This document shows positions 1-64,000 of a stretch of DNA of 64,000 nt, piece by piece. Under the pieces are notes generated by a model. The model was not told the DNA's origin. It worked only from the letters and a program-made list of their open reading frames with translations, and made no database searches. The DNA is from an uncultured cyanobacterium (lineage in GTDB: Bacteria > Cyanobacteriota > Cyanobacteriia > Cyanobacteriales > Cyanobacteriaceae): the NCBI GenBank assembly GCA_963710605.1, contig CAVQBA010000007.1, positions 256,001-320,000 on the forward strand, read 5' to 3'. Positions within the stretch are counted from its first letter, which is position 1, and every line of letters begins with the position of its first letter. Both the position numbers and the translations under genes were made by a program.

Positions 1-930
1 TTCATTATCGATCGCTTTAATGGCTTTTTCCTTGGTATAACCGCAGTTACCCATCAACACACCATCAAAAAGATTTCTAAAATGGCTAAGAGTCATCGGC
101 TCACCTAATTCATGGAAACCAAAACCTAAGCCATCAATTACATGAAGATAACCTAAACCATGTTTACTTAATTGTTCAGCTACATAGGTAAAAGTTTCTT
201 TGTAATCAGGTGAGCCCATATCATTAAAATTACCATTAGGTGAAATACGTACACCAATACGATGAGCTGGAAAAATTTCTAACACAGCTTCTACTACTTC
301 ATCTAAGAAACGGTATCTATTTTCGATACTACCACCATATTTATCGTTACGCTGATTAGTTTTCGATTGCAAAAACTGATCAATTAAATAACCATTTGCC
401 GCATGAATTTCTACGCCATCAAATCCTGCTTCTAATGCTCGATCGGCTGCTTTTCGGTATTCTCGGATAATTGGTCTAATTTCATCTGTTTCTAATACTC
501 TAGGTGTTTCATAACTTTGTTTTCCTTCTGGTGTGTGGATATAGTCTCCATTAAGCTTAATGGCTGATGGTGCGACAGGTAATCCTAAATGAGGGTGAAA
601 ATCACTATGAGAAGCTCTTCCACAATGCCATAGTTGCATGAAAATGAGTGATTCTTGCTGATGAACTGCTTCAGTTACCTGTTGCCAAGCCTCCATTTGC
701 TCATCATTATAAATACCCGGACTATGTTCCCAGCCTATTCCTTGCTCAGAAATAACGGTTGCTTCGGTAATTAATAATCCTGCCGATGCCCTTTGTTGAT
801 AATATGTTGCCATAATTGGGTTGGCTATACGTTTTTCTCCTGCCCTAGATCGAGTTAAAGGAGCAAGAACGATTCTATTATCGAGTGTTAAATCACCTAT
901 GGTTACAGGTTGATGTAGAGAAGAAACCAT
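1..930 (-). CDS. Old-yellow-enzyme family alkene reductase (NemA/XenA-like), runs off the window edge
   Basis: Manual translation from ATG at 930: MVSSLHQPVTIGDLTLDNRIVLAPLTRSRAG...YYQQRASAGLLITEAT...QLWHCGR...GFDGVEIHAANGYLIDQF; not in the ORF track because it is truncated. Confidence 0.9.
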   Translation of the reverse strand, partial: MVSSLHQPVTIGDLTLDNRIVLAPLTRSRAGEKRIANPIMATYYQQRASAGLLITEATVISEQGIGWEHSPGIYNDEQMEAWQQVTEAVHQQESLIFMQLWHCGRASHSDFHPHLGLPVAPSAIKLNGDYIHTPEGKQSYETPRVLETDEIRPIIREYRKAADRALEAGFDGVEIHAANGYLIDQFLQSKTNQRNDKYGGSIENRYRFLDEVVEAVLEIFPAHRIGVRISPNGNFNDMGSPDYKETFTYVAEQLSKHGLGYLHVIDGLGFGFHELGEPMTLSHFRNLFDGVLMGNCGYTKEKAIKAIDNE

Positions 931-1101
931 CTTATTCAATCTTAATTTACTGTTATTGATTTTAACATTGAAGCAAGGTATTGTATTGTTCGATTTGATG
1001 ATATTAAGAGCTGTAAGCTTTTAGCGTTTAACTCTTAGCTCTTAGCTCTTTACTTTTACATTCGGTGCCTGTTACCTCTTTTAACTATTCTTTGTTCACT
1101 G

Positions 1102-1492
1102 TCAAAGTTTTTGGCAATCTTCACATAAGCCATAAAATTCTAACGTGTGATAATATAATTTGAATTTTTCTTCTGCTAAAACATGATGATGACCATCAAC
1201 AATACAGGTTTTTTCTTCAATTAACTCTGATTTACCACAATCAATACAGTTTAAATGGTGGGTATGACGATCGATTCGATTGATATAAAGACTCTCCATT
1301 TTGGGTGATTCTTTCTTGGATAATACCCTGTAAATGTAAATTCTTTAACGTTCTATAAACTGTCGCTAATCCTATTTTTGATTTTTGTTGGCGTAATTGA
1401 AGATGTAAATCTTGGGCTGTAATTTCAGTATTTACTTCCTGCAATAAATTGAAAATTTTTTGCTGATTTTTAGTCAACCTTTCTCTCTTCAT
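1102..1492 (-). pseudogene. zur: Zinc uptake regulator Zur (Fur family), frameshifted near 1275-1280
   Basis: N-half has IGLATVYRTL helix; C-half has HHLNCxxC and YYHTLEFYGLCxxC, typical of cyanobacterial Zur; frames join if 1 or 4 nt are removed from TATCAATCGAATCGATCG. Confidence 0.85.
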
Positions 1493-1501
1493 TGATTGTA
1501 C

Positions 1502-2194
1502 TTAATATTCAATACTCTTTAATATTAATCGATCGTTGTAAGGGTTATAGAGAGTATAAGTTGCTTTATGAGCATATTTACCTACATTCCCGACACCAAT
1601 AATCTTTTTCTGTTTTACTTCTCTTGTATCACTAGATTGAGTATCTAAGGTGGTTATTGTTGAATTCAAACTAGCTTGTTGTAATTGATATTCGTATAAT
1701 AAAGACGATCGTCCTGAAAACAAATAATTTACATTCATCCTTTGTAACCGATCCAAAATCATCCAAGGAGAACTATCAGGAGTTAGAGCCTCACTGACAT
1801 TGACACTTGTACCATGAATTAAAAGACAATCAAACTCGACAAAACCAAAGTCTAAATTACGAATCCATTCTACCGTCGATCGAGGTACATAATCCCATAA
1901 TTCTTTAGTAGCTTCCATACCATATTCATTGATTAACTCTTCAGGATTAGCGACACTACCCAAACCATGTAAAATCAAACATTGTTCTTCCCACCAACCA
2001 CGACAGACATGGGTAGCCAGAGAATTACTAGGGTTACGAATAGCATCAATTACTTTTTCATTATCAGGAGACAAACCGATTACATCTCCTAAAATATAGA
2101 TCTCTTCCACCGCTACTTTTTGACGATGAATATCCTTTACAACAGCTTGATAAGCTGAGAAATTTCCTTCAATTCCGCTTAATATTGCCCACAT
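1502..2194 (-). CDS. Metallophosphoesterase-fold protein with degenerate metal motifs
   Basis: WAILSGIEGN, LGDVIG, CRGWWEE, IHG, GNVG: calcineurin-like motif spacing with non-canonical ligands. Confidence 0.8.
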   Translation of the reverse strand: MWAILSGIEGNFSAYQAVVKDIHRQKVAVEEIYILGDVIGLSPDNEKVIDAIRNPSNSLATHVCRGWWEEQCLILHGLGSVANPEELINEYGMEATKELWDYVPRSTVEWIRNLDFGFVEFDCLLIHGTSVNVSEALTPDSSPWMILDRLQRMNVNYLFSGRSSLLYEYQLQQASLNSTITTLDTQSSDTREVKQKKIIGVGNVGKYAHKATYTLYNPYNDRLILKSIEY

Positions 2195-2264
2195 TTTTTA
2201 GTTAAAAGTTAAAAGTTAAGAATTATAGATTAATACCAAATTCAAAAAATAAAAAGACAAATCA

Positions 2265-2298
2265 ATCCCCCTAAATCCCCCTTACCGAAGGGGGACTT
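2265..2298. repeat. Short dispersed GC-rich repeat (ATCCCCCTAAATCCCCCTT..AAGGGGGACTT); inverted copy at 6512-6544
   Basis: The two copies are near reverse complements; typical cyanobacterial intergenic repeat. Confidence 0.7.
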
Positions 2299-2421
2299 AC
2301 CAATACCAAGTAATATTTTCATAGTTCTGAAATTGTTATTAAAATCTATAATTAATTTTCCCCCAGAATTGGGGGTTAGGGGGCATAAAAATGTCCGCAC
2401 CTTAAATCCGTAGTGCTATAA

Positions 2422-3231
2422 TTATCGTTCACACACATGAGTGGCATCTTCAGCTTTTTCAGCATATTCAAAACCTTGGGCTAAACGCCAAGCAAATATT
2501 TTTGGTAAACCTCAATCGATAATATCTCGACAAGTAGTCTGATAATCGTATTCAACTTCTTTTAATAATACGGTATCGGCTTCGGTATCATAAATAATAT
2601 AGGTTGCATTAGGTCGTCCATGACGAGGTTCGCCAACTGAGCCTACATTAACAATACGTTTTAACGGACTATTAAAAGTATTACTTTCTTTTGATTCGGG
2701 AGTTACTACCTTAATTTGTAATTGCCCCGCATCGAGAGTACGGACATAAGGCATATGGGTATGTCCACAAAATAATATGTCTGCATCGACACTTAAAACC
2801 CTTTCTAAGGCGGCAAAAGCATCCATTTCGGCTAAAAGGTATTCGTGGTTACTTTGAGGGCTTCCATGAGCAAAACAAAGACGATCTTCTTTGAGATAAT
2901 GAGGTAAACTAGCTAAAAATTGGCGATTTTCAGCAGTAATTTGCTCATTTGTCCATTCATGAGCAACAACACCTCTTCTTTCGGCGAGAAGAGAAGGATA
3001 ACTACATTCACAGGAGTTTAAACCTTCAACGATATCTTCATCCCAACAACCTTGCACAGAAGGAATCTCTAATTCTCTAATTTTAGCTATTACCTCATTA
3101 GGATGAGGTCCATAACCGACTAAATCTCCTAGACTATAAATACGATCGCACTTATTTTCTTTAATATCTTTTAAAACTGCTTCTAAAGCAGGTAAATTAG
3201 CGTGAATACAAGATAAAACGGCAATTTTCAT
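2422..3231 (-). pseudogene. Metallophosphoesterase family protein with in-frame TGA at 2512-2514
   Basis: SCIHAN, LGDLVGYG, AHGSP, CGHTH, NVGSVG motifs; frame continues past the TGA as GLPKIFAWRLAQGFEYAEKAEDATHVCER* to TAA at 2422-2424. Confidence 0.8.
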
Positions 3232-3262
3232 TTAATTATTCTCCATAATTGATTATTGATTA

Positions 3263-4402
3263 TTAGTTAAAATTAAGGGCTGTATATTGCCCTCCTAAAC
3301 CTTCGACGATCGTTTTGGTGTTAGCAATTAGCATTTTTTGGTAAGAATCTCCCGGCGTACCTTCTGCCCCTAAACTATCTGTATATAACTCTCGTGGTGA
3401 TAATTGTACATTCGCTTCCCTAGCGACAGTTTCTAATACCTGAGAATTGACAGAAGCTTCTGCAAAGATAGTTGGTACTTGGCTTTCCCTTATTTCCTTC
3501 ACTAAACTTGCTACCGTCCCCGCACTAGGTGATTCTTCTGTACTAAAACTTGATAAGACACTATCAAAATCAAAATTATAAGCTTCAATATAATAACCAA
3601 AAGCGTCATGAGTGGTGATTATTTTCTTTTGATTGGCAGGAATAGTGGTTATTTGTTGCTGAATCCATTGGTCAATTTCCCCTAACTCTGATTGTATTGT
3701 TTGAGTTCGAGCTTGATATTCTTCCTCTAAATCTGGTTGTACTTGCGTTAGCCCTTCAGCGATAACTGCAACCATTTTACTTCCATTTTCGGGATTATGC
3801 CACACATGAGGATCGGGGACTTTTTCTTCGCTATGATTTTCTTTATCATGGTCGTGATCTTTTTTGTCATGGTCATGATCGTCGTGATCGTGATCGTGAT
3901 CGTGATCGTGATCGCTATGATTTTCTTTTTCACTGTGATTGTCATGACCACCATCGCTATGATGTTCTTCTTTATCGCCGTGATGACCGTGGTCGTGTTT
4001 TTCTCCTAAAAGAGGATCGGCAACAGCTAGTTCGTGGACAGCTATTTTCGGGTTACTATTAGTTGTGGCATCGATTAATTTAACCAAACTTGAATCAAAA
4101 TCATAACCACCGTATAATACTAAATCAGCAGACTCGATCGCTTGTCGATCTTCTGGAGTTGGCTGATAGACATGAGGATCGATTTCAGGTTTTAATAAAC
4201 ATTTTAAATCGACCGTATCTTGTGCTACTTGCTCGGTTAAATTGCATAAAATACTAGTAGTTGCAACTACTAAAGGTAAATTATCCGTTGATGATGTAGA
4301 AATTCCCTCTGGTTGTTCTTCGTTTACTTCGGCGTTACACCCCCAAACACTTAGGAGAATTGCCGCTATACCGATAGAATTTAATATTTTCACTATCTTC
4401 AT
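3263..4402 (-). CDS. znuA: Zinc ABC transporter substrate-binding lipoprotein with long His/Asp-rich loop
   Basis: Lipobox VWGC, DPHVY, (HD)n loop, DPHVW, THDAFGY. Confidence 0.92.
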   Translation of the reverse strand: MKIVKILNSIGIAAILLSVWGCNAEVNEEQPEGISTSSTDNLPLVVATTSILCNLTEQVAQDTVDLKCLLKPEIDPHVYQPTPEDRQAIESADLVLYGGYDFDSSLVKLIDATTNSNPKIAVHELAVADPLLGEKHDHGHHGDKEEHHSDGGHDNHSEKENHSDHDHDHDHDHDDHDHDKKDHDHDKENHSEEKVPDPHVWHNPENGSKMVAVIAEGLTQVQPDLEEEYQARTQTIQSELGEIDQWIQQQITTIPANQKKIITTHDAFGYYIEAYNFDFDSVLSSFSTEESPSAGTVASLVKEIRESQVPTIFAEASVNSQVLETVAREANVQLSPRELYTDSLGAEGTPGDSYQKMLIANTKTIVEGLGGQYTALNFN

Positions 4403-4405
4403 TTA

Positions 4406-4420
4406 CAATAATGATTATCA
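4406..4420. promoter_or_regulatory. Zur box between divergent znuA and znuC
   Basis: CAATAATGATTATCA versus cyanobacterial Zur consensus TGATAATNATTATCA (2 mismatches). Confidence 0.8.
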
Positions 4421-4437
4421 TTCTCAGTATATAACTT

Positions 4438-5171
4438 ATGTTAGAAGTTAAGCAATTATTTGTTAGTTATCGGGGATTAGTAGCAGTAGAAAATGTAAGT
4501 TTTTCTGTCAAGAAAGGAGAATTAGTCGGTATCATTGGTCCTAACGGGGCGGGAAAAAGTACTATTTTAAAGCTATTTTAGGTTTAATTTCGGTAGAGAC
4601 AGGAGTGATACAGTACCAATCCCAAAATATTACTAAACAATTAAAACAAGTTGCTTATATTCCTCAACGGACGCAAATAGATTGGGATTATCCGATTACT
4701 GTAGAAAAAGTGGTTATGATGGCAAGAATTAGGCATACGAAGTTATTTCGCTCTTATTCTCGTCAATCTCGATCGATCGTGCAACAAGCCCTAGAAAGAG
4801 TGGGAATGTGGGAATTAAGACATCGTGGCATCGGTGAGTTATCAGGAGGGCAACAACAAAGAATATTTTTAGCCCAAGCTTTAGCTCAAGAAGCACAATT
4901 ATTTTTGTTTGATGAGCCTTTTATTGGGGTGGATAAAAAAACAGAAGCGATGCTGTTTGATGTATTTGATGAACTAAAATCTCAAGGAAAAATTTTGATT
5001 GTGGTGGGACACGAACTTAAGGAAACTACCCGCAATTACGATCGATTTTTGTTAATTAATAAAACTGTAATTGCTGATGGTAGTGAAAAAGAAGTAATTA
5101 CCGCTAATAATATTCACAAAGCATACGGCGATAATGTAATTTTCTTTGAAAAAAAAGATGAAGAAAAATAA
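4438..5171 (+). pseudogene. znuC: Zinc ABC transporter ATP-binding protein, one base missing in the TTTTAAA run at 4565-4571
   Basis: ATG 4438 MLEVKQL...GPNGAGKST in one frame; AILGLI...YIPQR...LSGGQQQR...LFDEP in the frame of ORF 4605-5171. Confidence 0.85.
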
Positions 5172-5412
5172 TCCAAAACATCTAATTTTTTAACGCTGAC
5201 CAAGACGAAAATTAAGAATTTAACTCTTGCCTCTTGCGATCGAAGCCTCTTGCATGAATGCCTCTTTACTTATTACTTATTACTTCGTCTTTTGCCCATC
5301 TCTTGTTATTAAGTTTAAAAAGTTAAGATGATTCGCAAGAAATTGATTTATACTCATTTTAAATAAGAATGAAACAACTTTATTCGGTAATAGTTTAGTT
5401 AAAGTAACGACT

Positions 5413-5433
5413 GGTGGGCATTGCCCACCCTAC
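5413..5433. repeat. REP-like palindrome GGTGGGCATTGCCCACCCTAC; related copies at 29020-29040, 30117-30137, 47526-47546
   Basis: Hairpin followed by CTAC (GTAG on the other strand), intergenic near gene 3' ends. Confidence 0.8.
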
Positions 5434-5481
5434 AAAATTTATTTTATTATCGCAATCTTAATTAAAATTACTATAATTCTA

Positions 5482-6174
5482 TTATTTAAAATTTCTATTT
5501 CGTTTCTTAGCCCATAAAGTACCCAATCCAAAAAGAGTAGAACCCAATATTCCAATACCTGGTTCTGGCACTGGGGTTGCAGTTAAACGTTGTCCTAATT
5601 GTGTACCTGCATTGGGATCGTCCAAAACTTCAGCTCTTGTACGGGTAAAAAAGGCAATATCTAAATGATCCATCATCCCTCTAGTAAAACCGTTAGGTAA
5701 GTCAGGAAACTCATTACCCCAATCTGTTAAATGTACGTGGGGGCTAGGATTACTATCAGAAAATAAATCAGCCATCGGATTTGGTGCCGAAAAGAAATTC
5801 AGTCCTTCTCGTTTAACACCACCAATACTGATACCGTTAGGTTCACTTGAGGGGCCAGTTTGTAAAATTTCTCTCGCATTAGTATCGAAATTAAAGTTAA
5901 AATCAGAAGTAGTTAGATGATTATCAAGAAACTCTTTAAAAACATTACCATTAGGATCGATAAAGGCAATATCAAAGGAAGTTAGATCGTCTTTACGTAC
6001 AATTCCATCACCGTTAATATTATTTTCATCATAGCTAAAACGTCCTTCGAGTTGATAACCTAAAGTTTGTCCCGTCCAATTTAGATTAAAAGTAATTGCT
6101 TGTACCGAATTAGTAGTTACTAAACCTAAACTCATAAAAGTTACGGTAAATAAGCCTATATTTTTTCTATTCAT
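5482..6174 (-). CDS. PEP-CTERM sorting-domain surface protein
   Basis: Signal peptide ending VQA; C-terminal VPEP, hydrophobic helix and basic tail KKRNRNFK. Confidence 0.9.
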   Translation of the reverse strand: MNRKNIGLFTVTFMSLGLVTTNSVQAITFNLNWTGQTLGYQLEGRFSYDENNINGDGIVRKDDLTSFDIAFIDPNGNVFKEFLDNHLTTSDFNFNFDTNAREILQTGPSSEPNGISIGGVKREGLNFFSAPNPMADLFSDSNPSPHVHLTDWGNEFPDLPNGFTRGMMDHLDIAFFTRTRAEVLDDPNAGTQLGQRLTATPVPEPGIGILGSTLFGLGTLWAKKRNRNFK

Positions 6175-6668
6175 TAGTCATTTATCTGGAAAAGTTTGAT
6201 TCAATTTCGACTCTAATACTTTTAGCATTATTTTGGCATAATTTCCATAGACAATATGTCAAACATAACTCCAAACTTTCTATGATAAAGTTAACTTTTT
6301 AAGTAATGTTAAAATTCTTGACAAAAAAATATTTACAATACTTTAAGGGTATAGCTTTTTACTGTACTAATTTCTATTTTTAAGTTGAATACGATCGCTA
6401 AATATTATTCCCTAAATCTAACTATATTTAGATTTGAGCCTTAGATTACTTACCATGACATCTTCGCACTTATAGCGCTTCTCATACTAATGAGGTACGT
6501 TTATAATTTGCAAGTCCCCCTTTCAAAGGGGGATTTAGGGGGATAAATATGTGTTTTATAATACTAATAATTACTATATTTTAGTAATAGTATCTAAATT
6601 TTTAACAAACGCAATTTTTTTAAATTCAATCAAATACATTATTTTAATAACTTTAACTTTTTTTTTAA

Positions 6669-7553
6669 ATGTTCCAATTCCTAAACTTAATAACCGATCC
6701 TTTACAATTTGAATTTATGAGAAATTCTCTTTTAATTATTATATCTTTAGGAATTTTATGTGCAGTAACAGGTAGTTATTTGATTGTCCAAAAAATGGGT
6801 TTATTAGGGGATGTTATCGCCCAATCAGTTCTACCAGGATTAGCGATCGCTTTTTATTTAGGAATAGATATATTTTTCGGAGCATTTATTTCGGGGATGT
6901 TAAGTACTTTTATTATTGCTTGGATTAAAGAAGAATCAAAGATAAAAATTGATGTTGCTATGGCATTAGTCTGTTCTGGATTTTTAGCCTTAGGAATTAT
7001 GTTAATTAGTCTTTTAAAAAGTAAAATTGACCTTAACAGTTTTTTATTTGGTGATATTTTGGTAGTTACTAGTAGCGATGTTTGGAGGACATTGATAATT
7101 ACTTGTTCTGTCCTTTTATTTATTAAATTATTTTATAAAGAACTATTGTTTTATACCTTTAATCCATTGGGAGCAAAAGCGATCGGTTTACCTGTCAAAT
7201 GGCTTAATTTTATGCTTGTTTCTGCCATTACTTTAGCAATTATCGCTAGTATGGAGGCAGTGGGAGTTATATTAGTTGTCTCTTTGCTAACTGCCCCCAG
7301 TATCACAGCTTATTTGTTGGTGAAAGAATTATCACAAATGATGATTGTGGGTGCTATTTTTGGCAGTATAAGTGGTGTTGTTGGTATTTATTTAAGTTAC
7401 TATTTGAATGTACCTTCAGGATCTTCGATTGTCATTGTCGCAAGTATTTTATTTTTATTAGCATTATTATTTAGCCCAAGTCAGGGGATTTTAACCCGTC
7501 CTGAAATACTTTATAGAATCAAGCATCTTTTGAACAGGAAAATTAAAAATTAA
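6669..7553 (+). CDS. znuB: Zinc/metal ABC transporter permease
   Basis: ABC-3 motifs GSYLIVQKMGLLGD, FLFGDIL, VGVILV; multiple TM helices. Confidence 0.9.
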   Translation: MFQFLNLITDPLQFEFMRNSLLIIISLGILCAVTGSYLIVQKMGLLGDVIAQSVLPGLAIAFYLGIDIFFGAFISGMLSTFIIAWIKEESKIKIDVAMALVCSGFLALGIMLISLLKSKIDLNSFLFGDILVVTSSDVWRTLIITCSVLLFIKLFYKELLFYTFNPLGAKAIGLPVKWLNFMLVSAITLAIIASMEAVGVILVVSLLTAPSITAYLLVKELSQMMIVGAIFGSISGVVGIYLSYYLNVPSGSSIVIVASILFLLALLFSPSQGILTRPEILYRIKHLLNRKIKN

Positions 7554-7573
7554 TTATTTCTTTTATTATTAAT

Positions 7574-7601
7574 GTAGAGACAAGGCATGCCTTGTCTCTA
7601 C
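7574..7601. repeat. GTAG-type REP palindrome GTAGAGACAAGGCATGCCTTGTCTCTAC; second copy 27087-27110
   Basis: Perfect 28-bp palindrome starting GTAG. Confidence 0.8.
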
Positions 7602-7671
7602 GCATCCCTTATCTCTACGAAAATGCTAAAATTAAATTACCATAATATTTTTTTATAAATACTAAAAAATT

Positions 7672-8238
7672 ATGACCACAGTTTTAAATCTTGAGTCTAT
7701 TACCGTTTTAAATCGAGAAAAATTTTATCAACTTTGTGTCAGTAATCCAGAATTATCATTAGAAAGAAATCCTCAAGGAAAGTTAATTATTATGTCCCCT
7801 GTTGGTGGTACAAGTGGAGAAAAGGAAGCTAATTTAATCTTTAAAATTGCTCTTTGGAATGAACAAGAAAAATTAGGGAAAGTTTTTAGCTCATCAACTA
7901 TTTTTAGTTTACCAAAAGGGGGCGATCGTAGTCCAGATGTGGCTTGGGTATCTTTAGAAAAATGGGAAAATTTAACGGACAAACAAAAAGATGGATTCCC
8001 TCCAATATGTCCAGATTTTGTAATTGAATTAAGATCCAAAAGCGATCGACTTAAACCATTACAAGATAAAATGAGCGAATATTTAGACTCAGGGTTACGA
8101 CTAGGATGGTTAGTTAATCCACAGGGTAAAACTGTAGAAATATATCGTCCAAATCAAGCCGTAGAAGTGGTAAAAATGCCTGTTGACTTATCAGGAGAAA
8201 ATGTTTTACCAGATTTAACAATTAACCTCAATTATTAG
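7672..8238 (+). CDS. Uma2 family endonuclease
   Basis: RSPDVAWV, PDFVIELRS, GLRLGWLVNP. Confidence 0.92.
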   Translation: MTTVLNLESITVLNREKFYQLCVSNPELSLERNPQGKLIIMSPVGGTSGEKEANLIFKIALWNEQEKLGKVFSSSTIFSLPKGGDRSPDVAWVSLEKWENLTDKQKDGFPPICPDFVIELRSKSDRLKPLQDKMSEYLDSGLRLGWLVNPQGKTVEIYRPNQAVEVVKMPVDLSGENVLPDLTINLNY

Positions 8239-8347
8239 GTAATAGAAAGTACTTTTAATAAAACCTCCCTTGGGCATAAACTACAATGAATGTGCTTTTG
8301 GAGTAACGTTTACCTTTGCGAGTGTATGGTTATAGTTTTCAATAAAT

Positions 8348-9013
8348 ATGACAAATCAAATGTATAAAAAGCAAAACTTGTTAAAGTTAGCTCGGTTAAG
8401 ACAAGAAACAAGATATGACGGATATAATTGCATTTGTGACTATGAAGATGGGTTTTATGAATGTGATTATGTATCTCCCTATAGCAAATCAGCTCACAAT
8501 GTAAACGCTGATGTATTTATTATTTTACAAGATTGGTCTTCTGACGAAAGTCTCAAAAAAATGGATAAATGTCACGAAACTAATAAACTGGGTTATACAC
8601 CGAAAGTTAGGACAAATAAAAATCTTCAAGAACTACTAAAAGATTATCTTTCCATAGAATTAAATGATACTTACGCAACAAATCTTTTTCCGTTTATCAA
8701 AAAGGGATCGATGAGTGCAAATATTCCACAAAAAGATATGCAAAGAGCCGCAAAAGAATTTACTTTGCCAATGATAGAAATAATTCAACCAAAAATTACA
8801 ATAGCATTGGGAATGAAAACTTTTAATGCACTTAGAAAAGTCATAGGATTAAATAAAGTTTCTAATATGAACGATGCTGTAAAAAGTTCTTTTGATTATG
8901 ATGGCACTAGAGTATTTTTTCAAACACATCCATCTCAACAAGCTCAAAACACAAGAGGTAAAAGTCAAGTTAAACAAGATTGGCTAGAAATGAAAAAGTA
9001 TCTTAATGATTGA
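8348..9013 (+). CDS. Uracil-DNA glycosylase superfamily protein, probably horizontally acquired
   Basis: ILQDW motif A-like, YATNLFPF, IIQPKITIALG, QTHPS motif B-like; no CGATCG seen in the gene. Confidence 0.7.
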   Translation: MTNQMYKKQNLLKLARLRQETRYDGYNCICDYEDGFYECDYVSPYSKSAHNVNADVFIILQDWSSDESLKKMDKCHETNKLGYTPKVRTNKNLQELLKDYLSIELNDTYATNLFPFIKKGSMSANIPQKDMQRAAKEFTLPMIEIIQPKITIALGMKTFNALRKVIGLNKVSNMNDAVKSSFDYDGTRVFFQTHPSQQAQNTRGKSQVKQDWLEMKKYLND

Positions 9014-9056
9014 TTGTCAGCTTAATTAGTAAAATAGTTGTCAAAAATATAGTACA

Positions 9057-9830
9057 TTAGAATTGTTGACTCAAAGACTCCTTAACTTGTTGCTGATAAA
9101 ATTGGACAACATCATCAGATAAACAAAAATCGCTAATGGTATCGACGATCGCTTGTTTATCCAAATTAGTACCAATAATTTCTAAACCACTAAAATGAGT
9201 CGGTCTTCCATCTAAGGATAAAGGTATTTGTAAAGCTTGAAAATCTAAATTAACACCATCAGGTGAATAGTCTCGATAAATACATTGACCATCCATAATA
9301 TTAAATATACCTTTAACACGGATAACATCACCATAAGCACTGGCGACTAACTCTTGCCAAAAGGTTTCTAGACTGGCAAAATCTAATATTTCTTCCGTTA
9401 ATCCTGCTCGCTGAATTTGTAAATTAACGAAAGAATTTGATTTTATCTCGCTTGTTAATTCTTGGTTAACAATTACTTTGTCAGCTAAATTTTTCCATTT
9501 TTGACTGTCTTCTAATTGACTAACGATCGCTATTTTTTCACCATCTAAATTATCTAAAAAACTACAATTATTAATAATGTCAATATATTCAGGTATTTCT
9601 AGGTAAATATTACTTTTTTTAGTTTGATTAATTAATTCAGATAAATTTTCGCTATTGGCAATCGATAAATCGGGATAATAACCTTGTAATAAAGCACCAT
9701 CTAAAGGAAAAGTTTCTGTTTTCGGACTAACATAATAACTGTCGTTGTTACTTTGTTTTAAATCTTCTTTAATCCAATTAATAGATATCTGCAAGAAAAG
9801 ATATAGTTGTTTTAAATAAAAATGAGACAC
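9057..9830 (-). pseudogene. COG0523/CobW-like protein lacking the N-terminal P-loop
   Basis: CobW_C-like AYGDVIRVKGIF; no GxxGxGKT in the N-terminus; directly downstream of the intact COG0523 gene. Confidence 0.6.
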
Positions 9831-10018
9831 GAGTGCTATATCAGAATTTAAGTTTAATTTATTAAACGGATTCTATTAGCCTTGCACGATAGTTCAAGGC
9901 GGGTTTAATACTTTAGTTTTAAGATTATTATTGCTGTCTCAATTCTTTTTTTTAATGACTATAATTGTACTTGCTCCTACTCAGGGCTTTAGCTCTTAAC
10001 TGATTATCGGTATATTTT

Positions 10019-11068
10019 TTATTTTGCAATACATTCTCTGAGTTTGCTTTTTAATTTTTCGCCATCGATATTTTTGCCAATCATTACAAATTGATTATTT
10101 TTGATGTCTGAATTTTCCCATTCTTCAGTGTCGATGTCGTATCTTCTTCCACTAAGTTGAAAAATATGTTTGAGTTTACTTTCTGCAAACCATAAAATTC
10201 CTTTCGCTCGATATACTCTATCCATAATCTCATCAGTGATAAAGTTCTGAAACTTAGCAACATTAAAAGGACGATCGCATTCAAAAGAAACCGAAATAAA
10301 ACCATCAACCTCTAAATGATGGGAATGATGATGATGGTCACGATCGTGGTCGTGGTCATGATTATGTTCGTGGTGGTGATGTTTGTGATGCTCGTGGTCA
10401 TGATGATCATGTTCTGATTCTGTTTGTTGTTCTAAAGAATAATTATCAGAATTATGACTATCGATATCTAAAATCAAAGGTAAAGGTAATTTACCATACT
10501 CAGAATAAAGGATTTTCGCTCCATTTTTCATTTCGTTGACCTGTTTTTCTAATTGCTCTACCTTCGATGGAGAAACTAGATCGACTTTGTTCACAACCAA
10601 AATATCTCCATAGATAACTTGTTGTAAAGCCGCTTCACTTTCAAAATGTTCTGGGGTAAAATTTTCTGCATCAATTAGAGTCAAAACAGAATCAAGACGG
10701 ACAAAATCTCTTAATTCAGGGCTAATAAAAGTTAAAGCGATCGGTAAAGGATCGGCAACACCACTAGTTTCCACGATTAAATAATCAATTTTTCGATCGC
10801 TTTCTAAAACTTGAAAAACAGTACTCAATAAATCATCGTTAATGGTGCAACAAATACAACCATTACTCAGACTTAACATATTTTCTTCGATCGAAACGAG
10901 TAGTTTACTGTCAATATCAATATCACCAAATTCATTGACAATGATTGCTACTTTTAAATCTTGATTGTTAGTCAAAATGTGATTGAGTAGAGTTGTCTTA
11001 CCGCTACCAAGAAAACCCGTAATAACCGTAACAGGCAAACCTCTTTTAGGTATAACTAAACTATCCAT
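10019..11068 (-). CDS. COG0523 (CobW/ZigA-like) zinc metallochaperone GTPase
   Basis: TGFLGSGKTT, NEFG, GCICC, ETSG, NKVD, His-rich insert, YRAKG. Confidence 0.95.
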   Translation of the reverse strand: MDSLVIPKRGLPVTVITGFLGSGKTTLLNHILTNNQDLKVAIIVNEFGDIDIDSKLLVSIEENMLSLSNGCICCTINDDLLSTVFQVLESDRKIDYLIVETSGVADPLPIALTFISPELRDFVRLDSVLTLIDAENFTPEHFESEAALQQVIYGDILVVNKVDLVSPSKVEQLEKQVNEMKNGAKILYSEYGKLPLPLILDIDSHNSDNYSLEQQTESEHDHHDHEHHKHHHHEHNHDHDHDRDHHHHSHHLEVDGFISVSFECDRPFNVAKFQNFITDEIMDRVYRAKGILWFAESKLKHIFQLSGRRYDIDTEEWENSDIKNNQFVMIGKNIDGEKLKSKLRECIAK

Positions 11069-11344
11069 AAATTACTAAAAAAAAATTAAAATAAATTGTT
11101 TTGTAGTTGTGAAACCCAACCGATAATTATCGATCGTTCTATCATTATCAACGATTGAAAGTAGGACTTAAAGGAACGCCGATCGAGAAGTTAAAAGTCT
11201 TAACAGTTAACAGGTACGATATTCCCTATTACTTCATCCTTCATCCTTTGTGAGGTTGGGTAAAGACGAATCTTTACTACGACCGATCGAGGATTGAGGT
11301 TCAGTGTATGTCATAAACATTATATTGGAGAGAATACTTAATAA

Positions 11345-11359
11345 TGATAATCGTTATCA
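11345..11359. promoter_or_regulatory. Zur box upstream of the COG0523 operon
   Basis: TGATAATCGTTATCA, 1 mismatch to TGATAATNATTATCA. Confidence 0.85.
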
Positions 11360-11684
11360 TCTATTTTGACAACTATCTGGACAGATTAAGGTTACTTTTA
11401 GATTCGCTTTGACTAATGATTAATGTTTTGATCTTAGCTAGATATACAATTGTAATTCCTTTTTCTTCTAAAATTGAACGAAGACGATTTTGTTAGATAG
11501 AATTTCAGACTTAACAAGTATTTCATTACTAGTTAAATCGATCGAGCTTTAGCTTCTACATAAGTAAATATCAAAAAGTAGATCGTCTCAAAACAATTAT
11601 GTCAACTATCGATTAAATTTCGTCTTAACTAATACTTTAACCAGACTTATAATAGTATGATCGATAGTTTTTAAAAAGTTTATT

Positions 11685-11936
11685 ATGAATACGATTACTG
11701 CCAATCAGCTTAAAACAAAAGGTGTCTCAATAATTGAAAGTGAACTAGCTAAAGAAACCGAACTAGTTATTACTGTCCGTGGTCAAGAAAAATTTGTGGT
11801 CATGGATATGGAGCAATATAATTATCTGCGTGAATGTGAACTTGAGTCAGCATTACATGAAGCAAAAGCAGATTATCAGAAAGGAAATTTTGTTACTGAA
11901 AGTGTGGAAAAACACATTGAGAGACTGACAAAATGA
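11685..11936 (+). CDS. Phd/YefM family antitoxin
   Basis: ITANQLKT, VITVRG..FVVM; ATGA overlap with the toxin. Confidence 0.85.
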   Translation: MNTITANQLKTKGVSIIESELAKETELVITVRGQEKFVVMDMEQYNYLRECELESALHEAKADYQKGNFVTESVEKHIERLTK

Positions 11937-12208
11937 ATTTTCAGTTAATCTATACAAACAGTTATATAAAAAGAGCAAAAAGATTTTTTAAAACACATCC
12001 TGAATTATCCAGACAATATGAAAAAACACTAAAGCTATTAGAAATTAATCCTCAACATCCTTCTTTACGACTACATCAACTCAAGGGAAAATTAAACAAC
12101 CTTTATTCCGTATCAATCAATATTTCCTATCGAATCACACTTGAGTTTTATTTCAAAAATCAAGAAATTGTATTGGTTAATGTTGGTCACCATGACGAAG
12201 TCTATTGA
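11933..12208 (+). CDS. RelE/YafQ-like mRNA interferase toxin
   Basis: HPSLRLHQLKG, YRITLEF, VGHHDEVY. Confidence 0.88.
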   Translation: MNFQLIYTNSYIKRAKRFFKTHPELSRQYEKTLKLLEINPQHPSLRLHQLKGKLNNLYSVSINISYRITLEFYFKNQEIVLVNVGHHDEVY

Positions 12209-12431
12209 TTGTCTATTTATTCCTTCTTCTATTATCTATCTTATAAAGTGTTTTGAGCGTTAACTTAACCGAAGAAGCGATCGCTAAAAATAAAAAAGTA
12301 GGGAGTAGTTAAACAACGTACAACCCAACAAATCTAACTCATCAAAATCTAAAAAATATTAAGCATCGATCGAACAGTGGCACTAAAAAGCCCGATCGCA
12401 TCCCTAACTGTTTTCAAAAACAAGAAATGAT

Positions 12432-12698
12432 ATGATTAAACAGTGTAAATTGCTAAATTTATCTGAAATTATGGTGTTAAGTAAAGAGAATTTTAATTTT
12501 CAAGAGGCGATCGAAATTATAGAATCTTTGTCTGATGATGAACAAGAACATTTGATTAAAATTATCAACCATCGTCTCAAACAAAAAGAAAAAGAAGAAT
12601 TATTACAAGCAGTAAGAGAGTCTCGTGAGGCTTTTATGAAAGGAGAAGTCAAAAGTGGAACGGTAAAAGATTTAATGGCAGATTTAGAAGAAGAATAA
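12432..12698 (+). CDS. Putative antitoxin
   Basis: Small acidic protein ending SGTVKDLMADLEEE directly upstream of a YafQ-like gene. Confidence 0.7.
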   Translation: MIKQCKLLNLSEIMVLSKENFNFQEAIEIIESLSDDEQEHLIKIINHRLKQKEKEELLQAVRESREAFMKGEVKSGTVKDLMADLEEE

Positions 12699-12976
12699 AA
12701 TTATTTTGGAGTCAAAGATTCATTAGAGATTTTAAACGCTTGATTCGCAAAAATCCCCAAATGCGTGATGCCGTTGAAACAACTTTGACAATTCTGGCTG
12801 AAGATTATACGCAACCAAGTTTAAGAAGTCATAAATTGAAGGGTGATTTACAAGGATGTTGGTCATGTTCCATTGATTATGGTAACAGAATTATTTTTGA
12901 GTTTGTGACCAATCTAGATGATAATAATGTAGCTATAAATTTATTGACTTTAGGTTCTCACGATGATGTTTATTAA
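12695..12976 (+). CDS. YafQ/RelE family toxin; expected start codon reads ATA
   Basis: Open frame from 12695 (xKLFWSQRFIRDFKRLIRKNP...PSLRSHKLKG...LGSHDDVY); track starts it at TTG 12740. Confidence 0.8.
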   Translation: MKLFWSQRFIRDFKRLIRKNPQMRDAVETTLTILAEDYTQPSLRSHKLKGDLQGCWSCSIDYGNRIIFEFVTNLDDNNVAINLLTLGSHDDVY

Positions 12977-13216
12977 AAAGTTATAAAATCTCAAGATAAA
13001 ATCAACAATACTCAAATCAAAAAAACAAAATGATGAGTGAATATTTTAATGTCGTCAAATATGGTTTTTTTGCCATCACCTAAAGTTACAATTTCTGAAG
13101 CATTGCATCTTGCCAAAAATGAAGAAAAATAAAAAAACTATCATATACGGGTTGAACAATGTTCAACCCCTACTTACTTAAAACTTATTACTTATCAACC
13201 ACCATTTAATCCGAAT

Positions 13217-14228
<1,012 letters not shown>

Positions 14229-14249
14229 TAAAAAGCCAAATAATGAAAT

Positions 14250-14284
14250 TGATAATCATTATTGTATTATAAAAATGATTATCA
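14250..14284. promoter_or_regulatory. Two Zur boxes between divergent hemB and FAD oxidoreductase
   Basis: TGATAATCATTATTG (14250-14264, exact reverse complement of the znuA/C box) and TAAAAATGATTATCA (14270-14284). Confidence 0.8.
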
Positions 14285-14298
14285 TTCTTATTTTAGTT

Positions 14299-15513
14299 GT
14301 GGAATTACCGAAGTATATCGATCTAGCTATTATCGGAGCAGGAGTTCAGGCTTTAACTTTAACTACGCATTTATTACAAAAAAGTGCGAAACATTATCAT
14401 AAATTCATAGTTTTCGATCCTAGTCAAACTTGGATGAGACAATGGCAACAACAATTTGCCGCACAACAAATACCTTATTTACGATCGCCTGCTGTCCATC
14501 ATCCAGATCCTAATCCTCATCAATTGAGAACCTTTGCCGAAAATCGCCATAACGAGCTATTTCCGCCCTATGACAGACCCGGAACAAAGCTTTTTAATGA
14601 TTTTTGTCAGGAAGTAATTCGTCGTTGGCAATTAGCCGATAATAAGATTTATCCAGCTAAAGTAATCCAGATTATCGCCAACAAACAAGCTTCTCATTCT
14701 CGGTTTCAATTAGTTTTAGAAACAGGTGAAACGATCGTTGCCCGTAAAGTTGTATTGGCAACGGGGAGCGGAAAAACTCAACTTCCTGATTGGGTAGAAA
14801 AAATTACCTCTAATTATCCCTCAGACAAGTTATGTCACTCTCAACAGGTCAACTTAGAGCGGCTTAACCTCAGAGGAGAAAGTATCTTAATTATTGGTGG
14901 AGGCTTAACTAGCGGACATTTAGCTAAAGGTGCGATCGAATTAGGAGCAACCGTGACTTTAATGACGAGAAAGCAGTTACAAGCAAAAATCTTTGATGCT
15001 GACCCCTGTTGGTTAGGTCCTAAATGCCTCAAGCAGTTTCACGCTCAAACAGATTGGTATCTGCGTTACCAACAAATTCAAGAAGCACGTAATGGTGGTT
15101 CGATGACTCCTGAAATGCTGTCAAAATTACGCAAAGCCTCTAATCGAGGGAAGATAACGATCGATGAAAACTGTCAAGTAAGTTCGGCACAATGGCAAGA
15201 TTCTTGTTGGCAAGTTAGTTGTCTTGATGGCAATCGACATCAGTTTAACCGCATTTGGTTGGCTACGGGAACGAAATTTGATGTTACCGAACATCCTTTA
15301 TTAAAAGATGTCTTAAAAACTTATCCCACCCAAATAGTTAACGGTTTACCTGTTCTCGATCGACATTTACGTCTGCGGTTGTCTAACTTTTTTATTATGG
15401 GTGGCTTGGCGGCTTTGCAAATTGGACCTGTAGCGAGAAATATCGGCGGTGGGAAAATGGCGGCAGATTTAATTGTTCCAGCGATCGTTAAATCTAGTTT
15501 GGCGATCGCTTAG
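14299..15513 (+). CDS. FAD/NAD(P)-binding oxidoreductase (flavin monooxygenase-like)
   Basis: IIGAG, LRSP, VVLATG, IIGGGLT, WLATG; start moved to GTG 14299 because the ATG at 14275 lies inside a Zur box. Confidence 0.85.
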   Translation: MELPKYIDLAIIGAGVQALTLTTHLLQKSAKHYHKFIVFDPSQTWMRQWQQQFAAQQIPYLRSPAVHHPDPNPHQLRTFAENRHNELFPPYDRPGTKLFNDFCQEVIRRWQLADNKIYPAKVIQIIANKQASHSRFQLVLETGETIVARKVVLATGSGKTQLPDWVEKITSNYPSDKLCHSQQVNLERLNLRGESILIIGGGLTSGHLAKGAIELGATVTLMTRKQLQAKIFDADPCWLGPKCLKQFHAQTDWYLRYQQIQEARNGGSMTPEMLSKLRKASNRGKITIDENCQVSSAQWQDSCWQVSCLDGNRHQFNRIWLATGTKFDVTEHPLLKDVLKTYPTQIVNGLPVLDRHLRLRLSNFFIMGGLAALQIGPVARNIGGGKMAADLIVPAIVKSSLAIA

Positions 15514-15633
15514 CACCGTGCTTTCAGAATAGACATCTTTTCATAATTGTCAAAATCAGAGTTTTTTATCCCAATTCAAATAAAATTTGCGACAGTTGTT
15601 GTCAGTAACTCCCCAAGTCTCCCCTTCCCAAGG

Positions 15634-15682
15634 CAGGGCTGTTTCATGTCTTATTTTTGTAATTTCTACAATGCCAGAAATA
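15634..15682. mobile_element. Orphan IS terminal remnant (CAGGGCTGTTTCAT..., ISAs1-like end); second copy 56585-56633
   Basis: About 49-bp near-identical copies 41 kb apart; no transposase adjacent; family assignment from memory of ISAs1 ends. Confidence 0.55.
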
Positions 15683-16014
15683 GCAGTAAATTTAGCCGTT
15701 TTTTTCTAATAGTAAAACTATCATGTATCTAAATCGCTCGATCGAGTATATTTATTGTGAGCAGATAGCTATTTATAGTGAATAATAAACAGTTATTCTC
15801 GCACTCTCTCAATTCTTTTACTGAACAATTCTCAATTCTTAAAGCTATACATATCGATCGTTTTTGATTAAACTAAGTTTATTAATTGTAGTTAACACTA
15901 ATTACTCTTCATCTTTGATGGCTTAATTTTCGATCTAATTTATCTAACTAAATCTCATTGAAAATCGCCATTTTGACTTTAAATTAATTATTATTAACTT
16001 ACTCTCACTTACTT

Positions 16015-16542
16015 TTGACTATGTCCAAAGCTATTATATTACAACCAGATTTGGTTTTAGGAGATGTTATCATTCACCTGACACCACAGTTAATTCAAAA
16101 ACATAATCTCAAAGGTTTGATTTTAGACGTAGATGAAACATTAGTGCCTTGGCGAACAACACAACTATCTCCTGAATTAATCGAATGGGCAAAAAATATT
16201 CGTCAATATACAGATTTATGGCTGGTTAGTAACAACATCAGTGAAAGTCGAATTGCTAAAATTGCGGCTGAGATTGATGTTCCTTTTTTTCATGGTGCGA
16301 GAAAACCTTCTCGCCGTAAATTGAAAACTGCCGCACAACAAATGAATCATCCTTTAAACGAAATTGCTATGGTAGGCGATCGTATTTTTACTGATGTATT
16401 AGCAGGTAATCGTTTAGGTTTATTTACTATTCTCGTTGAACCAATGATTACCCCTGGAGAGCATAAACGCAGACTTTTTTCAATTCGTAATTTTGAAGTC
16501 TGGATCTCCCAAAAATTGGGGGTTTCTCTTTACAATACTTAA
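16015..16542 (+). CDS. YqeG family HAD IIIA phosphatase
   Basis: LDVDETL, VSNN, RKP, MVGDRIFTDVLAGNRLG. Confidence 0.92.
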   Translation: MTMSKAIILQPDLVLGDVIIHLTPQLIQKHNLKGLILDVDETLVPWRTTQLSPELIEWAKNIRQYTDLWLVSNNISESRIAKIAAEIDVPFFHGARKPSRRKLKTAAQQMNHPLNEIAMVGDRIFTDVLAGNRLGLFTILVEPMITPGEHKRRLFSIRNFEVWISQKLGVSLYNT

Positions 16543-16709
16543 TATTAGCTTACATTTGTTAATAAATAAGTACAATTATTCATCAAATATAAAAAAAGTA
16601 TTAAGAAAATCAAGTTTGATGTCGAAACGTGTCATTATAGCTAATGAAGATAAATTGAGGTCAGCACAAATAAAGACCTTAAAAATATATAATTTAATAT
16701 AAAAAAAAC

Positions 16710-16747
16710 GAAGGCATCTCTCTTAATATTTAAAAGAGGTGCTTTTA
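16710..16747. terminator. Probable bidirectional intrinsic terminator
   Basis: AAGGCATCTCT...AGAGGTGCTTTT stem with A-run before and T-run after. Confidence 0.6.
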
Positions 16748-17139
16748 ATATTTGTCTTTTTTCTTAATTTAAGTTCATTATTCTACACATTTTCTTTTTT
16801 TGGTTTTGAATTAACTAAAACTATCTTTCTTGGTTTTGAATAAATTATCGATACAAGCTTAAGTAATAAGGATAGGTTATACAAAGTTAAGAATAATCTA
16901 AGATATAGTAAGCTGTAATAACCATTTGGCGAGTAATCGAGTTATTATAGAAACAAGAATCAAACTTTGGTTTGAGAAGAATAAAAAATACGGAACATGA
17001 TTAATCAATTGGTGGTCATCTGGTATAACTTTGTATAGAAAAAATTAACTATTTTCCTGTATTGCCAATTAATTACGAAACAAAAAAAGCATTACGGGAA
17101 TCTGACTGCAACTGAAAAAATTTATTCACAATACCGAAT

Positions 17140-17955
17140 ATGCTTAAATCATTAATTTCGCACAAATTATCTATTCTTATCTTGACAACTGTGTCAACTA
17201 TATTGCCTTTAAGTTCGGCTAATGCCAATACCTTCCAAGAAACGGAAGTTAATCAAGAAGGTTTTATTGCGATCGCACAACCGTTTGGAGAAAATAAATA
17301 TAACTTGATTGTAATTGAACAAATACCTGAAAAAGATACTTGTTGGAATGAAGACGCAGAGAGTGAAAATCCAGTCAATGTAGATTTGTTATTAATCAAT
17401 TTCGATTTTAGTGGTCATTGTCGTCGTAGTACTGATGCTAATGGTTATTCCATCCGTTATGATGGTGAAGACTACGGATTAGATTTCCTTCTAACTTTAA
17501 CCGAAATTGATGGCGAGTTAGTTTTGATGGGTAGTAATAGAAGTAATCCTCGTCAACCACCAATTATTGTTGGTACATCCGACGGATTAAACGGACAACC
17601 AATGAAAATCAAACTAAACCCCGGATGGCGTTTTACAAAAAGAACTTATGAGGGTAAAGTTTTAGGTCATGTTTATTTTAGCTATGATTCTGCTTCTGTT
17701 ATACCGATAACTGAAGAAATAGAAGAAATAGAAGAAATAGAAGAAATGAACAATAATATTGATATGTCTGTACCAGAACAATTAGAAGATGATCTACAAC
17801 TAGATATTGAGGATAATACCCCAGTACCAGAAACATCGGAAATTAGAGAGATAATTGCACCTGAAATTGAACCGCTAAAACAAATGAAGAAATCGACTAG
17901 CAGAAAATTTTCTTCAATGAATAAAAGCAAAATACAATATATCAACAGTAAATAA
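17140..17955 (+). CDS. DUF3747 domain secreted protein
   Basis: Signal peptide; LLINFDFSGHCRRSTDANGYS, GWRFTKRTYEGKVLGHVY; acidic low-complexity tail. Confidence 0.8.
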   Translation: MLKSLISHKLSILILTTVSTILPLSSANANTFQETEVNQEGFIAIAQPFGENKYNLIVIEQIPEKDTCWNEDAESENPVNVDLLLINFDFSGHCRRSTDANGYSIRYDGEDYGLDFLLTLTEIDGELVLMGSNRSNPRQPPIIVGTSDGLNGQPMKIKLNPGWRFTKRTYEGKVLGHVYFSYDSASVIPITEEIEEIEEIEEMNNNIDMSVPEQLEDDLQLDIEDNTPVPETSEIREIIAPEIEPLKQMKKSTSRKFSSMNKSKIQYINSK

Positions 17956-18153
17956 GATTTAACCCCACTTTTCTCTGGGTGGGGATTTGTGTTTCTTTGT
18001 TGTATTTAAAACTTTTCCTAACCCCTTTTTTTCGGTGAATATTAATCTCTCATCTGATGATTGAAATGGCTATAAATTAATATTATCGTTAATTACCAAT
18101 ATGTGTACTTTTTCTGATTAAAAAAGATTAAAGTCTTTACTAGAGAAGGTTTA

Positions 18154-20127
18154 TCAAGCTAATTCAGATAGATTGAGCCATTCTTCTGTTTTATCGTCTA
18201 AATCTTTAGTTAATTTATTCAGTTTTGCGGTACATTGATTTAACTCTTCATAGTCTAGATTACCGGCATAGATTTTCTGTTCTAATTCTGCTTTTTGTTT
18301 TTCTAATTTAGGAATCGTGGTATTTTCTAGTTTTTCCAATTCTCTTTGTTGATAACTAGATAATTTTTTAGCTGACTTACTTGGTGATGATTTGGTTGAT
18401 GACTTAGTTGATGATTTAGTTTTACTAACTACTTTTTTTGCTGTTTTAGTGGTTGTTTTTTTGGTGGTTGTTTCTTGCTCTTGTTGTGCTTGTTTAAGTT
18501 CGTATTCTTCTTGTTTTTTATATTCCAAATAAACAGAATAATTACCGGGATATTGTTTAATGCCGCCTTTACCATCAAGAGCGAAAATAGTATCTACAGT
18601 ACGATCGAGAAAATATCGATCGTGAGCGACAACAATCACACAACCGGCAAAAGATTCGATATACTCTTCTAATACAGATAATGTTTGTACATCCAAATCA
18701 TTAGTTGGTTCATCTAAAATCAAGACATTAGGGTTACTAATTAAAATACGGAGTAAAAAAAGACGGCGTTTTTCTCCCCCAGACAATTTTTCGATCGGTG
18801 CATATTGCTGATTTGGAGTAAACAAAAATCTTTCTAACAACTGCGATGCACTTATCTGTTTCCCTTCTCCTGTCTCCACAAAACTGGCAACGTCTTTGAT
18901 ATATTCCATCACTCGTTGTTGATTCTCTTTAGCCGTAATCAAATTCTCGGAATACTGATCAAAATAACCAATTTTAATCGTGCCACCAATCTCGATTCTG
19001 CCGCTATCAGGAGTAATATTTTCTAAAATCAAATTCATTAAAGTCGATTTTCCTGCCCCATTAGCCCCAATAATACCGACTCGCTCATTGGGGACAAATT
19101 CATAACTAAAATCTTTAATTAAAGTCCGATCGTCAAAAGATTTGCTAACATTATGAAATTCAATCACCTTCTTACCAATCCGCCGAGAAGGAGTATCAAT
19201 CTCTACCTTTTGTTGAACTTGCTTAAACTCTCGCTCTTGCATCTGTCCAATTCTTTGGATTCTTGCTCTTTGCTTCGTGCTTCGTGCTTTTGCACCTCTT
19301 TGTAGCCATTTTAATTCTCTACGTAACACCCCTTGATGTTTCTTTTGGCTACTAGCAGTCGATTCTTCTTCCAGTGCTTTTTTTTCTAAATAATATGTAT
19401 AGTTACCGTTGTAGTTATACATCTCACCTTGATCGATTTCGAGAATACGGTTGGTGACTCGATCGAGAAAATAACGATCGTGAGTAATTAATAATATTGC
19501 CCCTGAAAATTTTTGTAAGTATCCTTGTAACCATTCCACCGATTGGGCATCAAGATGGTTAGTCGGCTCATCCATTAACAACAAATCAGGCTCAGCCATC
19601 AAAGCCGCCGCTAAAGCAACTCGTTTACGATAACCTCCTGATAAATCACCCATTCGAGCCGAAAAATCATCAATACCTAATTTATCAAGAATAATTTTAG
19701 CGTTAGTTTCCAAATCCCAAGCATTAAGGATATCAATTTTTTCTGTAACCTCAGCCAGTTTACTCATCAACTGTGGTTGTGTTTGCTCATTGCATCCAGA
19801 AGCCAAGCGTTGCGATATATCTTCATAATCCCTGATTAATTGCATCTGCTCACTACAATAGGCAAAGACTTGTTCTAAGACGTTATTCTCAGGAACGATA
19901 TCAGGTTGCTGAGGAAGATAGATTATTTTTGCCCCAGATTTAACAACTATTTCTCCTGCATCTGCTATTTCAATTCCTGCTAGTATTTTTAATATCGTTG
20001 ATTTACCTGAACCATTGACACCGATTAAACCAACTTTATCTCCTTCTTCAATGCTAAAACTTGCGTCTTTGAGTATTTCTTTGATCCCAAAGTCTTTTTT
20101 TAATGATTTGATGGTTATAATCGTCAT
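18154..20127 (-). CDS. ABC-F family ATPase (Uup-like)
   Basis: Two ABC domains (GVNGSGKST, LSGG, DEPTN twice), no TM helices, coiled-coil C-terminus. Confidence 0.92.
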   Translation of the reverse strand: MTIITIKSLKKDFGIKEILKDASFSIEEGDKVGLIGVNGSGKSTILKILAGIEIADAGEIVVKSGAKIIYLPQQPDIVPENNVLEQVFAYCSEQMQLIRDYEDISQRLASGCNEQTQPQLMSKLAEVTEKIDILNAWDLETNAKIILDKLGIDDFSARMGDLSGGYRKRVALAAALMAEPDLLLMDEPTNHLDAQSVEWLQGYLQKFSGAILLITHDRYFLDRVTNRILEIDQGEMYNYNGNYTYYLEKKALEEESTASSQKKHQGVLRRELKWLQRGAKARSTKQRARIQRIGQMQEREFKQVQQKVEIDTPSRRIGKKVIEFHNVSKSFDDRTLIKDFSYEFVPNERVGIIGANGAGKSTLMNLILENITPDSGRIEIGGTIKIGYFDQYSENLITAKENQQRVMEYIKDVASFVETGEGKQISASQLLERFLFTPNQQYAPIEKLSGGEKRRLFLLRILISNPNVLILDEPTNDLDVQTLSVLEEYIESFAGCVIVVAHDRYFLDRTVDTIFALDGKGGIKQYPGNYSVYLEYKKQEEYELKQAQQEQETTTKKTTTKTAKKVVSKTKSSTKSSTKSSPSKSAKKLSSYQQRELEKLENTTIPKLEKQKAELEQKIYAGNLDYEELNQCTAKLNKLTKDLDDKTEEWLNLSELA

Positions 20128-20375
20128 TAGTAATTTATCTTTTTGTTGCGATTAGCTCAAGTCAAAATACTTTTCACAACTTATGTTTATGTCAAATTTT
20201 GACCTTCAATCTTATATTGTAACTTGACTAGCTAACAAATATTGAGAGGTTTTCTTTTGGGTATTTGATAATTGAAACAGTCACAAAAAACGATCGTAAC
20301 TTAGGTATCAAATCAATTGAATAGAGAATGTCTGTTTTCGCTAAAATGTACAAAATAGTCATTTTATTATTAGCA

Positions 20376-20639
20376 ATGAAAACTTACACCTTAACTCAAA
20401 CTCGCAATCAACATGGGGAAGTTTTTGATAAAGCCCAAGTTGAGCCAGTATTAATTACAAAGCAAAAAAGACCAACTCATGTAATTATATCAGCCGAAAC
20501 TTATCAACAACTAATCACTAGACTAGAAGAATTGGAGGATTTTAATTTAGGTAATACAGCTCAAAATGCGATTAGCCAATCATCAATGGTAGGAAGCGAA
20601 GAATTTACTGCTATCTTAGAGAAAATAGCTAATGGCTAA
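20376..20639 (+). CDS. Phd/YefM family antitoxin
   Basis: MKTYTLTQTRNQHGEVFDKA..EPVLITK; start placed at ATG 20376. Confidence 0.85.
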   Translation: MKTYTLTQTRNQHGEVFDKAQVEPVLITKQKRPTHVIISAETYQQLITRLEELEDFNLGNTAQNAISQSSMVGSEEFTAILEKIANG

Positions 20640-20913
20640 ACTAGATGGATTACAAGCAGTATTAGATTTTTTAAAGAATTTACAACCAAAAATCGCCGCT
20701 CAAATAGCTAAAAAAACATTATCTCTTAATATTAATCCTTTACCCACAGATAGTAAAAAGCTGAAAGGATATTCTAATTATTATCGAGTAGATAGTGGTG
20801 AATATCGTATTGTTTATCGTTATTTACCCGAAGACGATTTAGTAGAAGTAATTTTAGTCGGCAAACGTAATGATGATGATGTCTATAAAAAATTAGCTCG
20901 TTTACTAAAATAA
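20632..20913 (+). CDS. RelE/ParE family toxin
   Basis: KKLKG, YRVDSGEYRIVY, GKRNDDDVYK; overlaps the antitoxin. Confidence 0.9.
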   Translation: MAKLDGLQAVLDFLKNLQPKIAAQIAKKTLSLNINPLPTDSKKLKGYSNYYRVDSGEYRIVYRYLPEDDLVEVILVGKRNDDDVYKKLARLLK

Positions 20914-21255
20914 TATATTAGTATTTATTAGTTTTTCTCTGATTAACATAGCAGGGTTGATTCATTTTAGGAAGCAAAAAATAGCTAGAAGCTAAAAATA
21001 AATAGCTAGAAGCTATTACTAGAGAACGATCGAACGGCTTATTTGGTACATATATTTTAAATTTTGCCTTTAATCTAATTATTTTTTTAGCTTAGATAAC
21101 AACTATATTAAATATATCTAAGGCTTTAACTACGATCGAATAATTTATGTCGGCTAATTGTAAGGTGATTATTTTCTTTTCAACTTGTCAAACTAAATAA
21201 CAAACTTGATTCAGAATATCGATCGAAAGCTGTTATATCTAAAACAAATACTTTT

Positions 21256-22830
21256 TTAACTCTTATAAAGAGTAACGCCTTTATCTGTTATTGTAAAAAT
21301 ATTTACCTTCACACCCTTGAGATTAGTATTTTCTAAGTTTACATTCATTAAAGTAGCAAATCTCAAATTAGCAAATCTCAAATCTACATTCTTTAAATTG
21401 GCATTCGCTAAACTAGTATTCTCTAAATTAGCACCCTGTAAATTAGCGTTTTCTAAATCAATATTGTTTAAGTTAATGTCTTGTAGATTAGCATATTCTA
21501 AATTAGCTCCTTGTAAATTTTTTCTTGATTCTGGATGATTAACAATATCCCAAACAAGATACCATTTTCGATCGATTATGGTATTCTCATTTAATTCAAC
21601 TCCTTGTAAATTAGCTCGGTTTAAAACAGCATCTTTTAAATTAGCATTTTTTAAATTAGCATTTTTCAAATTAGCTTTGTTAAAACGAACATCCTGTAAA
21701 TTAGCACCCTCTAAATTAGCATTTTCTAAATTACTACCTTTAAGACTAACTCCTCTTAAATCATAATTTTTTAAACAACTTGACTCTAAATTGGTATTTT
21801 GTAATTGAGCATTTTTTAAATTAGCCTTTTCTAGATTAGTGTTTTTTAAATTGACGTTTTGTAGATTAGTATTTTCTAAATTAGTATTTTGTAGATTGGC
21901 ATTTTCTAAATTAGTATTTTGTAGATTGGCATTTTCTAAATTAGCCCCCCGTAAATTAATTCCTTGTAAATTAGCATATTCTAAATCAACACCTTGTAAG
22001 TTTCTGTTGGGTTTTTGATCAGTTAAAATATCCCGTATTAAATAAATCTTTTTCGCTATGTTAGTATTATTATTCTGAATATCTTTTTCTTTTTTATAAA
22101 AGCTTTGCAAACTAGCATTTTCTAAATTAGTATCCTGCAAATTGACACCTCGTAAATAAACACCTTTCAAACAAGTATTTTTTAGGTTAGCACCTTGTAA
22201 ATTAGTATCTGTTAAAATAGCGTCTCCTAACCTACAATTTTCTAAATTAGCATCCTTTAAATTACATCTTTGCAAGTTTGCATTTGTTAAACCACAGCCT
22301 TTTAAATTAGCATTTGTTAAATTAGTTTGAATCAACTTGGCAGAATATAAGTCTGCGTTTGTCAAGTTTGCTCCCTGTAAGTTACCATCTTTCAAGTAAA
22401 AATGCGATAAATCAATCTGCTTTTGGGGATTATCTTTTCTCCATTGATTCCATAACTTTAAATATTTTGAAATGATGTTATGTAAAATATTTCGGCTTTG
22501 CCAATAATGATTTAAAGCAGATAAAACAAATATTTTAGGTATTCGATCGAGTTTTAAAATACTAATAAATGCACTTTCTGACATTTGTCTTAAGAAATGA
22601 GGATTACTGAGAAAATATAAATCTAAAACAGGATTAGCTAAAAATTCAGCAGGGCAATATTCGGCTAATTGAAGAAGTATTTCTAAAGGCGTATTTGGAT
22701 TACTAGTTAGGGCTTTTTTGATCGGATATTGGCGATATTCTTGATAAATTTTTACTAAACGCTCGCCAGATGTATTATGATTATTGGCTTCAATTAAGAT
22801 AGTATCTAAATATTGGTTTTGTTCGTTCAT
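21256..22830 (-). CDS. Pentapeptide-repeat protein with N-terminal helical (LRV-like) region
   Basis: Dozens of A(N/D)Lxx repeats; N-terminal ALTSNPNTPLEILLQLA. Confidence 0.9.
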   Translation of the reverse strand: MNEQNQYLDTILIEANNHNTSGERLVKIYQEYRQYPIKKALTSNPNTPLEILLQLAEYCPAEFLANPVLDLYFLSNPHFLRQMSESAFISILKLDRIPKIFVLSALNHYWQSRNILHNIISKYLKLWNQWRKDNPQKQIDLSHFYLKDGNLQGANLTNADLYSAKLIQTNLTNANLKGCGLTNANLQRCNLKDANLENCRLGDAILTDTNLQGANLKNTCLKGVYLRGVNLQDTNLENASLQSFYKKEKDIQNNNTNIAKKIYLIRDILTDQKPNRNLQGVDLEYANLQGINLRGANLENANLQNTNLENANLQNTNLENTNLQNVNLKNTNLEKANLKNAQLQNTNLESSCLKNYDLRGVSLKGSNLENANLEGANLQDVRFNKANLKNANLKNANLKDAVLNRANLQGVELNENTIIDRKWYLVWDIVNHPESRKNLQGANLEYANLQDINLNNIDLENANLQGANLENTSLANANLKNVDLRFANLRFATLMNVNLENTNLKGVKVNIFTITDKGVTLYKS

Positions 22831-23136
22831 AATTTACATCCTCAATCTGAAGATTTTCTTCAAGCGTATTATAATTGTTTTACTGAAAATGGTTTCAAAA
22901 ACGCTCAGCCGAAGGTTAGCACTGCACACGATATTAGTTAAATGTTAGCTACAAATAAATAATTTTTCCACAACACCAAGCTCGATCGATTTTCCAGAGA
23001 ATAATCCACGCACTCCGTAGGGGTAGAATACCATTCTACCCTTCTCTTTTTAATATTGACCTCAAGTGCGATACTCGTGATTTAATCGCAATTTAAGTTA
23101 GGATATAAAAAAAGTCGATCGAATCAAAACGAGTCA

Positions 23137-23547
23137 ATGAGTCAATATTACGTTATTTATGATGGTAATTGTAACCTATGTGTAACCTTAACTAAATTTT
23201 TAGAAAGTTTGGATAAAGGAAAAATATTTAGTTATACACCAATGCAAGACGAATTAACATTGTCCAAATTAGATGTAACTGCTGATGATTGTGAACAAGG
23301 TATGATTGTCATTTCTGCGGATTCTCCTCAACAAAGATGGCAAGGTAGCGATGCAGTAGAGCAAATTGGTAAATTGTTACCTACAGGTAATTTGTTTGTC
23401 AATTTTTATCGTGCGTTACCAATGGCGAAGAATATGGGCGATAACTTTTATAGCTATATTAGAGATAATCGTTATGACTTGTTTGGTAAGACTGACAAAA
23501 CTTATGTTTCTGAATATGTAGTTAATTGCGATAATAATAGTTGCTAA
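23137..23547 (+). CDS. DCC1-like thiol-disulfide oxidoreductase (DUF393)
   Basis: VIYDGNCNLC; YIRDNRY.LFG. Confidence 0.88.
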   Translation: MSQYYVIYDGNCNLCVTLTKFLESLDKGKIFSYTPMQDELTLSKLDVTADDCEQGMIVISADSPQQRWQGSDAVEQIGKLLPTGNLFVNFYRALPMAKNMGDNFYSYIRDNRYDLFGKTDKTYVSEYVVNCDNNSC

Positions 23548-23804
23548 AATAAATAAAAATTGACGATCGCATTCAAGAAAAATTTATATAACTTATGTTT
23601 TGGCAAACGCTACTTTTTGCAGATATGAGGTTTTGATTCTTGTCAACCGCCACTACTTAAACTAATTATACTTTTGAGACAGGTCGTGCGATCGGTTAGA
23701 AAATGTTGCTCGGCGTACTCTAAACTACATCAGTCATATTTTATAATACTTCTAGAGCCGATACGATCGCTCTCGGGTTTGATATCGGCTGATAAAACGA
23801 TCGA

Positions 23805-24026
23805 TCAATTCCCCCAGTACTCTCCAGGAAGATCTTTTTTTGTAACCGTAACCCTGCCAACTTTCTTACCTGACATTCTCAATAATTCATCACCTGAAAA
23901 TTCAAAACCAAGCCTTAGTGCTATTAGTGCAACATCATCTGCTGTTGATGAAGCAACCACCTCATTTCTAAGTGCAGGATCAGACTGCATTTTCTTTAAA
24001 AATGCTTCGAGTTGATCTAAAGCCAT
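23805..24026 (-). CDS. Nif11-like leader peptide family protein
   Basis: QLEAFLKKMQSDPALR...DVALIA..GFEFSGDEL; GGAG RBS upstream. Confidence 0.8.
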   Translation of the reverse strand: MALDQLEAFLKKMQSDPALRNEVVASSTADDVALIALRLGFEFSGDELLRMSGKKVGRVTVTKKDLPGEYWGN

Positions 24027-24234
24027 GTTTCAAACTCCTATTCTCGCTGTTTGGTGTTGCGAACTTGTTAATCTGAATTATAACCTAAAAGGGGATGTTA
24101 AGCCGTTGTTTGTCGCATGAGTCCAGATACTTTGTTCTAAAGAAGGTGAAATTGCCTGCCAATGAATATTTATTACCCTTATTCGACTATTTTACCGTGA
24201 TTGATTACCGCAATACGATCGCATCTTATGACAA

Positions 24235-24645
24235 TTAGTCTAAAAATACTTGAGCTTGAATATTAAAACGTTGGGATAACAACTTAATTTGAGTAATACT
24301 AAACGCTCTTTCTTTATTTAAAATAGCTTTGACTATTTCGGGTGTACCGATTTCGGGTAAATCTGATAAGCTCAAGTCATGTTCTTCTATTAAATAAGCT
24401 AAGGCATCACTTCCACTACAATTAGGAATAGAATAATGTTTTTGCTCATAGATTTCAATGAGTTGACCTAAAGTATCCAATAAATTATAGAGAGGATGTT
24501 GTTCATTTGTGCCAATTCGATCGATTAAAGTATTTAATCTTTGAATTGCTCGCTCGTATTCTTTATCGTTACGAATTGTTAGTAAGGGTGAAATTGCCTG
24601 CCAATGAATATTGATATCCGAGGGAAGAGTAGCTAAGTTTTCCAT
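24235..24645 (-). CDS. HigA-like HTH antitoxin
   Basis: EYERAI...LIEIYEQKHY...LAYLIEEHDL...ILNKERAFS..QIKLLSQRF. Confidence 0.85.
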   Translation of the reverse strand: MENLATLPSDINIHWQAISPLLTIRNDKEYERAIQRLNTLIDRIGTNEQHPLYNLLDTLGQLIEIYEQKHYSIPNCSGSDALAYLIEEHDLSLSDLPEIGTPEIVKAILNKERAFSITQIKLLSQRFNIQAQVFLD

Positions 24646-24725
24646 TTGTTTTTATCGTATTCTAAATGAGTTAAAACATTACGAATATAAATTTTTTGTC
24701 GATTAAAATGAATTGAAGCAATGCT
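24637..24725 (-). pseudogene. 3' remnant of HigB toxin
   Basis: Translates as ASIHFNRQKIYIRNVLTHLEYDKNKWKT*, the HigB C-terminal THxEYDK motif, overlapping the higA start; no start codon or N-terminus. Confidence 0.75.
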
Positions 24726-24798
24726 TTAAATAATGAATAATGAATAATGAATATTTATTACTCTTTACTGGGTGAGTGGGTGAGTTTTTGATTCTTGT

Positions 24799-26463
24799 TT
24801 ACAATGGTTTGACTAAGCCATGAGAGGCACTCAGGAGTGCTTGGGTATAAGAGTCTTGTGGATTATTAAAAATTTCTTGAGTATTACCTAATTCGACGAT
24901 TTTACCGTGATTCATTACCGCAATACGATCGCATAAAAAACGAGCGACTGTCAAATCATGGGTAATAAATAAATAAGTAAGATTAAATTCAGCTTTCAGT
25001 TCTAAAATTAAATCTAATACTTGTGCTTGTACTGTTGCATCTAACATACTTACAGGCTCATCACAAATAACTAACTTCGGTTGAGTTATCAAAGCCCGTG
25101 CGATCGCTACCCGTTGTTGTTGCCCACCCGAAAGCTCGTCTGGATAACGATGATAATAATCTTGGGGGTCTAATTCGACTCGTTTGAGCATCTTATCTAC
25201 TCGTTGCCTATTTTCTTCCTTAGTACCCAAATTATGAATTGATAATGGCTCTGTAATCGCTTCGCCGATCGTCATCATCGGATTAAGACAAGCGTGTGGG
25301 TCTTGAAAAATCATTTGTATTTCACGACGAATCGATCGAATCTGCCCCTGACTAAGAAGACTTAAATCTTGACCATTAAAAAATACTTGTCCGCTAGTCG
25401 GGCGGATTAATTGCAGAATAGTCCGAGAAAGAGTACTTTTACCACAACCTGATTCACCAACTAAACCCAAGACTTCTCCTTGCCAAATTTGTAAATTGAG
25501 ATCATCTACAGCTTTGATACTTTGAGATTTTTTACCTAAAAGTTGTTCAATAAAATTAGTAGATAAGGTAAAGTGTTGTTTAAGATCTTTTAGTTCTAGT
25601 AAAGGTATCTTGTCAATATTTTCAATATCTCGTTTGTTTTCGCTTTCTTGATGAAGATGAAAAGCGGCGTTTAAAAGCGATTGACTATAAGGATGTTGAG
25701 GATTATACATCACTTGTTTTACCTTACCAGTTTCTACCATTTCTCCTTGATACATTACCCCAATACGATCGCAATATTTACCCACCATCCCCAAATCGTG
25801 AGAAATTAATAATAAACCCATATTTTGCTCACGACAGAGATTGGTTAACTCTGCTAAAATCTGGTTAGCAATAGTTACATCTAAACTAGTAGTTGGCTCA
25901 TCAGCGACAATCAATTTAGGCTCTAATAACAATGCTAATGCGATCGCTACTCTTTGACGCATACCACCACTAAACTCATGAGGATATTGATTAAATCTGT
26001 CTGGGGCAATTTTGACAGTTGCTAAAGTTGCTAAAACTTTTTCTTTCGCCTGAGCAGAAGAGAGATTTGTTTGATGAGCTTTTAGTGTCTCTAAACAATG
26101 ATTACCGATCGTCATCAAAGGATCAAGTCTTGTCATCGGATCTTGAAATATTAGTGCGACAATTTCACCACGTAATTTACGTAAAGCCTTATCGTCGTAA
26201 TCGAAAATAGATTCACCGTGAAACAAAGCCTTACCTTTGACGGTACTTTTAGGTGGTAGCAGACGCATAACAGCCCTTCCTAGGGTTGATTTACCACAAC
26301 CTGACTCCCCCACCAAGCCCATGATTTCTCCTGCGTTTAGATCAAAAGAAACATTATTAACAGCCCAATTAGGAGTATCGTTATCACTATTAATCTGGGG
26401 ATATGCTACCTGAAGATTATTAAGACTAAGTAGAGGAGAATTCATAGCAGACTCAAGACACAA
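24799..26463 (-). CDS. Dipeptide/oligopeptide ABC transporter fused double ATP-binding protein
   Basis: GESGCGKST twice, [24 protein letters not shown]. Confidence 0.92.
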
Positions 26464-26581
26464 ATTAATTACTTAACCAGTATAGTTAAATAATTGAGAA
26501 TTGAGAATTGAGAATTGACAATGAACGATCGATCGATTATTCTTATTATCTGTTCACTGTTATCTGTTCGCTGTTCGCTAT

Positions 26582-26962
26582 TTAGTCTTGAATGTATTCG
26601 GTGTTGTTAAATAAAGCAAATTCTGCACGCATGAATTCTCTGCCTAAATAAGCGGCATGATCTAACATACTCAAAGGTACAGGTTGAGCTTGTTCGATTA
26701 CTTTAACACAGAGTTCTTTCGCTGTACGGGCGGTATATGTGGTGGTTGCTTGTCTGGGTTTACTTCCTGTACAGGCTATCACTTCTCCTGTTTCTGGATC
26801 GACTGCTAAGCCTCGATCGTCTATATTATTAGTATAATGGTCGGCACAAATTAGTTGGGCTTCTCTATCTAAATAAATAATAAAATATCCTTCGGGGTCT
26901 AAGTCAATATGTCTGTTGGATAATTCGTTATCTAAATCGGTTAAAGAGAATGTAGTTGTCAT
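26582..26962 (-). CDS. DUF4346 domain protein
   Basis: LDPEGYFII, LDHAAYLGRE, YIQD. Confidence 0.8.
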   Translation of the reverse strand: MTTTFSLTDLDNELSNRHIDLDPEGYFIIYLDREAQLICADHYTNNIDDRGLAVDPETGEVIACTGSKPRQATTTYTARTAKELCVKVIEQAQPVPLSMLDHAAYLGREFMRAEFALFNNTEYIQD

Positions 26963-27147
26963 AGACGATGATTATTATATTTTAAAAATTATTTTGATTA
27001 CGTTTACTAATATACTGAATTTTTATCATATTACGCTCGTTTGTAACAAGCTATAAAATCATTAATAATTACCAACAATATTACACAGACAAGGCGTGCC
27101 TTGTCTCTACGTTTATCATTTGATTGTTAATAATATTTATCGATCGA

Positions 27148-27957
27148 TTAAATTAATTTTCCTTGCCATTTAGCTACTAATTTGTCACTTAGTATAGATA
27201 TTTTAGAAACACTTTCTTCTTGTTCGATCGTTTTTCGCCATTGATAAGGAATTGTTAAATAACCATTTTTAAGACCTAATAAAAATCCTGTCAAAACAAC
27301 TGTTTCTGTTTGATAATACTTAAACTGACTACTTCTTGATAAACTTATTTCTAAGTTATTAGGTAAACTTAAAAAACTATACAATGCTTGATAAATAGCT
27401 AAATTATCTAATTTTATGATTTCTAAAAATTTTGTTTCTATTTCTAATAAAGTTAATTTTTGCTCGATCAATTGCTTAATTAATTCTAAGTTTGAAAACA
27501 AAATATTATCTTCTTCTACCTCTTCTAATTTAGCTTTAATATTAAAAAATAAGTTCTCGTTTATTAATTTTTTTTCGGTAATTAAAATAACTAAAATGAT
27601 ATATATTTTGATGCTATCTAATTGTTCTGGTTTGAGAGATAAGTTTTGAGTAATTAAATTAAGTTCTATTTCTAGTTGGGTTAGATTTTGAGAATGATAT
27701 AAAATGAGAGGAAATAAAGCGATCGTGATTTGGCTTTCATTAAAATCATGTATTTGCTGACCAAATTTTTGAATAATAATATCGAGATTATATTGAGAAC
27801 GATTAGTAATATCCTCTAATAAATAAAAACAAATTTGTAAAGGTAAATATTCTTCTATTTCTAAATTGTTCTTAGTAAGTTTAAAAGCAATAAGACTACT
27901 AACTAAACTACCAAAAACTTGAGAATATTCTAAATAAATAAATTCAGCTATAAACAT
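27148..27957 (-). CDS. Degenerate ADP-ribosylglycohydrolase-fold protein
   Basis: C-terminal LTGFLLGLKNGYLTIPYQW resembles the ARH GaLlGa..G...IP..W motif; catalytic DD motifs not seen. Confidence 0.5.
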   Translation of the reverse strand: MFIAEFIYLEYSQVFGSLVSSLIAFKLTKNNLEIEEYLPLQICFYLLEDITNRSQYNLDIIIQKFGQQIHDFNESQITIALFPLILYHSQNLTQLEIELNLITQNLSLKPEQLDSIKIYIILVILITEKKLINENLFFNIKAKLEEVEEDNILFSNLELIKQLIEQKLTLLEIETKFLEIIKLDNLAIYQALYSFLSLPNNLEISLSRSSQFKYYQTETVVLTGFLLGLKNGYLTIPYQWRKTIEQEESVSKISILSDKLVAKWQGKLI

Positions 27958-28138
27958 AGATAAGTAATTAATAGTTAATAATTAATAATTAATAATGTAA
28001 TTGATTTAGTTCAATTTATTGAACGGTTTTACTTTAGCCTTGAACTTAAGTTCAAGGCTAATTATGTACGTTAACTAAAGTTAACTTTAAACCTACCTTG
28101 CTATAATGGCTTCGCCGTGAATTTATAGACATCCTCAA

Positions 28139-28870
28139 TTATTGCGGGTATTCTTCCCATAAAGTACAATTTTGGCGAATACTACGAAAATCACCATTAC
28201 CAATAATAAGATGATCGAGAATAGGAATACCGATCAATTTAGCACCTTGTAATAACTGCTCAGTCAAATTCAAATCTTCTACCGAAGGCTCAAGATTTCC
28301 TGAAGGATGATTGTGAGCGATAATGATATTAGTCGCCGATTGACGAATCGCTTCTCTGAATAACTCACGAGGGTGGATTAACGTTTCTGTAGCGATACCG
28401 ATCGTGATAACTTGAGTACTAATTAAACTATTTTTGGTATCAAGTAATAATACCGCAAAACGTTCTTGAGATTGCCACATCAACTCATGACTAAAAGCCG
28501 CCGCCGCAATGTTAGGGCTATCGATAATTGCTTTGGCATTGGGGCGAAAAGCAAAAGTCCGTTTACCTAATTCTACTCCAGCTAGGATAGTTGTGGCTTT
28601 AGCAGGACCAATTCCTTCAATTGTCGTTAATTCTCTTGAAGATATTTTACGTAGAATATCGAGAGGATCTTCTTTGTTTTGACTCAATTCGTGTAAGATA
28701 TATTGAGCTAATCCAATTGCTGATAATTTACCTTTTCCTTGCCCTGTACCTAATAAAATAGCTAATAATTCGGCGGTACTTAAATTTTTTGCACCTAACT
28801 CAAGTAATCTTTCTCTCGGACGCTCGCTAACTGGTAAATCGGCAATTCTGACATTATAAACCATCTTCAA
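28139..28870 (-). CDS. radC: RadC family JAB-domain protein
   Basis: [32 protein letters not shown]. Confidence 0.95.
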
Positions 28871-29051
28871 ATAAACGTTTATTTATGGTAATTTTTTAGC
28901 TAAATTAAGACTTAAATCATCATACATTTAGCTTGAGTAAACAAGAGTAATATTTAAGGTAACTTAACGTAATTAAATAATTTTATTGTCGTCAAAACTT
29001 TAGTCTTAGAATAAATGATGGTGGGTAATACCCACCCTACGCAATTGATAA

Positions 29052-30014
29052 TTAAGAAAATTTCCACATGACAGGATTATCATCAAAATCTTGAGCAACT
29101 TGTGTACCGATATCACTAATTTTTTTGATATCTTCAGTCGTTAATTTAATTTCTCCTGCTTGAGCATTTTCTTTGACTTGTTGTGAATTTCTAGCTCCTA
29201 CAATTGCGTTACTTTGTGGTTGTTTGATTAACCAAGCGATCGCTAACTGAGCTAAACTACAATTATATTGATCAGCAAAAGATTGTAATTGAGTCAAAGC
29301 AGTTTGTACCTTTTGCCAATGAGGAGATTGAAACAAACGATTGTCTTTACGATGATCACCTTCTGCAAACTCAGGATTATCACCAAACTTACCAGTTAAA
29401 ATACCTTGGGCTAGAGAAGAGTAAGCCAAGATAGAAATATTTTTATCCGCACAATAAGGTTGTATTTCTTTTTCTACTACTCGCCAAAACAAAGAATAAG
29501 GCGGTTGTACACTCTCAATTTCACCATATTGCATTGCTTCAGCTAATTGAGTTTTAGAAAAATTAGATACCCCAATCGCTCTAATTTTTCCTTGTTTTTT
29601 CAAGTCATTTAACGCCTTCATGGTTTCTTCGATCGGAACAATTTCACTATCCCAAGTACCAGATGGCCAATGAATTTGGTATAAATCAAGATAATCTGTC
29701 TCGAGATTAGTTAAAGAGTTATTACACGCTTGGATTACTTGATCATATTTAAGATGATTAGCAAATACTTTAGTTGCATAAACTACTTTGTGACGAATAT
29801 CTTTGAGGGCTTGAGCGACAATTTTTTCTGAATGCCCTGCACCATAAACTTCGGCGGTATCGATCGTAGTTATGCCAGTTTCAACGGCTTCTCGGATAGC
29901 TTTGATACTCTCTTCATCTTCTATTCCCGCCCACATCTTTTTGCCTGCTTGCCATGTACCCATAATGATGGGTGTTATTTGTATATCTGTGTTACCTAAT
30001 TGTCTTGTTTGCAT
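29052..30014 (-). CDS. Aldo/keto reductase
   Basis: IDTAEVYG, YLDLYQIHWP, IGVSNF; start placed at MQTRQLG (30014). Confidence 0.93.
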   Translation of the reverse strand: MQTRQLGNTDIQITPIIMGTWQAGKKMWAGIEDEESIKAIREAVETGITTIDTAEVYGAGHSEKIVAQALKDIRHKVVYATKVFANHLKYDQVIQACNNSLTNLETDYLDLYQIHWPSGTWDSEIVPIEETMKALNDLKKQGKIRAIGVSNFSKTQLAEAMQYGEIESVQPPYSLFWRVVEKEIQPYCADKNISILAYSSLAQGILTGKFGDNPEFAEGDHRKDNRLFQSPHWQKVQTALTQLQSFADQYNCSLAQLAIAWLIKQPQSNAIVGARNSQQVKENAQAGEIKLTTEDIKKISDIGTQVAQDFDDNPVMWKFS

Positions 30015-30147
30015 TACTAATATATTTGTTTGAGTGAAAGGGCTATCTACATACTTCAAATATAGCAACCATCAAGACGATGATAGTTAAAAATGTCTAT
30101 TATCTCTACAATATGAGGTGGGCAATGCCCACCCTGCTTCAAAGTAT

Positions 30148-31338
30148 TTAAGCGGCATTAACATTAGAAAACTTGATTTTCAGATAATCATCTTCCATTT
30201 TTGCCCCCGAAGGAGAAAGGGCGGCTAATGCTTGGGGTAAAACTAAATTACGACGGTGATTACCAATACGTACATTAAGTTCATCACCTGTTTTATTAAG
30301 GTCAATTTGTTCTTTAGGAATATTAGGTAAATATAATTCAAGACTATAATTATTTTCTTCTTGAACTATTCTGATCGTACTTTCTTTATAATAAACTTTA
30401 CTAGGATCTTCATCGGCTTCATATAAAGTATCTTTAAGTCTTTCTAAAGCTTTTAAACCACACATTTCCTCAGAAAATAGAGGTGCTTCTTTAACTGGTA
30501 AAGGATGAAAGTTGTCGTATATTTCTTGTTTATAAATAGACTGATTTTCTTTCCAACGGGCAAAAAATGGATCTTCTACTTCATCAGGAATAATACGATT
30601 AGCAATAATCAAATCAGTAGATACATTATATAAACTTAAATAAGCATGAGCTCTTAATGATTCTTTTAATACCATCTTTTCAGGATTGGTTATTAGTCTA
30701 ACTGTAGTTTTAGTATTATCTGTTAAAACTTTTTCTAATGCTTCAATTTGCTGATAAAACTCATAAGGTGCATCCATTACTTCATTACTGGGTAAAGAAA
30801 AACCAGCAATCGGTTTGAATATAGGTTGAAATAAAGGACGTAAAGCCGCCGACATACTTTGGAATGGTTTGTAAAAACGACGCATATACCAACCACTAAT
30901 CTCAGGTAAACTGAGTAATCTTAAAGCTGTACCAGTGGGTGCCGAGTCAATAATTAAAACATCAAAGTCACCATCATCATAATGTCTTTTCATTCTGACT
31001 AAACCAAAAATTTCGTCCATACCTGGTAGGATGGCTAATTCTTCGGCTTGTACTCCATCTAAACCTCTAGCTTGAAGTACTTCGGTGATATAACGTTTAA
31101 CTGCTCCCCAGTTACCTTCTAATTCCATCAAGGCATCAAGCTCTGCACCCCAAAGATTTTCGACTATCTTTTGCGGTTCGTGTCCTAATTCGAGATCGAA
31201 ACTATCGGCTAAAGAATGGGCAGGATCGGTACTTAATACAAGTGTTCTGTGTCCTTGCTCAGCACATTTTAATCCTGTGGCGGCGGCAACCGACGTTTTA
31301 CCGACTCCGCCTTTTCCGGTCATTAATATTACTCGCAT
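30148..31338 (-). CDS. ArsA/GET3 family ATPase with C-terminal alpha-crystallin-like domain
   Basis: [23 protein letters not shown]-terminal [15 protein letters not shown]. Confidence 0.92.
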
Positions 31339-31562
31339 TATTTTACTCGATCGATTTTTAAAATTGATTTATAATTGCTCTTCTATTTCAAGTATAACTT
31401 TTTGTAACGATTTCAGATTAAACGATACTATTCTGATTGGGAATTACGCTGGATATTTACCAACCTAATTTAAGAAAAAACAGTCATGTTTTGGCTTTCG
31501 TATTTAATTAATTGCTGAGGTTAGCCAAAAAGTATTCTGAATAAATTGATTGTCAATTTTAA

Positions 31563-32483
31563 TTAGTGTTGATGTTTAGAAAAGTCGTAAACTAAATCAA
31601 AAAATTCTTTGACTGTCGGTATTTGTAATCGATCGACTGTCGTAATTAAAACGACTTCTCTGGTTAACTCATAGCTTCTAAGATCGTTATATTCCATCAC
31701 AATCGGAATTTTAACTAACTCTTGATCATGTATGGATTCTAATAATGCGGAGTCTGGTAGTAAGGCAATAAAATTACCTTGACGAATAACACCCCGAAAA
31801 GCATCAAGAGTATTTAATTCCATCGCCACATTAATGGAGTAACCTTCCTTCGCAAATATTTCTTGAACAACTCTTTGCATCCCATAGCCATCTTTAAAAA
31901 TAATTTGGGTGTAGGGTACTAAATCACTAATTCGGACACTTTTTTTGTCTGCTAATGGATGGTTTTTCGCTACAAGTACTTTGATCGGTTCATGGTATAA
32001 ATGTTTAATGACCATATCCGATGTTGAAGTTAAATAACGGTTATTCATCGCAATTACAACATCTACTAGTCCGTCTCTTAGTACCTTAATTGCTCGATCG
32101 CTACCTAAAGCCGTAACTCTTAATTGTACTTGAGGATGAATTTCGCAAAACTTTTGTAAAATAGGCGGTAAAAAAGAAGCACACACCGAATGTATCGCCG
32201 CTACACAAAGCTCAGGTTGCTCTCCTTCTAATAAATCTGCTATTTTTTGCTCTATTTTTTCCCACTCCTGACAAATACGAATTGCATGAGGAAGTAGTTG
32301 CTCTCCTGTAACCGTTAACTTAGCTTGAGCTTGACGATGAAATAAGCTCGTATTTAAGTGTGTTTCTAGGTTTTGTACTTGTCTGCTTACTGTTGACTGA
32401 GTTACATCACATAGTTTAGCCGCTTGCCCAAAACTTCCTGTTTTACTAACCGCTACAAAAGCCTGTATTTGCTCAATCCTCAT
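31563..32483 (-). CDS. ntcB: LysR family regulator, probably NtcB
   Basis: MRIEQIQAF...VTQSTVSRQ...RICQEW resembles cyanobacterial NtcB; NtcA box upstream supports the call. Confidence 0.75.
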   Translation of the reverse strand: MRIEQIQAFVAVSKTGSFGQAAKLCDVTQSTVSRQVQNLETHLNTSLFHRQAQAKLTVTGEQLLPHAIRICQEWEKIEQKIADLLEGEQPELCVAAIHSVCASFLPPILQKFCEIHPQVQLRVTALGSDRAIKVLRDGLVDVVIAMNNRYLTSTSDMVIKHLYHEPIKVLVAKNHPLADKKSVRISDLVPYTQIIFKDGYGMQRVVQEIFAKEGYSINVAMELNTLDAFRGVIRQGNFIALLPDSALLESIHDQELVKIPIVMEYNDLRSYELTREVVLITTVDRLQIPTVKEFFDLVYDFSKHQH

Positions 32484-32563
32484 AAACTGCTTCTTATTTG
32501 TATTGGTTTAACTGTTAATTTCTGCTTAGCTTTTAATTGTGATGATTAAATGTCTATATGTTC

Positions 32564-32579
32564 TGTATTCTCTAGTACA
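32564..32579. promoter_or_regulatory. NtcA binding site upstream of ntcB
   Basis: TGTA-ttctctag-TACA, exact GTA-N8-TAC. Confidence 0.7.
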
Positions 32580-32794
32580 AAAACCAGAAACAGTGAGTAA
32601 ATAGATAAAAGGATGAAGGATGAAGGATGAGGGATGAATGATAAACGATAAACTAATCTGAATTCTCTTTGCTAAGATGTATAACAGTATATATAGTGGC
32701 TAATTAATAATTAACTACAACACATCTGTAAAATTAATCTCAATTCTGTTTTGTTTATAAAAGTCATACTTGCATCTGTTTATTTTTCTTTATC

Positions 32795-34477
32795 ATGAGC
32801 CGTCAAACTTTCATTTGGGGTATTCCTCGTTATCAAGTTAAATCAAAAGAACGTTGGTTAGAATTTTGTTATTTCGTTAATCTATTAATAGGTTCTCTAA
32901 TACTCTACACGATTGATTTAGGTAAATTACCTTTAAGAGATTGGGATGAAGGCACTGTTGCACAAGTTGCTCAAGAAATTTATCAGGCTTCTTTTCAAGA
33001 TTGGATATGGCTATTTCCGACAATGTGGGGCGAGGCTTATTTAAACAAACCACCTTTAATTCATAGTCTTACTGCTTTAGCTTATACATTTTTAGGAGTT
33101 AACGAATTTTCTAGTCGTATAGTTGGTACTAGTCTAGCCGCTTTTTCTGTACCTTTACTATATTTAGTGGCTAAAGAATTATTTCTTCCTCGCTATTTTG
33201 CTATTTTTTCGGCTTTAATTTATCTAACCATGATACCTGTGGTTAGACACGCAAGACTCGCTATGCTTGATGGCGGTGTTTTATGTTTTTATATTTTGTT
33301 TTTACTTTGTACTCTAAAAACTCGTCGAGATTTACGTTGGAGTTTTCCTGCGGGAATAAGTTTAGCTTTAATTTGTCTTTGTAAAGGATGGATGGTAGCT
33401 TTATTATTAGGAACGATCGTCTTTTTATTTGTACTTTGGGATACACCTAGATTATTATCTTCAATTAAAGTATGGTGTGGTCTTATTTTGGGCATCACTC
33501 CTGCAATATCTTGGTATGTCGCTCAATATTTATATTACGGGCAAGAATTTGTTAATAGTAATATCAAACAACAATCTATCGCTAGAATATTTACTGCCGT
33601 AGAAGGTAATACTGGTCCTATTTGGTATTATGCTTTAGAATTACTCAAATATCCTTATCCTTGGATTTTCTTATCTATTTGGGGGCTAAAATATGCTTGG
33701 GATAATCGTAATTGGAGTTGGGCAAAACTTATCTTAATCACTAATATTAGTTACTTTGTCGCTGTTTCGCTTATGAGTACTAAATTACCTTGGTATATTC
33801 TGCCTATTTATCCTTCTTTATCTTTAGCAGGAGGAGTTGCTTTAGCTCAAATCAAATCGATTCGGGCCGTTGAATCTTATCCTCGTCTTTGGAAACAATT
33901 TTTTACTTTCTTAACGATCGTCATGGCAGGGGGTTTAATTTATTTTACCATTACAGACTCTTCTAATCAGAATTTACTAACTATTTTAGGATTATTACTA
34001 GTTACCTTTTTGACAGTTAGTTATTTATTACAAAGAAAAGATCAACAATTTATTTATATCCTTTTTTGGGGGATGTATGTATCTTTAATTGTCTTTTTGT
34101 CTTCTGATTATTGGTTATGGGAATTAAACGAGGCTTTTGCGGTCAAACCTGTTGCTCAAGTTGTTCAAGAAGTTGTACCGACTGAAGATAAAGTGTATCT
34201 TGATTTTGATTATCATCGCCCTTCTTTAGATTTTTATAGTGGTAAAAGAATCATACCTGTCGATCGAGCAAAACTTAAGGAGTTATTAGCTGATTCTGTC
34301 TATTTATTAATTAACCAACCGACTTTTTCTGAGTTAAATTTTGTTAAGGAAAATAGTCTTTATTGTTACCCTAATAATCCGACTCAAAACAAATCATCAA
34401 TTACAACTAATTGTTGGCAAAAAATAACGATCGATAACAGTACATTTTCTTTACTTAAACCAGAGAAAAAAAGCTAA
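32795..34477 (+). CDS. GT39/ArnT-like integral membrane glycosyltransferase
   Basis: LRDWDEG, YLNKPPL, EFSSR, TKLPWYILP; many TM helices. Confidence 0.88.
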   Translation: MSRQTFIWGIPRYQVKSKERWLEFCYFVNLLIGSLILYTIDLGKLPLRDWDEGTVAQVAQEIYQASFQDWIWLFPTMWGEAYLNKPPLIHSLTALAYTFLGVNEFSSRIVGTSLAAFSVPLLYLVAKELFLPRYFAIFSALIYLTMIPVVRHARLAMLDGGVLCFYILFLLCTLKTRRDLRWSFPAGISLALICLCKGWMVALLLGTIVFLFVLWDTPRLLSSIKVWCGLILGITPAISWYVAQYLYYGQEFVNSNIKQQSIARIFTAVEGNTGPIWYYALELLKYPYPWIFLSIWGLKYAWDNRNWSWAKLILITNISYFVAVSLMSTKLPWYILPIYPSLSLAGGVALAQIKSIRAVESYPRLWKQFFTFLTIVMAGGLIYFTITDSSNQNLLTILGLLLVTFLTVSYLLQRKDQQFIYILFWGMYVSLIVFLSSDYWLWELNEAFAVKPVAQVVQEVVPTEDKVYLDFDYHRPSLDFYSGKRIIPVDRAKLKELLADSVYLLINQPTFSELNFVKENSLYCYPNNPTQNKSSITTNCWQKITIDNSTFSLLKPEKKS

Positions 34478-34623
34478 TAATTAATAATTGAAAGTAATAG
34501 TAATTTTGAGAATTATATATTTGTTGGTAGGAGTAATATTTTAAAAACTCTTGAAAATGATTTATCTATCAATCTTTAAATATACTGCATATTATTACTT
34601 TTAATAACTAAAAAATATCGGCT

Positions 34624-34773
34624 ATGAAAATAAAAAATAAATACGTAATTATAATCGCCAGTTTAATTTTAATAGCTAATATATCACCTAGTTTTTGGCA
34701 AGTAATCACCACAGGTGCGATCGGCTTTTTTCTTAGTTATTTAATTGTCAAAATACGTAAAGAAAAAAGTTAA
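34624..34773 (+). CDS. Small (49 aa) two-helix membrane protein, hypothetical
   Basis: MKIKNKYVIIIASLILIANISPSFWQVITTGAIGFFLSYLIVKIRKEKS*; basic ends flank two hydrophobic segments. Confidence 0.5.
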   Translation: MKIKNKYVIIIASLILIANISPSFWQVITTGAIGFFLSYLIVKIRKEKS

Positions 34774-35083
34774 AAGGGCACTCGTGCAAAGGGCAAAGGT
34801 AATTTAAAAAAATAGCTTGTCTTGTACTACTATCAAAAATAATTACGCCAATCAATGTAAGGGGGCAGATTCGGGGTTTTAAACCCGTGATTTTTCGATA
34901 AATTAGCTTTTAGGGGTGATAAATTAGGGATTAGGGAAAATAATGCAAATAGACGTTTTGTGTGTATAAACTATCAACCGTCAAACGTGAACTTTCTCTT
35001 GCTGGCTTCTACTACTTCTGTTGGCAATTAGCAAGAAGTTAATGCTTTTTTCTTCTTACTTTTTATTTATTATTAAATAAGTC

Positions 35084-35563
35084 TCAACACAGATACTTAG
35101 CGGCGGCATTAACTAACTCATCAGCGACTTTAATCGAATAAGGTTTAATTAACCACCAAACAAAAGGAGTTAACCACCCTCTGATAGTAATAGAATAAGC
35201 AATATAACTGCCACAAAGAGTAGATTCAATCTGATAAGTAATTCTTTGCTCGATACCCGGAATCGCTAACAAACGAATACTTAATAATTCTCTAGGGCGG
35301 ACATTTTCCACAAAAACTCGAATCGGAATCGGCATTAAGCGAGTAACAACTTTAAAAATCAAACCAGGTTTAGGTATCAAACCTTTAGGCAAATTGGTAG
35401 TCGAAAATAAAGGATGCCATGACACATCAGCTAAATTTGTTAATCTTTTCCACACTATATCTACTGGTACATTAGAAACGACTCGATAAGTTTTGTATAG
35501 TGAGTATTGACATAAAAGTCTGCCACCAGTTGCCAATAATTTAAAAAAGATGTTGAAAATCAT
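35084..35563 (-). CDS. SRPBCC/polyketide cyclase family protein
   Basis: VDIVWKRLTNLADVSWHP and C-terminal helix pattern. Confidence 0.7.
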   Translation of the reverse strand: MIFNIFFKLLATGGRLLCQYSLYKTYRVVSNVPVDIVWKRLTNLADVSWHPLFSTTNLPKGLIPKPGLIFKVVTRLMPIPIRVFVENVRPRELLSIRLLAIPGIEQRITYQIESTLCGSYIAYSITIRGWLTPFVWWLIKPYSIKVADELVNAAAKYLC

Positions 35564-35767
35564 GGTATTTGCTCATTAATAAAAACACAATCAAAGCTCA
35601 AAAGTTTTCCTACTATCATATTGTAAGAGTTATTGTAAATGATTGTCTGTCTGTTGCATAATATTAAGATCTACACCTAATCATAGTCTAATCGTCGGGT
35701 AAAGGTTTAGATTGGTAAGTTGTAAGTTATTGTAATTAATTTTTAGTCAAATAATAATACCAAGAAT

Positions 35768-36796
35768 ATGACCACTACGCCAACTAACAAAAACAACACA
35801 TCTGTTAGCTTGCCCCCAGAAGACGCTAAGGCAAGAGTAAGCCAATTTATGCAAGGTGTCCAAGATGAAATTTGTGCAGGGTTAGAAAAACTAGACGGTA
35901 AAGGTAAATTTCAAGAAGAAAGTTGGCAAAGAGAAGAAGGTGGTGGTGGTCGATCGCGCGTGATGACGAATGGTGATATATTCGAGCAAGGTGGAGTTAA
36001 TTTCTCTGAAGTTTGGGGAGACAATCTACCTCCTAGTATTTTAAAACAACGCCCTGAAGCTCAAGGACATTCTTTTTACGCTACAGGGACATCGATGGTA
36101 TTACACCCAAAAAATCCTTATATTCCTACTGTACACCTCAATTATCGTTATTTTGAAGCAGGTCCGGTTTGGTGGTTTGGTGGTGGCATTGATTTGACTC
36201 CTTATTATCCTTTTGCTGAAGATGCCCGTCATTTTCATCAGACTTTAAAACAAGCTTGTGATAATCATCATCCAGAATATTATCCTGTCTTTAAACGTTG
36301 GTGTGATGAATATTTTTATTTAAAACATCGTGACGAAACTAGAGGAGTTGGTGGCATTTTCTTTGATTACCAAGATGGTACTGATCCACTATATCGGGGA
36401 CCTCATGCAGAAAAAGCGGCGGCTGAATATAGCAATAATTTACCACCTTTAGAAAACCGTAGTTGGGAAAATCTTTTTGCTTTTGTGAATGAATGTGGTA
36501 AGTCTTTTCTACCTGCTTATGTACCTATTGCTCAAAAACGTCGAAATACTGAATATGGAGATAAAGAACGTAATTTTCAGCTTTATCGTCGTGGGCGTTA
36601 TGTCGAGTTTAATTTGGTGTACGATCGAGGTACTATCTTTGGACTACAAACTAATGGACGTACTGAGTCAATTTTGATGTCTCTACCACCTTTAGTTCGC
36701 TGGGAATACAACTACAAACCTGAACCTAATACCCCTGAGGCTGAGCTTTACGATGTGTTCTTAAAACCACAAAATTGGGCAGAATATGGTGAGTAA
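35768..36796 (+). CDS. hemF: Oxygen-dependent coproporphyrinogen III oxidase
   Basis: [43 protein letters not shown]. Confidence 0.97.
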
Positions 36797-36912
36797 GGAG
36801 TAAGGAGTAAGGAGTAATGAGTAATAAGTAACAAGTAAATTATTTTTATTCCCTATTCCCTATTCCCTATTCCTTATTCCCTATTCCCTATTCCTTATTC
36901 CCTATTCCCTAT
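36792..36912. repeat. Heptamer tandem repeats (TAAGGAG)n then (TATTCCC/TATTCCT)n, STRR-like
   Basis: About 3-5 and about 9 units; the two arms are roughly complementary, so they may fold as a hairpin after hemF. Confidence 0.8.
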
Positions 36913-36958
36913 TTTTTCTTGCCTTTTAAGACAAGTATGGTCATAATATAATTAAGTT

Positions 36959-37132
36959 AACTACTACGTTGGTGACTGCCAATTAAGTTTTTTGATCTAT
37001 AAGCTTAATTTTTGGAAATTGATAGGTCTTCGTGGCAGTAAACCGAGCATGTACTCGGAAACAGAAACGAAAATCATTGATCTCCCCCTGGTCAAACCAG
37101 GTCATAAACTGAGGTAAAACGGCGTAGCGGTT
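36959..37132 (+). ncRNA. ssaA: 6S RNA (SsaA)
   Basis: Closing stem AACTACTACGTT/GGCGTAGCGGTT; internal GGTGACTGCC, CGTGGCAGTAAACCGAGCATGTACTCGG, CCTGGTCAAACCAGG typical of cyanobacterial 6S; TTGCCT/TATAAT-like promoter upstream. Confidence 0.85.
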
Positions 37133-37250
37133 GCTTATTTATTAATTGATTATGGCATCTTCTGTCAGTGCTAAACCCCGAATGATATAATTTAGACACT
37201 GTTAATTATATAATTACGTTAATCTTAGAAAATAAAAATAAAAAATAATT

Positions 37251-37340
37251 ATGGATATTCTGACTTTAGGTTGGGCTGGTGTACTTGCTTTATTTACATG
37301 GTCAATTGCAATGGTAGTTTGGGGGCGTAAAACTTTTTAA
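37251..37340 (+). CDS. petN: Cytochrome b6f subunit VIII
   Basis: [29 protein letters not shown] (29 aa). Confidence 0.93.
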
Positions 37341-37343
37341 ATC

Positions 37344-37481
37344 GTGGAATCATTTGGTGTTTTTAATGTCTTATTTTTAGTCGCTGTAGTTTTATTGGTT
37401 GCAGTTAGCGGTGGTATTCTCTATTTAACCACGATCGAATGGCGCGATCGTCGTCGTCAAGATCGTGATAAACGTTTATAA
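37344..37481 (+). CDS. Small single-TM protein (45 aa) downstream of petN
   Basis: GTG start; ...VAVSGGILYLTTIEWRDRRRQDRDKRL*; the YLT..EWRDRRR motif recalls a conserved cyanobacterial small protein. Confidence 0.75.
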   Translation: MESFGVFNVLFLVAVVLLVAVSGGILYLTTIEWRDRRRQDRDKRL

Positions 37482-37583
37482 TTTTTAGCTGATATTTTTG
37501 ATAAGCAATAAAACCACAGCGGATAATTGATTGATGATTAATTATTTAACTCGAAGATTAATCAAATATGTTATCTTAGGATT

Positions 37584-37789
37584 GTACCGCAGGGAGTGCG
37601 GGAATTTACGCCTATAGAGATGAACGTAGTTTTTTGTAATTGAGACATATTCACTAAACTTGTTCAGATCAGATAAAAAAAATGTCTGAGCTTAGGAAAT
37701 GATTCGTCAGTGGTCGATCGTACTTCACAAAAATCGAATAAACTTAAACCACTAGAGACAATGGGCTTTTTGCTCATTGTTTTTGTTTT
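37584..37789 (+). ncRNA. Candidate structured ncRNA with TnpB omega-RNA-like 5' end
   Basis: Extended -10 TGtTATCTT (37569-37577); starts GTACCGCAGGGAGTGCGGGAATTTACGCCTATAGAGATG; several hairpins; intrinsic terminator 37755-37789; no ORF in the track. Confidence 0.6.
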
Positions 37790-37873
37790 ATCCTCACGAA
37801 TTATGGCAAAATTTGTTAAGTTTGTAAAAATAGAGTATTAACTTTTGATTTGGGCACAATTTTAATTTGATTT

Positions 37874-39301
37874 ATGGCAGTCAGTGACTTGAAAAAAGAA
37901 AATAATCCTTTACCTTGGATTTTCGGGACGATGATAGGTGGTGTAATTCTCGTAGCTGGAATTACTTATGTAACCATGGGACGCTCGAATAACCCTGAGA
38001 GCGTAGCTGAATATACGGTTAATATTACTCGACAAAACGTTAATTTACAAATTCAAGCTAGTGGTACAGTAGAACCAATTCAAAGTGTTAATATCAGCCC
38101 CAAAAATCCCGGTATCCTTCAACGATTATTAGTTGATCAAGGTGTTATCTTGAAAAAAGGACAACTGTTAGCCGTAATGGAAAATGAAGAGTTATTTGCC
38201 GCAGGTGCGCAAGCTGAAGCTAGATTAAAAGAAGCACAAGCATCTTTACAAGAAACAGATATTAAAATACAAGGTGATATTCAAAAATTATCAGCTCAAC
38301 TGGTTCAAGCAAATGCTCGTTTAGAAGAAGCTAATCGTCGTATTCCTCAACAAATTGCTCAAGCCCGATCGCAATTAAAAGAAAAAAAATCCCGTTTAAT
38401 ACTGGCTGAAACACAATTCAGACGTAATGAGATGTTACTCAAAGAAGGAGCAATAAGTCAAGATCAATTAGATCAACTAGAAAATCAATATTTCGTTGCT
38501 CAAGCTGATATTCAAGAGACATTACAAAGATTAGAAGAGCTTAAAACTACTCAAAATCCTGAAATAGAAAGATTACAAGCCGCCGCAAGAGAAATACAAA
38601 TTGCGATCGAAGAAAGACGTTTAACTGGTAAATCAGAACTAGAACGGCTGAAAGCTAATGCTCAGGCGATTCAAGCGAACTTAGAAATAGCAAAAATACA
38701 ATATGAAGATACCTTTATCACCGCTCCTTTTGATGGAATTGTGACACAAAGATTCGCTACAGAAGGGGCATTTGTAACGCCGACGACTTCTGCTTCTAGT
38801 ACGGCATCGGCTACTTCTAGCTCGATTATTGCTTTAGCTAGGGGTTTGGAAATTATTGCTAAAGTACCTGAAATTGATTTAAGTCAAATTGCGATCGGGC
38901 AACCCGTAGAGATTGTGGCTGATGCTTATCCTGACCAAGTTTTTGAAGGAGTAGTTAAATCGATCGCCCCAGAAGCAATTGTAGAGCAGAATGTGACTTC
39001 TTTTGAGGTGAAGGTGGATATGATTACAGGGCAAGAACAATTATTATCGAAAATGAATGTCGAGATGAATTTCTTGGGTAAACAATTAGAAAATATTTTG
39101 GTAGTGCCAACAGTTGCTATTGTCACCGAAGAAGGTAAAACAGGGGTGATGATTCCTGATGAAAATAATGAGCCTGAATTTAAGCCAGTGACGATCGGTA
39201 TTTCGGTTGATAATCAAACCCAAATTCTTAGTGGTGTTTCTTCAGGTGAGGAAGTATTCATTGATTTACCACCAGAAAGAAAAGGGTTTTTAGGTAATTA
39301 A
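37874..39301 (+). CDS. Efflux RND/ABC periplasmic adaptor (HlyD/MacA-like)
   Basis: N-terminal TM, ASGTVEP, long coiled coil, ITAPFDGIV, VPTVAI. Confidence 0.9.
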   Translation: MAVSDLKKENNPLPWIFGTMIGGVILVAGITYVTMGRSNNPESVAEYTVNITRQNVNLQIQASGTVEPIQSVNISPKNPGILQRLLVDQGVILKKGQLLAVMENEELFAAGAQAEARLKEAQASLQETDIKIQGDIQKLSAQLVQANARLEEANRRIPQQIAQARSQLKEKKSRLILAETQFRRNEMLLKEGAISQDQLDQLENQYFVAQADIQETLQRLEELKTTQNPEIERLQAAAREIQIAIEERRLTGKSELERLKANAQAIQANLEIAKIQYEDTFITAPFDGIVTQRFATEGAFVTPTTSASSTASATSSSIIALARGLEIIAKVPEIDLSQIAIGQPVEIVADAYPDQVFEGVVKSIAPEAIVEQNVTSFEVKVDMITGQEQLLSKMNVEMNFLGKQLENILVVPTVAIVTEEGKTGVMIPDENNEPEFKPVTIGISVDNQTQILSGVSSGEEVFIDLPPERKGFLGN

Positions 39302-39347
39302 TGATTAAATTATTATATTTTAGATAAAAGACTATTATTTTTAACTT

Positions 39348-41078
39348 TTACTTAGCTTGAGGAAATTTTTTTCGCAGAAGACTTTCTATTTTTTTGCTAG
39401 AAGCAGGTTTACTAAATAGATACCCTTGTACATATTCACAACCATATTCACAGAGTGTATTATATTGAAATTCTGTTTCTACTCCCTCTGCTACTACTTC
39501 CATATCTAAAGCATGGGCAAGACTGATAATATTGGTTAGTATTTTTTCTTTTTTTTCGTTTTTACCAATCGCTCGGATGAAGCAACCGTCAATCTTTAAG
39601 ACATCGATGGGAAATTGATACAAACGACTCAAGGATGAGTAACCTGTGCCAAAATCATCCAGACATAATTTGATTCCTAAATTGGATAATTGATCAAGCA
39701 TTGTGTCAGCTTTGTCATCGGTTTCTAAAATGGCACTTTCAGTAATTTCTAATTTAATTAAACTACGATCGCACTTAGTTGATTTTAAAATTTGTTCGAC
39801 TTTTTCTACTAAATCAAATTGTTTAAATTGACGGGGAGAAATATTGACATTGATAAACCAATACTGACTAGCAAACGACTTTTGCCAAGCACAAGACTGT
39901 AAACAAGCTTTTTTGAGTACCCATTCTCCAATTTGGACAATCATACCTGTTTCTTCGGCTAAAGGAATAAATTGAGCAGGAGAAACAAAACCTTTCTCTG
40001 GATGATGCCAACGTATTAATGCTTCAAAACCAACTATTTCTTGACGAATAACATTAATAATCGGTTGATAGTAAACTTCAAATTCTTCTCTTTCTAAAGC
40101 ATTATGTAAATCACGCTCAAGATTTAATCTTTCGACGGCTACTTTACGCATAGTTTGGTTAAAAATAACCGCCCTAGATTTACCCAAGGTTTTAGCTCTA
40201 TACATAGCTAAATCTGTGTCTCTAAGCATTTCCTCCCCATGATCATAATTCATATTACTTAAGGTGATACCAGTACTTACAGAAGTAAATACTTCTTGAG
40301 AATCGATCATGAAAGGTTTTTGTAGATTTTGTTGAATTCGATCGCTAATTGAAGAAATAATAGCTAAATCTTTGACATTATCAATAATAATCGTAAATTC
40401 GTCGCCTCCTAAACGAGCCACAAAATCTTTAGAGCGAATACTTTGAGTGATTCTTGCCGCTACTTCTTGTAAAAAACGATCGCCTGCTGAATGACCTAAA
40501 CTATCATTAATCCATTTAAAACCATCTAAATCTAAAAATAATAAAGCAAATAAATAATCTTGATAATTTTGGTTTTTATCAAGGCAATGTTGTAATTTTT
40601 CTAAAAACCAAGATCGATTATATAGTTTAGTTAAAGAATCATGATTTGCATCATAAATCAATTGTTGTTGAGCTTTTTTCTCGTCAGTTACATCTCTTTG
40701 TACCGCTAAATAGTTAGTTATTTTACCTTCTTTATTAAGAATCGGCTCAATATGCCATTGATTATAAAATTCTGTACCATCTTTGCGATAATTAATAGCT
40801 TCACCAAAAAAAACTTCTCCTTTCTTTAATTTCTTTTTTAAATCTCGGAAAACTGTTTGCTGTGTATTTGGCCCTTGTAAAATACGGGGTGTTTTACCAA
40901 TAATTTCTTTTTCTTCATAACCCGTCATTTTAGTAAACGATTTATTAACAAAAACAATTTTAGGCCCTGGATAACTTAATTCTGTGTCAGTAATCACGAT
41001 CGAATCATGAGAGCTATGTACAGCCGCTACTAATAAGGCTATTTCTTCTTCTTGATTACTTTGTTTAATTTGATTCAC
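39348..41078 (-). CDS. PAS-GGDEF-EAL diguanylate cyclase/phosphodiesterase
   Basis: PAS/PAC (NYRKDG), ARLGGDEF, FEALIRW, LDDFGTGYSSL. Confidence 0.95.
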   Translation of the reverse strand: MNQIKQSNQEEEIALLVAAVHSSHDSIVITDTELSYPGPKIVFVNKSFTKMTGYEEKEIIGKTPRILQGPNTQQTVFRDLKKKLKKGEVFFGEAINYRKDGTEFYNQWHIEPILNKEGKITNYLAVQRDVTDEKKAQQQLIYDANHDSLTKLYNRSWFLEKLQHCLDKNQNYQDYLFALLFLDLDGFKWINDSLGHSAGDRFLQEVAARITQSIRSKDFVARLGGDEFTIIIDNVKDLAIISSISDRIQQNLQKPFMIDSQEVFTSVSTGITLSNMNYDHGEEMLRDTDLAMYRAKTLGKSRAVIFNQTMRKVAVERLNLERDLHNALEREEFEVYYQPIINVIRQEIVGFEALIRWHHPEKGFVSPAQFIPLAEETGMIVQIGEWVLKKACLQSCAWQKSFASQYWFINVNISPRQFKQFDLVEKVEQILKSTKCDRSLIKLEITESAILETDDKADTMLDQLSNLGIKLCLDDFGTGYSSLSRLYQFPIDVLKIDGCFIRAIGKNEKKEKILTNIISLAHALDMEVVAEGVETEFQYNTLCEYGCEYVQGYLFSKPASSKKIESLLRKKFPQAK

Positions 41079-41471
41079 TTCGACAAATTGACTTATGGAT
41101 TGACTTATGGTAGGTAAATTACGGTAACCCGTATGAAAACTTATTTATTTAAATTATTCAATCTTAATTTTGTTAGTTAATTTAATTAACTTATACATCA
41201 AACTAATTACAGCTTGAACAATAGTTAAATTTTCCCACAATATACTTGCTATTAGATTATCTATTTTAATTATAAAATATATCTATACTTAATCTAAGCT
41301 ATTATTGATTAATAAGTTAAAAAATCTATCTTGATAGATAAACTAATCAAAAAAAATTACTCTTCAAGTTAAGTTTAAAATTAAACTCTTCCATTTGATA
41401 GAGGAAAAAGATTTAATAATCCTAGATAACAGACATAGAGGATTATTGTTTATTTATTTTTAATTCTAGAA

Positions 41472-42071
41472 TTGATTATGACGAAGTTAAGTTTGGGCAG
41501 TTGGTTATCATCGAGAAATAAATTGGTAGCGACGATCGTGTTATCAACATTATGCTTCAATCTACCGATTAGTCATGCAGGAGAAGTTTTAGATTTAAAT
41601 CAAAAAATTTGGCAAATAGAATCACCTCAAATACCTTCAATCGGAGATCAAAACGCTTATTTATATAGTCCACAAGAAATTTCTGTTTCTCGCTTAATTT
41701 TAAGTCTTAGCCGAAAAACAGTAGAAGTATATCGAGGAGAAGAGCTAGTTTCTAGTTTTCCCGTTGCTGTGGGTAAAGAAGGTTGGGAAACACCTCAAGG
41801 GCAATTTAATATCATTCAAATGATTAAAAATCCTGCATGGGAACATCCTTGGAATGGTACAATTTATCCCCCCGGTCCGGATAATCCTTTAGGGCAACGT
41901 TGGATCGGTTTTTGGACTGATGGTAATAACTATATTGGTTTTCATGGTACACCCGATGAGAGTTTGATCGGGCAAGCTGTTTCTCATGGTTGTGTCAGAA
42001 TGAAAGATCAAGATATCAAACAGCTATTTACATTAGTTTCGATGGGTACTAGTGTTACTGTAGTGAAATAA
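41472..42071 (+). CDS. L,D-transpeptidase (YkuD family)
   Basis: PVAVGK..WETP, NPLG, GFHGT, SHGCVRM. Confidence 0.93.
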   Translation: MIMTKLSLGSWLSSRNKLVATIVLSTLCFNLPISHAGEVLDLNQKIWQIESPQIPSIGDQNAYLYSPQEISVSRLILSLSRKTVEVYRGEELVSSFPVAVGKEGWETPQGQFNIIQMIKNPAWEHPWNGTIYPPGPDNPLGQRWIGFWTDGNNYIGFHGTPDESLIGQAVSHGCVRMKDQDIKQLFTLVSMGTSVTVVK

Positions 42072-42177
42072 TTGACTAAAACAATCTGATTGAGAATTAA
42101 ACATTGAGTCATCATTTTCCCAGTAAATTTGAGTATAATAATCTGTAACGAAATATGAATTTGTTGAGTAATTAATT

Positions 42178-42930
42178 TTGACCAACCTGAATCAAGATAC
42201 TCCCCCAGATGAGTCTAATTGGCTAGATGAAAAAGAGCAAGATGTTGATTTTCAATCTAATTCAGAACAATATTCCTCTAACCCTCAACCCGTAAAGTTA
42301 AACTCATATCGATTTAAGCCAGAAACGATCGCTTTAGTAGAAAGTGCTTTTTTAGCGAGTACAGCCAGTTTAATTTGGTTAATTGATTATTATTTTCGTT
42401 TGCCATTTATTAAGATGTTATTTCCTCTACCAATAGCGTTGGTTTATCTAAGGAGGGGAAGAAGAGCGGCTGTTATTACTACGATCGTTTGTGGTTTGTT
42501 ATTAGCTATCTTAATGGGGCCACCTCGTAGTATTGTCTTTGTTATTCCTTATGGTTTGATGGGTATCCAATTAGGTGCATTGTGGCGAAGAAAGACTAAC
42601 TGGTATTTATCTATTCTGCTTGCGACTATTATTGGTTGTTTTGGTTTTTTCTTTCGTTTTTGGTTATTTTCAATTTTATTAGGAGAAGACTTATGGGTAT
42701 ATCTCATTTCTCAAGTCACTAATTTAGCCGATTGGATATTTTTAAAACTGGGTATTTTAGCTATTCCTAGTACGACAATGATTCAATTCTTGGCTTTAAT
42801 TGTCGTTTTGATTAATAATGCTATTTATGCCCTAACCGTTCATTTAGTAGCTTTACTGATGCTCGATCGACTTGATAATCCGATTCCTCGCCCTCCTAAA
42901 TGGATACAAGTAATTCTTGATTATGAATAG
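42178..42930 (+). CDS. DUF2232 family membrane protein
   Basis: LVESAFLASTASLIWL, FPLPIALVYLR, LMGPPRS. Confidence 0.75.
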   Translation: MTNLNQDTPPDESNWLDEKEQDVDFQSNSEQYSSNPQPVKLNSYRFKPETIALVESAFLASTASLIWLIDYYFRLPFIKMLFPLPIALVYLRRGRRAAVITTIVCGLLLAILMGPPRSIVFVIPYGLMGIQLGALWRRKTNWYLSILLATIIGCFGFFFRFWLFSILLGEDLWVYLISQVTNLADWIFLKLGILAIPSTTMIQFLALIVVLINNAIYALTVHLVALLMLDRLDNPIPRPPKWIQVILDYE

Positions 42931-42951
42931 AATATATTTATTAATTATCCA

Positions 42952-43206
42952 ATGGACATGATTACCGTTAAAGTTAAATTATTTGCTATTTATCAGGAAG
43001 TTTATGGGCAAGAAGAAATAAGTTTTGATGTGCCTATTAAAACGACAGCAGAAGAAATACTCGACAAAATAATAACTCAGCATCCTCAATTAGCTAATTG
43101 GAAGCCGATAACCAAATTAGCCGTAAATCTAGAATTTGTTCCGCCCGAATATATTCTTAAAGACGGTGACGAAATGGGGCTAATTCCTCCTGTTAGTGGC
43201 GGTTAG
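42952..43206 (+). CDS. moaD: Molybdopterin synthase sulfur carrier subunit
   Basis: VKLFA, AVN, C-terminal IPPVSGG. Confidence 0.9.
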   Translation: MDMITVKVKLFAIYQEVYGQEEISFDVPIKTTAEEILDKIITQHPQLANWKPITKLAVNLEFVPPEYILKDGDEMGLIPPVSGG

Positions 43207-43311
43207 CTAACATACTTATCATATACGATCGATTTGATTAAAGTGACCTAATTAGGTTAATCTTTTCAGTGGATATAAAAATAGCAAAACTAATTCAAAC
43301 AGATCTAAATT

Positions 43312-43761
43312 ATGGAACGTACTTTTTTAATGATCAAACCCGATGGTGTGCAACGCAATCTTGTCGGTGAAGTGATCAAACGTTTAGAAAGCAAAGGCTT
43401 TACTCTAGTCGGTTTGAAATTAATGTCGGTTTCTCGTGAGTTAGCCGAAAAACATTATGATGTACACAAAGAAAGACCTTTTTTTGGTAGTTTAGTGGAA
43501 TTCATTATCTCTTCTCCTGTAGTGGCGATGGTATGGGAAGGTAATGGTGTGGTTGCTTCTGCACGCAAGATAATTGGTGCGACAAATCCTTTAGAATCCG
43601 AGCCTGGTACAATTAGAGGAGATTATGGTATCGATATTGGACGTAACTTAATTCACGGCTCAGATGCTACCGAAACTGCAACTAAAGAAATCAGTTTATG
43701 GTTTAAAGATGATGAACTTTGTTCTTGGGAAAACACCATGAAACCATGGCTTTATGAATAA
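43312..43761 (+). CDS. ndk: Nucleoside diphosphate kinase
   Basis: [29 protein letters not shown]. Confidence 0.98.
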
Positions 43762-43912
43762 TTAGCAATTAGTAATTAATAACAAATATGTATTAAATAA
43801 CGGCTAAAGCCGTGACTACGAGCAAATAAAAAATTTGTTGGTAGTGATGACTTTAGTCATCTTGCCTTTTGCCCTTTTGAGCTTCTTGTGTCTTTTCTTT
43901 TAAATATTTAAA

Positions 43913-44461
43913 ATGTTGAAATCTCTATCTAAACTTATTATTGTTTTTTGTTTATTTCTCACCTTTAGCTTAAATTTGGCGACTCCTGCGATCGCTTTAG
44001 GTGGTACACAACCCGAATTAAATCAATCTGCACCTGAATTTAATTTACCGACTAATAGTATTGAACAAAAGAATATTTCACTACAAGATTATCGTGGTAA
44101 ATGGATTGTACTCTATTTTTATCCGCAAGATTTTACCCCTGGATGTACTTTAGAAGCTCAAAGGTTTCAACGAGATTTGAGTCAGTTTCATGATTTGAAT
44201 ACAGAGGTGATTGGTGTTAGTGCCGATGATATTAATTCTCACCAAGATTTTTGTGACGCTGAGGGTTTGAAATTTCCTCTTTTAGCTGATACTAAGGGTA
44301 AAGTAAGTAAGGCTTATGGTTCGTGGTTAACTGGTCATTCTTTACGTCATACTTATATTATCGATCGTGATGGTATTTTAAAAGCTAAGTTTCTCGGCGT
44401 GCGTCCAATTATTCATTCTGAAGAAGTTTTAGCTAAATTAAAAGAATTACAAGGAATTTAA
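43913..44461 (+). CDS. Peroxiredoxin Q/BCP with signal peptide
   Basis: YFYPQDFTPGCTLEA. Confidence 0.92.
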   Translation: MLKSLSKLIIVFCLFLTFSLNLATPAIALGGTQPELNQSAPEFNLPTNSIEQKNISLQDYRGKWIVLYFYPQDFTPGCTLEAQRFQRDLSQFHDLNTEVIGVSADDINSHQDFCDAEGLKFPLLADTKGKVSKAYGSWLTGHSLRHTYIIDRDGILKAKFLGVRPIIHSEEVLAKLKELQGI

Positions 44462-44472
44462 ACACAAAATCA

Positions 44473-45663
44473 ATGAATAGTTATGATGCGATAGTTATTG
44501 GTGGAGGTTTGACTGGTTCGGCTTTAAGTTACGAATTAGCCAAACAAAATTGGCGTGTTTTATTATTAGAAAAAAAACCGATTTTAAATAATTTAAATAG
44601 TGCAACTAGTTGTAGTTATGGTGGTATTTCTTATTGGTGTGGTACTGATGATTTAACTAACAAATTAGCTAATGAATCGATCGATATTCATCGTCATTTA
44701 AGTAGTGAATTAGACTACGATACTGAGTTTAAAGAACTAGATTTATTGTTGACAATCGATAATACTCAAAATCCGCAACAAGTCTATCCTCTCTATCAAG
44801 ACTTTCACATCAAACCACAACTGTTAGACGCACAAGAAACAATCGAATTAGAACCATTATTGAATCAAGATGCAATTAACGGTAGCTTAAAGTTTCCTCA
44901 AGGTCATGTTAATCCAACTAAAATTATCATGGCTTATCAACAAGCATTAATTAAATTGGGCGGAGAAATTATTTACGAACAAGTAGAAAAAATAGAGAAA
45001 AAAAAAGAGCAAATAACAGGAGTTAAAACTAACAAAAATCATTATTCAGCTTCACATATTGTCGTGAGTGCGGGTGCATTTTCACGATCGTTATTACAAA
45101 CATTAAATATTACTTTACCAATCTATTTTAGTCACGCACAATTGATTAAAACTAAACCGACTGACATCAAACTAAAAAGTTTAGTTATGCCCGCCACAAC
45201 CGATCGTTTAGACACCGAAAAACAAGTTAGTCAGTTAGAAAAAACATCATTATGGGAATATCCTACCGATGAAATACACGGAGACGTTTTAGAAGCAGGT
45301 GCAATTCAATTTGCTGATGGTAGTTTTTGCTTAGGGCAAATCAGTCAAATTATTACTAATCTCAACAGTCCAATTAAACCACAACAAAGCGAAAAAAGAA
45401 TCCGAGAAGCAGTTAATAAAGTATTACCTTCATTATCTTCACTTGAAGGACAATGGTACAATTGCCAAGTAGCTTTTAGTCAAGGAATCCCGTTTCAAGT
45501 CGGTAAAGTTGAACAGTTAGAAGGATTATCTATTTTTTCGGGTTTTACTAGTCCATTTGTATTTGTGCCACCTTTAGCCAGATATTTTAGTGAGTATTTG
45601 ACTCAAGGTAAAAATGAGGTTATTGAAACATTACCTCAACCGTCTTGCTTGTCTGGTGAATGA
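44473..45663 (+). CDS. FAD-dependent oxidoreductase (DAO family)
   Basis: IVIGGGLTG, GHVNP, VVSAGAFS. Confidence 0.88.
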   Translation: MNSYDAIVIGGGLTGSALSYELAKQNWRVLLLEKKPILNNLNSATSCSYGGISYWCGTDDLTNKLANESIDIHRHLSSELDYDTEFKELDLLLTIDNTQNPQQVYPLYQDFHIKPQLLDAQETIELEPLLNQDAINGSLKFPQGHVNPTKIIMAYQQALIKLGGEIIYEQVEKIEKKKEQITGVKTNKNHYSASHIVVSAGAFSRSLLQTLNITLPIYFSHAQLIKTKPTDIKLKSLVMPATTDRLDTEKQVSQLEKTSLWEYPTDEIHGDVLEAGAIQFADGSFCLGQISQIITNLNSPIKPQQSEKRIREAVNKVLPSLSSLEGQWYNCQVAFSQGIPFQVGKVEQLEGLSIFSGFTSPFVFVPPLARYFSEYLTQGKNEVIETLPQPSCLSGE

Positions 45664-45780
45664 TTTATGATCTTATTTTAAGCGTTTTGTTTTGGGTGTA
45701 AACCTTGCACCCCTACAGGATAAATTTTATGAAGGTTTAAGGCTTTTATTTTAAGTCTTTTTTTGGTCTGTTATTCTCTT

Positions 45781-45985
45781 GTGTCATCGTAATTTTTTAT
45801 CTCGATCGATTTGCTTTAAATCTGCTGAAAGCTTATCGCTCAAATCACTTCTATCTATAATTAAACTAATCTGTCCGACTAACTGTGCTTTTGCCAACAT
45901 CTCACCCTTATATCAAATCCTACTAAATCAGCAAAAATATTTCCACAACTTGTATAAACTTCTATCTCTTAAATCATCAATTTCA
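45781..45985 (-). pseudogene. Degraded XRE/HigA-type antitoxin fragment
   Basis: Minus strand EIEVYTSCGNIFADL..(shift)..EMLAKAQLVGQISLII matches the S.GNVFADLG...LAKA.L N-terminus of XRE antitoxins; has a stop and a frameshift. Confidence 0.6.
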
Positions 45986-45992
45986 TCTCTAA

Positions 45993-46205
45993 CTAACTAT
46001 TTATCGATTCTTGTTTTTGCACCAATCTTTTAGCTTTATTTAAACGATATTGATATAAGGGTGAAGTCCGATTTTGTTCTTCTAATTGAGCGATAATATC
46101 ATCTAAAATGAGTATTTCTGCGTCCATACGTTGAAAAAGTTTTTGAAATTTTACAGAAGTTTTTTTAACTTGTTCAATATTTGGGATAAATTTTTCTTGT
46201 GTCAT
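45993..46205 (-). CDS. Small hypothetical helical protein
   Basis: 70-aa ORF with AGGAG RBS upstream. Confidence 0.55.
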   Translation of the reverse strand: MTQEKFIPNIEQVKKTSVKFQKLFQRMDAEILILDDIIAQLEEQNRTSPLYQYRLNKAKRLVQKQESINS

Positions 46206-46323
46206 AATAAATCAAAACTCCTTTTTTCTTCAATTATAGTTGCTTTAGTTGCGGCTATTGTCAATTGCTGCTTTATCAAAAAAAAGCTTGAATATACTTA
46301 GTAGAGTATTACCTAAAAAATTT

Positions 46324-46902
46324 TTAATTAATTATATAATTTTCATCTTCTTTCCAATTAATAGGATTATTAATAATATATTCTCGAATATTATTTAATG
46401 ACTGCTCGTTTCTAATAATATGTTCATAAAATCGAGATTGCCAATTAAAATTATTAAAATTATTTTTTCTACTCCACTTACTTACTGCTGATTTGTAACT
46501 TCTAATTATTGTACTTAAAGAACCTTTTTTAGGAGATATATTAGACATAATCTTCGAGTACTTATTATCTAAATTAGATTGTAGATAACTTTGATTATAT
46601 ATTTGTTTTTCTTGCCGATCGAATTGATTATTGTTAATGATAACTATGCCATGAATATGATTGGGCATAATAACAAAACGATCGATTTGGACAAAATTAA
46701 AATGATGAGGAATTTCTAACCAAAATTTTTCGGCAATTTTTCCTAATTCTGAAAGATTAACTAAATCATTTTTCAGACTGCCAAAATAACAAATTTTTTC
46801 ATAGGTACAGATAGTCACAAAGTAGTATCCATTCGATCGATAATCATAGTTTTTTAAGCGAATAGACTTTCTGTTTTTTTGATATCTATTAGAAGAATCC
46901 AT
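46324..46902 (-). mobile_element. REP-associated tyrosine transposase (RAYT, Y1/HUH)
   Basis: RKSIRL..YDY, YFVTICT, VIMPNHIHG (HUH), WQSRFYEHIIR, YIINNP; GTAG-REP at 46931-46960. Confidence 0.92.
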
Positions 46903-46930
46903 AAATTTATCTTTTCATACCATAACGTTT

Positions 46931-46960
46931 GTAGGGACGTTGCATTGCAACGTCTCCGAC
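46931..46960. repeat. GTAG-type REP adjacent to RAYT
   Basis: GTAGGGACGTTGCATTGCAACGTCTCCGAC hairpin; similar GTAG/CTAC hairpins at 13149-13173, 23017-23041, 45694-45716. Confidence 0.8.
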
Positions 46961-47050
46961 AATTATAAATATAGAGCTAGTTGATATTTAAATAAGAATC
47001 GAATAACTATTTTTCTATTTTAAATTATATTAAAATTCTTTTTCTTCTTT

Positions 47051-47270
47051 ATGATTAATCCGATTGAAACAAAATATAAAGGTATTAAATTCGTTCTGTT
47101 TAGAAGCAAGATGGGCAGTATTTATTCATGCACTTGGTTTTAATTTTGGTAGACAGATTACAATTTACGGATTTACTTTAATTTTGTTCCAGATTAAAAT
47201 TTAGAAATTAAACCAACATCTCCTACAGAAGAAGAAAAGAAATTATTTTTAAGTAAACTACAAAAATAAG
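47051..47270 (+). pseudogene. Degraded PD-(D/E)XK-like nuclease fragment
   Basis: MINPIETKYKGIKF..(shift)..LEARWAVF..LG and later LEIKPTSPTEEE. Confidence 0.55.
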
Positions 47271-47569
47271 AACAATTAGTGCATTAGCTAATATCAGGAA
47301 TTTTTGTTTAATAAGATTAAAGATAATATTACACGAACAAAGTGATAAATACGATGATTTAATGTTCAATTGAGAACTTACATTTTGGGAGAAAAGAATC
47401 CATAACCAAAATAGCAACAACAATTCCTAGTAAAGTCAACAACCATCCTTGAATTTCTTTATAACTTCGCCATAAGATTCGGCACAAATTATCCTTCATA
47501 AATTCATTTTTTAATTAATAACAAAGGTGGGCATAGCGCACCATACAAATAAAGATTAATTGTCAGATA

Positions 47570-50500
47570 TTAGTCTTCAATACCTTCAATTCGATCTTCT
47601 ACTTCTTGATAAAGTTCTTGTAATCTTTCGATATTTTCATCAGAAGTTTCCCAATAACCACGCCCGTTGACTTCTAACAATGTACTAACCATGCGACGGA
47701 ATGAGTTAGGATTCATATCCATCAAACGTTTACACATTTCTTCGTCTTCAATGAAAGTAGTGTTAGTATCTTCATAAACCCAATTGTCAACCGCATCGGC
47801 TGTAGCACTCCAACCCATGGTATTAACTAGGCGTTTGGATAACTCTCTGACACCTTCATAACCGTTGGACAACATACCTTCATACCATTTAGGATTAAGT
47901 AATTTGGTACGAGCATCTAAACGCACAGTTTCGGATAAAGTACGTACTTGAGCGTTAGCGGTGGTTGTATCGGCGATGTACGCAGATGGTTTTCTACCGT
48001 CATCACGCAAACTAGCGACAACTTTGGTAGGATCGGAATCAAAATAGTGAGAGACATCAGTTAAACTGATTTCTGATGAATCGAGGTTTTGGAAGGTTGC
48101 ATCGGCAGTTTTTAATGATTTTTCAAAAATTGCTCGGCTTTCATCCATTACCCCAGGGTTATCAGAATTAAAAGCAAAAGATTTACGATTTAGATACATA
48201 TCTTGTAATTCTTTTTCTTCTTCCCAACTGCTATTTTCTACTGCTAAGTTAACGTTAGAGGAATACGAACCAGACGCGTTAGAGAATACACGAGTTGCCG
48301 CTTGACGGATATTGATACCCATTTCTTGAGCTTGTTCGATCGCGTGTTTGCGAACAAAATTCATTTCGATCGGCTCATCTGCTTCAGCCGCTTTTTTAAC
48401 AGCTTGATCGAGTAAATTCATTTGATTGATGAACAAGTCACGGAAAACACCCGAACAGTTAACCACAACGTCAATACGAGGACGACCTAATTCTTCGATC
48501 GAAATTAGTTCAAGTTTGTTTACTCTTCCCAAAGCATCAGGCACAGGTTTAACTCCTACCATCCACATAATTTGAGCGAGAGATTCACCATAGGTTTTGA
48601 TGTTATCTGTACCCCATAATACACAAGCGATCGTTTCAGGGTAGTTGCCACCGTTATCTATTCTTTGACGCTCTAAGAGTCGATCGACGACCACTTTAGC
48701 CGATTGTACTGCCGCTGTGGTAGGTATTTTTTGGGGGTCTAAGGCATGAATATTTTTTCCTGTAGGTAATACATTCGGGTTACGAATTGGGTCACCACCA
48801 GGGCCTGGTAAGACATATTCACCTTCAAGGGCTTTAAGTAAACCATCTAATTCTAAATCGGCACAAACTTGTTCTAAACAAAAAGCGAGAAATTCAAATA
48901 GAGGTTTAAGGGCTTTTTCATCAACTTTGTCGTAACCTAATTCGTGTAATTTAGCTACCCAAGGCTCTTTTTTACCCATGCCGAAGATGTTGAGTTTATC
49001 GACTAAAGATACTCTACCTTCTTCATTAGTTTGTTCTTCTACAAAAGCACGAATTGAATCTCTGGTGGCTTCGGTGATGCTTTGTAATAAGTTAACGTCG
49101 GCTAAGATTCCTTTATCGGCATTACGATAAATATCTTCCATTTTGCGTCCGATACTGTTCGCAATAATGGTAGTTAAAGCCATGATTTCTTCTTCTTCAC
49201 GATCGAGACTAGCAATATTAACTAAAGTAGCGATCGCTTCTTCGGCGGTAGGAGGCTTACCGATTACGTGTAAACCGCAAGGTAATAAACGAGATTCAAT
49301 CTCCATCAATTTACGATAAACCGCACCGACGATATGATCTCTTTCTTCACTAGACATTTTGCTTGAGTCAACTAACTCAGCTTCTTGCCCTTCAGGGGTA
49401 GCAATTTCAGGAATATCTCGATCTAAATTACAGATACGAGCTTTATCAACGATCGTATTCACAATCTGAATCGCTCTGCCTGTCTCTTTCAAGCCTTGAT
49501 AAGAACCGATTAAATCGCTTAATTCTTCTAACCCTTTATAAAGTCCAGCGTTTTCGGCAGGAGGAGTTAAATAAGAAATGGTGTTGGCATAACTACGACG
49601 TTTAGCGATCGTTGCTTCACTTGGGTTATTCGCCGCATAATAATAGATATTAGGGATATTACCAATCAGGCTATCGGGATAACAATCACCAGACATACCC
49701 ATTTGTTTACCAGGCATGAATTCTAATGAGCCATGTGTACCAAAGTGTAAGACAGCATCCACACCCCAGATTTTTTCTAGGTAAGTATAATAAGCCGCAA
49801 AACCATGATGAGGAGAAGCAGAGCGAGAAAATAATAGTCTCATCGGATCGCCTTCATAACCGAAAGTAGGTTGTACGCCGATGAAGACATTACCAAATTC
49901 TTTACCGTAGATTAAAAGGTTTTGTCCGTCGCTGTTAAGGTTTCCTGGTGGTGGCCCCAGTTTTCTTCCAGTTTTTGGGAATAAGGTGTCAAACGCTCAT
50001 ATTCTTCGACACTCATACGATAAGCAATGTTTAATTCAGGAGAAGCATATTGTGCTTGAGCATCGTTGATAACTTCTTCCATCAATTGTTGAGCATTTTC
50101 AGGAATATCTTGCACATCATAACCTTTAGCTCTCATTCCTTTGAGTACTTCAAAAATAGAACCAAAGACGTTTAAATAAGCGGCTGTACCGACGTTTCCT
50201 TTGTCAGGAGGGAAGCTAAAAACGGTGATTGCGAGTTTTTTGTCAACTTTTGGTTTTTTACGCAAACTAGCCCATTTTAAAGCACGTCCTGCGATCGCTT
50301 CTACTCGATCTTGCAGGGTGACAGATTTACCTGAGTTACCATCTCTTCCTGATAATATGATCGGCTCGATCGCACCATCTAGTTCGGGGATAGCAATTTG
50401 TAAGGCTACTTGAATTGGGTGTAAACCAAGATCGCTTTCTTCCCATTCTTCAGTAGTTTGGAATACCAAAGGTAACGCAACCATGTAAGGACGATTGAGG

Positions 50501-51597
50501 CGTTTTAATGATTCTACTGCTTTAGGATGATCTTGACGAGCAGGACCACCAACAAGGGCAAAACCTGTTAAAGATACAACTGCATCAACGATCGAAATCG
50601 ACTCAACTCCTTCTACTGCTTTATCTAAGAAATATTCATCGACGGGTTTAGAGAAGTCTAAACCACCTGCAAATACTGGAATAACTCTCGCACCACGATA
50701 TTCTAATTCTTGAAGCATGGCGACATAATGAGCGTCATCTCCTGTCACTAGGTGAGTACGTTGTAAGACGATACCAACACAAGGAGCGAGAGGATTTTTA
50801 AGTGCATCGCTAATATCGTCACGGTTGTTATACCAGTTGAGATATTCTTTAACGTCTTCAAACATTTTTGGAGCGAGGGGATGCCAAATACCCATATCAG
50901 GATAAACTATGGGTGCGTCATAGGAGTCTTTAGCGTTGAGTAAAGAATTTTCTCCTGTGAAGACATATTTATCGGCTAACATCAAGAAGAAGTTTTCCAG
51001 GTTATCGGACGAGCCACCTAACCAATATTGAAAACTGAGCATGAAGTTACGTGCATCTTGGGCTTTTTCTACAGGTAGATATTTTAAGACGGTAGGTAAG
51101 GTACGTAACAATTTAAGCATCGCATCTTCAAATCCTGCCCCAGATTTTTTGCGACGTTTTTTCATAAATTCGCCGATGACGCTTTTGCTTTGCCCTAGTT
51201 GTGCCATGCTGAAGCTACCCATTTTGTTAAGACGCATTACAGCGGGCATGGAAGGGAAAACGACCGCCGCATCAAGGTTATCTCTGTGGGGAGTAACTGC
51301 TTCTACTACTTTTTCAGCTAATTCTTCGATGAAGATTAAAGAGGCGATGAAGATATTGGCTTCACTGACATCTTTTTTGAATTGCTCATAGTTTTCGGGG
51401 TTTCTTAATTCTTCAATTAAATAACCACTAATTTCGATCGCTAAATTGGGGTTACGAGCGTTGATGGATTTGATTGCACCACTAATGGCACTTTGATATT
51501 GTGGTTCTAATACAACATAAACTACTTTCATCAAGGCACGCCCTTGTAAATCATCGGGTGCGATATGCCTAACAGCAGATTTTACGTTTGTAAACAT
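47570..51597 (-). CDS. chlH: Magnesium chelatase subunit H, split by a 1-nt deletion in a G-run near 49955-49958 (likely sequencing error)
   Basis: Both ORFs are ChlH; adding one G restores [47 protein letters not shown]. Confidence 0.96.
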
Positions 51598-51899
51598 TAA
51601 TATTGAAGCTCCTATTAGCTGAGATGTTTAAATTTATGGATACGGGATAATAACAGAGGCTGATATAGACTCTCTTATTGTTTTTAGCAGAAAATAGGTC
51701 TTTTTGCTTACTGTTTTGTAATGTTTTAAGGTTATTTTGGTAAATCTTTACATTTTTTAATATTTTGACAGCAAAACAGTACGATCTAGGTATAGATGAT
51801 AACGATCGTTTATATTATTGATAAGGTTTTTCATCGATCGAATTTATCAACAATTATTACAATGCAAATGAACTGTTTAGTAAGTTTTTTTAATTAATA

Positions 51900-52472
51900 A
51901 TGTCTCAACTAACTTCAGCCTTAGAAAGAATATCGAAATGGTATGAAGTAAATGAACCCGATGATTATCCTATTTTTCAATCTGGATTATCAAAAGAATA
52001 TATTGAAGAGCAATGGCAAAAACTAGATTCTGATTTTCCAATTCCAGATGAAATTTATTAGCTTTATGAGTATTGTAATGGTTCTTTAGAAGAACAAACT
52101 ATTACAATCGATCGTCAACATTATTTATTATCTTTAGAATCAGCAATCGAATGGCGAGTGAGCTATGGTTTGAACCATAGAGATGATACTTGGAAAGATG
52201 ATCCTAGTTGGTTTCCTGTTACTGAATTGTGGTGTCAACCAGCGTTTTTTTGCGTTGTTTTGGGAAAAAGACAAAAAAATTCAATTCTTTATCACGAGAC
52301 TGAATGCCAAACCTACGAGATAAGGTATAAAAGTTTAACTCATTTACTTATGCACTGTGCCGATTGGTTAGAAGCATCCCAACCTCATCAATACAATGGA
52401 GAAACTGACTGGTATCCAGATAATAACATTACTGAGGAATTAGAGAAAAAATATATGATTAAAAATAAATAA
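51900..52472 (+). pseudogene. SMI1/KNR4 family protein with in-frame TAG at 52059-52061
   Basis: MSQLTSALERISKW...GLSKEYIEE...FPIPDEIY*LYEYCNG, in frame with ORF 52158-52472. Confidence 0.7.
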
Positions 52473-52589
52473 ATATCTTAAATACCACTGTCTGTATCAC
52501 CGATTGAACAGGATTTATTGATTTACACCGATAATTATTGAGATTGCTATAGTTGCTAAAATGAACTCATCTATTTTAAGTTAATCAAT

Positions 52590-53153
52590 ATGGTTAAAAT
52601 TCTGTCTCAATCTTTGACTATCGAAGAATTCCTTCAGTTGTCAGAAACTAAACCTGCTAGTGAATTTATCAGAGGAGAAATATTACAAAAACCGATGCCT
52701 CAAGGAAAACATAGTCTTATTCAGGGTGAATTAGTTACTAATATTAATTTAGTCGCTAAACCAGATAAAATTGCGATCGCTTTTCCTGAGTTAAGATGTC
52801 GAATTGACGATCGAGTTATTGTACCTGATATAGTTGTATTACCCTATGGCAAAATACCTCGTGATGAGAATGGAGATATTGCCAATATTATAAATGGTAC
52901 ACCTGATTGGATGATTGAGATTTTGTCTCCTAATCAAAATACAATCCTTGTGACTGAAAAGATTTTACATTGTTTGAATAATGGTTGTACTTTAGCATGG
53001 TTAATCGATCCTCAATCTAAGAAAATCCTCGTTTTTCAACCAAATCAACAACCTACATTCTTACAAAATCCCACGGATATAATTCCTTCACCTAATTTTT
53101 TACCAAACTATCAATTAACTGTTGAAACTCTGTTTGGATGGTTAAATTTTTAA
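52590..53153 (+). CDS. Uma2 family endonuclease
   Basis: ETKPASE, KPMPQGKHS, VPDIVV, PDWMIEILSP, WLIDP. Confidence 0.92.
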   Translation: MVKILSQSLTIEEFLQLSETKPASEFIRGEILQKPMPQGKHSLIQGELVTNINLVAKPDKIAIAFPELRCRIDDRVIVPDIVVLPYGKIPRDENGDIANIINGTPDWMIEILSPNQNTILVTEKILHCLNNGCTLAWLIDPQSKKILVFQPNQQPTFLQNPTDIIPSPNFLPNYQLTVETLFGWLNF

Positions 53154-53301
53154 TTAAATATGTTGAGATTATTTTATAAATCTATAAATCTATTATTGTT
53201 CATCATTACTAAGATTTTCTTCTGTTATTTTTTAACCGATCGAATTCTTTCTCAAATGAATTAAAATCAATAGTTATAATCCTCATCGCCATACGATCGA
53301 T

Positions 53302-53553
53302 ATGAATAACGTTACCATTAATGAAGATAATCCGACTTTAACATCATTAGTAGAACAAGTTAATAACTCAAATCAGGCTACAACGATCGCGATCGAAAAT
53401 CAAAAAAAAGCTGTTTTAGTATCGATCGAACAGTGGAATGCTATTCAGGAAACTCTTTACCTCTCAAGTATTTCAGGTGTCAAAGAAGATTTAATTGAAG
53501 GAAAAAATACTAAATGGGAAGATTGTACACCTCTTGAAGAAGTCGAATGGTAA
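53302..53553 (+). CDS. YefM/Phd family antitoxin
   Basis: AVLVSIEQWNAIQETLYL. Confidence 0.85.
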   Translation: MNNVTINEDNPTLTSLVEQVNNSNQATTIAIENQKKAVLVSIEQWNAIQETLYLSSISGVKEDLIEGKNTKWEDCTPLEEVEW

Positions 53554-53813
53554 TGTGGGAAATAAGTTTGACGAAAAGAGCCGTCAAAGATGCAAAAAAG
53601 ATTAATCAATCTGGACTGAAAAAGAAAGTTGATGGGTTAATTAAAATACTAAAAACTAATCCTTATCAAAATCCTCCGCCCTATGAAAAATTAATCGGTG
53701 ATTTAGCAGGTATGTATTCTAGAAGAATTAATTCAAAACATCGCTTAGTCTATGAAGTTGATAATCATAACAAAAGAATTAAAATTTTGATGATGTGGAC
53801 ACATTATGAATAA
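53547..53813 (+). CDS. Txe/YoeB family toxin
   Basis: PPYEKLIGDL, YSRRINSKHRLVY, MWTHYE. Confidence 0.92.
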   Translation: MVMWEISLTKRAVKDAKKINQSGLKKKVDGLIKILKTNPYQNPPPYEKLIGDLAGMYSRRINSKHRLVYEVDNHNKRIKILMMWTHYE

Positions 53814-53829
53814 CTAAAGTTTCAAAGAA

Positions 53830-54040
53830 ATTTAAGTAGAGTTTGTTTGATAAATCTAGAAACCTAAGACGATTCAAATGTGACTTTTATCTTTATTCTT
53901 CATTTAAGATGGAAAAAATAGTTTCTTCATCTACAAAGTTATTTTTTCTTCCTTCTTCGATCGCTTTAGCTAAAATAACTTCTTCTAAGGCTTCAATAAA
54001 AATTTTATAAAACATATCTTTTTTGTTCAAACTACTTTAT
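53830..54040 (-). pseudogene. Fused scraps of TA genes (toxin start MYKVV, antitoxin C-terminus, another toxin start)
   Basis: ATGTATAAAGTAGTT overlaps the antitoxin stop region, then FIEALEEVILAKAIEEGRKNNFVDEETIF, then (I)KVTFESS*. Confidence 0.5.
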
Positions 54041-54270
54041 ACATCAGTTCTAACTTCTCGCCAATCTGTCAATTCACCTGAACTAACATCCTGTTTTACT
54101 AATTCAATATCTTCTAAAACATCAGGAATATCTAACAATTCCTTAGTTGCTTCTTCTCTTTCTTGTTCAGCTAAATTTTGGACAAATCGATCGATTAATT
54201 GTAAGTTATCTTCAGATAATTCATTCAAAGACTTATGAAGAGATTGTTTTAAGTTTTGTAGTTTAGACAT
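54037..54270 (-). CDS. Orphan putative antitoxin
   Basis: EATKELLDIP...GELTDWREVRTDV, typical of cyanobacterial RelE-partner antitoxins. Confidence 0.65.
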   Translation of the reverse strand: MSKLQNLKQSLHKSLNELSEDNLQLIDRFVQNLAEQEREEATKELLDIPDVLEDIELVKQDVSSGELTDWREVRTDV

Positions 54271-54426
54271 ACAATTTAAAGCAAATTTTAGTTAATTTTA
54301 TCATATTTAACTATTGTCTCGTTTAGTGTCGATCGTCCTGAGATTAATAATGACGTAGATGTATTGAAAGTAATTGATGTGTTGAATAAAAGTTCGATTG
54401 ATTTTTTTCACTTTATTTATTAAAAG

Positions 54427-54447
54427 TTGTACAATAAACTTGTACAA
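54427..54447. promoter_or_regulatory. YefM-YoeB operator (two TTGTACAA palindromes)
   Basis: TTGTACAA at 54427-54434 and 54440-54447 just upstream of yefM; TGTACA is the known yefM-yoeB operator core. Confidence 0.75.
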
Positions 54448-54460
54448 ATAAAACAAAATT

Positions 54461-54754
54461 ATGTTAACTAAAGAAACAAGCTATTCTCATTTAAGAGCAA
54501 ATTTAGCCAGTATATTAGATCAAGTTCATGATGAAAGTCAAATCATGGTGATTAAGCGTCGTAATGATAAAAATATCGCTTTAATCGCTGAAAATGAACT
54601 CTCTAGCTTACTTGAATGTGTTTATTTATTACGATCGCCTGAAAACGCCAAAAGACTATTTCGTTCATTAGAATGGGCAGAAGAAGTTGAAGACGAATCA
54701 CAAACAATCGACGAATTAAAACAGGAGTTAGGAATTGAATCAGAAGAAGTCTAA
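54461..54754 (+). CDS. yefM: YefM antitoxin
   Basis: SYSHLRANLASILDQV, YLLRSPENAKRL. Confidence 0.9.
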   Translation: MLTKETSYSHLRANLASILDQVHDESQIMVIKRRNDKNIALIAENELSSLLECVYLLRSPENAKRLFRSLEWAEEVEDESQTIDELKQELGIESEEV

Positions 54755-55052
54755 AAATACTCCTGATAATGATAAAAGTAGTTCAAGTTATCATCCTCAA
54801 TTTAGTCCAGACTTTAAAGCTGATTTAGCATGGTGGTATAAAAAAGACCGTAAAAAAGGAGATAAGATAGTTGATTTAATAGAAGACATTTTAAATGGTA
54901 ATCTTTTTAGTGGCATTGGCAAACCAGAACCGTTAAAATATATTGAAGCCAATACATGGTCAAGAAGAATTGATTTAGAACATCGATTAGTTTACAAAGT
55001 CACAGATAATAAAGTTTATTTTTTACAAGCTCGTTATCATTACAATCCTTAG
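54735..55052 (+). CDS. yoeB: Txe/YoeB toxin
   Basis: GIGKPEPLK, WSRRIDLEHRLVY, QARYHY. Confidence 0.92.
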   Translation: MNQKKSKNTPDNDKSSSSYHPQFSPDFKADLAWWYKKDRKKGDKIVDLIEDILNGNLFSGIGKPEPLKYIEANTWSRRIDLEHRLVYKVTDNKVYFLQARYHYNP

Positions 55053-55135
55053 TTAATATTATCTTCGATCGTAATCGAAAATCAAAAAAAAGCTGTTTTA
55101 GTATCGATCGAACAAAAGTTGATAGGTTAATTAAA

Positions 55136-55865
55136 ATACTAAAAACGATCGAAGGCTCAGAATTATTTGAATTATTAGATTCTTCACCTAAAAAAGAATA
55201 ATTACTATGAAAAAATTATCCTGATCAAGATAATGCTTAATATTTTAAAAAAACTATTTGCTATTGGTTTTATAACTATTTTCAGCTTGCCCTTTTTTAT
55301 ATTATCAATAATTGTATTATTCTCTGACTCTAACCCTCAAATTCGCTCAGCTAATAATTGTATTAATTTTAATTCAATTAGAGAAATTACATTTGTCCGT
55401 ATAGATAATTTTTATCGAGAAAATTCACGTATTCCTTCTTGGAGTGAATTTCATATATTAATTGAGCCACTTAAGCAAAATTTTGATGGTAGATATATTC
55501 CTCTTGAAGGTATAAACTTAAAAAAATCATCTGATAAAGATTACAAAGATATTTATCAAAAGTTTGGTAATCCAACTCCAAATAAAGCATTTACGATCGA
55601 ATGTTGGGATGGAGATAGATATAGTTATTATATTCCTTGGGCTGGAAATGGCAATATTAGTTATGTACCTTATCCTCGATGGTACTTTTATAATAGCAAA
55701 TCAAAAGATATTAGAATATATGTTTTTCTTGGCTTATTATTTTTCACTATTGGAATGCTTTTGTTTATCGAAAAAAAATAAGTTTCCTTCAGAAATATTA
55801 AAGAAAAACCTAAATACTACTGTTTTGCCAATGATACTAAAAACGATCGAAGCCTCAGAATTATT
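55136..55865. repeat. 32-bp direct repeat (55136-55167 and 55834-55865) centred on CGATCG, flanking one gene
   Basis: ATACTAAAAACGATCGAAG(G/C)CTCAGAATTATT, one mismatch. Confidence 0.85.
55233..55781 (+). CDS. Hypothetical membrane protein (N- and C-terminal TM)
   Basis: 182-aa ORF with hydrophobic termini; no family recognised. Confidence 0.6.
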   Translation: MLNILKKLFAIGFITIFSLPFFILSIIVLFSDSNPQIRSANNCINFNSIREITFVRIDNFYRENSRIPSWSEFHILIEPLKQNFDGRYIPLEGINLKKSSDKDYKDIYQKFGNPTPNKAFTIECWDGDRYSYYIPWAGNGNISYVPYPRWYFYNSKSKDIRIYVFLGLLFFTIGMLLFIEKK

Positions 55866-56397
55866 GATTCAAAGCAGTAGTAATTGTCCAGATATCAACT
55901 AACCACAAAAAGAAAGTAAAGAAGAACAAAAATATATACATCCAAGGTTGTGCTAGAGGGCGTATATCAGTAGTATCGATACCCGTTTTCGACTGTACTT
56001 GTTTAACCATTTTAGCAAAGCCAGCGATTCTCATAGGTAAAAGATAAGCTTTATCTCTAGCTTTACTCACGAAATAATAAACCAAACCACCTTGCCCGGT
56101 TGTACGCATCTTCAAACTTTCAATTTCAGCCCAAGATAAATTCCAACCTCGACGTAAAGAGAATTTTACCCACTGAGGATAAGCCACTTGAATACCTTCT
56201 TCATCAAGGATAACTCTTTCACTTAAAATACCAATAATAACGATCGCACCAAGTATAATCAAGACAACAAATAACCAGATAGGAAATTGTACGTTAGCAA
56301 ATTGAGCGAGAAAAGGAAGGGGTATAGTTAAAGCAAAATAAAGATTGACTAAAGTAATTTTAATCAATGGAGAAGTAGGAAAGACAAGTTTGTTCAT
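55861..56397 (-). CDS. Conserved cyanobacterial membrane protein
   Basis: LYFALTIPLP, RTTGQGGLVYYF, LLPMRIAGF, RPLAQPWMY; three TM segments. Confidence 0.75.
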   Translation of the reverse strand: MNKLVFPTSPLIKITLVNLYFALTIPLPFLAQFANVQFPIWLFVVLIILGAIVIIGILSERVILDEEGIQVAYPQWVKFSLRRGWNLSWAEIESLKMRTTGQGGLVYYFVSKARDKAYLLPMRIAGFAKMVKQVQSKTGIDTTDIRPLAQPWMYIFLFFFTFFLWLVDIWTITTALNQ

Positions 56398-56941
56398 TAA
56401 AAGGATAAAAGATGAATTAATACTATGATAAACAATTTAAATTTAATAACGAGTACATTTCATCATTGACAACTAATTGTCTTAAACACGATGGTATTCT
56501 TAGATAAATATATATATTAACTTTTGATGTTTTACCAAAAAATCAAGGGTAATTACGCCCCGAATATCCCCCCCTTACAGAGGGCAGGGCTGTTTCATGT
56601 CTTATTTTTGTACTTTCTACAACGCCAGAAATATAGCTAAATGAATTTATAACTGCACTTTTTGTCCCTCGCATTGTTTACATAAAAACTACGAAACTGG
56701 GAACTTTATCATCGCTATATTTAACAATTAATTAATGGAGAAGACTATGGTGTTGTTAGATGCCGACGCTCAAGATATTTGAAAATATCTTAACAAAGTA
56801 AAAAATCACTGACAAATAAATTTGAAGAATGTTTAGCTGGAAAATTAAAACGAAAAAAACCCCAAAAAAACCTTTTCAGATATAAGATAAAGAGACTGAG
56901 ATAGTGAAGAAAGTCAAAACGATAAATTTTGGTGTGAGCAA

Positions 56942-59900
56942 ATGACGAATCAACAACCCCCCACAGAAGAAAATAATCAGCAATCTAGAGGTTTGGCAAA
57001 AGTTTGGCAATTTGTTAAGCAACCTCGTACCCAAATTATCACCATAATCAGTTTGGCAGGTATTTTGATTGGGGGCTATTTCGGTGGTAAGTTTTTACTC
57101 GCAACTGTAGTTTTAAATCGGATTGAAGAGCAATTAGAAGTCGCTTTAGAAAGAGAGATAGATATTGAAAATACAGAAATAGACAGTTTATATCGAATTA
57201 CCTTTGAAGATGTTATTCTACGCCCTACTGATGAAGACAATAGCACCTTGAGGATAAAAGAGCTTAAAGTAACGCCAGATATTATTGGTTTATTTACTAG
57301 AAGACAGTTATATTTAGATATTGTCGCCTCCGATGTGAAAGGTTATGCTCAATTAGATACAATCATTCAAGAAAGTGATGATGAGAAACCTACTCCAGAA
57401 ACATTACTACTCAATCCTTTACCAATTACCACAGAGTTGAATGTACGTTTAGAAGATACACAAATAGCTGTTACGCCAAATATTGAATCTAATTTACTTT
57501 TCATCGATACTATTGGTGAGATAAATTTTTTATATGACAAAGAAGTACAACCAATTACATATCAACTTACCAATAGGATTGGTACGAGTGGTGTAATTGA
57601 TATAGAAGGAGAAACTTTATTAAGTACGACTCAAAGTCGAAACGAGATTAAAATTGATGCTTTAAATCTGCCACAATTAACGGCGGTTATTCCCCAGTTG
57701 CCTGTATCTCTTGAGCAAGGAATTGTTAGTGGTAAAGTTGATATTAATGTACCTGCATTTAAAGAAGCGAAAAATACTACCTTAGATGGTTATCTTTTTG
57801 TTGATAATGTAATTGGTAGAGTTAATCCTGAGAAAGTTAATTTAGGAGATAATGCTTCTATAATACCGTTATTGCAAAAAGACATTTTAGCTAATGCCGC
57901 TATCGATTTTAATGGACAATCAATCACTCTTACAGAAGCTAAGTTGAATTGGGGATATATTAACGCAGAAGCTGAAGGAATAGTTGATTTAGCTAAAGGA
58001 TATAATTTACAAGCTAATTTAGATTCTTTTAATCTGGGTGTAATTTTCGCTAACACAAAAACACAAAAGCCACCTGTTGAGCTTGGTGGTTTGCTTTCTA
58101 GTAATATTACGATAACAGGAGAAATAGATAATCCTTTAATTAGTGGTAATCTTGATGTCGAAAATACCTTAGTTGATAAAGTAGAGTTAGGTACGATAAA
58201 TAGTCAATTTAGTGCTAATCTCGATCGAGTAGAAATACAAAGAGTTATTGTTAAACCAAAATTTGGTGGCGAAATTACTAGCCAAGCATCAATCGAAACT
58301 AATCTTAGAGATACTGTCTTAGCAGGAAAACCTTTTGTACCAGAAAACACCCAAATTAATTTAAAATTTTTAGCTAACTTACCACCAAATCAAGTTATCG
58401 AAGCTTACGCTGATTCGACTTATGGTTTTGATTTTAATAACTTTTTAGCCGTTGGTGAAGTTAAAGGCACATTATCAAATCCTGAAGGCTTGATTAGTTT
58501 TTCTTTACCTGATATTGATACAGATAATTTTGAGACAGTTAAAGCAGATGGTAAAATTGTTCTTAATCAGCAAAGAATAGAAATAAAAGATACGAAATTA
58601 GTGGCTGATAACGATCGAATTACTGTTGATGGTGTTACTAACTTAAATACCAAAAAATGGCAGATTAATGTCGAAGGAAAAGACTTTTACTTGACTCCTT
58701 TTATCTCTCAATTTTGTAATAACAATTTAAGTTGTGCGGCTTCTGCTTTTAATAGTGAGTTAGCTATCAATCTTAATAGTTTGGATAGTCGTTTTCAAGG
58801 TAATCTTAATTCAATTGCTTTGAATGACATTGATGGTAATGCTGATGTTAATCTGCAAATAGATGACGGAGATTTGGACTTAGAAGCAATATTAGTTAAT
58901 GGTCAATTATTTATTGATGGTAATTTAGACAATATAGCTTTGAATAAAGTAGTCAAAACTATTCCAACTAATAGTAATGTTAACGTCGTCAATACCAATT
59001 TTAAAGCTTCAACTAATGTAGATGACTTATTAACTGCTACTAAAACTAATAATATTCCTCGTACTTTAACTGTGCGAGCAAATAGTAATATTAAAGTGAA
59101 TGACGGTAATGTTAATGTTGATGCAATTGTCAATGACGGTAATTTACTTGTTGATGGTAATGCTAATAATATTGCGGTTAATAAAGTTATCCCTTCAATC
59201 CCGGCTGGTGTTAATGTCGTTAGCACCAAATTTAATGCTAGTGCTAATGTTAATGAATTATTAGCTGTTAATACTAACCCTGATAATATTCCTCAAAGCC
59301 TCAGTTTACAAGCAGATACTAATATCAAAGTCAATGACGGTAATGTTGATGTTGATGCAGTTGTGGTTAATGGCAATTTAGTAGTTGAAGGAAATGCGAA
59401 TAATATTGCGGTTAATAAAATTGTCCCTGCGATTGGTACTGATGTCAATATCGTACAAACTAGATTTAATGCCAATGCTAAAGTAAACGAGTTATTGACT
59501 ATCGGTAAAACGAAAAATCTTCCTCCTAGTCTGAGTGTTAATGCTAAGACTCAAGTAAATGTTGATGATGGTAGATTAAATGTTGATGCGGTAGTCGCCA
59601 ATGGTAATGTAGCGGTGAATGGTAATGGCAGAAATATATCTTTGAATAAAGTTGTGCCGACAATTCCCACAAAAGTAGATGTTGTTAATACTGATTTTAA
59701 TGTCACCGCAGATGTTAATGAGTTATTGGCAGTTAATAGTAATACCCAGAATCTTCCTCCTAGTGTGAAGTTAAAAGCAAATACTAAACTCAATGTGGAA
59801 AATACAGGGGTAGTTGATGCAGTAGCTAATATAGATAACCGTCAAGTTAATGTAGTCGCAAAAGCCAATAATATTCCTCTCAATCAAATTAATCCTAATA

Positions 59901-62900
59901 CTGATGCCCAAATCACCTCAGGGGAAGTGAAAATTAATGCCAATACGCAAGAATTGTATCAATTAGCTACCCAGAAAGTATATAATAACGATCGATTACT
60001 CGAGATTAAAAGTCTTGATGTAACTGCTAATGTTAAAGGTAAAGTAGCCGAAGGTAGTTTTAATACTATCGCTAAAGTAAATAATGGTGTCTTTAATGTT
60101 AATGGTGAAGCTAAAAACATTTCGCCTTCAAAGCTGACAACTAACAATCAAAATCTTCCTGCGGATAATCTAAATGCTAAGTTTAATGCTAGTGGTAATG
60201 TTGCTGAGGTAGTAAATTTAGGTGTTAATTATTTAGACAACAAAACTATTTCTCCTTTACCTAGTTTGAAAGCTAATGCTGATGCAAATATAGTTGTAGG
60301 TGAAGGTAATGCTAAAGTTAATGCCAATATTGCCAATAATCAATGGCAAGCCAAAGTTGATAGTAATGATATTAATTTAGAATATGTCGCCAAAACTTTA
60401 GCCATAGAAGATAAACTACCTGTAAATCTAGCTTCTGTGCCTAATGTTAGTAGTGATATTAATGTTAGTGGAAATCTCGATAATTTATCTACAGCGAATA
60501 AATCTATTCCTGTCAATATCAAACCCACAACTGTCGCCCTTGGTGAAAATGTAGTTAATCTAGAAGGTAAACTAGATGTTGTTAATGTATTATCACAACC
60601 AGATATCGATAATCTTCAACTAAAAGTAAACGCTAATTCTGAATTAGCGACTATTCCTGTCAAGGAAATATTAACCACAACTTCTACTCCTGAAAGTGAA
60701 AGGGGAATTAATGCAATACCTAATCAAATTAATTTAGATGGTAATGCTAAATTTACAGGTACAATCACAGGTAGTAATTTATTAACTAATCCTTTAGGTG
60801 TAAATGGGCTTAATATTTTAGGTGATGTTGCTTTAACTAATTTTGAATTTGATAATGTCAAATTTGAGCCTTTATTAGCAGGGAAGGTTAAGGTGAATCC
60901 GCAATCAGAAATAAGTATTGATTTGAGAGGAAACCAAGATGTGATTGCCGCACGAGTCGTAAAAGATGATTTATATATTACTCCTTTAGATACGACTATC
61001 GCTTATACTCCTCAAAATATTGAAATTCGTCAAGGAGGAGAAAATGGTTTGAGGGTTTTAGGTAATCGTCAAGGTAATGAATTTATTGCCTCAGTTGATA
61101 ATTTATCTTTAGATGGTTTACAACTACAACCTGTCACTAACTACGGAATTGATGGAAAACTCAAGGGTAATCTATCAACTGATATTGCGCTTAACCTCAA
61201 TGACTTTTCAGCTAGAGGTAATATTAATTTAATTCAACCCGGTGTTGATTTTATTAATGCCCAAGAAATTAGTGGTAGTTTTGCTTACAAAGATAATCTT
61301 GCCCGTGTTGATGATGGAGTGGTTAAGTTTGGTGAGAGTGAATATAATCTCACTGGTGAATATAATCTACAAACGCAAGATATTTTTGCTAAAGTTGATT
61401 TAGAAGGTGATGTACAAGATATCTTTAATACGTTGAAGATTACTGATGTTGCTAGTTTAACTGCTCTTGCCCAACAATTACAAACAGGTGATTCTTTTGC
61501 CGATGCTGATGAGATTGCGGCGGTATCTATCGCTGAGGATAAAAAAACGATCGAGTCTCAAGTTAATCTTCTTTATAGTATAGATCAACAAATCAAAACG
61601 ATCGCTAAAGAAATTAAAGCTGGTAATTTACCTAATAATTTATATATTCAAGGTGACTATCAAGGAGAATTAGTTGTTGGTGGTAATTTAAAAAATCCTG
61701 TGGTTGATTTAGATTTAAGCGGCAAAAGATGGCAATGGCTACCACAGTCAGATTTTCCGAATATTGTTGATTCTTTAGGTTTTGTGATGGAGCAAAGTGA
61801 ATCGATCGCTATTCCTGAAATTGATCTTAATGCTCAATATAGAAATAATACCTTAACTTTACAACCTTTTTCAATTAATGTTGCTGGTAGTGAAATTTCG
61901 GTTGCTGGTGAAATTTCTTCTCAAAGCCAAAATGCTGAATTTAAAGTGACTAATTTTCCCCTTGATTTAGCTACTCGTTTTTTCCCTCTTCCTGTAGATG
62001 TTGATACTAATATTGATTTAGAAGGTACAGTTAAAGGAAGGTTTATAAACCCTGAGATAAATGGTGTTTTAACTTTAAATAATACTGCTTTTAATGGTAG
62101 TCTTATTGAAGATGAAATAGTAACAAATTTTGGCTATGAAAATTATGTACTTGATCTAAAAACGATCGCTCCAGAATATTTAACTCTTAATGCCAAACTA
62201 CCTTATCATCCTATTTACGAGATAAATGAACCAGCTTTTATTAATTTGCAAACAGACGAAAAATCAAGCTCTTTAATCGGGCTTCTAACTCAAGGACAAG
62301 TGAATATATCTGGTGGCGAATATACATCTAATTTAGACGTAGAAATTAATTCAATTAATGAGCTAATTAAAAATTTTGACATAGCAGATGTTAATGTAAA
62401 AGGAGATATTAATTTTGAACAAACAGAAATCACCACAGTTTTCTTAGAAGAAAAAATATTAGTTTCTGGAGATGTTAATTTATCACCTAATCGAGTAATT
62501 AATGTTGAAAATTTAAACGCACTTGTTAACCAAACTAATATTAATATCGAAGGTAGTCTTCCTATCCTTTCACCAACACCGCAAAATAATAATTTATTAG
62601 CTGTTAGTATCCCGCAACAACCATTAAACTTAGAAGGTTTATATTCAGGTGATTTAGATGCTGACATTAAAATTGATGGTACTGTATTAAGCCCACGAAT
62701 AGGTGGTTATCTAGCTTTAATTAATGGTAATTTCCAAATACCCTCACGAGACAATCCGAGTAATAATCAAAACGAAGCTTTAGCACAACAATGGCTAGGA
62801 AAAGTAAATGAAAATAACGCACCAAGTATTCTCAACCCTAGGTTGAATGATTTTAATCTTAAATTGCAAAATTCACAACTTGCTCAATGGGGTTTATATC

Positions 62901-63787
62901 GCTTCTTATTTGAAGGAGATATTAATGTGAACGGTCCTGCCTTAGATTTAAATCAATTAAGTGCTAGTGGCTTAGTTAACCTACGTAGAGGACAGATTTA
63001 CCTTAGTGGTGCTAGTCCAGTAAGTGCTATTTCTGGTTTGGGTTCATCTCAAACAACCTTTAATTTATCTCGTACTAATGAAAATCAGATTGTATTTGAT
63101 CCAGATGAAAGTATTCTTAATCCACAAGTTGATGTTGAATTAAACGCCGATGTTGTTGATTATGCTAGGGAATTACCGACTAGTCAAAGAAACGAAATAA
63201 ATGATCCAATTATTCGTGGTGGTAGGGGCGAAACTGTTCAAGTAACTTTAAATGTTGATGGTGGATTAGCTCAATTATTACCTGTTTTATCAGGAGAAGC
63301 GACTCAATCTTGTAATTTTGGTGTACCGCAAACAATTCCGGGTAATGTCAATTTTTCGACGGCTGAATTAGATTCTATCGCTAAATGTGTCAATTTTGCG
63401 ATTTTAAATCCTAGTTTATCGACGAGTAATATTTTGAATTCACCATTAGTTTCTTTAAGTAGTACACCTAACCGTAGCGAAGGTGAGTTAGTTAATTTAA
63501 TTGTTGGTGGGCAATTATTAAATTTAGCAACACAATTACAAAATTCAAGCGGAGAAGATTTACTAGAAAATGGTCTGATACAATTTGTTTTAGTACCAAT
63601 TGCTAATTCATTAAGTTTTGGTGTTAATGAAAGAGTTAGTACTTGGGGAAAACCTCTAGGAATGAAAGATTTACGTGTTTTTCCTTTAGTTGAAGGTATT
63701 TACGAAGTCCAAGAGAATGGTAATGTTTCTGTTTCTTATGATTATATTTATGATGAATTTAAAGTTCGCTATCAACTGAGATTTTAG
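56942..63787 (+). CDS. tamB: TamB/AsmA-like translocation and assembly module protein (DUF490) with internal repeats
   Basis: N-terminal TM anchor, long amphipathic beta-strand pattern, recurring G.l..P motifs, LSSTPNRSEGELVNL, C-terminal VRYQLRF. Confidence 0.85.
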   Translation: MTNQQPPTEENNQQSRGLAKVWQFVKQPRTQIITIISLAGILIGGYFGGKFLLATVVLNRIEEQLEVALEREIDIENTEIDSLYRITFEDVILRPTDEDNSTLRIKELKVTPDIIGLFTRRQLYLDIVASDVKGYAQLDTIIQESDDEKPTPETLLLNPLPITTELNVRLEDTQIAVTPNIESNLLFIDTIGEINFLYDKEVQPITYQLTNRIGTSGVIDIEGETLLSTTQSRNEIKIDALNLPQLTAVIPQLPVSLEQGIVSGKVDINVPAFKEAKNTTLDGYLFVDNVIGRVNPEKVNLGDNASIIPLLQKDILANAAIDFNGQSITLTEAKLNWGYINAEAEGIVDLAKGYNLQANLDSFNLGVIFANTKTQKPPVELGGLLSSNITITGEIDNPLISGNLDVENTLVDKVELGTINSQFSANLDRVEIQRVIVKPKFGGEITSQASIETNLRDTVLAGKPFVPENTQINLKFLANLPPNQVIEAYADSTYGFDFNNFLAVGEVKGTLSNPEGLISFSLPDIDTDNFETVKADGKIVLNQQRIEIKDTKLVADNDRITVDGVTNLNTKKWQINVEGKDFYLTPFISQFCNNNLSCAASAFNSELAINLNSLDSRFQGNLNSIALNDIDGNADVNLQIDDGDLDLEAILVNGQLFIDGNLDNIALNKVVKTIPTNSNVNVVNTNFKASTNVDDLLTATKTNNIPRTLTVRANSNIKVNDGNVNVDAIVNDGNLLVDGNANNIAVNKVIPSIPAGVNVVSTKFNASANVNELLAVNTNPDNIPQSLSLQADTNIKVNDGNVDVDAVVVNGNLVVEGNANNIAVNKIVPAIGTDVNIVQTRFNANAKVNELLTIGKTKNLPPSLSVNAKTQVNVDDGRLNVDAVVANGNVAVNGNGRNISLNKVVPTIPTKVDVVNTDFNVTADVNELLAVNSNTQNLPPSVKLKANTKLNVENTGVVDAVANIDNRQVNVVAKANNIPLNQINPNTDAQITSGEVKINANTQELYQLATQKVYNNDRLLEIKSLDVTANVKGKVAEGSFNTIAKVNNGVFNVNGEAKNISPSKLTTNNQNLPADNLNAKFNASGNVAEVVNLGVNYLDNKTISPLPSLKANADANIVVGEGNAKVNANIANNQWQAKVDSNDINLEYVAKTLAIEDKLPVNLASVPNVSSDINVSGNLDNLSTANKSIPVNIKPTTVALGENVVNLEGKLDVVNVLSQPDIDNLQLKVNANSELATIPVKEILTTTSTPESERGINAIPNQINLDGNAKFTGTITGSNLLTNPLGVNGLNILGDVALTNFEFDNVKFEPLLAGKVKVNPQSEISIDLRGNQDVIAARVVKDDLYITPLDTTIAYTPQNIEIRQGGENGLRVLGNRQGNEFIASVDNLSLDGLQLQPVTNYGIDGKLKGNLSTDIALNLNDFSARGNINLIQPGVDFINAQEISGSFAYKDNLARVDDGVVKFGESEYNLTGEYNLQTQDIFAKVDLEGDVQDIFNTLKITDVASLTALAQQLQTGDSFADADEIAAVSIAEDKKTIESQVNLLYSIDQQIKTIAKEIKAGNLPNNLYIQGDYQGELVVGGNLKNPVVDLDLSGKRWQWLPQSDFPNIVDSLGFVMEQSESIAIPEIDLNAQYRNNTLTLQPFSINVAGSEISVAGEISSQSQNAEFKVTNFPLDLATRFFPLPVDVDTNIDLEGTVKGRFINPEINGVLTLNNTAFNGSLIEDEIVTNFGYENYVLDLKTIAPEYLTLNAKLPYHPIYEINEPAFINLQTDEKSSSLIGLLTQGQVNISGGEYTSNLDVEINSINELIKNFDIADVNVKGDINFEQTEITTVFLEEKILVSGDVNLSPNRVINVENLNALVNQTNINIEGSLPILSPTPQNNNLLAVSIPQQPLNLEGLYSGDLDADIKIDGTVLSPRIGGYLALINGNFQIPSRDNPSNNQNEALAQQWLGKVNENNAPSILNPRLNDFNLKLQNSQLAQWGLYRFLFEGDINVNGPALDLNQLSASGLVNLRRGQIYLSGASPVSAISGLGSSQTTFNLSRTNENQIVFDPDESILNPQVDVELNADVVDYARELPTSQRNEINDPIIRGGRGETVQVTLNVDGGLAQLLPVLSGEATQSCNFGVPQTIPGNVNFSTAELDSIAKCVNFAILNPSLSTSNILNSPLVSLSSTPNRSEGELVNLIVGGQLLNLATQLQNSSGEDLLENGLIQFVLVPIANSLSFGVNERVSTWGKPLGMKDLRVFPLVEGIYEVQENGNVSVSYDYIYDEFKVRYQLRF

Positions 63788-64000
63788 TTAGGTAAAAAGT
63801 AACCAATATTAATTGTTAATTATTCTTCTTTGATTGTTTTAAAATTAAGTTCAGATAAATAATTAAATTTAAAAGACAAAATTAAAATAGGAAAAAGACA
63901 GAATGAGGACTTGCTTAAAACAACTGTTGTCAATTTAATTTGAATTGGGATTAGTTGATATTTTATAGCAATTATCACCATTATAAAGTACACTTGCGAT

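Follow-up and report, generated by a model that had tools for sequence, protein, structure and literature searches.

What is the segment that lies between petN and an HlyD-family gene in this cyanobacterial genome, and does its presumed RNA serve the host? The window analysed here is the whole stretch of 64,000 nt at G000:C7:256001-320000, where G000 denotes this genome (3.93 Mb, 7 contigs, 84.9% complete). A preliminary description had read plus-strand positions 37584-37789 as an orphan TnpB omega-RNA-like RNA with its own promoter and terminator, and had proposed a domesticated guide RNA that regulates host genes with a TnpB-derived protein encoded elsewhere. All the motifs that it named are found in the sequence at the positions given for them. 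The gene neighbourhood is as follows:

35768-36796, plus strand: hemF
36955-37137, plus strand: 6S RNA (Rfam, 93.8 bits)
37251-37340, plus strand: petN (Pfam PetN)
37344-37481, plus strand: ORF45, a conserved ORF of 45 aa that begins 4 nt past petN
37874-39301, plus strand: HlyD-family gene
next after the HlyD-family gene, opposite strand: PAS-GGDEF-EAL gene

The Rfam and Pfam matches bear out the 6S RNA and petN that had been named as neighbours. ORF45 is hydrophobic towards its N terminus and R/D-rich in its tail, matches no Pfam family above cut-off, and may be an unannotated small membrane protein that is co-transcribed with petN; a petN-ORF45 query found matches in 17 of 20 family genomes. 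At 14 of the 16 family loci read (G000 included), petN-ORF45 is followed across a short spacer by the HlyD-like gene, and among these loci the element is present in the spacer only in G000 and in G001, a sister species of the same genus. The HlyD-like gene does not adjoin ORF45 in G012 (L050) and G007 (L051), and an ORF starting MTKSQKFTPQKS.. downstream of ORF45 in G012 possibly belongs to a mobile element. Upstream of the HlyD-like gene, TTTGTTAAGTTTGTAAAA at 37812-37829 is a candidate promoter or operator; a TTTGTTAAC-TTGTA-like sequence comparable with it precedes the orthologous gene in several family genera, and 37812-37829 likely has such a role independently of the orphan element. The ORFs overlapping 37584-37789 are short (27-43 aa), and a small-protein reading of the 37-aa minus-strand ORF at 37664-37777 was rejected, as gaps of 1 nt and 2 nt against G001 leave its frame not conserved. 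No tnpB was found in the 64-kb window; the reported absence of tnpB and tnpA beside the segment held up, the nearest PF07282 match being ~139 kb off and tblastn with 21 TnpB queries giving nothing upstream.

The link to TnpB comes from homologous loci elsewhere in the order. The 26-nt motif at the 5' side of the segment occurs with up to 3 mismatches at 15 places in 11 of 401 genomes, against 0 for the reversed pattern among the matches listed. Four of these places (L061, L066, L071 and L074) have a full-length tnpB ORF (320-398 aa) that enters or crosses the motif, and tnpB fragments are found at three (L072, L073 and L075); at the remaining eight, the window included, no ORF of at least 80 aa reads into it. 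The motif bases are read as T-A-G-H-A-G-T-Y-A and T-A-G-S-A-E-I in L072 and L061, and in another frame (IPQEVRK.. / VPQGMRE..) in L066, L071 and L074, so that the nucleotide pattern which the preliminary description had given for tnpB 3' ends is real and exists in both frames. The use of two reading frames across TnpB clades argues for conservation at the RNA level. On metagenome contig L128, a 27-mer identical to that of the window stands right after a tnpB stop codon. At L128:560-870, a hairpin that matches the window's first helix, P1, at every base directly adjoins the tnpB 3' end (..DRDINAAKNILNRALSI*), and a short scaffold ending GGAACTTCAA comes next; P1 is thus also in use with scaffolds of other right-end types. 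A metagenome scan with a pattern specific to the 3' part of the window scaffold gave no match, and a second scan pattern gave one contig, which is tnpB-linked.

The tnpB-linked copies also locate the end of the former element. Two independent IS copies, L066 and L071, taken from two genomes, are 82.6% alike over 1325 nt (positions 293 to 1613), and their likeness stops exactly after TACTTCAC. The window scaffold, ending ..GTACTTCAC, closes with the same motif at 37728, while tnpB elements of a related clade resident in G000 end in GGTAGTTCAC, with near-identical pairs diverging right after GTAGTTCAC. From these boundaries it follows that 37728 was the right end of a transposon and that the position of an omega-RNA guide starts at 37729. 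The scaffold and its parts are:

37584-37728, plus strand: omega-RNA-type scaffold (R1 score, A1 and A2 covariation, IS boundary)
37587-37591 / 37597-37601, plus strand: helix P1, CCGCA/TGCGG, a family helix
37611-37617 with 37691-37696, plus strand: long-range helix P2, a family-wide pairing
37620-37690, plus strand: lineage-specific middle part, longer and in place of P3 and P4
37662-37668 / 37685-37691, plus strand: hairpin GTTCAGA/TCTGAGC, read from the sequence
37699-37704 with 37716-37721, plus strand: right-end hairpin P5, a family-wide pairing
37709-37714 / 37748-37753, plus strand: hairpin AGTGGT/ACCACT, which involves the variable guide and is not conserved
37722-37728, plus strand: scaffold end ACTTCAC

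The structure was assessed with a covariance model of the scaffold, R1, of length 118. The window copy, which is among the eight training sequences, reaches 88.6 bits with R1 and covers all of its positions (1-118). For the alignment of eight scaffolds (A1), RNAalifold gives 5 helices with 27 pairs, 17 of which have compensatory changes. In A2, an alignment of 34 homologues that was fitted to R1, thereby favouring structure, and that includes the window and seven other training sequences, 96.0% of pair cells are paired versus 65.8% in shuffles; changes on both sides are present in 25 of 27 pairs, the observed values were reached by 0 of 500 shuffles, and slid controls gave 30-46% paired. P1, P2 and P5 are fully paired in the window copy, where P5 is built from other bases than in its closest homologue, that of G016 (another genus of the same family). 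All three internal hairpins described previously could be located, but CCGCA/TGCGG alone belongs to the family helices. For 37584-37789, the plus-strand fold has an energy of -51.8 kcal/mol (z = -2.74; equalled by 2 of 200 shuffles), and the minus strand gives z = -2.06. Rfam contains IS605-orfB motifs; its gathering score was reached in the window only by the 6S RNA, nothing credible appeared at 37400-37900 at E <= 10, and the four homologous loci searched gave nothing at E <= 0.1 except a terminator-like match. The covariance-model match, whose absence had been set beforehand as a refutation, was thus obtained with R1, built from homologues, while Rfam itself was null. A further R1 match in the window, at 57248-57332 (10.9 bits, E = 1.3), was taken as chance. 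Judged from sequence, the omega-RNA reading of 37584-37728 is strongly supported by homology, covariation and the right-end boundary; the proposed TnpB omega-RNA-like identity holds on these grounds, with the reservation that the scaffold is neither encoded in nor overlapping a tnpB gene of the same element.

The scaffold is flanked by a promoter-like element and a terminator, together with a trace of what may be the other end of the element:

37535-37564, plus strand: AT-rich inverted repeat TGATTAAT / ATTAATCA, with TTTAAC in the loop (37545-37550)
37569-37577, plus strand: extended -10-like TGtTATCTT (hexamer TATCTT at 37572-37577; predicted start G37584)
37729-37752, plus strand: guide-equivalent host DNA AAAAATCGAATAAACTTAAACCAC (24 nt), as follows from the right-end boundary
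37753-37785, continuing to 37789, plus strand: intrinsic terminator, a stem of 14 pairs plus a T-run (terminator scan; kept in G001)

GTACCGCAGG begins at 37584. A generic sigma-70 scan called 5 sites versus 5.9 expected and none at 37572, where the putative promoter is without a good -35; the sole support for the candidate -10 is its constant position, 6-9 nt before the first hairpin, in stand-alone and tnpB-linked homologues (judged by eye). Because the tnpB-linked copies carry it at the same place, the window's -10 appears to be inherited from the IS, and 37572-37577 is predicted to be the internal omega-RNA promoter of that IS. At the 3' side, the terminator scan found 1 site versus 0.6 expected from shuffles, and no other terminator-like site between ORF45 (ending at 37481) and 37753. 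Before the IS arrived, this terminator was most likely that of the petN-ORF45 operon, since it is common to G001, whose scaffold is truncated at the 5' side. The claimed dedicated promoter and terminator therefore appear not to be dedicated to a host RNA: the promoter position is that of the IS and the terminator is most likely that of the petN operon. The left end is far less clear. In two resident IS pairs, likeness at the left boundary begins with TTTAAC, whose chance of occurring in ~100 AT-rich bases is ~0.07 by a rough hand estimate; the inverted repeat around TTTAAC in the window may be a remnant of the left-end junction or chance, a suggestive and weak sign. No left-end likeness was found upstream of the stand-alone copies when compared with four left ends, a weak test as these left ends differ mutually.

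Copy number and relatives place the element in time. BLAST of 241 nt around it against G000 returned only the self-match, the next best having E = 0.13, and a MITE relic with many degraded copies, the refuting case considered earlier, is excluded, the element being single-copy in G000 by BLAST and R1. Among 19 other family genomes, real matches were found only in G016 and G001; besides one in G023, short BLAST hits (E <= 0.01) arose in G008, G013, G015, G017 and G019, and those of these five genomes are T-rich or coding and were dismissed as chance. The G016 copy is at another locus, downstream of a PadR gene, and shares with the window a first 46 nt that are 91% identical as well as the blocks CTGAGCTTAGGAAATG, TTCGTCA and TACTTCAC; petN-region DNA is 77-79% identical between the two genera. 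G001 has the same synteny as G000 and is ~80% identical from GTACTTCAC through the terminator (~80 nt to the terminator) and the HlyD promoter region, the guide-equivalent segment being likewise ~80% conserved at the same site. The G001 alignment starts only at about the last 70 nt of the scaffold, where it is poor, and R1 finds nothing in G001 at E <= 10. The shared site implies an insertion older than the divergence of the two species, with loss of the 5' 105 nt in one lineage. Outside the family scaffold, the window sequence is shared only with G001 among the homologues. The expected conservation in relatives is accordingly mixed: homologues exist in the order, in G016 and at the G001 site, but the G001 copy is 5'-truncated and decayed.

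How common are such tnpB-less scaffolds? R1 matches at E <= 1e-4 were obtained in 32 of 151 genomes of the order. Taking the best locus per genome (30 loci), a TnpB coding sequence ends at the R1 match in 10, as judged by tblastn with 21 diverse TnpB queries; the other 20 are without upstream TnpB coding and, as one lies at a contig edge, 19 of 29 assessable loci are orphans. Five of the 20 orphan loci fall into two groups with common upstream sequence, and these may be parts of elements not yet recognised. Thirteen loci, including that of the window, have unrelated upstream sequence together with a -10-like element 6-9 nt before P1 (by eye). In genus g7, a stand-alone RNA of the same family was found by R1 in six of the six genomes searched (L085, L088, L089, L091, L092 and L096), at 1501-1607 of each oriented locus and at 3-110 in L096. 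The five loci clear of a contig edge have a TTG(C/T)C(A/G)-17-TATAAT promoter and the scaffold end GGCACTCCAC, followed by ~12-18 partly conserved nt and then a terminator. Scaffold identity averages 95.7% (93.5-98.1; 10 pairs, 5 genomes) versus 56-60% in the flanks, the orphan is syntenic in four of five genomes, and neighbour proteins are 73-90% identical in 9 of 12 flank comparisons and 42-69% in the other three. Going by this difference in sequence conservation, orphans of the scaffold family can apparently be under selection. Guide targets of the g7 RNA were near control counts, with one conserved near-match inside a conserved transporter gene, and a 23-nt word of the RNA had no match in a literature text search.

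G000 has 22 PF07282 (TnpB TNB) matches over cut-off and 7 strong Y1 TnpA genes; on C7, where the element lies at 293584, PF07282 matches are at 83882, 113977, 154407 and 509771. Eight resident TnpBs are 39-45% identical to the TnpB of L066, the bearer of the closest scaffold, and none above 45% was found. For six of the eight (C1:149611, C4:979643, C4:1352183, C6:302900, C7:115068 and C7:155474), the RNAs end GTAGTTCAC versus GTACTTCAC in the orphan; those of the other two (C2:47978 and C4:1129515) end in GTCAA. Besides the window copy, R1 has just two matches in G000 at E <= 1; both are weak (24.7 and 24.6 bits, E ~0.06) and full-length, and each coincides precisely with the 3' end of a resident tnpB gene. 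Resident tnpB tails were also considered as copies of the element and rejected, having no resemblance in protein motif or DNA. The RuvC residues D, E and D, compared in aligned columns, are kept in all 17 resident TnpB ORFs examined, the other five PF07282 matches being duplicates (three) or truncated (two), in an assembly 84.9% complete; the stand-alone tnpB with a mutated D-E-D triad that the preliminary description had suggested looking for was not among these 17. More generally, G000 is rich in IS200/IS605 elements, e.g. C6:302900-304141, C7:113827-115068, C4:979643-980730 and C7:154380-155474, with right-end types ..GTAGTTCAC, ..GAGTGTCAA and ..GTATGTCAC. Two near-identical resident IS pairs have (A)TTTAAC in common where their left junctions lie, and this sequence is accordingly a candidate TAM.

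Homology, RNA structure, the right-end boundary, the single copy and an ancestry shared with the truncated G001 copy are established here. We think it probable, though far from certain, that the segment represents the guide-RNA part of an IS of the IS200/IS605-type, tnpB-only (IS1341-like) kind, and that it persists as an immobilised, decaying remnant without host function. The IS would have inserted, in the common ancestor of G000 and G001, between the small ORF downstream of petN and the terminator of that operon, and would later have lost its tnpB gene and left end, leaving the internal promoter, the full scaffold and the adjoining host DNA. Since the insertion lies ahead of the petN operon terminator, an RNA started at the internal promoter would now end at that terminator, and an RNA of ~170-205 nt is probably still made. 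Most likely the remnant is immobilised and slowly decaying and has no function for the host. If active, the RNA would load into one of eight resident TnpBs with an intact RuvC, six of which have RNAs ending in near-identical GTAGTTCAC, and its only target would be its own insertion site in the empty form, no longer present in G000. Several observations sit uneasily with a relic: P1, P2 and P5 pair, leaving the scaffold structurally whole where a neutral relic might show broken helices; P5 has been rebuilt with bases different from those of G016; over the 5' 46 nt, a stand-alone copy at another locus in another genus has 91% identity; stand-alone copies preceded by a -10-like element occur often, with no upstream TnpB coding at 19 of 29 assessable loci; and conservation of the g7 orphan greatly exceeds that of the DNA around it. 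As the assembly is 84.9% complete, its missing part could also hold a cognate tnpB or a target.

These same observations feed the competing explanations. A functional stand-alone omega-RNA acting in trans with resident nuclease-active TnpBs, and kept selfishly by cutting of the empty site or through an extra target, would account for the intact scaffold in a genome with 22 PF07282 matches, 7 strong Y1 TnpA genes and eight TnpBs 39-45% identical to the L066 type, six of them with RNAs ending GTAGTTCAC versus GTACTTCAC; trans action of stand-alone omega-RNAs is moreover stated in passages of two published papers (PMC10691335; PMC10055086). We nevertheless regard it as unlikely: identity to the cognate type did not exceed 45% in any TnpB found, R1 links the orphan to resident RNAs only weakly (24.7 bits), the scaffold is lost in G001, and the left end is not recognisable, so that the element has probably lost the ability to excise and no empty site is formed. 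A TnpB-independent RNA, i.e. a structured 3' UTR of the petN-ORF45 transcript or a base-pairing sRNA of IS-end origin, would fit the better-than-shuffled fold of the segment and the lack of any terminator-like site from the end of ORF45 (37481) to 37753, which makes read-through from petN likely; its chances are slim, however, as the conserved parts are exactly the omega-RNA helices and the sequence beyond the family scaffold is common only to G001.

The host regulator of the preliminary description, a domesticated guide RNA working with a TnpB-derived and possibly nuclease-dead protein encoded elsewhere, as in TldR systems, has in its favour a single-copy element among core genes with a promoter-like element and a terminator, and same-family orphans conserved as single-copy genes in another genus. 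It nonetheless fares worst and is very improbable. Guide targets in G000 numbered 303 versus a shuffled-guide mean of 311 for 16 nt with at most 3 mismatches, and 86 versus 84 with shuffled guides for 20 nt with at most 4; the best match of the 24-nt guide (20/24) falls inside a 473-aa ORF, so that the suggested matching of the variable segment to host promoters found no target above shuffled guides. No RuvC-dead TnpB was seen among 17 ORFs, D-E-D being intact in 17 of 17; the -10 is explained by inheritance from the IS and the terminator, shared with G001, by the insertion site; and the scaffold is not conserved in G001. A broader possibility, which we consider doubtful at present, is that the window RNA is a living member of an undescribed Cyanobacteriales class of immobilised, promoter-bearing, single-copy orphan omega-RNA genes that are kept by the host, with the g7 orphan as the example. 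If this were true, such RNAs would be trans guides for resident TnpBs or TnpB-independent sRNAs, and cyanobacterial sRNAs whose mechanism is obscure may include domesticated transposon guide RNAs.

Under the remnant reading, what had been an orphan ncRNA gains an annotation as a transposon remnant, and its promoter, structure and terminator are explained without a new regulator. R1 also shows that tnpB-less omega-RNA modules are common in the order, and at least one genus keeps one under strong constraint. The recruitment of transposon guide RNAs as host RNAs without an adjoining nuclease gene thus becomes directly testable. A literature search of limited coverage returned nothing on cyanobacterial orphan omega-RNA genes that are conserved and immobilised. 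Regarding catalogued sRNAs, a passage of a NAR 2026 paper indicates that its authors used their own model for the Synechocystis sRNA PmgR1/Ncr0700 and took Rfam-annotated sRNAs as the known set.

Among known systems, the closest are the TnpB omega-RNAs (reRNAs) of IS200/IS605 tnpB-only (IS1341-like) elements, which have a homologous scaffold whose 5' hairpin overlaps tnpB 3' ends, end at the transposon right end and take flanking DNA as guide; an internal promoter position is plausible as well, given that the Synechocystis RNA Ncr0560 starts within a tnpB gene according to part of a Grad-seq preprint. Unlike them, the window copy is without an upstream tnpB, the preceding host ORF being only ~100 nt from the scaffold, and its middle part (37620-37690) is lineage-specific. 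The guide RNAs of TldRs (nuclease-dead, TnpB-like repressors), which a passage of PMC13622181 describes as adjoining RuvC-mutated tldR and having guides that match host promoters, are likewise omega-RNA-derived and set in a non-mobile host context, but neither a RuvC-mutated partner nor a promoter-matching guide was found for the window element. Palindrome-associated transposable elements (PATEs), reported in a passage of Meers et al. (2023; PMC10055086) to encode omega-RNAs, resemble it as protein-less IS200/IS605 derivatives whose omega-RNA needs TnpB in trans; a PATE, however, has both ends and is usually repeated, whereas the window element has a clear right end and one copy, and so lacks the two ends and multiple copies of a mobilised element. 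Stand-alone omega-RNAs are stated to act in trans and to be 'evidently mobilized' in a passage of a PNAS 2023 paper (PMC10691335, citing Altae-Tran 2021). Like these, the window element has no adjoining effector or transposase and has effector-bearing loci elsewhere in the genome; it differs in being single-copy, in having no recognisable left end and in having a decayed orthologue in G001. As stand-alone omega-RNAs have already been described, the window element adds another of them, most likely one that is an immobilised IS remnant.
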